Shown: positions 1 through 64,000 of the stretch, in pieces
Layout: every line of letters begins with the position of its first letter
How positions within the stretch are numbered: the stretch's first letter is position 1
Translations under genes and position numbers: made by a program
Notes under the pieces: generated by a model
What the model was told of the DNA's origin: nothing
Database searches by the model: none
What the model saw: only the letters and a program-made list of their open reading frames with translations
Assembly: GCA_038087875.1 (NCBI GenBank)
Contig: CM075995.1
Coordinates: 1,862,001-1,926,000, forward strand
Length of the DNA stretch: 64,000 nt
Direction of reading: 5' to 3'
Source of the DNA: Malacoraja senta
Taxonomy: Eukaryota

Positions 1-75
1 TTTCATCACTGATATGTCTCCAGTCGGCTCCAAAATTAAAAAATGCCCTAAGGGGCTTCAAGGGCCCTTCATCAA

Positions 76-450
76 GGGCGGCACGGTGGCGTAGTGGTAG
101 AGTTGCCGCCTTACGGCACCAGAGACCAGGTTTGATCCTTACTACGGGTGCCTCTTCTGTATGGAGTTTGTACGTTCTCCCTGTAACCATGTGGGTTTTC
201 TCCGAGTGCTCTGGTTTCTTCCTATACTCCAAAGACAAACAGGTTTGTAGGTTAATTCCCTTGGGTTTGTTTATTTCCAATTTCCCTCCGGGGATGAAGA
301 AAGCTTTATTGTATCGTATTATATCGTATACTTGGTATGTGTAAATTACCCCTAGTGTGTGGAGGATTGTGTTAATTTGCAGGGATCGCTGGTCGCCGCG
401 GACCTGGTGGGCCGAAGGGCCTGTTTCCGCGCGGTATCTCTAAACTAAAC
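76..450 (+). mobile_element. HE1-like tRNA-derived V-SINE, with a short LINE 3' tail inserted at ~258-330
   Basis: tRNA-like head GGCACGGTGGCGTAGTGGTAG...GGTTTGATCC, V-domain GAGTTTGTACGTTCTCCCTGT, 3' end GGGCCGAAGGGCCTGTTTCC and (AAACT)n tail. Confidence 0.85.
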
Positions 451-455
451 TGTGT

Positions 456-652
456 ACGAAAGAACTGCAGATGCTGGTTTAAACCAAAGATAGACGCAAA
501 ATGCTGGAGTAACTCAGCGGGTCAGGCAGCATGTCTGGAGAGAAGGAATAGGTGAAGACCTGAACAAGGGTCTCGACCCGAAAGTTCACCTATTCCTTTT
601 CTCCAGTGGTGCCGTCTGACCCACTGAGTTACTCCAGCCTCTTTATGTCTAT
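456..652. mobile_element. Palindromic Penelope-derived mini-element (degraded)
   Basis: GAACTGCAGATGCTGG...GAGTAACTCAGCGGG arm and inverted CTGAGTTACTCCAGC arm around CTGAACAAGGGTCTCGACCCGAAA. Confidence 0.7.
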
Positions 653-656
653 ACTA

Positions 657-738
657 TCAATAGCATCTGATTGATCAATAGCATCTGATTGCTCAATAGC
701 ATCTGATTGATCAATAGCATCTGATTGATCAATAGCAT
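657..738. repeat. 18-bp tandem repeat (TCAATAGCATCTGATTGA), ~4.5 copies
   Basis: Directly visible; produces the LLINQM repeats in ORF 649..1053. Confidence 0.9.
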
Positions 739-791
739 GCAAAGCAAAGCCTCGGTACATGTGACATAAACAAAAACAATTGTAAGCCTAA

Positions 792-1489
792 AGGGCCTGT
801 CCCACTTACGTGTCCTTGGCACGCAAATTACGCGACCTCGTGGTCGCGTTGAGCCGCGGTGGTCCCGCGAAGGTCGGGCGCGATTACATGCGTACGCACA
901 GCCGTCTGGAGCGCGTGACGTTATTTGAAGATGGACACAAAGCTGGAGTAACTCAGCCGGACCGGCAGCATCTCTGGAGAGAAGCAATGGGTGACGTTTC
1001 GGGTCGAGACTCTTCTTCAGTCTGAAAAGAAGGGTCTTGACCCGAAACGTCACCCAGTGCTTCTCTCCAGAGATGCTGCCGGTCCCGCTGAGTTACTCCA
1101 GCATTTTGTGTCTATCTTCAATTTTCTTGGCCCCGCTCTGGGAGTAGGAGTGGGGGCGGATCCGGACCCGCAAACGGCCATGAGCCCCAGGCCGAGTTCG
1201 GCGATCGTTTGCCTGCTTCTGCTGCTGTTGAAGGTGAGACGTTGCGTCGCGTCAGGGTCTTGGGCCTGTCCCACTTTGGCCGTCAGTTCCGCGACAGGCC
1301 GTTGGCGCGCGAAGATTTCGTTCGCTACAAAAAATTTCGGAGCCCCGCGCGATGTCGCGCACAACTCCATACCCCTCCGCGCTTCTCAGTGGGACCGGCC
1401 CCGCGCGGCCATACGATGCCCGTGCGCCTCGACGCGACCTCGAGGTCGCGTAATTTACGTGCCAAGGACACGTAAGTGGGACAGGCCCT
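792..1489. mobile_element. PIF/Harbinger-like MITE 1, hosting a palindromic Penelope mini-element at ~927-1120
   Basis: ~60-bp TIRs starting AGGGCCTGTCCCACTTACGTGTCCTTGGCACG; flanks TAA/TTA (imperfect TSD). Confidence 0.75.
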
Positions 1490-1585
1490 TTAATCCTGAA
1501 CCTAAAGAGACATTGGAAGATGCGTCATCGATGAGGTCGAGAGCTGTGGAAAGACTGAAGAAAGAATGTGCAGCAGACTCCAGAA

Positions 1586-1745
1586 GATAGACTCAGCGGG
1601 ACAGGCAGCATCTCTGGACAGAAGGAATGGGTGACGATTCGGGTCAAGACCCTTCCCTCAGACTGGCTTCCAGCTGCTGAGTTACTCCAGCATTTTGGGC
1701 CTACCTTCAGTGTGAACCAGCATCTGCAGCCCCTTCCTACACACT
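1586..1745. mobile_element. Palindromic Penelope-derived mini-element fragment
   Basis: GACTCAGCGGGACAGGCAGCATCTCTGG arm plus GCTGAGTTACTCCAGCATTTT...CAGCATCTGCAG end. Confidence 0.6.
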
Positions 1746-2139
1746 GCCCATGCCACAAACCCCAATGTAGAATATGTCACTTGTGAGAAGATTGATGGGG
1801 TTGCCAGGGATGTAATATGCGTGCCCCTGTGGTTTACCGAGCTACAGTCAAGTATCACACAGAGCGTTCAAATAAATATGCAGGGAACATTAAATAGAGT
1901 CTGCTTTGTTTCAGTCTTCTCAGTCGCACATTATTACATCCAGATGATCAAATATGTCAAACACAGGCATCACGCTAATTTACTCCCGCCTCATGTAAAA
2001 GAAAGGAATGAGTGAAACTATGAAAACAAGAAATTTACTAATTTAACCAATTAATTCTGGTTGGAACCCTATTTAATCTGTGCAGCTCCACTGAAGTTAT
2101 TTACAATGCTAGACTCATTACAATTAAAAGTTCTTGGCT

Positions 2140-2660
2140 TAGTTTAGATTAGTTTGGAGTCACAGTGAAGAAAACAGGCCCTTCGGCCCACTGAATCTGT
2201 GCTGACCATCGATCACCCGTACACTAGTTTAGTTTAGGTTTTGGTTAGAGATACAGCAGTGAAACAGGCCCTTCGGCCCACCGAGTCCACGCTGACCATC
2301 AATCACCTGTACCCTAGTCCAATTCCGCGCCGACCGGCGATCCCCGCACATTAACACCACCCTACACACACTAGGGACAATTTTACATTTACACCAAACC
2401 CTGTACGTCTTTGGAGTGTGGGAGGAATCCGAAGATCTCGGAGAAAACCCACGCAACATCACGGGGGGAACGCACAAACTCCATACGGGCAGCACCCCGT
2501 AATCAGGAGCGAACCTGGGGTCTCTGGCGCTGTAAGGCAGCAACTCTACTGCTGCTTCATCATGCTGCCCTTTAGTTTAGAGATACAGTGTGGAAACAGG
2601 CCCTTCAGCCCACTGAGTCTACTCTGACCATCCACCGATCACCTGTACATTAGTCCTATT
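2140..2660 (-). mobile_element. Cluster of HE1-like SINEs (one near full-length at ~2226-2570 plus 3' pieces)
   Basis: Repeated (TTTAG)n tails with AAACAGGCCCTTCGGCCC; head GGCGCTGTAAGGCAGCAACTCTAC. Confidence 0.8.
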
Positions 2661-2741
2661 CTATGATGATATGTGGATTCAGGTGAGATTTCACGATACA
2701 GGATACATGGGAAAATAAGATTAAGGTGAAATTGTGGAGGT

Positions 2742-3490
2742 ATAGAAACATAGAAACATAGAAGGTGCAGGAGGAGGCCATTCGGCCCTTCGAGCCAGCA
2801 CCGCCATTCATTGTGATCATGGTTGATCGTCCCCAATCAATAACCCGTGCCTGCCTTCTCCCCATATCCCTTGATTCCACCAGCCCCGAGAGCTCTATCT
2901 AACTCTCTCTTAAGTCCATCCAGTGATTTGGCCTCCACTGCCCTCTGTGGCAGGGAATTCCACAAATTTACAACTCTCTGGGTGAAAAAGATTTTTCTCA
3001 CCTCAGTCTTAAATGGCCTCCCCTTTATTCTAAGACTGTGGCCCCTGGTTCTGGACTCGCCCAACATTGGGAACATTTTTCCTGCATCTAGCTTGTCCAG
3101 TCCTTTTATAATGTTATATGTTCTATAAGATTCCCCCTCATCCTTCTAAACTCCAGTGAATACAAACCTAGTCTTTTCAATCTTTCCTCATATGACAGTC
3201 CCGCCATCCCAGGGATCAATCTCGTGAACCTACGCTGCACTGCCTCAATCACAAGGATGTCCTTCCTCAAATTAGGAGACCAAAACTGTACACAATACTC
3301 CAGATGTGGTCTCACCAGAGCCCTGTACAACTGCAGAACCTCTTTACTCCGATACTGAAATCCTCTTGTTGTTACATTAGCTTTCTTCACTGCCTGCTGT
3401 ACCTGCACGCCAACTTTCAATGACCGGTGTACAAGGACACCCAGGTCTCGCTGTACCTCCCCCTTACCTAACCTAACCCCATTGAGATAT
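2742..3490 (-). mobile_element. CR1 LINE 3' fragment (ORF2 C-terminus)
   Basis: ORFs with RPHLEYCVQFWSP, QRRFTRLIPG, TRGHSLRI, NLWNSLP; (TTTCTATG)n tail. Confidence 0.9.
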
Positions 3491-3553
3491 ATAGTTTCAT
3501 GAATTATAACATAAGAGAGGGTGGGACATTCAGAGTTTCTTGTTGAATACTAA

Positions 3554-4100
3554 AGGGCCTGTCCCACGAGCATGTGACTGCATGCGGCTAGCGCGACCAA
3601 ACGTGGTCGCTTGAGCTGTACGGCCTCGCGGGGCCGGTCCCACTTCGATCGCCGGAGCCGTATGGAGTTGTGTGGAGCTGGTCCCAACACCACGAGGGGG
3701 TCCGAAAAACTGACACTGTCCAAAAATTCCGCGCGGGTGTACGCTCCACCTCGACGGGCGTACGCACCACCTCGACGGGCGTACGCACCACCTTGACGCC
3801 GTATGCAGCGTCTTGACGGGAAACGCAGCGTCTTGACGGCGTACGCCTAGCGCGTGGCGTTGCGCGATGACGTCACCGCCCGGCGTGCCGTTGCTCGATG
3901 AGGTCACCGCCCGACGCCGTGCGACCTCCAAATTCAGTCGGCCCGCCTCCTGCCCAGCTGATTGGTGAGTATGATGTCGGGACCAGCTCCATACGGCTCC
4001 GCGGATGGAAGTGGGACCGGCCCCGCGAGGCCGTACGCCTCAAGCCACCACGTTTGGTCGCGCTAGACGCATGCAGTCGCATGCTGGTGGGACAGGCCCT
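3554..4100. mobile_element. PIF/Harbinger-like MITE 2
   Basis: >100-bp imperfect TIRs beginning AGGGCCTGTCCCAC; TAA TSD at 3551-3553 and 4101-4103; internal 21-bp repeats at ~3738-3850. Confidence 0.85.
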
Positions 4101-4177
4101 TAAGATTGTAGGTGTGAATATACTTGTGGTGAGTTCTACTATTGTCACAGAAGACTTGATACAAAGCATGACTGAAG

Positions 4178-4350
4178 AGGCAGCACAGTGGCGCAGCGAT
4201 AGAGTTACAGCGCCAGATATCTGGGTTCGATCCTGAATACGGGTGCTGTCTGTAAGGAGTTTGTACATTCTCCCTGTGACCGCGTGGGTTTTCTCTGGGT
4301 GTTCCGGTTTCCTCCCACATTCCAAAGACGTACAGGTGTGTAGATCAATT
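4178..4350 (+). mobile_element. HE1-like SINE, 5' half
   Basis: GGCAGCACAGTGGCGCAGCG head and V-domain. Confidence 0.75.
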
Positions 4351-4359
4351 GTAACCACA

Positions 4360-5175
4360 TTAGGTTATAAGTGATAGGAGCAGAATTAGGCCATTCGGCC
4401 CATCAAGTCTACTCCGCCGTTCAATCATGGCTGATCTATCTCTTTCCTCCTAACCCCATTCTCCTGCCTTCTCCCCATAACCCCTGACACCCGTACTAAT
4501 CAAGAATCTGTAGGAAAAGACTGCAAATGCTGGTTTAAATCGAAGGTAGACACAAAATGCTGGAGTAACTCAGCAGGACAGGCAGCGTGTCTGGAGAGAA
4601 GGAACGGGTGACGTTTTGAGTCGAGACCTGAAGAAGGGTCTCGACCCGAAACGTCACCCATTCCTTCTCTCCAGAGATGCTGCCTGTCCCGCTGAGTCAC
4701 TCCAGCATTTTGTGTCTATCTTCTAATCAAGAATCTATCTACCTCTGCCTTAAAAATATCCATCGACTTGGCCTCCACAGCCTTCTGTGGCAAAGAATTC
4801 CACAGATTCACCACCGTCTAACTAAATAAAATCCTCCATATCTCCTTCCTCAAGGAATGTCTTTTAATTATGAGGCTATAACCTCTAGTCCTAGACTCTC
4901 CCACTGGTGGAAACACCCTCCCCACATCCACTCTATCCAAGCCTTTCACTATTCGGTACGTTTCAACGAGGTCATCATATGTTAACCCACTCATTCCTGG
5001 GATCATTCTCGTAAACCTCCTCTGGACCCTCTCCAGAGCCAGCACCTCCTTCCTCAGATATGGGGCCCAAAACTGCTCACAATACTCCAAATGCAGTCTG
5101 ACCAGTGCCGTATAGAATCTCAGCATTACATCCCTGCTTTTGTATTCTAGCCCCCTCGAAATAAGTACCAGCCTT
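4360..5175 (-). mobile_element. CR1 LINE 3' fragment interrupted by a mini-element
   Basis: ORF 4818..5216 (LEYCEQFWAPYLRK, QRRFTRMIPG). Confidence 0.85.
4510..4722. mobile_element. Palindromic Penelope-derived mini-element with TSD
   Basis: 14-bp TSD CTAATCAAGAATCT at 4496-4509 and 4723-4736; inverted arms around CTGAAGAAGGGTCTCGACCCGAAACGTC. Confidence 0.85.
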
Positions 5176-5209
5176 TTTTCCTTTTTCTCCAGAGATCCTG
5201 CCTGACCAT

Positions 5210-6405
5210 CAAACAAGGTTCCACAGGGTAAGCTGCTCTGGAAGGTTAGATTGCGTGGGATCCAAGGAGAGATAGCTGAATGGATAGAAAATTGGCTTCA
5301 TGGAAGGAAGCAAGGGTGATGGTGGAAGGTTGCTTCTAGGAGGCCTGTGACTAGTGGTGTGCCTCAGGGTTCAGTGCTGGGGCCTTTACTGTTTGTCATC
5401 TACATCAATGATTTGGATGAGAACATACATGGCAAGATTAGGTCATAAGGAATAGGAGTAGAAATTAGGTTATTCGGCCCATCAAGTCTACTCCGCCATT
5501 CAATCATGGCTGATCTATCTCTCCGTCCGAGCCCCATTCTCCTGACTTCTCCCCGTAACCTCTGACACCCGTACTAATCAAGAATCTATCTATCTCTGCC
5601 ATCAAAATATCCACTGACTAGGCCTCTACATCCTTTTGTGGCAAAGAATTCCACAGATTCACCACCCTCTGACTAAAGATGAGCAAGTTTGCAGATGATA
5701 CAAAAGTGGGTGTATTGCTGATAGTGAAGATGGTTGCGAAAAATTGCAGCAGGATCTTGATCGATTGGCCAGGTGGGCTGAGGAATGGTTGATGGAATGG
5801 AATGCAGACAAATGTGAGGTGTTGCATTTTGGGAGTTCTAACATGGGTAGGACCTACACAGTGAATGGGAGGGCTCTGGGGAGTGTTATAGAGCAGAGGG
5901 ATCTAGAGGTGCAGGTGCATGGTTCCTTGAAGGTCGAGTCGCAGGTGGATAAGGTGGTCAAAAAGGCATTTGGCACATTGGCCCTCATCACCTAGAGTAT
6001 TGAGTATAGAAGTTGGGAGGTCATGTTGCAGTTGCATAAGACGCATCTTACAAAGGTGTGTAAGATCAGGAGAGGAATAGATCGGGTAGATGCACAGAGT
6101 CTCTTGCCCAGAGTAGGGGAATCGAGAACCATAGGTTTAATGTGAAGGGGAAAAGATTTACTAGGAATCTGAGGGATACGTTTTTCACACAAAGGGTGGT
6201 GGATGTATGGAATCAGAGGAGGTCGTTGAGGCTGGGACTATCCCATCGTTTAAGAAACAGTTAGACAGGCACATGGTTAGGACAGGTTTAGAGGGATATG
6301 GGCCAAATGCAGGAAGGTGGGACTAGTGTAGCTGGGACGTGTTGGCCAGCGTGGGCAAGTTGGGCTGAAGGGCCTGTTTCCACGCTGTATCACTCTATGA
6401 CTCTA
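5210..6405 (+). mobile_element. CR1-clade LINE (HER1-like, shares SINE 3' end) RT/3' fragment, interrupted by an antisense CR1 tail at ~5440-5678
   Basis: GVPQGSVLG and KFADD coding sequence; ORF QQDLDRLARWAEEWLMEWNADKC; 3' end GGGCTGAAGGGCCTGTTTCC. Confidence 0.85.
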
Positions 6406-7462
6406 TCTGTTCCCTGACCAGCATTCACTCCTTAACTGAAACCAGATCAAGTTAAACTGTGCATAAATCAGCTGCTATTTTCGCCCATGTAAGGATGATG
6501 TTTCAATTGCAAAAATAAAAATTAAATGGGGTGTGAAGGTGCTTTGAGCTATTCTTAAGATAAAAAATGATATCAATGCAATTTCTTACAACCATTTTAA
6601 CTGCCCTTCAAAATCCCACACTGATCTTTTGGTCTTGAGCCTCCTCCACTGTCAGAGTGCGGCCACATGCAAACTGGAGGAACAGCACCTCATATTCTGC
6701 TTGGGTAGCTTACAAGCTAAAGGTATGAACACTGAATTCTACATATTGTTGTAAAGCTAAGCCTCTCCTACCCGAAAATACAAGGTCATTAAAAACCTAA
6801 CCTCTGCAACCATCTGTGGCTGATCTACCTCTCCCATTCTCCTGCCTTCTCCTCCCCATAACCTCTGACCCCTGTACTATCCATCTCTGCCTATGGGGAG
6901 AGGGCAGGAGACCAGGGTTAGGAGGGAGAGATAGATCAGCCATGATTGAATGGCGGAGTAGACTTGATGGGCCGAACGCCCTAATTCTGCTCCTATCACT
7001 TACGACGTTATGTCCTTAATGAGGCAGCGTTGGAGTGTAATTGGCACTGTCGCTGAAGGCCACAGTGCACTTTCACTCTCAGAACCTTGGCTCAATTCCA
7101 GCAGAGACAAGTAACACAGAACTCTTCTCCCTTGCACAGATGTAGGGGGTTGTTATATGCGTCTGTGGGACCACAGCGGCAGGTTTTGATGATGTGATTA
7201 CACCGTGTAAAATTGCTCATAATTTGTAAATAATGGACAATAAACTAAACCTGATTCACACAAGCCCCATGGCTAATGGGCATATAAAGTGGAACTGTAG
7301 TTCTTCTTAGATTAGGGTTCTCAAATCTTCCAAAAAAAAAGCTTATGATAATATACTCACAGGAGGGATCGACATAATGCCAAGGCTTCTGGAAGTTGAT
7401 TTGACTGGGTTGGACAGATAGAAGTGGAAGATAAATGGACTATTGTGATCAGAGGATCATAC

Positions 7463-8080
7463 GGTCATAGGTGATAGGAGCAGAATTAGGCCATTCGGCC
7501 CATCAAGTCTATTCCGCCATTCAATCAGGGCTGATCCATCTCTCCCTCCAAACCCCATTCTCCTGCCTTCTCCCCATAACCTCTGACACCCGTACTAATC
7601 AAGAATCTATCTCATTGAAACATATAAGATTGTTAAGGGCTTGGACACGCTAGAGGCAGGAAACATGTTCCCTATGTTGGGGGAGTCCAGAACCAGGGGC
7701 CACAGTTTAAGAATAAGGAGTAAGCCATTTAGAACGGAGACGAGGAAACATTTTTTCTCACAGAGAGTGGTGAGTCTGTGGAATTCTCTGCCTCAGAGGG
7801 TGGTGGAGGCAGGTTCTCTGGATGCTTTCAAGAGAGAGGTAGATAGGGCTCTTAAAAATAGCGGAGTCAGGGGATATGGGAAGAAGGCAGGAACGGGGTA
7901 CTGATTGGGGATGATCAGCCATGATCACATTGAATGGCGGTGCTGGCTCGAAGGGCCAAATGGCCTGCTCCTGCACCTATTGTCTATTGTCTATTGTCTA
8001 TATCTCTGCCTTAAATATATCCACTGACTTGGCCTCCATACCCTTCTGCAGAAAATAATTCCACAGATTCATCACCCTGA
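7463..8080. mobile_element. Plus-strand CR1 3' fragment (~7612-8000) nested in a minus-strand CR1 tail
   Basis: ORF 7641..7904 CR1 C-terminus; (CTATTGT)n tail; host resumes at ATCTCTGCCTTAAA. Confidence 0.8.
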
Positions 8081-8344
8081 GATACAAGACAAATCATACC
8101 ATAGGGATCTGGTAGGGCGTGTTCACCTGTGGTATTCCCTAGAAATGCAATGGTTCAATGGTTCAGTGGTTGTTTGTTGTCACATGTGCACTCCACAATA
8201 AAATTCTTGCTCAGGTCGTCATATGTGCCGAATTTACAAAAGAAAAAGTCCAAAGACCACAGTGCTGGATGTACTGGAGCGCCCCCCGATCCAGGTGAGT
8301 CCCAGGTTGCTGCAGGGCCTCATAAGGTCATAAGTGATAGGAGT

Positions 8345-9490
8345 AGATAATAGACAATAGTTGCAGGAGAAGGCCATTCGGCCCTTCGAGCCAGCCATCC
8401 ACAATCAGTACCCCGTTCCTGCCTTCTCCTCATATCCCCTGACTCCACTACCTTTAAGAGCTCTACCTAACTCTCTCTTGAAAGCATCCAGCCTCCACTG
8501 CCTTCTGAGGCAGAGAATTGCACAAATTCACAACCCTCTCTGTGAAAAAGTTTTTCCTCAACTCCATTCTAAATGGCTTACCCCTTATTCTTAAACTGTG
8601 GCCCCTGGTTCTGAACTCCCCCAACACCGGGGACATGTTTCCTGCCTCTAGCGTGTCCAAACCCTTAATCTATATTACTAAAAGTCTGATCCTGACCACT
8701 TCCTGTTGTTCTGTACATTGATTTTAGAAAAAACGCTGCCACTTACGGCTGTGATTTTTAGCCATCTTACTCAGAGTCCCCCTCCGCTGCGCAGGACAAG
8801 AGAATTTTTCCCATCGATGAAAAATAAAAGAGTTATTAGTGTTTAAAAAATATTGAGATTCTCTCTCCTGTCAATCAGGCCATGAAGGGCACGCCTATTC
8901 TGGTGGAAGGGGGAGGGACTATAAAACCCAGACGTGTGAGCAAGGCTCAGTCTCTGCAAGATGGGGGAGGGAGAGGTCACGACTCACTGTCTTTAGTGGC
9001 CTTGCACCCTGCTTGAAATGGTATGAAACTGCACTTGAATTTGGTGGCCTTGCACCCTGCTTGAAATGGAATTTCAAGGAATAGCCGTGAGTCAACTGCC
9101 AGCCCACCAGCCGTGAGTGAGTGAGCTGCCAGCACAACAAGCTTGAGTGACTGAGCCGCCAGCCCAAGAATCCATTTGACCCACAATGTCCATACTAGCC
9201 CTCTGGAAACCAGTCCCTTCAGCCCACAACACAAATACTAGCGATCCAGAAAGCCCCCCCCCCCTCACTGGCCACCAATATTGAAATTGGTGGAGAGGTG
9301 GAATATTGCGTTGGGGGACCAGCCCTCCCGTGTGATGCTGGGACCCAACGGGTCCCACTTAGTCTAGTAATCTTATATGCTTCAATAAGATCCCTTCTCA
9401 TCCTTCTAAATTCCAGAGTATACAAGCCCAGCCGCTCCATTCTATCAACATATGACAATCCAGCCATCCAGAATTAACCTCGTGAATTTA
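8345..9490 (-). mobile_element. CR1 3' fragment split by a Helitron
   Basis: Host AAACCCTTAA|TAATCTTATATG is continuous across 8669-9367. Confidence 0.85.
8669..9367 (+). mobile_element. Non-autonomous Helitron (699 bp)
   Basis: 5' TC, 3' CTAG, subterminal hairpin GGGACCC-AAC-GGGTCCC (9340-9356), inserted between A and T with no TSD. Confidence 0.85.
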
Positions 9491-9990
9491 GGCCATTTGG
9501 CCCATCAAGCCTAATCCACATTTCAATCATGGCTGATCTATCTACCCCTCCAAACCCCATTCTCCTGCCTTCTCCCAATAACCTCTGACACCCGTACTAA
9601 TCAACAATCTATCTAACTTTGCCTTAAACATATTCACTGACTTGGCCTCAGCAGCCTTCTGTGGCAAAGAATTCTACAGATTCACCACCCTCTGACTAAA
9701 GAAATTTCTCCTCGTCTCCTTCCTAAAAGAACGTCCTTTAATTCTGAGGCTATGACGTCTAGTCCTAGACTCTTCCATTAGTGGAAACATCCTCTCCACA
9801 TCCACTCTATCCAAACCTTTCACTATTCTGTATGTTTCAATGGGGTCCCCACTCATTCTTCTAAACTCCAGCGAGTACAGGCCCAGTGCCGACAAACGCT
9901 CATCATAGGTTAACCCACTCGTTCCTGGGATCATACTTGTAAACCTCCTCTGGACCCTCTCCTGGGGCAGCACCTCCTTCCTCACATATG
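9490..9990 (-). mobile_element. CR1 3' fragment
   Basis: C-terminal part of ORF 9674..10135 (QRRFTSMIPG...QRVVNL). Confidence 0.85.
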
Positions 9991-10379
9991 GTGCTGCCTC
10001 CGTCGGCCCTTGATCGGCTCGGCCCATGGACTGACGTCCCCCCTTCCTCGCCCGACCTCCTCTGTGTCTCGTGGGGGTGGGTGGGGGGGGGAGGAGAGAG
10101 CCTCCTACAGCCGACCTTGAAGGCGCTGGAGGCAATAGCCCTGGTCCCTCTCATAGCGGCCCACTCCTCACGTCCGTCGTCTCCAGCGGCTACGAGCGGA
10201 ACTTGGCAGAATTCACCGTGGCGGTGAACCCGGCCTGCTGTTGCACATGGGCGCTTGCACAAGATGGATCTTCTTGCAAAGCTTAACCTGAAGCTTCAGT
10301 GCTTAAGCTGACACTGGACTCCATAGAGTCGTAGAGTCTCAGAGTGATACAGTGTGGAAACAGGCCCTTCGGCCCAACT

Positions 10380-10612
10380 GGACTGGACAAGCTAGATGCA
10401 GGAAAAATGTTCCCAATGTTGGGCGAGTCCAGAGCCAGGGGCCACAGTCTTTGAATAAAGGGGAGGCCATTTAAGACTGAGGTGAGAATTTTTTTTTTCA
10501 CCCAGAGAGTTGTGAATTTGTGGAATTCCCTGCCACAGAGGGCAGTGGAGGCCAAAACACTGGATGGATTTAAGAGAGAGTTAGATAGAGCTCTAGGGGC
10601 TGGTGGAATCAA
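10380..10612 (+). mobile_element. CR1 3' fragment running into a gap
   Basis: FFTQRVVNLWNSLPQRAVEA. Confidence 0.85.
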
Positions 10613-10812
10613 NNNNNNNNNNNNNNNNNNNNNNNNNNNNNNNNNNNNNNNNNNNNNNNNNNNNNNNNNNNNNNNNNNNNNNNNNNNNNNNNNNNNNNNN
10701 NNNNNNNNNNNNNNNNNNNNNNNNNNNNNNNNNNNNNNNNNNNNNNNNNNNNNNNNNNNNNNNNNNNNNNNNNNNNNNNNNNNNNNNNNNNNNNNNNNNN
10801 NNNNNNNNNNNN
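10613..10812. other. Assembly gap (200 N)
   Basis: Run of N. Confidence 1.
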
Positions 10813-10904
10813 GAGGAGGCACAGGACAGAAAGGTCGGATTCGGAATGGGAGGGGGAGTTGAAGCGCTGAGCCACTGGGAGATCAGGTTGGCTGTTGCGA
10901 ACCA

Positions 10905-11295
10905 TGAAGTTATAATATGACTCGTATATCTTCACAAGATCGTCAAGGCTGACTACCCTTCATGAGATGATCAACCAGGTCATCGACCTCCACGTTGACT
11001 TGTACGTCAAAGGGAAAACAATAAGATCCAGAAGAAGCCACAATAAGCAATTTGACGTTCAACAACACACATCTACTCCCTACATCCAGTTATTTTTCCC
11101 TGAAGCAATTTCCCTCTGGAAAGCCATCCCACAATCCTCGGTTGACATGCCCACCTACGCAAACCTTCAAGACCTCCATCCAGGCCCGCAGACCGCACAG
11201 CCCCCGCCGGACCAGACCCACTCTCCTCAACTTCCAGTATAGTCCCTGGTGGACTCTCCGGGAGTGATGGCCACAAGGTACAAGGTAGAAGGTAC
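10905..11295 (+). mobile_element. Crack/Daphne/L2-group LINE 3' end
   Basis: RSRRSHNKQF...YIQLFFPEAISLWKAIP C-terminal motif; (CAAGGTA)n tail. Confidence 0.55.
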
Positions 11296-11399
11296 TGTAT
11301 TTGTGGAAATTCCTCATCGACAACAATCTGTTAGGTTCCACTTTCCCTGAAAGCAGTGATGGTAGAAACCCTGTCTAACGTTGAGCACGGCAGATGGAG

Positions 11400-12240
11400 A
11401 TACACCAGCCACCCTTTGTGTAAAATAGTTACCCCTCAGGTTCCCATTAAATCTTTCCCCCCCACACACCTTAAACCTATGTCCTCTGGTTCTCGATCCC
11501 CTACTCTGGGCAAGAGATTCTGTGCGTCTACCCGATCTCATTCCTCTCATGATTTTGTACACCTCTATAAGATTTGTACACCTCTATAAGATCTGGTTTA
11601 AGGCGAGGCAGGAGAAATTTAATAGGAACCTGAGGGGTGACTTTTTCACACAGAATGTGGTGGGTATGTTGAACGAGCTGCTGAAGGAGGTAGTTGAGGC
11701 TGGGACTATCGCAACATTTAAGAAACATTTGGACAGGTATATGGATAGGACAGGTTTAGAGGGATATGGGCCAAACACAGGCAGGTGGGACTAATATAGA
11801 CAATAGACAATAGGTGCAGGAGTAGACCATTTGGCCTTTCGAGCCAGCACCGCCATTCAATGTGATCATGGCTGATCACCCCCAATCAGTACCCCATTCC
11901 TGCCTTCTCCCCATATCCCCTGACTCCGCTATCTTTAAGAGCCCTATCTAGCTCTCTTTTGAAAGTATCCAGAAAACCGGCCCAACTGCCCTCTGAGGCA
12001 GAGAATTCCACAATAGAGTCCCAGTCTACTCAACCTCTCCCAACAGTTCAAACCGTCGAGTCCTGGCAACATCCTCGTAAATCTTCTCTGCACCCTTTCC
12101 AGCTCGACAACATCTGTTACCATAAACAGCATCAGTTAAAACGTTCATAAGTTCATAAGTGACAGGAGCAGAATTAGGCCATTCAACCCATCAAGTCTAC
12201 TCTGCCATCCAATCATGGCCGATCTATCTTTTTTGATCTA
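11400..12240. mobile_element. Mosaic of CR1-clade 3' fragments in both orientations
   Basis: ORFs 11314..11562, 11522..11794 and 11944..12132 carry CR1 C-terminal motifs. Confidence 0.7.
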
Positions 12241-12307
12241 TTGCATACTCCGTCCATAGACTGTTATGCTGCTGCGAAGCTTTTCATTGTTCCACTTCAT
12301 GACCGGT

Positions 12308-12577
12308 GGGCAGCACGGTGGCGCAGCGCCAGAAACAGGGAGCCGTCTGTACGAAGTTTGTACGTTCTCCCCGTGACCTGCGTGGGTTTTCTCCGAGATC
12401 TTCGGTTTCCTCCCACACTCCAAAGACGCACAGGTTTTTTTTGTTAATTGACTTGGCATAAATGTAAAATTGTCCCAAGTGTGTGTCGGGCAGTGTTAAT
12501 ATGCGGGGATCGCTGGTCGGCGCGTACCCGGTGGGCCGCAGGGCCTGTTTCCACGCTGTATATCTAAACTAAACTAA
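12308..12577 (+). mobile_element. HE1-like SINE (internally deleted head)
   Basis: Head, V-domain and (AAACT)n tail. Confidence 0.8.
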
Positions 12578-12655
12578 AGAAAATCACTCTTGTCTCTTGA
12601 CTTGACTCTGAAATGAAAATTGGAGAATTCAGTGTTCATTCCTTTAGCTTGTAAG

Positions 12656-12971
12656 TTTAGTTTAGTTTAGAGATACAGCGCGGAAACAGGCCCTTCGGCC
12701 CACCGGGTCCACGCCAACCAGCGATCCCCGCACATTAACACTATCCCACACCCACTGGGGACATTTTTTACATTTACCAAGCCAATTATACTACAATCCC
12801 ACACGTCTTTGGAGTGTGGGAGGAAACCGGAGATCCCGGAGAAAACCCACGCAGGTCACGGGGAGAACGTACAAACTCCGTACAGACAGCACCCGTAGTC
12901 GGGATCGAACCCGGGTCACCGGCGCTGCATTGGCTGTAAGGCAGCAACTTTACCGCTGCGCCACAGTGACC
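12656..12971 (-). mobile_element. Full-length HE1-like SINE
   Basis: GTAAG duplication at 12651-12655 and 12972-12976; empty site present in the paralogous copy near 6705-6720. Confidence 0.85.
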
Positions 12972-13274
12972 GTAAGCTACCCAAGCAGAATATGGGGTGC
13001 TGTTCCTCCAATTTGCATGTGGCCGCACTCTGACAATGGAGGAGGCCCAAGACAAAAAAGTCAGTGTGCGATTTTGAAGGGGAGTTAAAATGGTTGAAAG
13101 GAGTTGCACTGATATCATTTTTTATCTTAAGAATAGCTCAAAGCACCTTCACACTTCATTTAATCCTTCTTTTTGCAATTAAAACATCATCCTTACATGG
13201 GCAAAAATAGCAGCTGATTTATGCACAGCTAAACTGGTTTTATTTGAGAGGCGAATGCTGGTCAGAGAACAGAT

Positions 13275-14893
13275 AGAGTCAAAGAGTGATACAGCGTGAA
13301 AACAGGCCCTTCGGCCCAACTTGCCCACATCGGCCATCACGTCCCAGCTACTAGTCTCACCTGCCTGTGTTTGGTCCATATCCCTCTAAACCTGTCCTAT
13401 CCATGTACCAGTCTAACTTTGGGATAGTCCCTGCCTCAACTACCTCCTCCGGCAGCTCGTTCCATACACCCACCATCCTTTGTGTGAAAAGGTTACCCCT
13501 CAGGTTCCTATTAAATCTTTCTCCCCTCATCTTAATTCAATGTCCTCTGGTTCTCGATTCCCCTACTCTGGGCAAGAGACTGTACGTCTACTCTCATGAT
13601 TTTGTACACCTCAATAAGATCCCATCTCGTCTTCCACTGAATAGAGTCCTGGCCTGCTCAAGCTCTCCCTGTAGCTCAGGCCCTCGAGTCCTGGCAACAT
13701 CCTCGTAAATCTTCTTTGCACCCTTTCCAGCTTGACAACATTCCTGGCTATTACCAAGGCTGTTACCATAAACAGCATCAGTTAAAACATTCAGAAGGTC
13801 ATAAGTGATAGGAGCAGATTTAGTCCATTCAGCCCACCAAGTCTACTCCGCCATTCAATCTTGGCTGATCTATCTCTCCCTCTCAACCCCATTCTCCTGT
13901 CTTTTCCCCATAACCCCTGACACCCGTACTAATCAAGAATCTACCTCTCTCTGCCTTAAACATTTCCATTGAATTGTCCTCCACGGCCATCTGTGGCAAT
14001 GAATTCCACAGATTCACCACCCTGTGACTAAAGAAATTCCTCTTCCTCTACTTCCGAAAAGAACGTTCTTTCATTCTGAGGCTTTGACCTCTAGTCCTAG
14101 ACTCTCCCACTAGTGGAAACATCCTCTCCGCAGCCACTCTATCCAGGCCTTTCAATATTCGGTAAGTTTCAATGAGGTCCCCCCCCCTCATTCTTCTAAA
14201 CTCCAACGAGTACCGGCCCAGTGCCGGCATCATATGTTAACCCACTGAGGTTGTTACCATAAACTGCATCGGTTAAAACGGGCAAGATTTTTAAAGAAGA
14301 ATTGGCACTTTTAGTGGTGCAGCTTACCACTGAAGAGTCTCAGGTGCTCCATCTATACAGCCTGGAGCAGTGGGCTGAACAGGTGTTTAGCAGTTATGTG
14401 CACAACAGTTTAGGCTTGAGATCCTCACAATTACAAACTTCCCCCAGCAGAGGCCACCCTGCTAAAGAACCGCTTTATAGAGTCATAGAGTGATACAATG
14501 TGGAAACAGGACCTTCGGCCCAACTTGCCCACACCGGCCAACATGTCCCAGCTACACCAGTTCCACCTGCCCGCGTTTGGCCCATATCCCTCCAAACCTG
14601 TCCTATCGATGTACCTGTCAAACTGTTTATTAAACGTTGGAATAGTCCCTGCCTCAACTACCTCCTCTGGCAGCTTGTTCCATACACCCACCACCCTTTG
14701 CGTGAAAAGTTACCCTTCAGGTTCCTTTTAAATCTTTTCCCCTTCACCTTAAACCTATCTCCTCTGGTCCTTGATTCACCTACTCTGGGCAAGAGACTCT
14801 GTACATCTACCCAATCTACAATAGACAATAGGTGCAGGAGTAGGCCATTCAGCCCCTCGATCTATTCCTCTCGTGATTTTATTCACCTCTATA
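13275..14893 (-). mobile_element. Three CR1-clade 3' fragments (~13275-13740, 13790-14248, 14478-14893)
   Basis: CR1 C-terminal ORFs and 3' stem-loop/tail motifs. Confidence 0.75.
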
Positions 14894-15104
14894 AGCCGGA
14901 GGATAATGGGCGGAGGGAGGGCTGTGTACACAATGCCACCTCCAGCTGAGCTATTACTGGTGCGGGCAGTGAGTGCAGCAACCCACAGCTGCCTTCCCCC
15001 AGCCCCTCACTGGTGAACGGAACAGAAACAATTCCCCAATTGCACCGAGCAGTAGGGGAAAGAGGGGAGTGAATCGACCCGCACCGCCTTATACATCGGA
15101 ATAC

Positions 15105-15493
15105 GTTCAGTCAGAGGGTGGTGAATCTGTGGAATTCATTGCCACAGAAGGCTGTGGAGGCCAAGTCAGTGGATATTTTTAAGGCAGAGATAGAGAGATT
15201 CTTGATTAGTACGAGTGTCAGAGGTTATGGGGAGAAGGCAGGAGAATGGGGTTAGGAGGGAGAGATAGATCAGCCATGATTGAACGGCGGAGTAGACTTG
15301 ATGGGCCGAATGGCCTAATTCTGCTCCTTTCTCATCTTTCGCATTGAATGGCGGTGCTGGCTTGAAGGGCCAAATGGCCTACTCCTGCACCTTTTGTCTA
15401 TTGTCTAATGTCTATTGTCTATTGTCTATTGTCTATTGTCTATTGTCTATTGTCTATTGTCTATTGTCTATTGTCTATTGTCTATTGTCTATT
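15105..15493 (+). mobile_element. Two stacked CR1 3' ends finishing in an expanded 7-mer microsatellite (TTGTCTA)~14 at 15394-15493
   Basis: QRVVNLWNSLP coding sequence; tail directly visible. Confidence 0.85.
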
Positions 15494-15952
15494 CACTTAT
15501 GAACTTATCATTTCTTCATCGGGTAACTTAATTTACTGAACCAACTCTCTTCCCAAGTATTCCGTGTCACAGTAACGTTTTCGTTTGGTGAAAACCTGCT
15601 GATTTGCATTTGGTTGAGCGCATTATGTCACCGTATGACAGCCTACCACAGTAGCATTTGCATAATTTGCCCAGCCGTCCAAACGTTGCGAAGTAACTTA
15701 CTATTTGCTGTCGCTACATCACAAGCTATCTCAGGGAAAGTTTTCTTATCGCGACCTAGCAGAAATGTGTGGATGTGAAACCTGTTCCGATAACCAGTCT
15801 AGGAGTTACCTCCGGATCTACCATTCCATGGTGGTGGCCCGTCGGTAAACACGATGGCGGATTGTGCAGTCTCAATTCTGGTGAGTTCTGACATGTCTCA
15901 CGAGCCCAATTCGTGAACCGCGCACTCGAGGACAGTTGTAGCAGATGAAGAT

Positions 15953-16350
15953 CAATAGACAATAGACAATAGGTGCAGGAGTAGGCCATTCGAGCTAGCA
16001 CCACCATTGAATGTGATCATGGCTGATCATCCCCAATCAGTACCCCGTTCCTGCCTTCTCCCCATATCCCCTGACTCCGCTATTTTTAAGAGCCCTATCT
16101 AGCTCTCTCTTGAAAGCATCCAGAGAAGCGGCCTCCACCGCCCTCTGAGGCAGAGAATTCCACAGACTCACAACTCCCTGTGAGAAAAAGTGTTTCCTCG
16201 TCTCCGTTCTAAATGGCTTACCCCTTATTCTTAAACTGTGGCCCCTGGTTCTGGACTCCCCCAACATCGGGAACATGTTTCCTGCCTCTAGCGTGACCAA
16301 ACCCTTAATAATCTTGTATGTTTCAATAAGATCCCCTCTCACCCTTCTAA
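15953..16350 (-). mobile_element. CR1 3' fragment
   Basis: ORF 16037..16369. Confidence 0.9.
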
Positions 16351-16354
16351 TCCT

Positions 16355-16860
16355 CTCATTGAAGGTCATCGCTGGTGGGTTCTGGGCAACAGCCCTCCTC
16401 CTCTCCCTGGCTTTGGTAAATCGCCCTTGGCGGCGCTCCTCGAAGCTGCTGGCTGCTGTTCGCGCTGCTGCGCGCCAGCGTGTTCTGTCGCTGGCGCTGG
16501 CTTCCAGTAGCTTGGGTACAAGTCCACATTAGTGGAGATGGTCCTTGACGCCATCTTTGTACCGCTTCCTGGGACGCCCACGGTTTCTTCGTCCCTGGGA
16601 GAGCACGCGGTAGAAGACCTGTCGAGGCATGCGGGTTTCATCCATGCTGATCCGTGCCCATTCCATCGGAGCTGTGCTTTGATGACCATTGCCTCGATGC
16701 TTGTGAAGCTGGATCTGTCCAATACTTCTAGGTTGGGCACTTTGTCGTGCCAGCGAATGCCCGTGATGGACCGTAACGGAGCGTAAATGGGACTTCTCAA
16801 GTTGACGGATGTAATTCCTATACAAAGTCCACGTGTCACAGCCACAGAGTGGGCTACCAC
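16355..16860 (-). mobile_element. RTE-clade LINE C-terminal fragment (frameshifted)
   Basis: IRWHDKVPNLEVL...AQLRWNGH...MDETRMPRQVFY...GRRNRGRPRKRYKD is typical of the RTE ORF end. Confidence 0.8.
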
Positions 16861-16974
16861 ACCATATAGCATTGTCATATAGTAGTCATTCCACTGACTG
16901 GAAAGCATGCAACAAAAAGCTTTTCACTCTGCCTTGGAACACGTGACAATAAACTAAACTAAACTAAACTATAT

Positions 16975-17182
16975 GTGTATGAAGGAACTGCAGATGCTGG
17001 TTTAAACAGAAGATAGACACAAAACGCTGGAGTAACTCAGCTGGGAAAGGCAGCATCTCTGGAGAGAAGAAATGGATGACATTTCAGGTCATCCGAAGAA
17101 GGGTTTCGACCCGAAACGTCCATTCCTTCTCTCCAAGGAGGATGCCTGTCCTGTTGAGTTACTACAGCATTTTGTGTCTACC
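16975..17182. mobile_element. Palindromic Penelope-derived mini-element (degraded)
   Basis: Inverted arms around CCGAAGAAGGGTTTCGACCCGAAACGTC. Confidence 0.7.
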
Positions 17183-17189
17183 TAAACTC

Positions 17190-17530
17190 GCCCTTTTCCC
17201 CTCTCCCTTCAGGCGAGTTGTAAAAACGCACTGAATCTCCAGATTCAGGTACTGTTTCTTCCCAGCTGTTATCATGCAACTGAACCATCCTACCAAGAAC
17301 GAGAGCGTGGTCCTGATCATCTCATTGGAGATCCTGGGACTATCTTTGATGAACTTTACTGGACTTTATCTTGCACTAAATGTTATTCACGTTATTCCCT
17401 TGATCATGTATCTGTACACTGCGGACTGCTCGGTTGTAATCATGTATTGTCTTTCCACTGACTGGTTAGGACGCACCAAAAGCTTTTCACTGTACCTCAG
17501 TGCACGTGACAATCAACTGAACTGAAACTC
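17190..17530 (+). mobile_element. Rex1/Babar LINE 3' end
   Basis: TTTCTTCCCAGCTGTTATC (FFPAVI); 3'UTR ending TTTTCACTGTACCTC...GTGACAAT-(AACTG)n; same family at ~33340-33560 and 43030-43455. Confidence 0.7.
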
Positions 17531-18306
17531 TAAAATGTTTCTAACATTGACCTTACTAATGTACAGATAATGTCAATGGTAAATTTAATTACTGGCACAG
17601 ACGTCTTCCCAATTAATTAGATATTAGTTCATTAGCCAACAGAGTTAAAGAAGGAACTGCAGATGCTGGAAAATCGAAGGTACACAAAATTGCTGGAGAA
17701 ACTCAGCGGGTGCAGCAGCATCTATGGAGCGAAGGAAATAGGCAACGTTTCGGGCCGAAACCCTTCTTCAGACTGATAGGGGGTGGGGGGAAGAAAGGAA
17801 AAAAGGAAAAAGGCGGAGGAGGAGCCCGAGGGCTGGGGGAGGGGAGGAGACAACCAGAGGGCTGATGAATGGGAGGGGACAGCAAGGGCTAGCAGAATTG
17901 GGAGAATTCAATGTTCATGCCCCCAGGATGTAGACTGCCCAAGCGGAATATGAGGTGCATTTCCTCCAATTTACGGTGTTGCTCGCTGTGGCCATGGAGG
18001 AGACCCAGGACAGAGAGGTCAGATACGGAATGGGAGGGGGAGTTGAAGTGCTGAGCCACCGGGAGCTCAGGTTGGTTATTGCGGACCGACCGGAGGTGTT
18101 CGGCGAAACGATCGCCAAGCCAGGGCATCCGAAATGTCCTCATTCTTCAGGGAACGGGGGTTCCCCTCCTCCACCATAGATGAGGTTCGCACCAGGGTCT
18201 CTGCCATACCCCGCAACACTGCTCTCTCTCCCCACCCCCCACTCACAACAAGGGCAGAGTCCCCCTAGTCCTCACCTTTCACCCCACCAGCCGTCACATA
18301 CAACAA

Positions 18307-18873
18307 GTGATCCTCCGTCAGTTTCGCCACCTCCAACGTGACCCCACCACTCGCCACATCTTCCCATCTCCCCCCATGTCTGCCTTCCGCAAAGACCGCT
18401 CCCTCCGTAACTCCCTTGTCAATTCTTCCCTTCCCTCCCATACCACCCCCTCCCCTGGTACTTTCCCTTGCAACCGCAAGAGATGCAACACTTGTCCCTT
18501 CACCTCCCCCCTCGACTCCATTCAAGGACTCAAGCAGTCGTTCCAGGTGCGACAGAGGTTCACCTGCATCTCCTCCAACCTCATCTATTGCATCCGCTGC
18601 TCTAGATGCCAGCTGATCTACATCGGTGAGACCAAGCGGAGGCTTGGCGATCATTTCGCCGAACACCTCCGGTCGGTCCGTAATAACCAACCTGAGCTCC
18701 CGGTGGCTCAGCACTTCAACTCCCCCTCCCATTCCGTATCTGACCTCTCTGTCCTGGGTCTCCTCCATGGCCACAGCGAGCAACACCGGAAATTGGGGGA
18801 AATGCACCTCATATTCCGCTTGGGCAGTCTACATCCTGGGGGCCTGAACATTGAATTCTCCCAATTCTGCTAG
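18307..18873 (+). pseudogene. Penelope-like GIY-YIG endonuclease C-terminal fragment (Neptune-type Cys linker)
   Basis: CNRKRCNTC linker; LIYCIRCSRCQLIYIGETKRRL...EH...HFN...N motifs. Confidence 0.85.
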
Positions 18874-18987
18874 CCCTTGCTGTCCCCTCCCCTTCATCAG
18901 CCCTCTGGTTGTCTCCTCGCCTCCCCCAGCCCTCGGGCTCCTCCTCCGCCTTTTTCCTTTTTTCCTTTCTTCCCCCCACCCCCTATC

Positions 18988-19022
18988 AGTCTGAAGAAGG
19001 GTTTCGGCCCGAAACGTTGCCT
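18988..19022 (+). ncRNA. Putative minimal type I hammerhead ribozyme core in the Penelope 3' UTR/pLTR
   Basis: CUGAAGA (18991-18997), stem II GGG..CCC, GAAA, CG, UU; PLE pLTRs are known to carry minimal hammerheads; stem I is only ~2 bp. Confidence 0.6.
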
Positions 19023-19139
19023 ATTTCCTTCGCTCCATAGATGCTGCTGCACCCGCTGAGTTTCTCCAGCATTTTTGTGTACAGCCAACAGAGTTAGTTG
19101 GCTATTATGTTCTTATTACACCTTCGCTCAGTCCGCCAG

Positions 19140-19500
19140 TAAAAGTAAGTAAGTAAATGTTATTTATATAGCACGTTTAAATCAACTCGCGTCGAAACCA
19201 AAGTGTTTTACATAGAAGAAATAATAAAAGAAATAATTAAGTTTCCGTACATCCATAGAAAAATTAAAAAATCAGAAAAATGACACAACACCTTATAGAA
19301 TTCAACAAGAACGTCCCCCCACAACAGAATCAACATTTTCCACTGTGGGGAAAGGCATCAGAAAGTTCAGTTCTCTTCCTCTGTGATCACCCGAGGTCGG
19401 GGCCTATTTGTGGCCTCCGCAGCCAGTCTGATGTTTTCAGGCCCTCTTGCCGGGAAGATGGAACTCCGGCGTCGGGTGAACACTCCTCCGTGGCTTGGAA
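19140..19500 (-). mobile_element. Non-autonomous GC-rich element with L2-type 3' tail
   Basis: Body homologous to 33017-33200; tail GTGCTATATAAATAA-(CTTA)n resembles the L2 tail at 32403-32473. Confidence 0.6.
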
Positions 19501-19514
19501 AATGGTACCTGGAC

Positions 19515-20062
19515 CTACCTGGTCTCCCACTTGCCAAACACTTTAATTCTCCTTCCCATTCCCACACTGACCTTTCAGTCCTAGGTCTCCTCCATTGTCA
19601 GAGTGAGGCTAAATGCAAATTGGAGGACCAGCATCTCATATTTCCCTTGGGCAGCTTACAGCCCAGTGGTATGAATCTTGATTTCTCTAACTTCAAGTAA
19701 CCCCGGCATTCCCTCTCTCTCTCTATCCCTCCCCCACCCAAGTCACACCAGCTTCTCGTTTTCACCCAATAAACAGCTAACAATGGCCTGTTTCAATAGA
19801 CAATAGACAATAGGTGCAGGAGTAGGCCATTCGGCCCTTCGAGCCAGCACCGCCATTCAATGTGATCATCATCCTTTATCATCGTTCATTTTTGCATATC
19901 TTTCATTCATTGTTCTTTATGTCTCCACATCATCGTCTATATCTCTTGTTTCCCTTTTCCCTGACTGGTCTGAAGAAGGATCTCGACCCGAAACGTCGCC
20001 CATTCCTTCTCTCCAGGGATGCTGCCTGTCCTGCTGAGTTACTCCAGCTTTTTGGTGTCCAT
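19515..20062 (+). mobile_element. Older Penelope-like 3' fragment with hammerhead-like core, interrupted by a CR1 tail (~19795-19868)
   Basis: AKHFNSPSHSHTDLSVLGLLHCQ...GSLQPSGMN; GGTCTGAAGAAGGATCTCGACCCGAAACGTC near 19967-19997. Confidence 0.7.
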
Positions 20063-20344
20063 TTTAGTTATTATATTCGTCCAGTACTATTCCGTCACAC
20101 ATTTTTCCTTCCCCACTCACTGAAAGAGTTACACCGCCATCTAGCAGTACCTTGTAGTAGTACAACTAGTCGAGCGTATGATCATGTGCATGCACAGTGA
20201 GGTACAGGTATAGGGAAGGGTTGCAGTAGCATCACAGGTACAGAGAACAAGGAACATAGAACAGCACAGCACAAGAACAGGCCCTTCAGCTCACAATGTC
20301 TGTGGTGAACATGATACCAAGACCATCTCTTATCTGTTTGCATA

Positions 20345-20780
20345 TAATAAGTTCATAAGTAATAGGAGCAGAATTAAACATAGAAACATAGAAAATAGGT
20401 GCAGGAGGAGGCCATTCGGCCCTTCGAGCCAGCACCGCCATTCATTGTGATCATGGCCGATCGTCCCCTATCAATAACCCGTGCCTGCCTTCTCCCCACA
20501 TCCCTTGACTCCACTAGCCCCTAGAGCTCTATCCAACTCTCTCTTAAATCCATCCAGTGACTTGGCCTCTGTGGCAGGGAATTCCATAAATTCACAACTC
20601 TCTGGGTGAAAAAGTCATTCGGCCCATCAAGTCTACTCCGCCATTCAGTCATGGCTGATCTAGCTTTCCCTCTCAACCCCATTCTCCTGCCTTCTCCCAG
20701 AACCCCTGACATCCATACTGATCAAGAATCTACCAATCTCCGCCTTAAAAATAACCATTGATACAGCCTCCACAGCCTTC
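20345..20780 (-). mobile_element. Nested CR1 3' tails
   Basis: Two tail subfamilies interleaved; NLWNSLP coding sequence. Confidence 0.7.
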
Positions 20781-20964
20781 CGTGGCATATAATCCATATC
20801 TCTCCACTCCCTGCAGATCCATATGCCTCAACTATCGCCCCTGCCAGCACTTTCCAGGCACTCACCACCCTCTGTACGGAAAAAACCTGCCCCCACACAT
20901 CTTTTTCCCATCTCACCTTAAAACTATGGCCTCTAGTTTTATATTTTTCCAACCTGACATAATC

Positions 20965-21672
20965 CTCTCTCCCCCTCTTGATCTCTCTGTTTCCGTCACA
21001 GGGGACAGACTATCTATCGACTGCCGTCTACTACAAACCTGCCAACTCCAACAGATATCTGGACTACACTTCCTCTCACCCTGCCTCTTGCAAATATGTT
21101 ATCCCTTAAGGGCCTGTCCCACCAGCATGCGACTGCATGCGGCAAGCGTGACCTAACATGGTCGCTTGAGCCGTACGGCCTCGCGGGGCCGGTCCCACTT
21201 CGATCGCTATAGCCATATGGCGTTGTGCGGAGCTGGTCCCGACATCGCGCGGGGCTCCGAAAAACTGACACTGTTCAAAAATCCCGCGCGGCAATGGCCT
21301 GCCGGCCCGCAGCCGCCTCGACGCCGTACGCACCGCCTCGACGGGCGTGCGCAGCGTCTCGACGCCATACACAGCGTCTTGACGCCGTACGTCACGCGCG
21401 AACTTCCCGCGGACTTCGCTCGAACTTCACGTCAATCACTCGACCTCCGCGCGGTCCCCGCTTCCGGTTTGGTCGCGCTCGCCGCATGCAGTTGCATGCT
21501 GGTGGGACTGGTCCTGTATGGGGATCACTCGACCTCCGCGCGACCTCCGCGCGGCCCCCGCTTCCGGTTAGGTTGCGCTTGCCGCATGCAGTCGCATGCT
21601 CATGGGACAGGCCTTTTACTCTCAATTTCACAGTCTCCGCCACAATCTGCTTCCAAGGTGACGTGTTCCATG
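20965..21672 (+). mobile_element. Penelope-like RT/thumb fragment split by MITE 3
   Basis: Reads (frameshifted) LDLSVSVTGDRLS..YYKPANSNRYLDYTSSHPASCK..IP|YSQF across the MITE. Confidence 0.7.
21109..21615. mobile_element. PIF/Harbinger-like MITE 3 (related to MITE 2)
   Basis: AGGGCCTGTCCCACCAGCATGCGACTGCATGCGG TIR; TTA TSD at 21106-21108 and 21616-21618. Confidence 0.85.
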
Positions 21673-21679
21673 AAGATAC

Positions 21680-22215
21680 TATATGCAGGAAAAATGTTCC
21701 CAGTGTTGGTGGAGTCCACAACCAGGGGTCACAGTTTAAGAATAAGGGTTAGGCCATTTAGGACTGAGATGAGGAAAAACCTCTTCACCCAGAGTGTTGT
21801 GAATCTGTGGAATTCTCTGCCACAGAAGGCAGTGGAGGGCAATTCACTGGATGTTTTCAAGAGAGAGTTAGATTTAGCTGTTAGGGACTAAAGGAATCAA
21901 AGGATATGGGGGGAAAAGCAGGAACGGGGTACTGATTTTAGATGATCAGCCATGATTATATTGAATGGCAGTGCTGGCTCAAAGGGCCGAAGGGCCTACT
22001 CTTGAACCTATCTTTCTATGTTACTAAGTTCGTAAGTTCATAAGTGATAGGAGCAGAATTAGGCTATTTGGCCTACTCCGCCATTCAATCATGGCTGATC
22101 TATCTCTCCCTCCTAACCCCATTCTCCCGCCTTCTCCCCATAACCCCTGACACCCGCATTAATCTGCCTTAAAAATATCCATTGACTTGGCCTCCACAGG
22201 TTCACCACCCTCTGA
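21680..22215. mobile_element. CR1 3' fragments (plus, then minus tail)
   Basis: AGKMFPVLVESTTRGHSLRI...NLWNSLP. Confidence 0.8.
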
Positions 22216-22287
22216 TTTAACTTAGGCTAGCTATAGTTAGTGCAGATGCACTCTGGCAGAATAAATCAAAAGCTGCAGCATGCATGG

Positions 22288-22530
22288 AGGAGGGCCGTCG
22301 GAGAGATAGGAAGGCCGTCGGAGAGCGAGAGGGGCCATCGGAGAGAGGGGAAGGCCATCGGAGAGAGGGGAAGGCCATCGGAGAGAGAGAGGGGGGCCGT
22401 CGGAGGAGAGGGGGACTGTCGGAGAGAGAGGGGGGCATTGGAGAGAGGAGGGCCATCGGAGAGATAGGAAGGGCGTCGGAGAGAAAGGGGGGCAGTCGGA
22501 GAGAGAGGGGGGCCGTCGAGAAGAAAGGGG
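22288..22530. repeat. Purine-rich degenerate minisatellite (~20-22 bp, GGCCRTCGGAGAGA... unit, ~11 copies)
   Basis: Directly visible. Confidence 0.8.
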
Positions 22531-22659
22531 GACCCGGCAGGGGGAGGGGGGTGGCTGTTGCCACGTGCGGCACTAGACAGGACTGTTCGGTGAACTTTAG
22601 TAACTTTGTCGATGCCAGAGACTCTTGTGTATTTCCCAGGTGAGGTCTGCTGTATGATT

Positions 22660-22943
22660 CCAGCGAAAACCCACGCGGTCACGGGGAGAACGTACAAACT
22701 CCATACAGACAGAACCCGTAGTCAGGATTGGACCTGGGTCTGTGGCCACATGCTTCGGTTTCCTCCCACACTCCAAAGACGTAGAGCTTTGTAGGCTAAT
22801 TGGCTTGTTATCAATGTAAATTGCCCCTAGTGTGTGCAGGGTAGTGTTAATGTGCGGGGATCGCTGGTCGGCGCGGACTCGGTGGGCCGAAGGACCTGTT
22901 TCCGAACTAACTGTATCTCTACACTAAACCAAAACTAAACTAA
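22660..22943 (+). mobile_element. HE1-like SINE, 5'-truncated with an inverted segment (~22665-22740)
   Basis: Antisense V-domain followed by sense 3' half and (AAACT)n. Confidence 0.7.
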
Positions 22944-22979
22944 GCATCTTTCCTATAACATGGTGACCAAAATACATTT

Positions 22980-24210
22980 GTTGGATAGAGGTTTTATACA
23001 ATGGAAACATTATGGAATTAAAAAGATTGGACATCTTTATAGGGAAGGCATGTTTTTGTCATTTCAAGAGCTACAACAGAATCATGGACTGCACTCAAAT
23101 AATTTTTTTAGATATCTACAAATTAGGGATTATGGATTATGTTAATATCTACAAATTAGAGATTATGTTAAATCTAATACACAAGTATATAGGACTAGGG
23201 AACCAGAAATTCTTGATGAATGTTTGAATAAGCATCCTAACACTGAAAAATTAATAGCTTATATTTATAACACCCTCTTAAACAATGAGGTACCACCGAT
23301 GGAACTATATAGACACACATGGGAAATTAAGTTAGGTCATTCTATAACGAAAGACATTTGGGACGAAAGTTTACAACATATACATCAATGCTCGTTAAAT
23401 GCCAGACAAGCTTTAATACAATTTAAAGTCTTACACAGATTACATTATTCCAAAGTAAAACTAAATAGAATCTTCCCACATATTTCTTCTATCTGTGATA
23501 AATGCTTACATCTAGAGGCCAATTTAACACATACTTTTGCCAATTGTATAAAAATTAAAAACTTCTGGATTGATATTTTTGAAATAATTTCTGAAGTTGT
23601 TAATACAAAATTGGATCCAGACTCAAAATTAATAATACTTGGGATATCAGAACAAAGTTTAACACTCACAACAAACCAAAGAAACTTCCTTGACTACAGT
23701 ATAATAACAGGGAAAAAATTAATATTAAAATTCTGGAAAGGTCCTACAACCCCGACAATTAAAATGTGGATTGTGGAAATGTCGGAGACCCTACACCTAG
23801 AAAGAATTAGACTTGTCTTAATGGACAAACAAGAACTTTTTGTTAAAATATGGGCTCCATTCATTAACTATTTGAAGGGATAGATGGGCCAAGCACGAAA
23901 ACCCAACTGAAGCTTGAACAGGATTAGATGTAAAATTATATTTCATAACCTACGAACTTATCTCCAAAGACGTATTATAAGTAATTCATTCCACCTCTTT
24001 TTTTTTCTCGTGATATTTGTAATGCTTTTTTCTTTCTATCTTTCTTTTTCTATCTATATAAAAAAAAACATTAGAAGCAGAATTAATCGACAATTGACAA
24101 TTTTAATAATGTATGATTGATGTATATGAAAAGCTTTTATTTCTATTATAATATGTTACCATATCTAATAATATGTTTGCTTCTAATAAAAATATTAATC
24201 AAAAAATAAA
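22980..24210 (+). mobile_element. L1/Tx1-clade LINE 3' fragment (ORF2 C-terminus, 3'UTR, A-rich end)
   Basis: IQFKVLHRLHYS...CDKC...H...C zinc knuckle; KKLILKFWK...W...F...WAPF; AATAAA plus A-run. Confidence 0.85.
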
Positions 24211-24254
24211 TGTGTTGTTCGGGAGAAGCTATTCACTGGAATTTTGAAGGATGA

Positions 24255-24630
24255 GAGGTTATCTTATAGAAACATATAAAATTGTTAAGGGATTGGACAC
24301 GCTAGAGGCCGGAAACATGTTCCCGGTGTTGGGGGAGTCCAGAACCAGGGGCCACAGTTTAAGAATAAGGGGTAGGCTAAAATTAGAACTGAGATGAGGA
24401 AAAACGTTTTCACACAGAGAGTTGTGAATCTGTGGAATTCCGATCTGTGAATCTGTGGAGGCCGATTCACTGGATGCATTCAAAAGAGAGTCAGATAGAA
24501 CTCTTAGGGATAACTGAATCAAGGGGTATGGGGAGAAGGCAGGAAAGGGTACTGATTGGGGATGATCACATTGAATGGCGGTGCTGGCTCGAAGGGCCGA
24601 ATGGCCTACTCCTGCACCTATTGTCTATGT
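24255..24630 (+). mobile_element. CR1 3' fragment
   Basis: DLIETYKIVKGLDTLEAG-like coding sequence and 3' stem-loop. Confidence 0.8.
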
Positions 24631-24659
24631 ATCTACAGTATGTATTCTTGAAACTGGTG

Positions 24660-24795
24660 ATGTGTAGGAGGGAACTGCAGATGCTGGTTTAAATCGAAGA
24701 TTGACTCAAAAAGCTGTCGTAACTCAGCGGGACAGGCAGCATCTCTGGAGAAAGGGAATAGGTGATGTTTCGGGTCGAGACCCTTCCTCAGACTC
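24660..24795 (-). mobile_element. Single-arm Penelope mini-element ending at the hammerhead-like core
   Basis: GGAACTGCAGATGCTGG...TTTCGGGTCGAGACCCTTCCTCAGAC; similar copies at ~30005-30132 and 60735-60835. Confidence 0.65.
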
Positions 24796-25329
24796 ACTGT
24801 GTTCGGTCTAGCTTACACCCTAGGCTCAGACTACATGACAATGGTCACCAGAGCTGAAATGGAAAGTAGAAACATTAAAAAATAGAAACACATAAACATA
24901 GAAAATAGGTGCAGGAGTAGGCCATTCAGCCCTTCAAGCTAGCATCACCATTCAATATGATCATGGCTGATCATCTAAAATCAGTACACTGTTCCTGCTT
25001 CCTCCCCATATCCCTCGATTCCTTTAGCTCTAAGAGTTAAATCTAACTATCTGTTGTAAACATCCAGTGAATTGGCCTCCACTGCTTTCAGTGGCAGAGA
25101 ATAGTAAGATTAAACGAGAACTTACCAGTTTGAAGTTTGATCTTTATTTTATGAGGAGTTACGTTGGTGATTACGTGAAGAAGACCCGTCAGGGCGCATG
25201 CGCGTCAATCTTCAAAGCAGCGGTATGAAATCACAGACAACACCATAATTGAAGTAACATATTAAGATGATCAACATGAGAACTACCATTATGACCTTTT
25301 TTCGATGAGAGAGGGTTGGGCGTGGCGGG

Positions 25330-25441
25330 CACGTAATCACCAACGTAACTCCTCATAAAATAAAGATCAAACTTCAAACTGGTAAGTTCTCGTTTAATCT
25401 TACTATTTTACTTCGGAGTCACGTGAGTGACTACGTGAAGA
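25330..25441. repeat. DIRS internal complementary region (ICR)
   Basis: 25330-25407 is the exact reverse complement of 25100-25177 (78 nt); 25405-25441 is the exact reverse complement of 29824-29860 (37 nt). Confidence 0.95.
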
Positions 25442-25652
25442 TTTTAAAGCTCTGTGATTTTTATGCCGCAGATCAAAATCCCGGCTTCTCACTGCATCGA
25501 TTGACTCTGAGTATCATCAATAATGCTGTAAACATGACATTGCATATCATGCAAAAACAAACAGCTTTATTTTTGGTCATAAAACAACCAATAAACCCTC
25601 TTAATGTAGGGGCAACAAACGAAACAGAATGAAACAGTATTGAAAACAGACT

Positions 25653-26600
25653 TTAAACAATAGCAACAGCACTCAATATTGAGTTAGCAAACAGCCCTCC
25701 ATCGGCAATCAGCCGATGGTAGTATTGCTGAAACACAAGTTCATTTTTCCAACCTGCGGCTTTTAATATATGGTCGATGGGAACGTCCATCGCCCTGGCC
25801 GCGGATGTTGCTACTGCGCTAGTGGAATGAGATGTAAACACATAAATGTTAATTCCTGCCTGAACCAACTCTTGCTTTAACCACGTTGAGATAGTCTGAA
25901 CTGCCACTCTTTTATGTTGGCTTCTTGTAACTGACAAATAATCCTGTTTCTTCTTGTCTTAAAGCCCTTGTGGCTTCAATGTAATGTAACAAATGTGTCG
26001 TTATACATAAACATGGAGCTGTAGGATATGCTGTGAACACAATCTTAAATCCTGTCACACCTGGCCTGCTTTGTTTGAGCAGGTCAGAAATATAAAACAG
26101 AACATTCTCTGTATTCACTTCCATTCTCTCGAACTGAAGTTTTTGCAAAGTCTGCACTCTGTGTACTGACACCAATGCCATTAGCATAGCCAATTCAGCA
26201 AAGTTATAGACGTGACAGGGACCCAATGACGAAGCATGTTAAGAACAACGCTTACATCACAGACTTAGGCTTAGGCGTTTTGGAATTAAAGATTCCTTTC
26301 ATCAACCTAGATATGAGAGGGTGAGATCCTATACTTTGTGTCCGTGTACCTATTACAAGATATGCCGACAAAGCACTTCTAGCTGTATTGATAGCACTAT
26401 AGCTATGACCCTCATCATAATAAAGTGTAGATAAAACTCTAACACATTTTGAATAACTACAGTATCATATTGAATATTCTTTTGAACACAATATTGTTCC
26501 CATTTTTTAAAATTTTGTTTTCATAAGTCATATACTGTTTTTGAGTACTCTTTCTCCAGGCTGCAGTGAGTATATCCACCGTTGGCCTAGAAAGTCCTCG
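25653..26600 (-). pseudogene. DIRS tyrosine recombinase (frameshifted)
   Basis: LMALVSVHRVQTL (catalytic R box), LLKQSRPG, HSTSAVATSAA (HSTR changed to HSTS), ILKAAGW...FQQYY; 5' boundary approximate. Confidence 0.85.
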
Positions 26601-26779
26601 ACCAATGTAAGGCATTCTTAAAACCTGCAAATTAACAGATCCATACGATCACATAACGGATGAACTTAATGCGTTACTGGATGCTCCAGCAAATTCCTAC
26701 TGTTTGGAATCAGCAAAAAGAGGTTGGATCGCTATCTGTAACATCAAAGGGAACCATGGTTGAATCAGGCAATTTGGTA

Positions 26780-26986
26780 TCACCAAAACCCCTGAAGCGG
26801 CATCCTGCTTGATTTTCTCAAACACTGACCTATGAGGCAGAATGGTGGGAAAATGTACACAAACATATCATCGCAATTTAGTGAAAAAGCATCAATTGCC
26901 ACTGCCCCTGGATCTGGTGCCCATGAAACATATTTTGGCCTTCCATATAGAAGTAGTATGTTCTTGAACACATCCTGGTTCCACAT
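26780..26986 (-). pseudogene. DIRS DNA N6-adenine methyltransferase-like domain remnant
   Basis: YVSWAPDPGAVAIDAFSLN...YIFPPFCLI, matching the DAF...YxFPP motifs of the DIRS1 MT domain. Confidence 0.75.
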
Positions 26987-26999
26987 CCACTCTGTGTTA

Positions 27000-28350
27000 T
27001 GATGGAATTTTCGTGAGCTGCCATCTGGTACTACATTAAGTTTCCCTGGCAGATAGATAGCTCCAATCCAAATCTCTCTATCCCTACTCCAGGTCCAATT
27101 GTATTTGCCAACCTGTCACATGATAACGATTTGATTCCACCCATGTGATTCATATCAGCAACTGCTGTAGTGTTGTCTATTTTGCACTGCACATGCAAAC
27201 TAGTTTAGTTAGTGCCATAAGCCTTGAGTCCATAAAATACTCTTGGTTAATTCCCCATGTATGCAGAAGCAATGTTCATCTGTCTCCACAGCTGGATCTT
27301 GTATCAGTAGCACCCTACCCAAGTGCTCTGACATCTGTCTGCAAATCATGGAAGCTTGGTCCAATAACACTTTGGAACTACTAGTGGACACATGCTGAAT
27401 CCACCATTGTACATCAGCAACAGCCTCTATTGATAGAAGCATAGGTCTATTATAATGACCCCAATGTATCCTCAATGCTTGTTCCTTTGACCTTTGTAAT
27501 TGTAGATAATAAAGTGGCCATATTGAACTGCTGGAAATGCTGCCAGCCATTACCACAGCAGACTTGTCACCTGGCTAATTGAAGGCTGTGTGTCAGCAAT
27601 TAACTTGATACAGCTCTTAATTAGCTCTACCCTTTTTTTGCCTGGGCAAGGTCCACAATGATGTTGATTAAGTCTATTGTGAACCCAACTAGTCAATTTG
27701 TGTCACAGGTATAAATTTAGTTTCTCTGGATAGCTTATGAAGCCCAATTAAAAAATGGTTTTTACCAACTGCCACTGATGCTTCAGCTGTTTCCTTTGAT
27801 TGTCCTACAATCAAGATATTATCTAGTTAAGCCATGAGCACATGCCCTCGACTTCTCATCATGCCTAGAATAGGTTTTTAACAACATTGTAATCCCTCTA
27901 GGAGCTGAAGACAAACTATTAGGCAGTGCATTGTATTGCAATAATTGACCCATCAAGCTGAATTTTAAATCTTCTATCCTGCAAATGAACAGACACTGAA
28001 TCCGTTTCTTTAAGATCTCCTTCACAAACATTTCCATCTTAAAATGTCTATACCCTACAAAAGGGTTAAGACTATTCAGGTCCAATATAATTCTGCATCC
28101 CCCATTCTTGCTTGGTCTGGGAAAGATATTGGACACAAACTGATGGCTTTGGTAAACTGCCTTAGCAATTACACCTTTATTACATAAGCTTGCAAGTTCC
28201 AACTGAACTTCCAATTGTTCAGTGATACTGAAGTCAAACTCCTTTTTGGAACATGTTGCATGGGTAAATCAGAATTTGCATTAAGCTTTGTTCGATATCC
28301 TTCTATAACCTTCAGTATAAACATATCTGAGGTATCACATTAGATCTGTC
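27000..28350 (-). pseudogene. DIRS reverse transcriptase / RNase H (fragmented)
   Basis: FVSNIFPRPSKNGGCRIILDLNSLNPFV...HFKME, LPNSLSSAPR; YLDD site reads A*LDNIL at ~27812-27832; DVQWW; boundaries approximate. Confidence 0.85.
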
Positions 28351-28500
28351 TACATGCGAACCAGACCCACTTACCTACTTACCACCTGGCATTCTTCCCC
28401 GGCCTCGAGCTGGATATCTCACCTTCCCTGGCGGTGCTACAGCCAAACACCAACTGCGCTGCATCGTAGCTGGACTCGTCCCTTGCCCGGACCAGTCTCC

Positions 28501-29742
28501 TCACTTATAGGGATACTTCTCCTCCAGCTCCTTCACCTGCTGTGCGAAATCCTCGCCAAACAGCTGTGCCGGTTGCACTGTGCCAGGCTGGCAGAGTGAA
28601 GCATATTTAGAATTGATGGTTGGTCTAAACGCAGTCTTGCGGAGGCAGTTGATCTCAACGTGGGCACTCCACAATAGCGCCTTTTGTTGTAATTTGTCAT
28701 GGCCTCTCCATCCACCATCCTGGCAAAGCTCGTTATACCAGATGCCAGCAACTTTAAAAATATGCTGGAGCTTGACATGCTGCTGGGCTCTCATTAGTAT
28801 GCCCATCTTGCCCCAATTCTTTCTGTTCCCAACAGGAACTTTTAACAGTCCACAGTTGATTGGGGCTTCATGCTTCCTTACTGTCTCATCCATTGTCAGC
28901 TCCTGTAGCTGATGTGAGACTTGGTAATTTATGCTGGTGGCAAGTTCCTCACCCAGAGCCTCACCAGCGTCCGACGACATGGCAAACCGTGCTGCACACG
29001 GTGTAAGCTCTGGCAGCTGCCTGCCCTCCCTTTGGAAGTCGTCGTCGGACTCAGGGTCAGAGCGTATCTGCCCTTCTGCACTCACCTCTTGCAAAGAGGG
29101 TGCTTTCAAGCAGGCCTCTACTAGGCACTGCCAGCGGAGCCTTCCCTAAGGCTTCCCGCCTGCACAACTCCTCCTGGAGTTGTGGCTTTGTGAAGCAGAC
29201 CTCTCCTAGGCACTGCCAGCGGAGCCGTCCCCACGGCCTCCCGCCTGCACAACTCCTCCTGGAGTATGGCTTTATGAAGCAGACCTCTCCTAGGCACTGC
29301 CAGCGGAGCCTTCCCTATGGCTTCCCTCCTGCACAACTCCCCTGGAGCGTCTCTGTGGAACAGCCCCTGTATGAGCTGCTCCTTTTGGATAACCACTGGG
29401 GAACGGTATCCTGTCCCCGACGGGACTCTCGTGGCCCGACTCTGCGGAGTCTATAGCCCTGACAGACTTAGCTTATGCCGACCGCCCGACTGGCGTTGGC
29501 TGTGTACCCGGCTGGGCACTTTGCCAAGTCTGTCGCTGCACCGCTACCGGCTTGCGACTCCCCCGAGGTGACAGGCTGCCTTTCAGAGACTGCGCTCCCG
29601 CAGCTCTCTGTCTCCTTGTTGGCAGCAGCCTGCACCTTTTCCTTGTTCCTGTATGTGGGGAAAAAACACACAGAAACAATTTTTTACTTTTTCCTAACTC
29701 CTCCAAAGTCTCCCCGACTTTGGTGGAGCTGTAATTACTCAC
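28501..29742 (-). pseudogene. DIRS gag-like ORF1 (frameshifted)
   Basis: Upstream of RT; PINCGLLKVP..N..W and LFGEDF motifs resemble DIRS ORF1. Confidence 0.6.
29108..29348. repeat. 84/85-bp tandem repeat, ~3 copies, inside DIRS ORF1
   Basis: AAGCAG...CTAGGCACTGCCAGCGGAGCC...CCTGCACAACTCC units start at 29108, 29193 and 29277. Confidence 0.9.
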
Positions 29743-30179
29743 CTGCAGGAGGAGCTCCGTGCTCCTGCTGCCGTTCTCGCCAATGCGTCAGACGTAATGA
29801 CGCACATGCGCCCTGACGGGTCTTCTTCACGTAGTCACTCACGTGACTCCGAAGTAAAATTCCACAGATTCACAACTCTTTGGGTGAAAAAGTGTTTCCT
29901 CATCTCAGTCCTAAATGACCGACCCCTTATTCTTTAACTGTGACCCCTGGTTCTGGACTCCCCCAACATCGGGAACAGTTTTCCTGCAGTACTTCGGTCT
30001 TGTGTCGGAAGGGACTGCAGATGCTGATTTAAACCGAAGATAGACACAAAAAGCTGGAGTAACTCAGCGGGACACGCAGCTTCTCCGGAGAGAAGGAATG
30101 GGTGACGTTTCTGGTTGAGACCCTTCTTCAGCGTACTTAGGCCTTAATGCCTTGCAACTGTGGTACCATTTTAGCCTCT

Positions 30180-30940
30180 TCATAATCTCCTTATCCAGAA
30201 GCTCTGCTCTGGAAGATTTGCATGGCTTTGCAGAAATGAGCATTTAAAAACAACAGAAGGTTAGCAATAAAATAAAAAAGCTATTTGGCCCGCTCAGCTC
30301 ATTGAAGATGCATGTTGAGGTGCCTTGAGATGCTATTTATATGCCTAACCAGACAGCTCATAAGCGACAAAGTTGCGCGTGAGTTGTGGTCAGTGTGGGG
30401 TTGAGGAGATTAAAAAGTATTCCACAAGCCCACCTCATTATCATTTTCAATCTGAACTCGTCTGCCTTTTTATATTTTTCCCCACGGTGGCATCTGTTCT
30501 CAGTTCAGTTATCAACTGCAGCAAGCGAAAGAGATATAGATATATTTTTTTGCGTCGATCATGCGGCGGCTGCAAAGATGCCACTTTACAGTTCCTGGGA
30601 GGCCGGAGTGGATAATGCTGCAAAACATGCGACGGAATTATAACGCGCAATTAACTCTGCAACCCCGGGCTGGGAAACGCGCTGGATTCGCCATCTCGCC
30701 TCGTTAGCAACATTTCGGCATCCGGTCGGCCCACCTGTACTATAGCACGCATCCGCGGGGTCCAATTGTGCGAGTAATTATGGCGTTAGTTAAAGCAGGC
30801 TGGCGCTGATGTTCGGTCCAGCCACTCCGTCTTAAAGGGGCGGTGCTCGTTTCCCGGAGCTGGTGGTGAGAATTATTCACCAACCTGCTTGGGCAATCTG
30901 TTGGGAAACTTGTAGAAAGCAGGGGGCAGGCAGCATTCCA
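30180..30940. promoter_or_regulatory. Unique TE-free island, candidate conserved non-coding/regulatory element
   Basis: No repeat similarity within the window; CpG-rich second half; TAAT/ATTA motifs; conservation not verifiable here. Confidence 0.35.
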
Positions 30941-30941
30941 C

Positions 30942-31270
30942 TTTAGTTTAGAGATACAGCGCAGAAACAGGCCCTTCGGCCCACCAAATCCGCACCGACC
31001 AGCGATCCCCGAACACTAACACTATCCTACACACACTAGGGACAATTTACATTTTTACACCAAGCCAATTAACCTACATGCCTGTACGTCTCTGGAGTGT
31101 GGGAGGAAACCGAAAGATCTCGGAGAAAACCCACGCAAGTCACGGCGTGGGGGGGGGGGGGGAACATACAAACTCCGTACAGACAGCACCCGCAGTCAGG
31201 ATCGAACCTGGGCCTCTGGCGCTGAAAGCGCTGTAAGGTAACAATTCTATCGCTGCGACACCGTGCCACC
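30942..31270 (-). mobile_element. Full-length HE1-like SINE
   Basis: Tail, V-domain and head in antisense. Confidence 0.85.
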
Positions 31271-31294
31271 CAACGCCAAACAACACTACATAAC

Positions 31295-31797
31295 GTAGAA
31301 ACATAGAAAATAGGTGCAGGAGGAGGCCATTCGGCCCTTTGAGCCAGCACCGCCATTCATTGTGATCATGTCTGATCATCCCCAATCAATAACCCGTGCC
31401 TGCCTTCTCCCCGTATCCCTTGATTCCACTAGCCCCTAGAGCTCTATCTAGCTCTCTCTTAAATCCATCCAATGATTTGGCCTCCACTGCCCTCTGTGGC
31501 AGGGAATTCCACAAATTCACAACTCTCTGGGTTTCTCACCTCAGTCTTAAATGGCCTCCCCTTTATTCTAAGACTGTGGCCCCCGGTTCTGGACTCGCCC
31601 AACATTTGGAAATATTTTCCTGCATCTAGCTTGTCCAGTCCTTTTATAATTTTATATGTTTGTATAAGATCTCCCCTCATCCTTCTAAACTCCAGTGAAT
31701 ACAAGCCTAGTCTTTTCAATCTTTCCTCATATGACAGCCCCGCCATCCCAGGGATCAATCTCGTGAACCTACGCTGCACTGCCTCAATCACAAGGAT
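31295..31797 (-). mobile_element. CR1 3' fragment
   Basis: ORF 31459..31791. Confidence 0.9.
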
Positions 31798-31974
31798 CTC
31801 CAGCGCGGAACAGGTACAGTGCGAAAGCAGGCCCCTGAGCCCACTGGCTCTGCGCCGACCAGCGATCCCAGCACATTAACGCTATCCTACACACACAAAG
31901 GACAATTTACATTTATACCAAGCCAATTAAAAGGTGGTGGGTGTATGGAACGAGCTGCCGATGGAGATATTTGA

Positions 31975-32473
31975 AGCGGGCACCCGAAAAAGGGACCACA
32001 TCAACCCGATCCTGGCCTCTCTCCACTGGCTCCCTGTGCGATTCCATATACATTTCAAGATCCTCCTCTATGTCTACAAAGCCCTCAATGGGCTTGCCCC
32101 CACCTACATCAAAAGTCTTCTCACCCACCACTCCACCTCCAGGCCCCTCAGATCGGCCGACTTGGGGTTGCTGAATATCCCGCGGTCTAGGCATAAGCTC
32201 AGGGGCGACCGCGCCTTTGCGGTTGCAGCTCCTAGACTGTGGAACAGCATCCCCCTTCCCATCAGAACTGCCCCCTCCATCGACTCCTTTAAGTCGAGAC
32301 TAAAAACGTATCTATACTCCCAAGCCTTTCTTGACGTCCTCTGAGCGAGGGCTTTATGTATATATGTATGTAGTTTGTTTGTTTATACTATTCTTATAAC
32401 AAATGTAAAGCACTTTGGCCAATGAGAGTTGTTTTATAAATGTGCTATATAAATAAATGTGACTTGACTTGAC
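31975..32473 (+). mobile_element. L2 LINE 3' fragment nested in a CR1-clade tail
   Basis: DHINPILASLHWLPVRFHIHFKILL...GDRAFAVAAPRLWNSIP...FKSRLKTYL; AATAAA plus (GACTT)n. Confidence 0.9.
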
Positions 32474-32772
32474 TACTATCGCACCGTTTAAGAAACATTT
32501 AGGCAGGTACATGGATAGGTTTAGTGGGATATGTGGGCCAAACGCAGGCAGGCGGGACTAGTGTAGATGGGTAATGTTGGTCGGCATGGGCAAGTTGGGC
32601 CGAAGGGCCTGCTTCCATGCTGAATGACTCTATGACTCTATGACAATGTCAGGAATAGTTACTGAGCGTGTGGATGAAATGCGGCAAGCTTATTGACATC
32701 GCCCAGTGTGGACTTTATTCAGTGGTCCAACAGCTGCCTACATGCACTGCCTCGTCGCTCTTCCAACAGCCT

Positions 32773-32925
32773 GGGTGGCACGGAGGCACATCGGGAGAGT
32801 TGCTGCCTTTCAGCGCTTTCAGCGCCAGAGACCCGGGTTTAATCCTGTCTACGGGGTGCTGTCCGCACGGAGTTTGTACGTTCTCCTCGTGACCCGCATG
32901 GGTTTTCTCCGAGACCTTCGGTTCC
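32773..32925 (+). mobile_element. HE1-like SINE, 5' half
   Basis: Head and V-domain. Confidence 0.7.
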
Positions 32926-32927
32926 CT

Positions 32928-33330
32928 CAGAAGAGCTCCGACCGCCGGCCGGCCTGCGGCCTATAACATCCTGAAGCCACGGCCTCCGGTAGGAAGGTGC
33001 CGTGCTGATTCGGGCACTCCAAGCCGCGGAGTGTGTTTGACCGTCCCGATGTCGGAGTTTCGATCATCTTGACGAGAGGGCCTGTACATCCGGCCGTCCG
33101 TAGCGGCGACTACGGAGGGTGGATGGCCCCGACCACGAGTGAACAAAGGAGGAGGACTGGCAGAACTTTGTTGCCTTCCACCACAGTGAAGAATGCTGTT
33201 AAATTCAAAATTTGTGTTAAATTCTATTATGTATTGTGTGTTCTTTTTAAGTGTATCGCTGCTGGCAAATTCATTTCACTGCACCTTCGTGCGCATGTGA
33301 CGAATAAAATTGACTTTGACTTTAACTTTG
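32928..33330 (+). mobile_element. Non-autonomous GC-rich element with Rex1-type 3' tail
   Basis: Body homologous to 19340-19500 (minus); tail TTTCACTGCACC...ATGTGACGAATAAA-(GACTTT)n. Confidence 0.6.
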
Positions 33331-33589
33331 CTGAACTACTATCGACCTCTTTGATGTCCCTCGGACTATCCTTGACCGGACTTTGCTGGCTTTACCTTGC
33401 ACTAAACGTTAATCCGTTTTCATGTATCTATACACTGTAAATGGATCGATTGTAATCATTCTATTGTCTTTCTGCTGACTGGTTAGCACGCAACAAAAAA
33501 GCTGTTCACTGTACCTCGGTACACGTGACAATAAACTAAACTGAACTGAAACTGAACTGAACTGAGGGCTTAGGGGGCAAAAGCAGAAT

Positions 33590-33915
33590 AGAAACATAGA
33601 AAATAGGTGCAGGAGTAGGCCATTCGGCCATTCGAGCCAGCACTGCCATTCAATATGATCACGGCTGATCATCCAAAATCAGTACCCCGTTCCTGCTTTT
33701 TCCCCATATTCCTTGATCCCTCTAGCCCCAAGAGCTAAATCTAACTCTCTCTTTTAAACTTCCAGTGTATTGGCCTCCACTGCCTTCTGTGGCAGAGAAT
33801 TCCACAGATTCACACCTCTCTGGATGAAAAGGTTTTCCTCATCCCAGTCCTAAATGGCCTACCAATTATTCTTAAACTGTGTGACCCCTGGTTCTGGACT
33901 CCCCCGACATGGGGG
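33590..33915 (-). mobile_element. CR1 3' fragment
   Basis: 3' stem-loop and TRGHSLRI coding sequence. Confidence 0.8.
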
Positions 33916-34355
33916 ACATCGCTCAGTGGGGACATGTTAGTCTGCACGGATGAGTTGGGCTGAAGGGCCTGTTACCGTACCTAATGACTCTGTGACTCCA
34001 TTTAAAAAAAATACCTGGTGCGGTAGTCGCTCCCACTTAGGAATTGAATGAAAAATAAAAAAAATTACGAATATTGCAGAGACATGTTTCTGAATACTAC
34101 AATGTCTATTCAGATAATTCCTTCCATTAATTTATGAACAATCTGCTTTCCTTGGGTCGCTGCTGTTACAACAATAAATGTCTGTTCATGGAGTAGCTGG
34201 ATTAAAGGGAATTTCATTTAATAAATATGATGTGACTGTACATCAAAAATAAAAATTAGGATTCAGTTGGTAAACACCTAATTGATTCATTGTCTTTCAG
34301 GGATCCTATTCCTTTCTGGGCTATATGCAGCTCTAACTCCATACTGCACACAGTA

Positions 34356-36052
34356 GGGCGACATGGTGGTGCAGCGGTAGAGTTGCTGCCTTGCAGCGCC
34401 AGAAACATAGAAAATAGGTGCAGGAGTAGGCCATTCGGCCCTTCGAGCCTGCACCGCCATTCAATATGATCATGGCTGAGCATCCAACTCAGTATCCCGT
34501 ACCTGCTTTCTCTCCACACCACCTGATCCCTTTAGCCACAAGGGCCACATCTAACTCCCTCTTAAATATAGCCAATGAACTGGCCTCAACTACCTTCTGT
34601 GGCAGAGAATTCCAGAGATTCACCACTCTCTGTGTAAAAAATGTTTTTCTCATCTCAGTCCTAAAAGATTTCCCCTTTATCCTTAAACTGTGACCCCTTG
34701 TTCTGGACTTCCCCAACATCGGGAACAATCTTCCTGCATCTAGCCTGTCCAAACCCTTAAGAATTTTGTAAGTTTCTATAAGATCCCCCCTCAATCTTCT
34801 AAATTCTAGCGAGTACAAGCCGAGTCTATCCAGTCTTTCTTCATATGAAAGTCCTGACATCCCAGGAATCAGTCTGGTGAACCTTCTCTGTACTCCCTCT
34901 ATGGCAAGAATGTCCTTCCTCAGATTAGGAGACCAAAACTGTACGCAATACTCCAGGTGTGGTCTCACCAAGACCCTGTACAACTGCAGTAGAACGTCCC
35001 TGCTCCTATACTCAAATCCTTTTGCTATGAATGCTAACATACCATTCGCATTCATCACTGCCTGCTGCACCTGCATGCCCACTTTCAATGACTGGTGTAC
35101 CATGACACCCAGATCTCGTTGTATCTCCCCTTTTCCTAATCGGCCACCATTCAGGTAATAGTCTACTTTCCTGTTTTTGCCACCAAAGTGGATAACCTCA
35201 CATTTATCCACATTATACTGCATCTGCCATGCATTTGCCCACTCACCCAGCCTATCCAAGTCATCTTGCAGCCTCCTAGCACCCTCCTCACAGCTAACAC
35301 TGCCCCCCAGCTTCATGTCATCCGCAAACTTGGAGATGTTGCATTCAATTCCCTCGTCCAAATCATTAATAGATATTGTAATTAGCTGGGGTCCCAGCAC
35401 TGAGCCTTGCGGTACCCCACTAGTCACTGCCTGCCATTCGAAAAAGGACCCGTTTACTCCTACTCTTTGCTTCCTGTCTGCCAGCCAGTTCTCTATCCAC
35501 ATCAATACTGAACCCCCAATACCGTGTGCTTTAAATTTGTACAGAGACCCGGTTTCAATCCTCACTACTTGTGCTGTCTGAACGGAGTTTGTACGTTCTC
35601 CCTGTGACCTGCGTGGGTTTTCTCCGGGTGCTCCGGTTCCCTCCCACACTCAAAAGACTTACAGGTTTGTTTAAGAAAGAACTGCAGATGCTGGAAAAAT
35701 CGAAGGTAGATAAAAAAAGCTGGTGAAACTCAGCGGGTGAGGCAGCATCTATGGAGCGAAGGAATAGGTGACGTTTTGGGTCGAGACCCATCTTCAGACT
35801 GATGTCGGGGGGGGGGGGGAAGAAAGGAAGAGGCGGAGACAGTAGGCTGTGGGAGAGCTGGGAAGGGGAGGGGAAGGAGGGAGGGAGAAAGCAAGGACAG
35901 GTTTGTTGGTTTATTGGCTTCGGTAAAATTTTAAATTGTCCCTAGTGTGTGTAGGAGTGCTGGTGTGCGTCGATCACTGGTTGGCGTGGACGCGGTAGGC
36001 TGAAGGGTCCGTTTCTGCACTGTATCTCTAAACGAAACGAAACTAAACTAAA
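34356..36052 (+). mobile_element. HE1-like SINE split by a CR1 (34403-35540) and a Penelope fragment (35672-35896)
   Basis: SINE head ends GCAGCGCCAG and resumes CAGAGACCCGG at ~35542; 11-bp TSD ACAGGTTTGTT at 35661-35671 and 35897-35907 around the Penelope piece. Confidence 0.8.
34403..35540 (-). mobile_element. Young 5'-truncated CR1 with open RT C-terminal frame
   Basis: [33 protein letters not shown] without stops. Confidence 0.95.
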
Positions 36053-36204
36053 CATTGGAAAATGTCGCAGCTGTATAAAGAAGAAGAATCCACTCCAAGA
36101 ATGCCCACCATCCAGCTTATTTCTACTGCTGGAACCTGTCCTAGTGCTCAGTAGGCATAGCTGCCTCAAAGGAAAAAGGGCACCAAGTTACAGGAGGACG
36201 TGAG

Positions 36205-36950
36205 AGATGAATGGGGAGTGTTGTAGAACTGAGGGATCGTAGAGCAGAGGGATCTAGCAGGGCAAGTGCATGGATCCTTGAAAGTGGAGTCAATGGTGGA
36301 TAGGGTGGTCAAAAAGGCTTTCTGCACATTGGCCTTCATCAGTCAGAGTATTGAGTATAGAAGTTGGGAAGTCATGTGGCAGTATTATATGACGTAGGTG
36401 AGGCCGTATTTAGAGTTTTGTGTTAAGTTTTGGGCACCATGTTATAGGAAGGATGTTGTCAAGCTGGATAGGGTGCAGAGCAGATTTCCAAGGATGTTGC
36501 CAGGACTCGAGGGCCTGAGCTATGGGGGGAGGTTGAGCTAACTAGGACTCTATTCCTTGGAACGCAGGAAAACGAGTGGTGATCTTACAGAAGTGTACAA
36601 AATCTTGAGAGGAATAGATCGGGTAAATGCACGGAGTCCCTTGCCCAGAGTAGGGGAATCGAGAACCAGAGGACACAGGTTTAAGATGATTGGGGAAAAG
36701 ATTTAATAGGAATCCGAGGGGTAAATTCTTTACACAAGGGGTGGTGGGTGTATGGAACGAGCTGCTGGAGTAGGTAGTTGAGGCAGGGACTAGCGCAACG
36801 TTTAAGAAACATTTTTACAGGTACATGGACATGATAGGGTTAGAGGAATATGGGCAAAACGCAGGCAAGTGGAGCTAGTGTAGATGGAACATGTTGGTTG
36901 GTGTGTGCAAGTTGGGCCACGGGGTTTGTTTCCACACTGTATGACTCTAT
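36205..36950 (+). mobile_element. CR1-clade (HER1-like) LINE 3' fragment, degraded
   Basis: Homologous to 5870-6405. Confidence 0.75.
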
Positions 36951-36989
36951 GAATGTTTACACCACCTGCAACTATCAAATTATCTTTTT

Positions 36990-38093
36990 GTTTAGACAAT
37001 AGACAATAGGTGCAGGAGTAGGCCATTTGGCCCTTCGAGCCATTCAATGTGATCATGGCTGATCATCCACAATCAGTGCCCCGTTCCTGCCTTCTCCCCA
37101 TATCCCTTGACTCTGCTATCTTTAAGAGCCCTATCTAGCTCTCTCTTGAAAGTATCCAGAGAACCAACCTCCACCGCTCTCTGAGGCAGAGAATTCCACA
37201 GACTCACAACTCTCTGTGTCAAAAAGTGTTTCCTCATCTCCGTTCTAAATGGCTTACTCCTTATTCTTAAACTGTGGTCCCTTGTTCTGGACTCCCCCAA
37301 CATCGTGAATATGTTTCCTGCCTCTAGCGTGTCCAAATCCTTCACAATCTTATATGTTTCAATAAGATAATTATATGTTTATATGTTTATATCATTATAT
37401 GTTTCATCCTAATTTCCAGAGTATACAAGCCCAGTCGCTCCATTCTATCAACATATGACAGTCCCGCCATCCCGGGAATTAACCTCGTGAACCTGCGCTG
37501 CACTCCCTCAATAGCAAGAAAGTCAGGACTTTCATATGAAGAAAGACTGGATAGACTTGGCTTATACTCGCTAGAATTTAGGACATTGAGAGGGGATCTT
37601 ATAGAAACGTACAAAATTCTTATGGGGTTGGACAGGCTAGATGCAGGAAGATTGTTCCCGATGTTGGGGAAGTCCAGGACAAGGGGTCACAGCTTAAGGA
37701 TAAGGGGGAAATCCTTTAGGACCGAGATGAGGAAAAACTTTTTCACACAGAGAGTGGTGAATCTCTGGAACTCTCTGCCACAGAGGGTAGTTGAGGCCAG
37801 TTCATTGGCTATATTTAAGAGGGAGTTAGATGTGGCCCTTGTGGCTAAGGGGATCAGGGGGTATGGAGAGAAGGCAGGTACGGGATACTGAGTTGGATGA
37901 TCAGCCATGATCATATTGAATGGCGGTGCAGGCTCGAAGGGCCAAATGGCCTACTCCTGCACCTATTTTCTATGTATCTATGTATCTAAGTCCTTCCTCA
38001 AATTTGGAGACCAAAACTGCGCACAATACTCCAGGTGTGGTCTCACTAGGGCCCAGTACAACTGCAGAAGGACATCTTTGCTCCGATACTCAA
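36990..38093. mobile_element. Minus-strand CR1 interrupted by a plus-strand CR1 (~37521-37988)
   Basis: Host ATAGCAAGAA...TCCTTCCTCAAA resumes after the insert; ORFs 37073..37345 and 37487..37891. Confidence 0.85.
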
Positions 38094-38156
38094 CGTTTAT
38101 TTTTTTGCATGGTATGGAGACAGATCAGGTCTATCATATATAAATACAATCAAGTC

Positions 38157-38300
38157 TTCTTCTTATCGAGTCCACACACAAGATTAGAAGTTGTTCAGCC
38201 AGAACTGAACATACTTCTCGGCATCTGCAAACAATGGTGTCTGCCTTGCGCTTCTTGTGTGTGGTGGTGGAAACATTGGTGGAAACAGTTCCTCGACTCC
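38157..38300 (-). mobile_element. Short retro-insertion with GAA tail and 14-bp TSD (RTE-type 3' end?)
   Basis: AATACAATCAAGTC at 38143-38156 and 38301-38314. Confidence 0.65.
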
Positions 38301-39395
38301 AATACAATCAAGTCAAACGCAAGTACAATAGGTAGAGCAAAGGAGAAGATGTACCGTGCAGAGGATAATTCTCAAGATTGTTGCATATCAGTTCTCTAGA
38401 GAAAGTCTAATGTCCATAATGTGGTCGAGGTGAATTGGACAGTGCCCTAGGTTATGGAAAGACACTTCAGAAGCCTAATAACCGAGGGCATGAAGCTGCT
38501 GGAGGAGGTGGTGCAGGGGCGATCACAATGTTGCAGGGGCGATCACAATGTTTAAGAAACATTTGGGCAGGTACGTGGACAGGATAGGTTTAGAGGGATT
38601 GGGCCTAAAGCCCAATTAGTTGGGATTAGTGTAGATGGGACATCTTGGTTGGTGTGGGAAAGTTGGGCCGAAGGGCCTGTTTCCACACTGTACGACTCCG
38701 TGACTCGCTCTCTCTGCGACTCTAATCTGCTCCCAAGTCTGGTGGTTCATGCTTTAACACGTCTGTACCTTCTGGCAGGGCGGAGGGGGGGGGCACAAAT
38801 GCTGGAGAAACTCAGCGGGTCAGGCAGCATCTCTAGAGGACATGAATAGGTGACGTTACGGGTCGGAAACCTTCTTCCAGCATTTTTCACAAAGTGACTT
38901 ATTTTCAAAAGCATTTTGTTTAGTTTAGTTTAGTTTAGTTTAGAAACAGGCCCTTCGGCCCAACTTGCCCACACCGGCCAACAATGTCCCAGCTACATTA
39001 GTCCCATCTGCCCATGTTTGGTCCATATCCCTCCAAACCTGTCCTATCCATGTACCTGTCTATCTGTTTCTTAAACGTTGGGATAGTCCCAGCCTCAACT
39101 ACCTCCTCTGGCAGCTTGTTCCATACAGCCACCAACCTTTGTGTGGAATAGTCACCCCTCAGATTCCTATTAGGTTTTTTCCCCTTCACCTTAAACCTAT
39201 GTCCTCTGGTCCTCGATTCACAGCAAGAGACTCTGTGCGTCTACCCGATCTATTCCTCTCATGATTTTAAACATGTCTTTGAAATGGTGACCTGTCTGCA
39301 TGTCCATGTGAGAGAAGAAATGCTGTCAGTGATCCACAGCTGATATGCACCATAGAATGTGACCCCAATGCATGTCACAGGAGCAAAATACTCCT

Positions 39396-39761
39396 TTTTT
39401 TCTTCTTTTTTTTTTGAAAATATTTTTTATTGGAGATAAGTACACAACCTATTAACATCATTACCAGTCTTACATTTTTGAATTGATAATATTGTCAATT
39501 ATTATTACATTGTCTCCAATACCTTTTGCCTTTTTTTTGTTTTTTTTAAACTAGATAGAACTAAAAAGATAGATGAAGTAAAGAAAGAAAAGAGAGAGAA
39601 AGAAAAAAAAAACAGAAAAAAAAAAAACCAGAAAAGAAAAAGATAGTTAAAGAAGAATGGAAACATTTATTAAAATAAAAAACTTCATTCGAGATATATT
39701 CGTACATTTCAGAGTATAGCATTTCATCCATTCTTTAGCCCGAGTGTTAGTCAGGTGGAGT
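39396..39761 (-). mobile_element. L1-type 3'UTR/poly(A) insertion with 17-bp TSD
   Basis: AGGAGCAAAATACTCCT at 39379-39395 and 39762-39778; poly-T at left end. Confidence 0.75.
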
Positions 39762-39779
39762 AGGAGCAAAATACTCCTA

Positions 39780-40610
39780 CTCCACCATTCCATCATGGCT
39801 GCTCCATCGTTCCCTCTTAACCCCATTCTCCTGCCTGCTCCCCATTGGCCTTGGCACCTTTACTAATCAAGATTCTGTCAATCTGCTCCTTAAAAATACC
39901 CAGTGATGTGGCCTCCACAGCCGTCCGTGGCAATGAATTCCACAGATTCACCACCCTCTGATGAAAGAAATTCCCCCTCATCTCCTTTCTAGAGGTACGT
40001 CCTTTTATTCTGAGGCTCTGGACTCTCCTACGAGTCTCTAGATTCATCTTCTTCAGATTCACTCCATCCAGGTCGTTTGCTATTCGTTAATGTATATTGT
40101 AAAGAGCTGCGGTCCCAGCACCGAGCCTTCCTGTACCCCACTAGTCACTGCCTGCCATTCAGAAAAGGACCCGTTAATCCCTACTCTTTGTTTCCTGTCT
40201 GCCAACCAACTTTCTATCCATGTCAGTACCCTACCCCCAATATCATGTGCTCTAATTTGACCCACTAATCTCCTATGTGGGACCTTATCAAAGGCTTTCT
40301 GAAAGTCCAGGTACACTACATCCACTGGCTCTCCCTTGTCCATTTTCCTAGTTACATCTTCAAAAAATTCCAGAAGATTAGTCAAGCATGATTTCCCCTT
40401 CGTAAATCCATGCTGACTCGGACCGATCCTGTTACTGCTATCCAAATGTGTCGCTATTTCATCTTTTATAATTGCCTCCAGTATCTTCCCCACCACCGAT
40501 GTCAGTCTACTGCTCTATAATTCCCTGTTTTCTCTCTCCCGCCTTTCTAAAAAGGGAATCACATTAGCTACCCTCCAATCCACAGGAACTGATCCTGAAT
40601 CTATAGAACA
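39780..40610 (-). mobile_element. CR1 fragments including RT N-terminal part
   Basis: QHGFTKGKSCLTNL, YLDFQKAFDKVPH. Confidence 0.9.
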
Positions 40611-40611
40611 T

Positions 40612-40810
40612 TGGGGCTGCACGGTGGCGCAGCAGTAGAGTTGCTGCCTTACAGCGCCAGAGAACCGAGTTTGATCCTGACTACGGATGCTTTGTCTGCA
40701 CAGAGTTTGTACGTTCTCCCCGTGACCATGTGGGTTTTCTCCTGTTGCTCAGGTTTCCTTCCACACTCCAAAGCCGTACAGGTTTGTAGGTTAATTGGCT
40801 TGGGTAAAAG
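40612..40810 (+). mobile_element. HE1-like SINE, 5' part
   Basis: Head and V-domain. Confidence 0.8.
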
Positions 40811-40911
40811 TTGTTGATGGACCTGACCCGAAACGCCACCTATTCCTTCTCACCAGAGGCCCGCTCTTGACCCGCTGAGCTACCAGCGTTTGGTGTCTAT
40901 CTTCGGATGAA

Positions 40912-41280
40912 ATCACTCTTTAGTGATGTTGACTGAAGGGCCTGTCCCACTTGGCCGTCATTTGAGCGTAATTTACGCGTCATCATTTACGCGTCACGAC
41001 GCACGCGTCATGACACGCACATGATGCGCGCATGGTGCGCATTACACGGGCATGGTGCGTGATGACATAGGCAGTGACGCGCGGCCACGTGCGGTGTCGC
41101 AGGATTTTGTGATGTACAAAATCTTCGCGCGCCATCTGCGTGACGTGCAAATGATGGCCAAGTGGGACAGGCCCTTGAGGCATCAAAGATTGACCATGTG
41201 AGAAAGATGGCACGTGCAACAATGCAGTCTTCCAACAGTAATGCACTTGGAGAGTTAACTTGGATTATGTGCTCAAGCCT
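40912..41280 (-). mobile_element. Ancient Deu-domain SINE (SacSINE1/AmnSINE1-like) remnant split by MITE 4
   Basis: GAAAGATGGCAC...GCAGT...TGCACTTGGAG...GATTATGTGCTCAAG resembles the antisense Deu domain as recalled; not searched. Confidence 0.5.
40937..41175. mobile_element. PIF/Harbinger-like MITE 4
   Basis: TIR AGGGCCTGTCCCACTTGGCCRTCATTTG; TGA TSD at 40934-40936 and 41176-41178. Confidence 0.85.
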
Positions 41281-41509
41281 CTTGTCTCAGCGGCTGGAGT
41301 GTCATAGAGTCATAGAGTGATACAATGTGGAAACAGGCCCTTCGGCCCAACTTGCCACACCGGCCAACATGTCCCAGCTACACTAGTCCCACCAGCCTGT
41401 GTTTGGACCATATCCCTCCAAACCGATGTCCAAATGTTTCTTAAATATTACAATAGTATCTGCCTCAACTACCTCCTCCAGCAGCTGGTTCCATACACCC
41501 ACCACCCTT

Positions 41510-42700
41510 TCAAAAAGAAAAAGAGAGAAAAAAGTGGTGGTATACCTGCCTCTCGTCCCCCCCCCCCCCCCCTCACCCAACCCATAGTTGGATTTAAATC
41601 CAAAGTTGTGTTGCGCCATACTATCCTTGTAAGAATTCGGTGAAGGGTGTCCATGTCTTGAAAAAATGATCTGGTTTTTCTGCCAAGACAAGTCTAATAT
41701 TTTCAAGTGGTGTCTCGGACATGTTTGTAATCCACATCTTAACAGTAGGGACTGATGTGTGTTTCCAAAATTTAAGTATTCGTTTTTTCGCCGTTATCAA
41801 GCCATAATTAAGGAAACGTCTTTGGAATAATGTTAGCTCAGAACAGGCTTCTGACGTACCTAGAGTGATCAGTTCAGTGTCGCGGTCCAATTTTATTTTA
41901 AGTATTTTAGAAAAAATTTCAAAAATTCCTCTCCAGAAATTATGTAACTTTATACAAGAGGCAAAAGAATGGGTGATAGTTGCTTCCTGAAGGAGACATT
42001 TATCACAAATAGGAGAAACATTTGGGAAGATCTTATTCAGTTTACTTTGAATAATAGAGTCTGTGCAGTATTTTAAATTGTATTAGCGAATGCCTAACGT
42101 TAAGATTGTTAAAATTGTTAGGCCGAGTTCATCTTCCCAAGCTCGTCTAATTACTTCCGACGATGGGGTTTGTATATTTAAAAGGGTATTATAAAGGTAT
42201 GATATGAACTTGTTTGAATCCGAGTTTCTATTCATACATTGGTCTAGTGTGTCTGGAACCATATATTGACAGTCTTGGGTATATGATTTCAGATAGTCTC
42301 GTATTTGAAGATATCTAAAGTATTGGCTACCTTTCAGATGATATTTCCTCTGTAATTCTTGAAATGAGAGAAGAGTTCCCATCTCATAAAGATCTCCCAG
42401 TTTTTTTAATTCCTAATCTTTCCCAGTGTGTGAACGTCTTGTCTAAGATAGAGGGCTTGAACGAGGGATTATTGGCAATTGGTGAGAGAAGAGATACATT
42501 TCTCAGTTCCAGGGTTGACCACTTGTTTCCAGATTCGTAGGGTACTGTGGATAATCGGATTGTTCTCATATACTGTTTTCTTCAAATTTATTGGAGAGAG
42601 AAGAATCGCGCCTATATTAAAAGGCGAACAATCTTCTCTCTCCATTATTAACCATTTTACCTGTTGGCATGTGTTGTCCATCCAATAGATAACTTTTTTA
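41510..42700 (-). mobile_element. L1/Tx1-clade ORF2 C-terminal fragment (frameshifted)
   Basis: FRYLQIRDYLK, AKKRILKFWK, WTPF; homologous to 22980-23883. Confidence 0.85.
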
Positions 42701-43029
42701 ATAACTCACATTTTCTGAGCATAAACGTATTTTGCTTTGTTCGGATTATCTTATTTTACATTCCAGTACCGTTTTCGACTTGCAGTTCGTTTCTTTGTCC
42801 TGATCCTAAATAGAATTAAATGACACGGAGAGAGAAAAAAAATTAGTGATGGTGCTTTTAATTCATCAGGGGATTTCACCCATGAAATTAGTTACATTCA
42901 AACCTTCTGGAAAATAAAGTGTGCTACCGTATTCAATTAATGTGACTGTATTCACTGCATCAGCGACGTTGAGACTAAGATGCGTCTGGATATATGCAGC
43001 GTACTGCTTTTAACCAGGTTGAGGTGAGC

Positions 43030-43455
43030 TATTGACTCCATTTACACCTCGCGTTGCCTCGGCAAGGCCAGCAGCATAATCAAGGACCCGTCTCACCCCG
43101 GCCACTCCCTCTTCTCCCCTCTCCCATCAGGCAAGAGGTGCAGAAGTTTGAAAACGCACACCTCCAATTTCAGGGTGTTTCTTCCCAGCTGTTATCAGGC
43201 AACTGAACCATCCTCCCAACACCTCGAGAGTGGTCCTGGGCTACTATTTACCTCATTGAAGACCCCCCGTCGATCTTTAAACCAGACTTTACTGTACTTT
43301 ATCTTGCTCTGAACATGATTGCCTTTATCATGTATCTGTACACTGTGGACAGCTCGATTGTAATCATGTACGGTCTTCCCGCTGACTGGTTAGCACTCAA
43401 CAAAAAGCTTTTCACTGTACCTCGGTACACGTGACAATAAGTTAAACTGAATAAA
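43030..43455 (+). mobile_element. Rex1/Babar 3' end
   Basis: Encodes KASSIIKDPSHPGHSLFSPLPSGKRCRSLK; Rex1-type tail. Confidence 0.8.
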
Positions 43456-43689
43456 ACTACTATTCCCAGTCCCATGCCAACATTTTTGTCCTAGGCCTCC
43501 TCCATGGCCAGAGTGAAACAACAGGCTACTGATAGGAACAGCGTCTCATATTCCACTTGGGCAACTTACAACATTGACTTCTCCAATTTAAAGTAATACC
43601 CTCCTCCTCCCCCCCTCTCGCTTTCCTGAGACCCCTCTCGCCCTGAGTCAGTGGCACCAATCTCTCCAATAAATCCCAGACCTCCAGTC

Positions 43690-44090
43690 ATCATAAGTTC
43701 ATATGGTCATAAGTGATAGGCCATTCAGCCCATCAAGTCTACTCCGCCATTCAATTATGGCTGATCTATCTCTCCCTCCTAACCCCATTCTCCTGCCTTC
43801 TCCCCATAACCCCTGACGCCCGTACCAATCAAGAATCTAACTATCTCTGCCGCAAAAATATCCATTGACCTGGCCTCCACAGCCTTCTGTGGCAAAGAAT
43901 TCCACAGATTCACCACCCTCTGACTAAAGAAATTACTCCTCATCTTCCTAAAGGAATGTCCTTTAATACTGAGGCCATGACCTCTAGTCCTGGACTCTCC
44001 CACTAGTGGAAACATCCTCTCCACATCCACTCTATCCAGGCCTTTCACTATTCTGTATCCATTGACTTGACCTCCGCAGCCTTCTGTAAA
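43690..44090 (-). mobile_element. CR1 3' fragment
   Basis: ORF 43779..44093. Confidence 0.85.
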
Positions 44091-44292
44091 CATCCTGCTC
44101 CCTTCCCCTTCTTCACACTGTCATCTCCCATTCCCAAGTCCCTTGTTTCCCTTTTATCCTCCCACTCTCCCCTCCCCTCGGTCCCACCCATATCCCTCCC
44201 TCTGGCTTTTCTCCTTCCCTTTAGTCTCCTTTGTCACTAAACTCCATCGGTGTGCCAACCCAACCCCCTCACCTGTATCCACCTATCACTTG

Positions 44293-44515
44293 TGTAAGAA
44301 GGAACTGCAGATGCTGGTAAAATCGGAGGTAGACACAAAATGCTGGAGTAACTCAGCGGGTGAGGCAGCATCTCCAGAGAGAAGGAACGGGCGAAGTTTC
44401 GGGTCGGGACCCTTCTTCAGACTGATGAAGGGTCTCGACCCGAAACATCACAGATTCCTTCTCTCCAGAGATGCTGCCTGTCCCGCTGAGTTACCATAGC
44501 ATTTTGTGTCTACCT
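44293..44515. mobile_element. Palindromic Penelope-derived mini-element with TSD
   Basis: 15-bp TSD TCCACCTATCACTTG at 44278-44292 and 44516-44530; core CTGATGAAGGGTCTCGACCCGAAA. Confidence 0.85.
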
Positions 44516-44766
44516 TCCACCTATCACTTGCCAGGCTTTGCCCTGGAGTTTTATGAGTTCACTGTGATCTTAACATTAGAAGCTGCAAACATAAATTGTA
44601 TTGGCAAAAAGATAACGTTACATTTTGTGTGTAATGTGCAGATAGTGTTTTCCCTCTCTCTCCATCCCTCCCCCATCCAAGTTCTCCGGTCAGTCTGCCT
44701 GTCTGCCTGATTCCATTTTACATCGTCTGCCTGGTTGTCACCTTCCCCTGGCCAACAATGATCTAT

Positions 44767-44949
44767 TCTAAAGAGAGACACAAAATGCTGGAGTAACTCA
44801 GCGGGACGGGCAGCATCTCTGAAGAGAAGGAACGGGTGACGTTTCGGGTCGAGACCCTTCCTCAGATTCAAGGGTCTCGACCCGAAACGTCCTGCCTGTC
44901 CCGCTGAGTTTTGCGTCTATATTCGGTTTAAACCAGCATCTGCAGTTCC
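44767..44949. mobile_element. Palindromic mini-element inserted in an older Penelope 3'UTR (~44650-45150)
   Basis: 12-bp TSD ACAATGATCTAT at 44755-44766 and 44950-44961. Confidence 0.75.
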
Positions 44950-45503
44950 ACAATGATCTATACAACATTTTCCTTAATCTTCGTCCCTTCTGATCTCTCG
45001 TTTTTCAGCCCTTACCCTTCCATATCGTAGTGTCTCCCTCTACCCTGACTCTCAGTCTGAAGAAGGGGTCTCGACCCAAAACGTCACCCATTCCTTCTCT
45101 CCAGAGATGCTGCCTGTCCCGCTGAGTTACTCCAGCACTTTGTGTCTATCTCAGATATTCCTTGGACCTGACTAATTTCTCATGAATTTCCTAAACTCTG
45201 ACCTTTAGCATTTCCTCAAGAGTTGTCAAAAGCACAGAGCAGGGGAAAAAATTAAAAAAAGTTTGAGTCAATGCAGACCCAATGATTGTTGATGTCAAAA
45301 TAACACAAAGCAGCGTTCAGTTATCATGGCCTGGCGCTAGTCACGGTTTCTGTCATTCCCACGTCATTTGACAACAGCAGCAGTGAGTCTGAAGGATTGC
45401 TATAGTTTATTACACACCTCTTAAGGTAGTTTAGTTAGTTTAGTTTAGAGATACAGCGCGGAATCAGGCGAATCCGCACCGACCAGCAATCCCCGTACAC
45501 TAA

Positions 45504-47060
45504 TGAGTCTGTTCCACTTAGGTGATTTTTTAGGCGACTACAGGCGGCCTGGCTGTCACCACATGGTCGCCGGGGTGTCGCCTGTATGGTCGTGAGAGGT
45601 CACAAGGGGCCACAGTTTAAGAATAAGGAGTAAGCCATTTAGAACGGAGACGAGGAAACACTTTTTCTCACAGAGAGTGGTGAGTCTGTGGAATTCTCTG
45701 CCTCAGAGGGCGGTGGAGGCAGGTTCTCTGGATGCTTTCAAGAGAGAGCTAGATAGGGCCTCTTTAAAATAGCGGAGTCAGGGGATATGGGAAGAAGGCA
45801 GGAACGGGGTACTGATTGGGGACGATCAGCCATGATCACATTGAATGGCGGTGCTGGCTGGAAGGGCCGAATGGCCTACTCCTGCACCTATTGTCTATTG
45901 TCTATTGTCTATTGTCTCCTCAGTCGTGCAAAGAGTTGTGGCGTCTTTCTGGTCACCGCAACATTTTCGACATGTTGAACATTTTTCGGCGACAGTGGGT
46001 TTGACGCATTTGAGTGTATCTTGACTTCTCCTGACTTAGGTGCTATGGTAGGTTGTCGCCAGGTTAACGTAGGTTGTCGCCAGGATGACGTAGGTTGTCG
46101 CCAGGTTAACGTAGGTTGTCGCCAGGTTAACGTAGGTTATCGCCAGGATGACGTAGGTTGTCGCCAGGTTAACGTAGGTTATCGCCAGGTTAACGTAGGT
46201 TGTCGCCAGGTTGACGTAGGTTGTCGCCAGGTTAACGTAGGTTGTCGCCAGGTTAACGTAGGTTGTCGCCAGGTTGACGTAGGTTGTCGCCAGGTTGACG
46301 TAGGTTGTCACCAGGTTAACGTAGGTTGTCGCCAGGTTGACGTAGGTTGTCGCCAGGATGACGTAGGTTGTCGCCAGGTTAACGTAGGTTGTCGCCAGGT
46401 TAACGTAGGTTGTCGCCAGGTTAACGTAGGTTGTCGCCAGGTTGACGTAGGTTGTCGCCAGGTTAACGTAGGTTGTCGCCAGGTTAACGTAGGTTGTCGC
46501 CAGGTTGACGTAGGTTGTCACCAGGTTAACGTAGGTTGTCGCCAGGTTGACGTAGGTTGTCGCCAGGTTAACGTAGGTTGTCGCCAGGTTGACGTAGGTT
46601 GTTGCCAGGTTGACGTAGGTTGTCGCCAGGATGACGTAGGTTGTCGCCAGGTTAACGTAGGTTGTCGCCAGGTTGACGTAGGTTGTCGCCAGGTTGACGT
46701 AGGTTGTCGCCAGGTTAACGTAGGTTGTCGCCAGGTTGACGTAGGTTGTCGCCAGGATGACGTAGGTTGTCGCCGGTGCTGACTTCGGCGAATTCCATTG
46801 GCGATTACCTACTCCAACCTCCGTCAACCGGCGACAGGTACCGACGACTGAATTGTCTTACCTTGTCGTAGCTTGTCGCTGTGTGGTTGTAGGTGAACGT
46901 CCTTATGGTCGCCCGTTGTCAGTAGCTCGCCGTAGCTTGGGAGGTAGGTTGTTGTAGACATTGTCGTAACGGCGTCCAGTCGCTGTTTTTTCGGCGACCG
47001 GCTACGACTATGACAGTCGCTGGCAGTCGCAGAAAAAATCGCCTAAGTGGGACAGGCCCA
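45504..47060. mobile_element. PIF/Harbinger-like MITE 5 carrying a CR1 fragment (~45600-45918) and a 21-bp array
   Basis: TIR TGRGYCTGTYCCACTTAGGYGATTTTT; TAA TSD at 45501-45503 and 47061-47063. Confidence 0.8.
46048..46774. repeat. 21-bp minisatellite GTAGGTTGTCGCCAGGWTRAC, 34.6 copies
   Basis: Exact 21-bp phase from 46048 to 46762; only point variants. Confidence 0.98.
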
Positions 47061-47479
47061 TAAGACTATCCTACACACTAGAGGCAATTTTACAATTTTG
47101 CGGAATCCAATTAACCTACAGACAAGTACAGCTTTTGGAATTTGGGAGGAGACTGGAGCACCCGGGGAAAACCCACACGGTCACGCGGTAGAACGAACAA
47201 ACTCCGTACAGACAGCGCCCGTAGTCAGGATCGAACCCGGGTCTCTGGCGCTGCAAGGCAGCAACTCTACCGCCGCGCCACAACTCCAGCACCTTGTGTC
47301 TTGCTCGGGAACTTTGTGCCTGTGGTCAGGATTGAACCCAGGACTCTGACAGAAAATATCATTTCGGCCTTTCGTGTAACGGTTTAAAAAAACCTTCACT
47401 CCAAATATTCTGTTTGGAGCCGAATATTTCAGTGGATGTCAGGTTGCATTTTGCTTTAGGTTTATCAAACGGAATGAGG

Positions 47480-48080
47480 TTCCCCATGATGTCATCGGCG
47501 AATTTAAAGATGGAGGTGGAACTGTGTCAGGCTGCACAGTGATGAGTAGAGAGAGAGTAGAGCAGGGGGCTGAGCACACAGCCTTGAGGTGTTCCAGTGC
47601 TGATGGCTATAGAGGAGGATGTGTTACATAGAAACATAGAAAAATAGAAAATAGGAGCAGGAGTAGGCCATTCGGCCCTTCGAGCCAGCACCACCATTCA
47701 ATATGATCATGGCTGATCATCCAAAATCAGTACACCATTCCTGCCTTTTTCCCCATATCCCTTGATTCCTTTAGCCCTAAGAGCTATATCTAACTCTCTC
47801 TTGAAAACATCCAGTGAATTGGCCTCCACTACCTTCTGTGGTAGAGAATTCCACAGATTCACAACACTCTGGGTGAAAAAGTTTTTCCTCATCTCAGTCA
47901 TAAATGGCCTACCCCTTATCCTTAAACTGTGAACACCTGGTTCAGGACTCCCCCAACATGGGGACCATTTTTCCTGCATCTCGCCTGTTCAATCCCTTAA
48001 GAATTTGATCTGTTTCTCTAAGATTGGCAGTGTTGCTGCTAATTCGTACTGATTGTGGTTTGTTGATGAGGAAGTCGAGG
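47480..48080 (-). mobile_element. Rex1/Babar RT fragment interrupted by a CR1 3' end (~47625-48022)
   Basis: VLDFLINKPQSVRI...STGTPQGCVLSPLLYSL...FKFADD in antisense. Confidence 0.7.
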
Positions 48081-49230
48081 ACATAGGAGATTAGTGGGCA
48101 AAATTAGGGCACATGGTATTGGGGGTGGAGTGCTGACATGGATAGAAAATTGGTTGGCAGACAGGAAACAAAGAGTAGGGATTAACGGGTCCCTTTCAGA
48201 ATGGCAGGCAGTGACTAGTGGGGTACCGCAAGGCTCGGTGCTGGGACCGCAGCTATTTACAATATACATCAATGATTTAGATGAAGGGATTCAAAGTAAC
48301 ATTAGCAAATTAGCAGATGGCACAAAGCTGGGTGGCAGTGTGAACTGTGAGGAGGATGCTATGAGAATGCAGGGTGACTTGGACAGGTTGGGTGAGTGGG
48401 CAGATGCTTGGCAGATGCAGTTTAATGTGATTAATGTGAGGTTATCCACTTTGGTAGCAAAAACAGGAAGGCAGATTTCTATCTAAATGGCATCAAGTTG
48501 GGAAAAGGGGAAGTACAACGGGATCTGGGGGTCCTTGTTCATCAGTCAATGAATGTAAGCATGCAGGTACAGCAGGCAGTGAAGAAAGCGAATGGCATGT
48601 TGGCCTTTATAGCAAGAGGAGTTGAGTATAGGATCAAAGAGGCCCTTCTGCAGTTATACAGAGCCCTAGTGAGCCCTAGTGTTGTGTGCAGTTTTGGTCC
48701 CCTAATTTGAGGAAGGACATTCTTGATATTGAGGGTGTGCAGCGTAGGTTTACAAGGTGAATTCCCGCGATGGCGGGACTGTCATATGCTGAGAGAATGG
48801 AGCGGCTGGGCTTGTATACTCTGGAGTTTAGAAGGATGAGAGGTTATCTTATTGAAACATATAAGATTATTAAGGGTTTGAACACGCTAGAGGCAGGAAA
48901 CATGTTCCCGATGTTGGGGGAGTCCAGAACCAGGGGCCACAGTTTAAGAATAAGGGGTAAGCCATTTAGAACGGAGACGAGGAAATACTTTTTCTCACAG
49001 AGAGTTGTGAGTCTGTGGAATTCTCGGCCTCAGAGGGCGGTGGAGGCAGGTTCTCTGGATGCTTTCAAGAGAGAGCTAGATAGGGCTCTTAAAAATAGCG
49101 GAGTCAGGGGAGATGGGGAGAAGGCAGGAACGGGGTACTGATTGGGGATGATCAGCCATGATCACAGTGAATGGAGGTGCTGGCTCAAAGGGTCGAATGG
49201 CCTACTCCTGCACCTATTGCCTATTGTGTA
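48080..49230 (+). mobile_element. CR1 RT-to-3' fragment (frameshifted)
   Basis: ORFs 48094..48486, 48498..48710, 48770..49141. Confidence 0.92.
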
Positions 49231-49534
49231 TTGATCCAGTTGCAGAGAGATGCGCAGAGACCAAGCTCCATGAGCTTGGTAACCATATTTGTTGTTGTTG
49301 TTGTTGTTGTTGTTTATTTTTGTTTTTCAATCAAAAAGAATTATTCAAATATTGAAACATTATATACAATACAATATAACCAAAACAGAAACCACCACCA
49401 TAATACAAGACAAACAAATATACTAAATAAACTATTATACAACTATGTTATAATCCTTGTCAAGGATGCATTCAACCCCCCCGCGGTGCCCAGTGGCAGT
49501 GAAAGGCGGTGGGTACACCTGAACCAGGTAGACC

Positions 49535-50057
49535 AAACAATAGACAATAGACAATAGATTCGAGCCAGCACCGCCATTCAATGTGATCATGGCTGATCAT
49601 CCACAATCAGTACCCTGTTCCTGCCTTCTCCCCATATCCCCTGACTCCGCTATCTTTAAGAGCGGTATGTTGAAAGTCTCCAGAGAACCGGCCTCCACCG
49701 CCCTCTGAGGCAGAGAATTCCACAGACTCACAACTCTCTGTGTGAAAAAATGTTTCCTCATCTCTGTTCTAAATGGCCTACCCCTTATTCTTAAACTGTG
49801 ACCCCTGGTTCTGGACTCCCCCAACATCGGGAACATGTTTCCTGCCTCGAGCGTGACCAAACCCTTAACAATCTTTTATGTTTCAATAAGATGCCCTCTC
49901 ATCCTTCTAAATTCCAGAGGACACAAGCCAAGCCGCTCCATTCTCTCAGCATATGACAGTCCCGCCATCCTGGGAATTAACCTTGTGAACCTACGCAGCA
50001 TTCACTCAATAGCAAGAATGTCCTTCCTCAAATGCGGAGACCAAAACTGCACACAAT
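49535..50057 (-). mobile_element. CR1 3' fragment
   Basis: ORF 49597..49860; (AATAGAC)n tail. Confidence 0.88.
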
Positions 50058-50112
50058 GCATGCAGCTTGAGATTAGAATGTAGATTGCGATTTCAACTCG
50101 CTCTCATTGCAG

Positions 50113-50219
50113 GTTCCTATTCTCAATAATATCATCGAGGGATGGACGTAAATGAGGCCAGATGCTCTCCCATTGAGAAGGAAGGAAGATCAGATGGCAC
50201 ACCAGCTGTGTGGCTCCTG
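50113..50219 (+). other. Candidate exon, possibly first coding exon (MDVNEARCSPIEKEGRSDGTPAVWLL)
   Basis: Acceptor CTCTCATTGCAG, Kozak-like GGGATGG at ATG 50142, donor CTG|GTAAGA; product not recognised. Confidence 0.3.
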
Positions 50220-51004
50220 GTAAGAGACTCATCTGCCTAGTCCTCCAGCTAGGTAATGTTGCATGACCCAAGGAAGTACTAACAACAACAAAATAACTTG
50301 TCACAGAAAACATTAACAGATAAATTGCCCAATTAAAATTGTAAATCTCACTCTCTCTTGAAAGCATCCAGTGGATTGGCCTCCACTGCCTTCTGTTCTT
50401 TTGACAAGATTTGATCATCGTTCAGCAGGTCTCTTTTTACGTTTACCAAATATAACTTTTAGTTTAAGTTAGACAAAAATGCTGGAAAAACTCAGCGGGT
50501 GCAGTTCTTTCTTAAACATTTTAACTTTTTGTTTAGTTTAGTTTTACTTTGGTTTAGAGATACAATGTGGAAATAGGCCCTTCCGCCATAAAATATCCAT
50601 TGACCTGGCCTCCACAGCCGTCCGTGGCAATGAATTCCACAGATTCACCACCCTCTGACTAAAGAAATTCCTCCTCATCTCCTTTCTAAAGGTTCATTCT
50701 TTTATTCTGAGGCTGTGACCTCTGGTCCTAGATGCTTCGCTCGTGGAAACATCCTCTCCACATCCCCCTCTATCCAGGCCTTTCACTATTCGATATACAA
50801 TTATATCTGAAAACTGGACACCTTTAATTCTGTACTCAGTGTGTGATTTGAAACCTCGGATCAACGTTCCCCATATATGAGTGTACATGGCTGCTGTTGA
50901 TCTAACTTCTCATCTAAATTTTCGTTATTTTACTAAATATATCTTTTCAAGGTTGGTCCAAATGAAGATCGATAGTTTTTACAAGCATTCCACATTTAAA
51001 AAGG

Positions 51005-51840
51005 CGTTGCTGCCTTACAGCACCAGAGTCCCAGGTTCGATCCTGACTACGGGTGCTGCCTTTACTGAGTTTGTACGTTCTCCCCCGTGACCTGCGTGGG
51101 TTTTCTCCGAGATCCTCGGTTTCCTCCCACACTCCATAAGACGTACAGGTTTATAGGTTTATTAGCTTGGTATCAATGTAAATTCTCCCTGGCGTGTGAA
51201 CGATAGTGTGAGTGTGCGGGGATCACTGGTCGGTGCGGACTCAGTGGGCCAAAGGGCCTGATTCCGCAGTTTATCGCTAAACTAAACTAAATTAGACTAA
51301 ACTAAACTATAACAAATTAGCTTTTCAGTTCCCCTTTAAAACTTTGCCTTGACTTTTAAAACTAACAAAGGACATTTAGTTTACAGAAGGGTTAGCAGAG
51401 GTATTGAGCCAGGGCATTGAAAGGCCATCTATTCCACAGGAAGACCTCTACAGGAGGTCTCATTCATGTTTAGCCTGACTTCAAAATTTGGATCATCTTT
51501 GAGTTTGAGTTTGAACTTAGTTTATTGTCACGTATATCAAGGTACAGTTTAGATTAGAGATACAGCGCGGAAACAGGCCCCTCGGTCCACTGGGTCCGCA
51601 CCGACCAGCCAAGCCCACGCACTAACACTACCCTACACACACTAGGGACAATTTCACATTTTATACCAAGCCAATCAGCCTACAAACCTGTACGTCTTTG
51701 GAGTGTGGGAGGAAACTGAAAATCTCGGAGAAAACCCACGCAGGTCACGGGGAGAACGTACAGACAGCACATCCATTGTCAGGATCAAACCCGGGTCTCT
51801 GGCACCGTAAGGCAGCAACTCCACCGCTAAGCCACTGTGC
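51005..51840. mobile_element. Two HE1-like SINEs (plus ~51005-51310; minus ~51545-51840)
   Basis: Head, V-domain and tail motifs. Confidence 0.8.
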
Positions 51841-51931
51841 ATTTTACTATTCGAGAAACACAGCTACAAACTTTTACATTTAGAATAGACTTTAAAAAAA
51901 TACTGGGAATCGCTATCAATATTCCATCTTG

Positions 51932-52240
51932 GACTCAATCACAGTCTGGTACGGAAACACTGACAGTCATTCACTACACAGAATACAGCGCATTGTCTCC
52001 AAGGCCTCTAGGATCATCAACTCTCCCCTCCCCTCAATCCATTCCATTTACCTCCAACGTACCTCAAAACGGGCAACAAAGATCATCTCGGACCCCTCCC
52101 ATCCAGCAAACCACCTTTTCCAGTCTCTCCCTTCAGGGAGGCGCCTTAGGTCACTTGCTACAAAATCCACCCGTTTTAAAAACAGTTTCTTCCCCTTAGC
52201 AATAAGAACACTTAATTCCCTCCAATAACGTTTTGACTTT
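51932..52240 (+). mobile_element. Rex1/Babar C-terminal fragment
   Basis: SITVWYGN...DPSHPANHLFQSLPSGRRLRS...RFKNSFFPLAIRTLN. Confidence 0.85.
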
Positions 52241-52244
52241 GTGT

Positions 52245-53222
52245 TAAAGAAGGAACTGCAGATGCTGGAAAATCGAAGGTACACAAAAATGCTGGAGAAA
52301 CTCAGCGGGTGCAGCAGCATCTATGGAGCGAAGGAAATAGGTAACGTTTCGGGCCGAAACCCTTCTTCAGACTGATAGGGGGTGGGGAGAAGAAAGGAAA
52401 AAAGGAAAAGGAGGAGGAGGAGCCCGAGGGCTGGGGGAGGGGCGGAGACAACCAGATGGCTGATGAAGGGGAGGGGACAGCCAGGGCTAGCAGAATTGGG
52501 AGAATTCAACGTTCAGGCCACCAGGATGTAGACTGCCCAAGCGGAATATGAGGTGCATTTCCTCCAATTTACGGTGTTGCTCGCTGTGGCCATGGAGGAG
52601 ACCCAGGACAGAGAGGTCAGATACGGAATGGGAGGGGGAGTTGAAGTGCTGAGCCACCGGGAGTTCAGGTTGGTTATTGCGGACCGACCGGAGGTGTTCG
52701 GCGAAACGATCGCCAAGCCTCCGCTTGGTCTCACCGATGTAGATCAGCTGGCATCTAGAGCAGCGAATGCAATAGATGAGGTTGGAGGAGATGCAGGTGA
52801 ACCTCTGTCGCACCTGGAACGACTGCTTGGGTCCTGGAATGGAGTGGAGGGGGTAAGTGAAGGGACAAGTGTTGCATCTCTTGCGGTTGCAAGGGAAAGT
52901 ACCAGGGGAGGGGGTGGTATGGGAGGGAAGGGAAGAATTGACAAGGGAGTTACGGAGGGAGCGGTCTTTGCGGAAGGCAGACATAGGGGGAGATGGGAAG
53001 ATGTGGCGAGTGGTGGGGTCACGTTGGAGGTGGCGGAACTGACGGAGGATCACTTGTTGTATGTGACGGCTGGTGGGGTGAAAGGTGAGGACTAGGGGGA
53101 CTCTGCCCTTGTTGTGAGTGGGGGGATGGGGAGAGAGAGCAGTGTTGCGGGGTATGGCAGAGACCCTGGTGAGAGCCTCATCTATGGTGGAGGAGGGGAA
53201 CCCCCGTTCCCTGAAGAATGAT
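52245..53222 (-). mobile_element. Penelope-like element 3' part (open thumb/GIY-YIG frame, hammerhead-like core near 52343-52372)
   Basis: FRERGFP...VPLVLTFHP...CNRKRCNTC...IYIGET; near-identical to 18140-19082. Confidence 0.9.
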
Positions 53223-53464
53223 AGGGATAAGCCTACAAACCTGTACGTCTTTGGAGTGTGGGAGGAAACTGAAAATCTCGGAGAAAACCCACGCAGGTCA
53301 CGGGGAGAACGTACAGTCAGCACATCCATTGTCAGGATCAAACCCGGGTCTCTGGCACCTAAGCCACTGTGCATTTTACTATTCGAGAAACACAGCTACA
53401 AACCTTTACATTTAGAATAGACTTTAAAAAAATACTGGGAATCGCTAACAATATTCCATCTTGA

Positions 53465-53930
53465 CAAGTTAACTTCGCAGGAAATTTTCCCTCAAATAAA
53501 ATTCTGGGGAACCGGATCCAAGTGGAAAAACTGACATTAAAAATAGGTGAAATGTAAGGTTATTTTATCGTTCAAAGCACCCTGAAGGTTTACGACAATG
53601 CAGAACAAATGGCCGTTTTTAAGAGGATTGTGTGGAATATATAACATTGTAGACAGCTGTTTGGCACGACAGAAAAGGTACCATTACCTTTTTATCAACT
53701 GTGGTGCTTTTTTTTTTTTTTTTTGTCTATCCTTTTTTTCCCACCTGATAAAATTAGTCTCCGAAGCCTGAGGGGCAGAATGAATAGAGAAATGTGGTAT
53801 CAGCAGTTAGATTAGACTGTCAGCTTCAAACAGCCTCCTGAGCACTTCCCTGCCAGAGTGCAGATAAGAGGGAAAAGGTGAATGTGAACACTTGTCACAC
53901 CAGATGGTGCCTTTGATTTGATGTAGGATG
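53465..53930. promoter_or_regulatory. Unique island with clustered GATA, E-box and TCF-type motifs (candidate enhancer)
   Basis: TTATCA, TGATAA, AGATAA, CACCTG, CAGATG, CTTTGAT; motif presence only. Confidence 0.3.
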
Positions 53931-54279
53931 GGAGAGGAGGGGGGTGGGGGGGAGGGAGGGGGGGGGGGGATGAAAAGCTTACTCCATTAGGCACTCCTCC
54001 ACGGCTGGGGTCCTGTCCTTGAGCACTCCAGTCGTAGATCAACAGTCCAGTTTAAACACACAGGAGACGAGGACACTATTCCAATGACTTCTAAACATTA
54101 GATAGCACATTGCCACCAAGCCCAAGGTCTTCCTTTGTCCGCCCAACAGCGGGAGGAGCAGCATTCTGCATCAAGAGCAGGGCATCGGAAACTATTATCG
54201 TTTTCAGCCCTGTTAAATTCTATAAACATTTGGCTGGGGATTGCCCCTCTTCTAAGATAATTCTGACATATTGTGCGCA

Positions 54280-55672
54280 AACATAGAAAATAGGTGCAGG
54301 AGTAGGCCATTCGGCCCATCAAGTATCCTGTACCTGCTTTCTCTCCATACCCCCTGATCCCTTTAGCCACAAGGGCCACATCTAACTCCCTCTTAAATAT
54401 AGCCAATGAACTGGCCTCAACTACATTCTGTGGCAGAGAATTCCAGAGATTCACCACTCTCTGTGTGAAAAATGTTTTTCTCATCTCAGTCCCAAAAGAT
54501 TTCCCCTTTATCCTTAAACTGTGACCCCTTGTTCTGGACTTCCCCAACATCGGGAACAATCTTCCTGCATCTAGCCTGTCCAACCCCTTAAGAATTTTGT
54601 AAGTTTCTATAAGATCCCCCCTCAGTCTTCTAAATTCCAGCGAGTACAAGCCGAGTCTATCCAGTCTTTCCTCATATGAAAGTCCTGACATCCCAGGAAT
54701 CAGTCTGGTGAACCTTCTCTGTATTCCCTCTATGGCAAGAATGTCCTTCCTCAGATTAGGAGACCAAAACTGTACGCAATACTCCAGGTGTGGTCTCACC
54801 AAGACCCTGTAGAACTGCAGTAGAACCTCCCTGCTCATATACTCAAATCCTTTTGCTATGAATGCTAACATACCATTCGCTTTCTTCACTGCCTGCTGCA
54901 CCTGCATGCCCACTTTCAATGACTGGTGTACCATGACATCCAGGTCTCGTTGCATCTCCCCTTTTCCTAATCGGCCACCATTCAGGTAATAGTCTACTTT
55001 CCTGTTTTTGCCACCAAAGTGGATAACCTCACATTTATCCACATTATACTGCATCTGCCATGCATTTGCCCACTCACCCAGCCTATCCAAGTCATCTTGC
55101 AGCCTCCTAGCACCCTCCTCACAGCTAACACTGCCCCCCAGCTTTGTGTCATCCGCAAACTTGGAGATGTTGCATTCAATTCCCTCATCCAAATCATTCA
55201 TATATATTGTAAATAGCTGAGGTCCCAGCACTGAGCCTTGCGGTACCCCACTAGTCACTGCCTGCCATTCTGAAAAGGACCTGTTTACTCCTATTCTTTG
55301 CTTCCTGTCTGCCAGCCAGTTCTCTATCCACATCAATACTGAACCCCCAATACCGTGTGCTTTAAGTTTGTATATTAACTCTTATGTGGTACCTTGTCGA
55401 AAGCCTTTAGAAAGTCCAGATATAACACATCCACTGGTTCTCCCTTATCCATTCTACTAGTTACATCCTCGAAAAATTCTATAAGATTCGTCAGACATGA
55501 TTTACCTTTCATAAATCCATGCTGACTTTGTCCAATGATTTCACCATTTTCCAAATGTGTTGCTATCCCATCTTTAATAACTGACTCTAGCAGTTTCCCC
55601 ACTACCGATGTTAGACTAACTGGTCTGTAATTCCCTGTTTTCTCTCTCCCTCCCTTTTTAAAAAGTGGGGTG
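54280..55672 (-). mobile_element. Young CR1, longest RT fragment in the window
   Basis: ORFs 55375..55602 and 54098..55336 cover [21 protein letters not shown] and FADD. Confidence 0.95.
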
Positions 55673-55676
55673 ACAA

Positions 55677-56020
55677 AGTCATGAGAGGAACAAGATCGGG
55701 TAGACGCACAGTGTCTCGTGCCCCGAGTAGGGGAATCGAGAACCAGAGGGCATAGGTTTAAGGTGAGGAGGGGGAAAAGATTTAACAGGGACCTGACGGG
55801 TAACCTTTACACACAAAGGGTGGTGGGTGTATGGAACGAGCTGCCGGAGGTGGTAGTTGAGGCTGGGACTATCCCAACGTTTAGGAAACATTAAGGGCAG
55901 GTTTGGAGGGATATGGTCCAAACACAGGCAGGTGGGACTATTATAGATGGGACATGTTGGTCAGTGTGGGCAAGTTGGGCAGAAGGACCTGTTTCCACGC
56001 TGTATGACTGTATGACTCTA
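55677..56020 (+). mobile_element. CR1-clade (HER1-like) 3' end
   Basis: GGGCAAGTTGGGCAGAAGGACCTGTTTCC and (TATGACTS)n tail. Confidence 0.8.
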
Positions 56021-56281
56021 TGACGCTACTGAGCATGACACAAATGAATGTGCAGATGTTGAGTAGGTCAGAAAAGTTTTTATACTGTGCTTGTTTTGTA
56101 AATGTTTTGTCTTTATTTTTTATTCTGAATTATGTTTACTTTTGGAAATTTAAAAAAATGCTGCCCTACAGGAGCAGTAAGAAGAGGGAGACAATGAGGA
56201 TCCTTGATGATAGAGGCCTCCTTCTTGAGGTGGAGCCAATGGAAGGAATGGGAGTGTTATGCCCATAGCCTGGCTTGAGTC

Positions 56282-56814
56282 TAGGGTTGGCAACTGTCCC
56301 GTATTAGCCGGGACTTCCCGTATATTGGGCTAAATTGGTTTGTCCCATATGGGACCGCCCTTGTCCCGTATTTGACTGCTACTACTAGGGTCGAGGGGAC
56401 TGTCGGGTCAGAGCGCCGCGTGCAACCCCGCCTCACCCGTCCCGACGTAGTGCAGCCCATGGAGTGCGGCAGCAGCAGCGCCTCGCCCGTGGCCCCGTCG
56501 GTCGGCAGCCCGGCAAGCTGTCCGACCTCCGGACCTTCGCTTACCGCCGACACCACCACCACCCCTCCTTCTCATGGCCCGATCATCGGTTCGTGAGTTG
56601 GACGGGGTGCCGGACTTTGCGTGCAACATCGCGCGGCCCGGGCCAAAACTTCTCAGCTGGCCCGTTGGCTGGGCTTTTGTGTGCAGTCCAGCATCCGGGC
56701 CAACTCATCCTTCACCCAGCATGGCCGAGTCGGTCAACGAATTGCCGTCGGGAATTTGTCCCTTATTTCGACCATTTGTCACCTTATTTGGGAGTGAGAA
56801 AGTGGGCAACCCTG
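56282..56814. mobile_element. hAT-like MITE
   Basis: TIR TAGGGTTGGCAACT / AGTGGGCAACCCTG; 8-bp flanks CTTGAGTC and GTTGAGCC (6/8); subterminal TGTCCC repeats. Confidence 0.7.
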
Positions 56815-57004
56815 GTTGAGCCCCACACTGACCCTTCTGTCCTGGGCCTCCTCCATTGCTAGAGTGAGCCAACGCACAAATTGGAGGAACATCACCTCAT
56901 ATTTCATTTGGGGAGCTTTATGAACGTTGAATTCTCTAATTATAAATAAATTCTACTAATACTACCCCTCCCTCCTTGCCCCCTTCCTCCGCCCTAGTCA
57001 TTTT

Positions 57005-57350
57005 ACCCTTAAGAATTATGGGTAGGCCATTTAGGACTGAGGTGAGGAAAAAGGTTTTCACCCAAAGAGTTGTGAATCTGTGGAATTCTCTGCCACAGAA
57101 GGCAGTGGAGGCCAATTCACTGGATGTGTTCAAGAGAGAGTTCAATATAGCTCTTAGGGCTAACGGAATCAAGGGATTCGGTGCTGGCTCGAAGGGCTGA
57201 ATGGCCTACTCCTGCACCTATTGATTATTGTCTATTGATATGGGGAGAAAGCAGGAACAGGGTACTGATTTTGGATGATCAGCCATGATCATATTGAATG
57301 GTGGTGCTGGCTTGAAGGGCCGAATGGCCTACTCCTGCACCTATTTTCTA
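57005..57350 (+). mobile_element. CR1 3' fragment with nested second tail
   Basis: ORF 56976..57200. Confidence 0.8.
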
Positions 57351-57451
57351 CGTTAATCCATTCCACAATTCCCGACATTGTATCCCTCTTGAGATCACAC
57401 CTTCTCTTGCCAACAGTGGGCCCACCAGGGCACCTTCTTGTCTGAGGTTTA

Positions 57452-57560
57452 TTTTTTGCCTGCCCCAATCGCTCCTGGGGCAGGCAAAAAAGATAGAAAG
57501 CGTTTTCTATCTTTGGAGCAATGTGCACTAAATGCTATAATCTATATATTTTATAGATTA
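57452..57560. repeat. Three adjacent perfect inverted repeats (16, 11 and 9 bp stems)
   Basis: 57452-57467/57476-57491; 57489-57499/57504-57514; 57538-57546/57552-57560. Confidence 0.9.
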
Positions 57561-58219
57561 ACAACAATAAAAATAGTTGTGCGTAGAACCAAAGTGAAAA
57601 GTAAATCAATTTTGAGAAGAAGACTTAATGCGAAAGAAAGGAACATAGCTAATTGTACATTTGACAAGAGTTGTAAATCAAGGTCCTTTAAGTCACGTTT
57701 GACTTATGGTTTAATATTCCATGCACTATTAGGCTAATAACTAATCACATTTTCCCTGCTAAACATAAATATGTGATTTATTCAACTGCGGGGTGTGGGT
57801 CAAGTTCACCATGATACAACCTGAAAGGAATTTAAGGGTAAGAGGGCAATTGATAATTTATCAAAAGCACGAAACGCTACAATGATTACATATTTCGCTG
57901 AAAGGAATGGTACTGAATGTGATCGCAATGATATCTTCCAGTAACTATTCTGCATTATCTGAAACAAGCTCACGTCTCTCTGTTTCCATATTTTAAAAAA
58001 ATCAGGACCCAGGAGATATGTTACAGAAAACTGCCCTTGCTTTTCTTATACCACAGAGAACCATTCACAGGGAATGTTAAGGTTGAGTCAGGCAAATCGT
58101 TAATATGTATAAAGTGTTTAAAAGCTGGAGGATAGAAACGGGGTAATGAGGATAAGCAGGGAACTCAGACATAAATATTTCACACACTAACAGTTTGTGC
58201 ATGGATTTTGTAACGCGGG

Positions 58220-59365
58220 GAGTTCATTTAAATGCAAATAAGCGTTTGTCGGCACTGGGCCTACACTCTCTGGAGTTTAGAAGAATGAGGGGGCACCTCA
58301 TTGAAACGTGCAGAATAGTGAAAGGCTTGGATAGAGAGGATGTGGAGAGGATGGTTCCACTAGTGGGAGAGTCCAGGACTAGAGGTCATAGCCTCAGTTG
58401 TTTTGGACTGGCATTTTTAGGAGCTGAGGAGGAATTTCTTTAGTCAGAGGGTGGTGAATCTGTGGAATTCTTTGCCACAGAATAGGGGATATGGGGAGAA
58501 GGCAGGAACGGGGGAACTGATTGGGGATGATCAGCCATGATCACATTGAATGGCGGTGCTGGCTCGAAGGGCCGAATGGCCTACTCCTGCACCTATTGTC
58601 TATTGTCTATTGTCTATAGAAGGCTGTGGAGGCCAAGTCAGTGGATATATTTAAGGCAGAGATAGATAGATTTTTGATTAGTACGGGTGTCAGAGGTTAT
58701 GGGGAGAAGGCAGGAGAATGGTGTTAGGAGGGAGAGATAGATCAGACATGATTTAATGGTGGATTGACATGATGGGCCGAATGGCCTAATTCNNNNNNNN
58801 NNNNNNNNNNNNNNNNNNNNNNNNNNNNNNNNNNNNNNNNNNNNNNNNNNNNNNNNNNNNNNNNNNNNNNNNNNNNNNNNNNNNNNNNNNNNNNNNNNNN
58901 NNNNNNNNNNNNNNNNNNNNNNNNNNNNNNNNNNNNNNNNNNNNNNNNNNNNNNNNNNNNNNNNNNNNNNNNNNNNNNNNNNNNNNNNNNNNCATCTCCG
59001 TTCTAAATGGCCTACCCCTTATTCTTAGACTGTGACCTCTGGTTCTGGATTCCCCCAACATTGAGAACATTTTTCCTGCATCTAGCCTGTCCAATCCCTT
59101 AAGAATTTCATATGTTTCTATAAGATCCCATCGCATCCTTCTAAATTCCAGTGAATATAAGCCCAGTCGAATTAACCTGGTGAACCTATGCTGCACTCCC
59201 TCAATAGCAAGAATGTCCTTCCTCAAATTAGATCAAAACTGCACACAATACTTCAGATGTGGTCTCACCAGGGCCCTGTACATCTGCAGTAGGACCTCCT
59301 TGCTCCTATACTCAAATCTTCTCGCTATGAAGGCCAACGTGACATTTGCTTTCTTCGCTGACTGT
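58220..59365. mobile_element. CR1 3' fragments on both sides of a gap
   Basis: ORFs 58195..58443 and 58786..59226. Confidence 0.8.
58793..58992. other. Assembly gap (200 N)
   Basis: Run of N. Confidence 1.
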
Positions 59366-59399
59366 TGTATTATGGCAAAAAGCCAAAATTCCTTGAACT

Positions 59400-60725
59400 A
59401 AGTAAATTTGTAGTTCCTAGTTTAGTTAGTGTGTGTGGTGTTCAAGAGCCTGATGGTTGTGGGAAGAAATTGTTCTTGAACCGAGAGATTCTAGTTTTCA
59501 GACTCCTATACTATCTTCCTAATGGTCGGAGTGAAATGAAACTGTGGCCAGGGTGGTGTGGGTCCTTGATGAGATTGCATTTATGAGACAACACATCCTA
59601 TGAAACTCTTTGTTAAAGAAGGAACTGCAGATGCTGGAAAATCGAAGGTACACAAAAATGCTGGAGAAACTCAGCGGGTGCAGCAGCATCTATGGAGCGA
59701 AGGAAATAGGTAACGTTTCGGGCCGAAACCCTTCTTCAGACTGATAGGGGGCGGGGAGAAGAAAGGAAAAAAGGAAAAAAGGCGGAGGAGGAGCCCGAGG
59801 ACTGGGGGAGGGGAGGAGACAACCGGTGGCTCAGCACTTCAACTCCCCCTCCCATTCCGTATCTGACCTCTCTGTCCTGGGTCTCCTCCATGGCCACAGC
59901 AAGCAACACCGTAAATTGGAGGAAATGCACTTGGGCAGTCTACATCTTGGGGGCTTGAACATTGAATTCTCCCAATTCTGCTAGCCCTTGCTGTCCCCTC
60001 CCCTTCATCAGCCATCTGGTTGTCTCCTCCCCTCCCCCAGCCCTCGGGCTCCTCCTCCTCCTCCGCCTTTTTCCTTTTTTCCTTTCTTCTCCCCACCCCC
60101 TATCAGTCTGAAGAAGGGTTTCGGCCCGAAACGTTACCTAATTCCTTCGCTCCATAGATGCTGCTGCACCCGCTGAGTTTCTCCAGCATTTTTGTGTACC
60201 TATGAAACTCTTTGATAGTGGGGAGGTCAGTACCAATTTGGACCAGGCAGTGTCTTCTTTGTTCGTAGTCGTTCAAGTTGCCGAATCAGGTTGTGATGTA
60301 ATCAGTCAATATGCTCTCTACCATACACCTGTAGAGGACTCGAGAGACTACTCATCAACATACCGATCGTCAATCTTCTGAGGAAGTAGAGCTTGTACAG
60401 CATAATGTATAGTTGGGAGTTGATGGGAGAGAGATTGGTATGCTTGATGGACTGGGCTGTATCGAAAGCTTTTTACAATTTGTTGTGTTCTTCGGCATAG
60501 CAGAGGCAAACCAAGTTGGGATGCATCTCAATAGGATGCTTTCGAGAGTGCATCTGTAGAAATCGATAAAAGGAATTGGAGACATGCTGAATTTCCTTAG
60601 TCTTCTGAGGATTTAGGAGGAGTTGGTGTGCTTCCTTGGTCGTATTGTAATGTAGTCGGACCTGGACAACTTGTTGGCGATGTTTACTCCCAGCAACTTG
60701 AAGCTCTTGACCAACTCCACTTCAA
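59400..60725 (-). mobile_element. Old Rex1/Babar fragment interrupted by a Penelope insertion
   Basis: FYRCTLESILLRCIPTWFA; DPHHPGH...LPLGR...SFFP in antisense. Confidence 0.65.
59613..60198. mobile_element. Penelope-like inverted-pLTR insertion with TSD
   Basis: CCTATGAAACTCTTTG at 59597-59612 and 60199-60214; minus arm to ~59824, plus arm with CTGAAGA...GAAACGTT at ~60108-60135. Confidence 0.88.
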
Positions 60726-61089
60726 CATGGAAGAAAGACATAAAAAGCTGGAGTAGCTCAGCGGGTCAGGCAGCATCTCTGGAGAAAAGGAATAGGTGAC
60801 ATTTCGGTTCGAGACTGTTCTTCAAACTGAGAGTCAGGGGAAGGGGAAACGAGAGGTATAGAAGGTACATGGAACAATGTGCAAAAAGCAGCGATGATCA
60901 AGGAAAGGTGGTGCCCACAATGGACCATTGTTGGCTGTGGGGCAGGTGATAATGAGTTATACAGACGGTGAAACTCAACTGGACGACAGTGAAAATAGTA
61001 CGATGACTAGGTTGGGGGAGGCTCTCCACTTTAACACCATTGATATAACCGAGGTATGAACTCCATTCCGCTTTATGAAGTCAATGTCT

Positions 61090-62545
61090 AGCTCATAAGA
61101 TCATTAGATCATAAGTGCTAGGAGCAGAATTAGGCCATTCGGCCGATCAAGTCTACTCTGCCATTCAATCATGGATGATCTATCTCTTGCTCCTAACCCC
61201 ATTCTCCTGCCTTCTCCCCATACCATCTGACACCTGTACTAATCAAGAATCTATCTATCTCTGCCTTAAAAATATCCATTGACTTGGCCTCCACAGCCTT
61301 CTGTGGCAAAGCATTCCACAGATTCACCACCCTCTGACTAAAGAAATTCCTCATCTTCAAAAGAACGTCCTTTAATTCTGAGGCAATGACATCTAGTCCT
61401 AGACGCTTTCATTCGTGGAAGCATCCTCTCCACATCCACTCTATCCAAGCCTTTCACTATTCTGTACGTCTCAATGAGGTCTCCCCTCATTCTTCTAAAC
61501 TTCAGCGAGCACAGGCTCAGTGCCGTCAAACACTCATCATATGTTAACCCACTCATTCCTGGGATAATTCTTGCAAACCTCCTCTGGACCCTCTCCAGAG
61601 CCAGCACATCCTTCCTCAGATATGATGCCCAAAATTGCTCACAATATTCCAAAAGCAGCCTGACCAGCGCCTTATAGAGCCTCAACATTACATCCCTGTT
61701 TTTGTATACAAGCCCTCTCGAAATAAAGTCTAGCTCCTTCATTTTGCTGACGTTAAGGGAGTGATTGTTATCTTGACGTCATGTTACTCAGCTCTCTAGC
61801 TCCTTCCTGTACTCCGTCCGATTATTGTTCGAGAATTATTATAGAGGATATTACATCACCTATTCTTATTTATTGCAGTATATGTGCCAGGAAGTTGAGG
61901 ATCCAGCTGCTGAGGTGGGTGTTTGGAGATGAGTTTGGTTGGAATTATGTCGAAGGTCATTGGGTCATAAGGCCATTCGGCCCATCAAGTCAATTCCGTC
62001 ATTCAATCATGGCTGATCTATCTCTTCCTAACCCTTTTCTCCTGCCTTCTCCCCATAATCTCTGACACCCATACTAATCAGGAATCTATCTATCGCTGTC
62101 TTAAAAATATTAATTGACTTAGCCTCCACTGCCTTCTGCAGCAAAGGATTCCACAGATTCACCACCCTCTGACTAAAGAAATTCCTCCTCATCTCCTTCT
62201 TATAGGAACGCCCTTTAGTTCTGAGGCTATGACCTCTAGCCCTGGACTTTCACACCAGTGGAAACATCCTCTCCACATCCACTTTATCCAAGCCTTTCAC
62301 TATTCTGTTAGTTTCAATGAGGTCCCCCCCTCATTCTTCTAAGCTCCAGTGAGTACAGGCCCAGTGCCGACAAACAGTCATCATGCATTAACCCACTCAT
62401 TCCTAGGATCATTCTTGTAAATCTCCTCTGGACCCCCTCCAGAGCCAGCACATCCTTCCTCAGATATGATGGCCAAAATTGCTCACAATACTCCAAATGC
62501 GACCTGACCAGCGCCTTATAGAGCCTCAGCATTACATCCCTGTAG
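61090..62545 (-). mobile_element. Two CR1 3' fragments (~61090-61730 and 61955-62545)
   Basis: ORFs 61338..61742 and 62314..62688. Confidence 0.85.
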
Positions 62546-63097
62546 ATTCTACATAAAGGCAGAATATTAGTCGATAGGTATTCTCTACTCCTCCACCATT
62601 TTTTCGGGGGGGGGGGGAGCGGCGGGGGGTGTATGTGTGTGTGTGTGTGTGTGTGTGCAATATATAGTTTGTTTTGAAAATGAATCAAAGGATCTTTCCC
62701 ATCATCTGATACACACCCAGTCTACATAGCTTTGTTGATTATTTCCCAAATCGGAAATAACCAAATAATAGATTTTGAGAAAAAGCAAACGGGAAGTAAT
62801 TAAGGCTGCTGATATTATGTAGAGTGGAAACCGGGAATGCTTAAAATCAAACAGTTTATTGTTTAGACCATTGTTTAGAATGACTGGCCATAGAAACTTA
62901 TACATGGTATTGTAAACTTAAGTGGAAGATTTCAATATAATGCAATCGTTTTTTTAAACCAAAACGTATTAGCGTACTGCATTTCTTTTGCCGAGAATGG
63001 AAGGAGAAATCATGACATAAACTTGTTTAATGCAATAAAGAGGAACTATAGATGCTAGTTTATACCAAAGATTAACGCAAAATACTGGAGTAACTCA

Positions 63098-63291
63098 TGT
63101 TCAAGACTGGAAAATCGAAGGTAGACAAAAATGCTGGAGAAACTCAGCGGGTGCGGCAGCATCTATGGAGCGAAGGAAATAGGCAACGTTTCGGGCCGAA
63201 GTCTGAAGAAGGGTTTCGGCCCGAAACGTTGCCTATTTCCTTCGCTCCATAGATGCTGCCGCACCCGCTGAGTTTCTCCAGCATTTTTGTC
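63098..63291. mobile_element. Perfect palindromic Penelope mini-element inserted into an older relative
   Basis: 80/80 inverted arms at 63121-63200 and 63215-63294; 15-bp TSD TACTGGAGTAACTCA at 63083-63097 and 63292-63306. Confidence 0.92.
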
Positions 63292-63436
63292 TACTGGAGT
63301 AACTCAGCAGGTCAGGCAGCATCTCTGGAGAAAATGGAAGTGACATTTCTGGTCGGGACCTGAAAATGGCACGATTCCATCCGCCTCAACCACCACCCTT
63401 GGCAGCCTGTTCCAGGCACTCATCACCCTGTGTGTA

Positions 63437-64000
63437 AGGGGAGAACGTACAAACTCTGTACATACGGCACCCGTAGTCAGGTTCGAACCCTGGTCTATGG
63501 CCCAGTACGGCAGCAACTCTACCGCTGTGCCATCGTGCTGCCCTAAATTGGATTCTTTAAATGAAGCTATCAACACAAATTCCCAGCTCTTTCCCCTTCA
63601 AATAATACTTCATTTTTGCAAATATTTATCTAATTCCATTTTATATCATGTTATATTTTACAGCCTAATACCCATTCCTGAAAAAAATCCATTATGTATC
63701 TCTTTGCACAGGAATTTTATGTTCTGTTACAGTCCTGTAGCCATTGAAGACAACTTCTCACATGGGGCAGTACAGTGGTGCAGCTGGTGGAGCTACTGCC
63801 TCACAGCGCCAGAAAGCCAGGGACCCGGATTCGATTCCAACCTCGGGCGCTGTCTGTGGAGTTAGCACGGTGATGCTGCCTGTCCCGCTGAGTTACTCCA
63901 GCTTTTGGTGTCTATCTACGGTTTAAACCAGCATCTGCAGTTCCTTCCTACACACTCCCTGTGAACGTGTTGGTTTCCTCCAGTGGCTCCAGTTTTCTCC
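63437..64000. mobile_element. HE1-like SINE heads (minus ~63437-63545; plus ~63763-end, interrupted by a mini-element arm at ~63872-63950)
   Basis: Head and V-domain motifs. Confidence 0.7.

Follow-up and report, generated by a model that had tools for sequence, protein, structure and literature searches.

In L1 twin priming, two primers from the two target strands give two cDNAs without overlap, which are joined at an inverted junction by microhomology. Among EN+ Penelope-like elements (PLEs), insertions of Pen2a_Av in Adineta vaga carry an inverted pLTR, a one-sided tail, and a TSD (PMC3846280; scheme in PMC8557442; here and below, published work is cited from the portions of each text that were available). 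The origin of PLE inverted repeats and tails has been called undefined (PMC8557442). In vitro, the Poseidon element PAc of Anolis carolinensis extends both target strands, starts reverse transcription at two internal sites bounding the tail, shows no strand preference of these start sites, and inserts without need for hammerhead cleavage (PMC11167929). Hammerheads of metazoan PLEs form thousands of dispersed motifs, with dual motifs on opposite strands 100-700 bp apart (PMC4209133), and the noncoding, pLTR-derived non-LTR retrozymes combine a type I hammerhead and many dispersed monomers with head-to-tail tandems able to form dimeric ribozymes (bioRxiv 10.64898/2026.07.22.740005). Head-to-head pLTRs, tails, and minimal hammerheads are already published. 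We found no literature on the stubs described here or on PLE twin priming, and the family may still sit in Repbase, Dfam, or the supplements of papers.

The insertion studied here begins at position 63098 of the window, the 64,000-nt stretch of Malacoraja senta DNA that was analyzed as a whole. Positions in the pLTR unit are counted on its sense strand from the C of the CUGA box (0), and the 36 nt between +92 and +128 are called the tail. The insertion and its surroundings are laid out as follows.

63040..63360, minus strand: older pLTR copy, split into 63040-63097 and 63293-63360 (nhmmer matches)
63083..63097, plus strand: left TSD copy, 15 bp, an exact match to 63292-63306
63098..63200, minus strand: tail-bearing arm, pLTR from +12 to the tail end
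63200..63291, plus strand: tail-less arm, pLTR from -3 to about +88/+91
63203..63230, plus strand: minimal type I hammerhead motif (CUGAAGA, extra A, stem II, GAAA, AC-GU palindrome, GUU triplet)
63292..63306, plus strand: right TSD copy, 15 bp

The original prediction, made by a model from the letters alone, described a fold-back at 63098..63306 with perfect 80/80 arms around a 14-nt loop. The arms (63121-63200 and 63215-63294) are indeed 80 nt each, 100% complementary, and spaced by 14 nt, but folding predicts a loop of 6 nt, with wobble pairs carrying the stem into the CUGA box. The RNA fold has an energy of -172.9 kcal/mol (z = -25); as had been proposed, transcripts of such palindromes would be long hairpins. 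The insert does start at 63098 but ends at 63291 (194 bp), the end at 63306 taking in the right TSD copy, and the arms are not symmetric, the left one having a tail and the right one none. Compared with the parent pLTR of locus L171, the tail-bearing arm has a 14-nt internal deletion in the tail and lacks the CUGA box. The tail-less arm shares its last 3 nt with the TSD and differs from the youngest parent at three positions, all subfamily-diagnostic sites and all changed in the other arm too. The insertion landed within an older pLTR unit of the same kind, whose flanks read as one old unit when rejoined. Among 127 non-repeat frames, no host exon was found that would place the insert in a host intron, as had been proposed; the one weak Pfam match lies far below cut-off. 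The insert is a short leftover of a very abundant, known kind of PLE and not a new self-copying ribozyme element; with good though not full confidence, we read it as a head-to-head insertion of two pLTR pieces of an autonomous PLE, most likely produced in a single event, in which one RNA was primed twice, and probably never recopied as a unit.

The parent element is represented in the window by GIY-YIG coding ends at 18184-18873 and 52487-53395, each followed by the pLTR unit. The window's GIY-YIG piece had 150 scored matches in the genome, 149 of them at 99%, and several of the 150 sit in frames of 1,159-1,302 codons. Ten parent loci were examined, and in five of them (L167, L168, L171, L172, and L173) a frame of 1,224-1,302 codons is directly preceded by the unit and is also followed by it, with the first ATG of L167 at +163 of the unit. 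The stretch from -3 to +130 is both the 3' pLTR and the 5' UTR of a young, intact-ORF EN+ PLE; the predicted origin from the 3' end of a Penelope element is right as to the pLTR and too narrow as to the end. The 1,224-codon frame matched the Pfam families RVT_1 (positions 708-877; E = 6.5e-6) and GIY-YIG (1128-1161; E = 0.0015), both under the curated cut-offs, and its translation has a CX4CxxC linker upstream of GIY-YIG. As a CX2-5CxxC linker between RT and EN is common to Neptune and Nematis (PMC8557442), the parent appears to be Neptune-type by its linker, with Neptune favored over Nematis from its vertebrate distribution (bioRxiv 10.64898/2026.07.22.740005). The single ORF with RT plus GIY-YIG at its C terminus, the pLTRs from partial tandems, and the hammerhead in the pLTR are those of EN+ PLEs, as are the one-sided tail, the inverted 5'-truncated copy, and the variable TSD of the insertions.

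For a census of young copies we used as entry a 23-nt anchor (+58..+80) with 39,757 exact matches genome-wide; the loci were position-picked stretches, the anchor's first places on contig C1, and 30 loci picked by an intact core. The 133 arms resolved into 110 events (10 of them from core-picked loci), namely, 75 solo copies and 35 head-to-head pairs, or 34 independent pairs if L214 and L216 are, as is probable, one duplicated locus. The 3' ends were bimodal, at about +92 (short) and about +128 (tail), with 46 short and 29 tailed solos. Every one of the 35 young pairs joined one short and one tail arm, where 47% mixed pairs were expected (P of about 5e-12). Across all subfamilies, 18 of 77 head-to-head pairs were ambiguous, and of the 59 classifiable ones 51 were mixed, 7 were tail plus tail, and 1 was short plus short, the 8 nonmixed pairs being older copies in which the profile may have overrun. 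Among the 438 arms of that all-subfamily set, head-to-head neighbors outnumbered tail-to-tail ones by 77 to 9 and tandem ones by 77 to 14. TSDs of at least 9 bp were found in 67 of 110 events and mostly measured 11-17 bp; both the variable TSDs and the retrotransposed origin that had been proposed for these copies are supported.

Insertions here and those of Pen2a_Av have in common a head-to-head inverted 5'-truncated copy, a tail of 30-40 bp at one end, a variable TSD, and junction palindromes (PMC3846280). They differ in that both arms are here often pLTR only, giving MITE-like copies of about 200 bp in tens of thousands, and such numbers make the rule of one tail per pair and the pileup of 5' ends countable. 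Neither exactly one tail per pair nor the pileup was found in the available text of PMC3846280 and PMC8557442. With PAc the element would share two internal starts of reverse transcription bounding the tail, extension of both target strands, and a pLTR hammerhead not needed for insertion (PMC11167929). Unlike PAc, it is Neptune-type by its linker, and its hammerhead and both end sites lie outside the ORF, in the 5' UTR (ATG at +163). The PAc results in the available text do not include inverted products. The strict one-of-each rule is unexplained by the in vitro data, since the start sites show no strand preference there.

The 5' ends were concentrated just before the hammerhead core. Of the 75 solo copies, 31 end within -5..+2 and 7 within -200..-17, and only 3 end within +24..+32 around the cleavage site; the lack of a pileup at +28 indicates that cleaved RNA is not the usual template. 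Genome-wide, 2,319 matches stop at -3 and 3,541 at -2, the ends being spread over -3..+2 and not set at one single position. The 11 upstream nucleotides of the main subfamily are kept in only 6,815 of 19,491 exact cores, the remainder including sister subfamilies and mutated copies. Most simply, the pileup at -3..+2 would reflect run-off at an RNA 5' end, at an initiator-like TCAGT, and an internal promoter is known for the Penelope element of Drosophila virilis (PMC2377424).

A splice acceptor at -1 is a rival to this putative transcript start near -3. A pyrimidine tract and CAG at the same place make a textbook acceptor, and in D. virilis an intron ends at helix I (PMC4209133), but the 20 copies with a G before the end share no upstream exon. 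In the parent pLTR at L167:4300-4337, a long pyrimidine tract and CAG directly precede hammerhead helix I; this stretch matches both an initiator and a splice acceptor, and no subfamily majority row has lost its AG. At L167:4495-4504, the first ATG of the ORF is overlapped by a donor-like AAG|GTATGC. No GT..AG joint into the acceptor-like site occurred among the matches listed from the contigs of eight RNA runs. By hand counts of the first 100 matches listed for each end, G precedes the -3 end in 38 and the -2 end in 49. Neither a cap-derived G nor a spliced exon is supported as the source, the 20 G-copies showing junction microhomology or short duplications and no common upstream exon; two pairs in this set look duplicated, and the second set covered 7 of 30 loci.

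To account for the two kinds of ends, we lean toward a model in which one RNP primes both cut strands at two fixed sites of one RNA, giving one tail per insertion by rule, while priming on the 5' pLTR yields strong-stop-like run-off cDNAs that place the RNA 5' end three bases upstream of the hammerhead core; we hold this somewhat more probable than its negation. The endonuclease would make a staggered cut (11-17 bp TSD), and each free DNA end would prime reverse transcription at one of two internal sites, +92 or +128. Priming on the transcript's 5' pLTR would give a run-off cDNA stopping at the RNA 5' end near -3, and priming on the 3' pLTR would give long, randomly truncated copies. Microhomology, often within the two palindromes inside the unit, or else filler would then link the two cDNA 3' ends head to head. 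In this model the hammerhead is a passenger, uncleaved RNA being the template. As in L1 twin priming, there would be two primers from two target strands and microhomology at the inverted junction, but here the stretch copied is usually the same for both cDNAs, and two fixed internal sites would serve for priming. If true, this single model would account for the inverted head-to-head order, for the tail on one side only, and for the great number of 100- to 200-bp pLTR-only copies, with no antisense template needed. Judging by the fixed pattern of its unequal arms, the element likely copies its RNA simultaneously from the two sides of the cut. A stem spanning +47..+115 of the pLTR is kept in six majority rows of the subfamilies; the +92 end site lies within it and +128 just beyond, and it is a candidate RT-positioning structure in our folding models; the fold of -3..+131 has a z score of -2.16, and no compensatory change was seen in the stem across the six rows.

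How far each arm reaches bears on how the arms are made. The tail-less arm extends at least 8 nt further 5' in 16 of the 35 pairs and the tail arm in 4, 15 being symmetric (P = 0.012), and in L199 and L263 the tail arm consists of the tail alone. A tail-less arm that reaches further 5', as in the focal copy (-3 versus +12), requires two primings from RNA, in agreement with the in vitro data on PAc (PMC11167929). Taken with the one-of-each rule, the shared alleles, and the pileup of solo 5' ends, this is best matched by two primings on one RNA with run-off at its 5' end. Pieces of the ORF start (+130..+207) occur at the junctions of four short copies (L275, L222, L018, and L099), which indicates that the template ran into the ORF, as the 5' pLTR of the parent transcript does. 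The perfect-center palindrome at L230 (C1:63770066-63773092), whose tailed arm runs into the ORF start, represents a long element folded back at its 5' end.

An alternative is snap-back self-priming, in which a single cDNA turns back at an internal palindrome and serves as its own template, a reading published with an antisense template (Arkhipova et al. 2013; PMC3846280). Junctions do favor the two internal palindromes, with 6 of 35 pairs overlapping by 14-15 nt at +10/+10 and a perfect CAG-W-CTG center at 342 loci, and arms share alleles. Yet a tail-first cDNA cannot template an arm reaching further 5' than itself, and the tail-less arm does so in 16 of 20 asymmetric pairs, among them the focal copy, with a difference of up to 607 nt. 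Nor could the tail be templated by a first cDNA that has none, and many junctions carry filler or no homology. Snap-back is largely refuted for the asymmetric pairs, is a possible and equally good fit for the 15 symmetric pairs of the 35, and is unlikely as the general route.

It is likewise improbable, to about the same degree, that solo short units with an internal promoter are remobilized SINE-like by the parent protein and supply part of the templates. Such units would have the proposed start at their 5' end and contain the two priming sites, the internal promoter mentioned above is present in D. virilis Penelope (PMC2377424), and nonautonomous PLE derivatives are published (PMC8557442; bioRxiv 10.64898/2026.07.22.740005). 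A haplotype skew points the same way, the youngest haplotype being present in 1 of 27 fully typed tail arms of mini pairs and in 5 of 8 long-armed pairs; this could reflect a second origin of short copies or an age bias. However, all main short-copy haplotypes also occur in long solos, the ORF-start pieces at junctions point to the parent RNA, and PAc activity needs the first 172 nt of the ORF (PMC11167929), whereas the stubs have no ORF sequence.

The reading of the original prediction, a nonautonomous, ribozyme-bearing palindromic family propagating as a unit, fares worse still, and we consider it very unlikely. Its high number (about 450 arms per Mb, with 21% of events being fold-backs), its recurrent centers, and the same haplotype skew speak for it, but the 35 pairs have 30 distinct junctions. 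The focal junction occurs 6 times genome-wide, at unrelated sites with different TSDs and haplotypes, and 15 examined loci with the perfect center fall into three haplotypes. In the census, the junction seen most often is the one in the stem II/GAAAC palindrome (+10/+10). We compared the arms of 55 pairs, 35 from the census and 20 picked by junction. They agreed at +88 in 44 of 50 (24.2 expected) and at three other diagnostic sites in 44 of 49 (31.4), 47 of 52 (35.2), and 45 of 50 (33.0), a concordance that fits one RNA, two RNAs of one locus, or gene conversion alike. The two arms of a copy diverged by 3.1%, and arms of different copies by 4.5-4.9% in every combination of left and right; hence there is no left-arm or right-arm lineage. 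The layout is the same at every size, from about 100 bp to 2 kb, and the sample already looks like sister arms with scattered junction types. Neither a shared junction nor arm-specific lineages, the marks of a self-propagating palindromic family, were found; junctions vary from copy to copy and arise in every haplotype, each insertion forming its palindrome afresh. A MITE derived from a DNA transposon is ruled out by the asymmetric ends (35 of 35) and by TSDs of 9-21 bp instead of a fixed short length, in line with the view of these copies as MITE-looking only. The focal copy is not a non-LTR retrozyme, being head to head where retrozymes are head to tail (77 head-to-head pairs versus 14 tandem ones overall), and its ribozyme is predicted to be inactive.

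The hammerhead of the focal copy has the core boxes, the extra nucleotide before stem II, the G10.1-C11.1 pair, and the palindromic 15.2-16.2 positions of minimal metazoan PLE hammerheads (PMC4209133), with a stem II of 4 bp and a UUCG loop. Stem I is 2 bp, short of the 4-5 bp of helix I, and its stem probability is about 0 in four contexts. A helix I of 2 bp (as in D. virilis) and a helix II of 4 bp set it apart from the hammerheads of PMC4209133, in the available text of which PLE copies of the cartilaginous-fish type do not appear. A search of the window with Rfam at E <= 10 returned no hammerhead family, only miRNA-type hairpin matches below the gathering score. In the subfamily majority rows these hammerhead features are unchanged at K = 4 and 6, and at K = 8 one core position varies, in an old cluster of 12 copies. 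Within the motif, what changes is loop II (two positions), one U-G/U-A pair, and the base at the cleavage site, and the hammerhead consensus is kept across subfamilies, as had been proposed. On the few lineages available, 0 of 11 core positions vary versus 17 of 64 downstream (P = 0.06), and 0 of 21 model-constrained positions are violated (P = 0.009); the core may thus be more conserved than its flanks, and the refuting case named with the original prediction, a core no more conserved than the flanks, is not borne out on these lineages. No two-sided compensatory change was seen in the hammerhead across these rows. This conservation belongs to the parent.

The hammerhead fold lies 7-11 kcal/mol above the ensemble as a monomer and about 40 in the palindrome. 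The ribozyme in the palindrome is predicted to be off, locked in the hairpin, because on either strand transcription reaches the antisense arm first and the fold costs about 40 kcal/mol. The same two points count against the antisense arm as a switch and would make the off state permanent. The upstream pyrimidine tract was rejected as a designed off-switch: in 5 of 6 contexts the monomer folds did not exceed shuffled sequences in stability, and the hammerhead fold is disfavored with or without the tract. Nor are the short copies centered on the hammerhead as a rule: the CUGA box is kept in 7 of 27 mini pairs and missing in 20, and the commonest junction lies at +10/+10.

A profile built from four natural copies was searched against the window and position-picked DNA (973 kb in total, including the window). 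It gave 33 arm matches in the window, about 22 insertions by hand count, close to the 20 or so copies first reported, and 438 arms overall, equal to 4.5% of bases. The two subfamilies distinguished by stem II are confirmed by 19,491 and 21,916 exact 26-mers genome-wide. Short copies outnumber long ones, as had been proposed. Further copies in the window are listed below.

4510..4722: fold-back of an older subfamily, 14-bp TSD at 4496-4509/4723-4736
17644..19082: two-armed layout with long arms (-349..+127 and -871..+91), GIY-YIG coding sequence, 14-bp TSD
44293..44515: fold-back of an older subfamily centered on the CAG-W-CTG palindrome, 15-bp TSD at 44278-44292/44516-44530
44767..44949: fold-back of an older subfamily with one arm deleted, 12-bp TSD at 44755-44766/44950-44961
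52240..53221, minus strand: solo parent copy, 5' truncated, with GIY-YIG coding end and tailed pLTR
59611..60201: two-armed layout with medium arms (-83..+128 and -290..+93), 13-16 bp TSD

The TSDs claimed for the copies at 4510, 44293, 44767, and 63098 were all recovered (14, 15, 12, and 15 bp). For the older fold-backs at 453, 927, and 16977, the same finder, which scored at least 11 in 3 of 200 random intervals, detected none. For annotation, it matters that the pLTR unit makes up about 4.5% of the sampled DNA and that its fold-backs mimic MITEs and miRNA hairpins; if transcribed, they would be a large source of perfect dsRNA. The genome offers a young PLE family whose frames are intact and whose products number in the tens of thousands, so that the integration mechanism can be tested by its ends, with the sharp predictions of one tail per pair and run-off at -3.

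Other repeats were seen along the way. At C1:3.87-4.04 Mb (L143-L145), a tandem array of units of about 2-3 kb, each with a short pLTR copy, is a local duplication and not retrozyme-sized; it was removed from the census by flank deduplication. About 79% of the window matches repeats present in the other loci examined. Long LINE-like frames covering the RT C terminus, which we take to be CR1/L2-like, lie at 34489-35649 and 54098-55381. At 12466-12768, 113-nt inverted arms (88%) come from another short repeat, one that has a simple-sequence tail and is present in two copies facing each other. A perfect 78-nt inverted repeat (25100-25177 and 25330-25407, 152 nt apart) is unrelated to the pLTR palindromes and presumably resembles the terminal/internal complementary repeats of DIRS-type elements.
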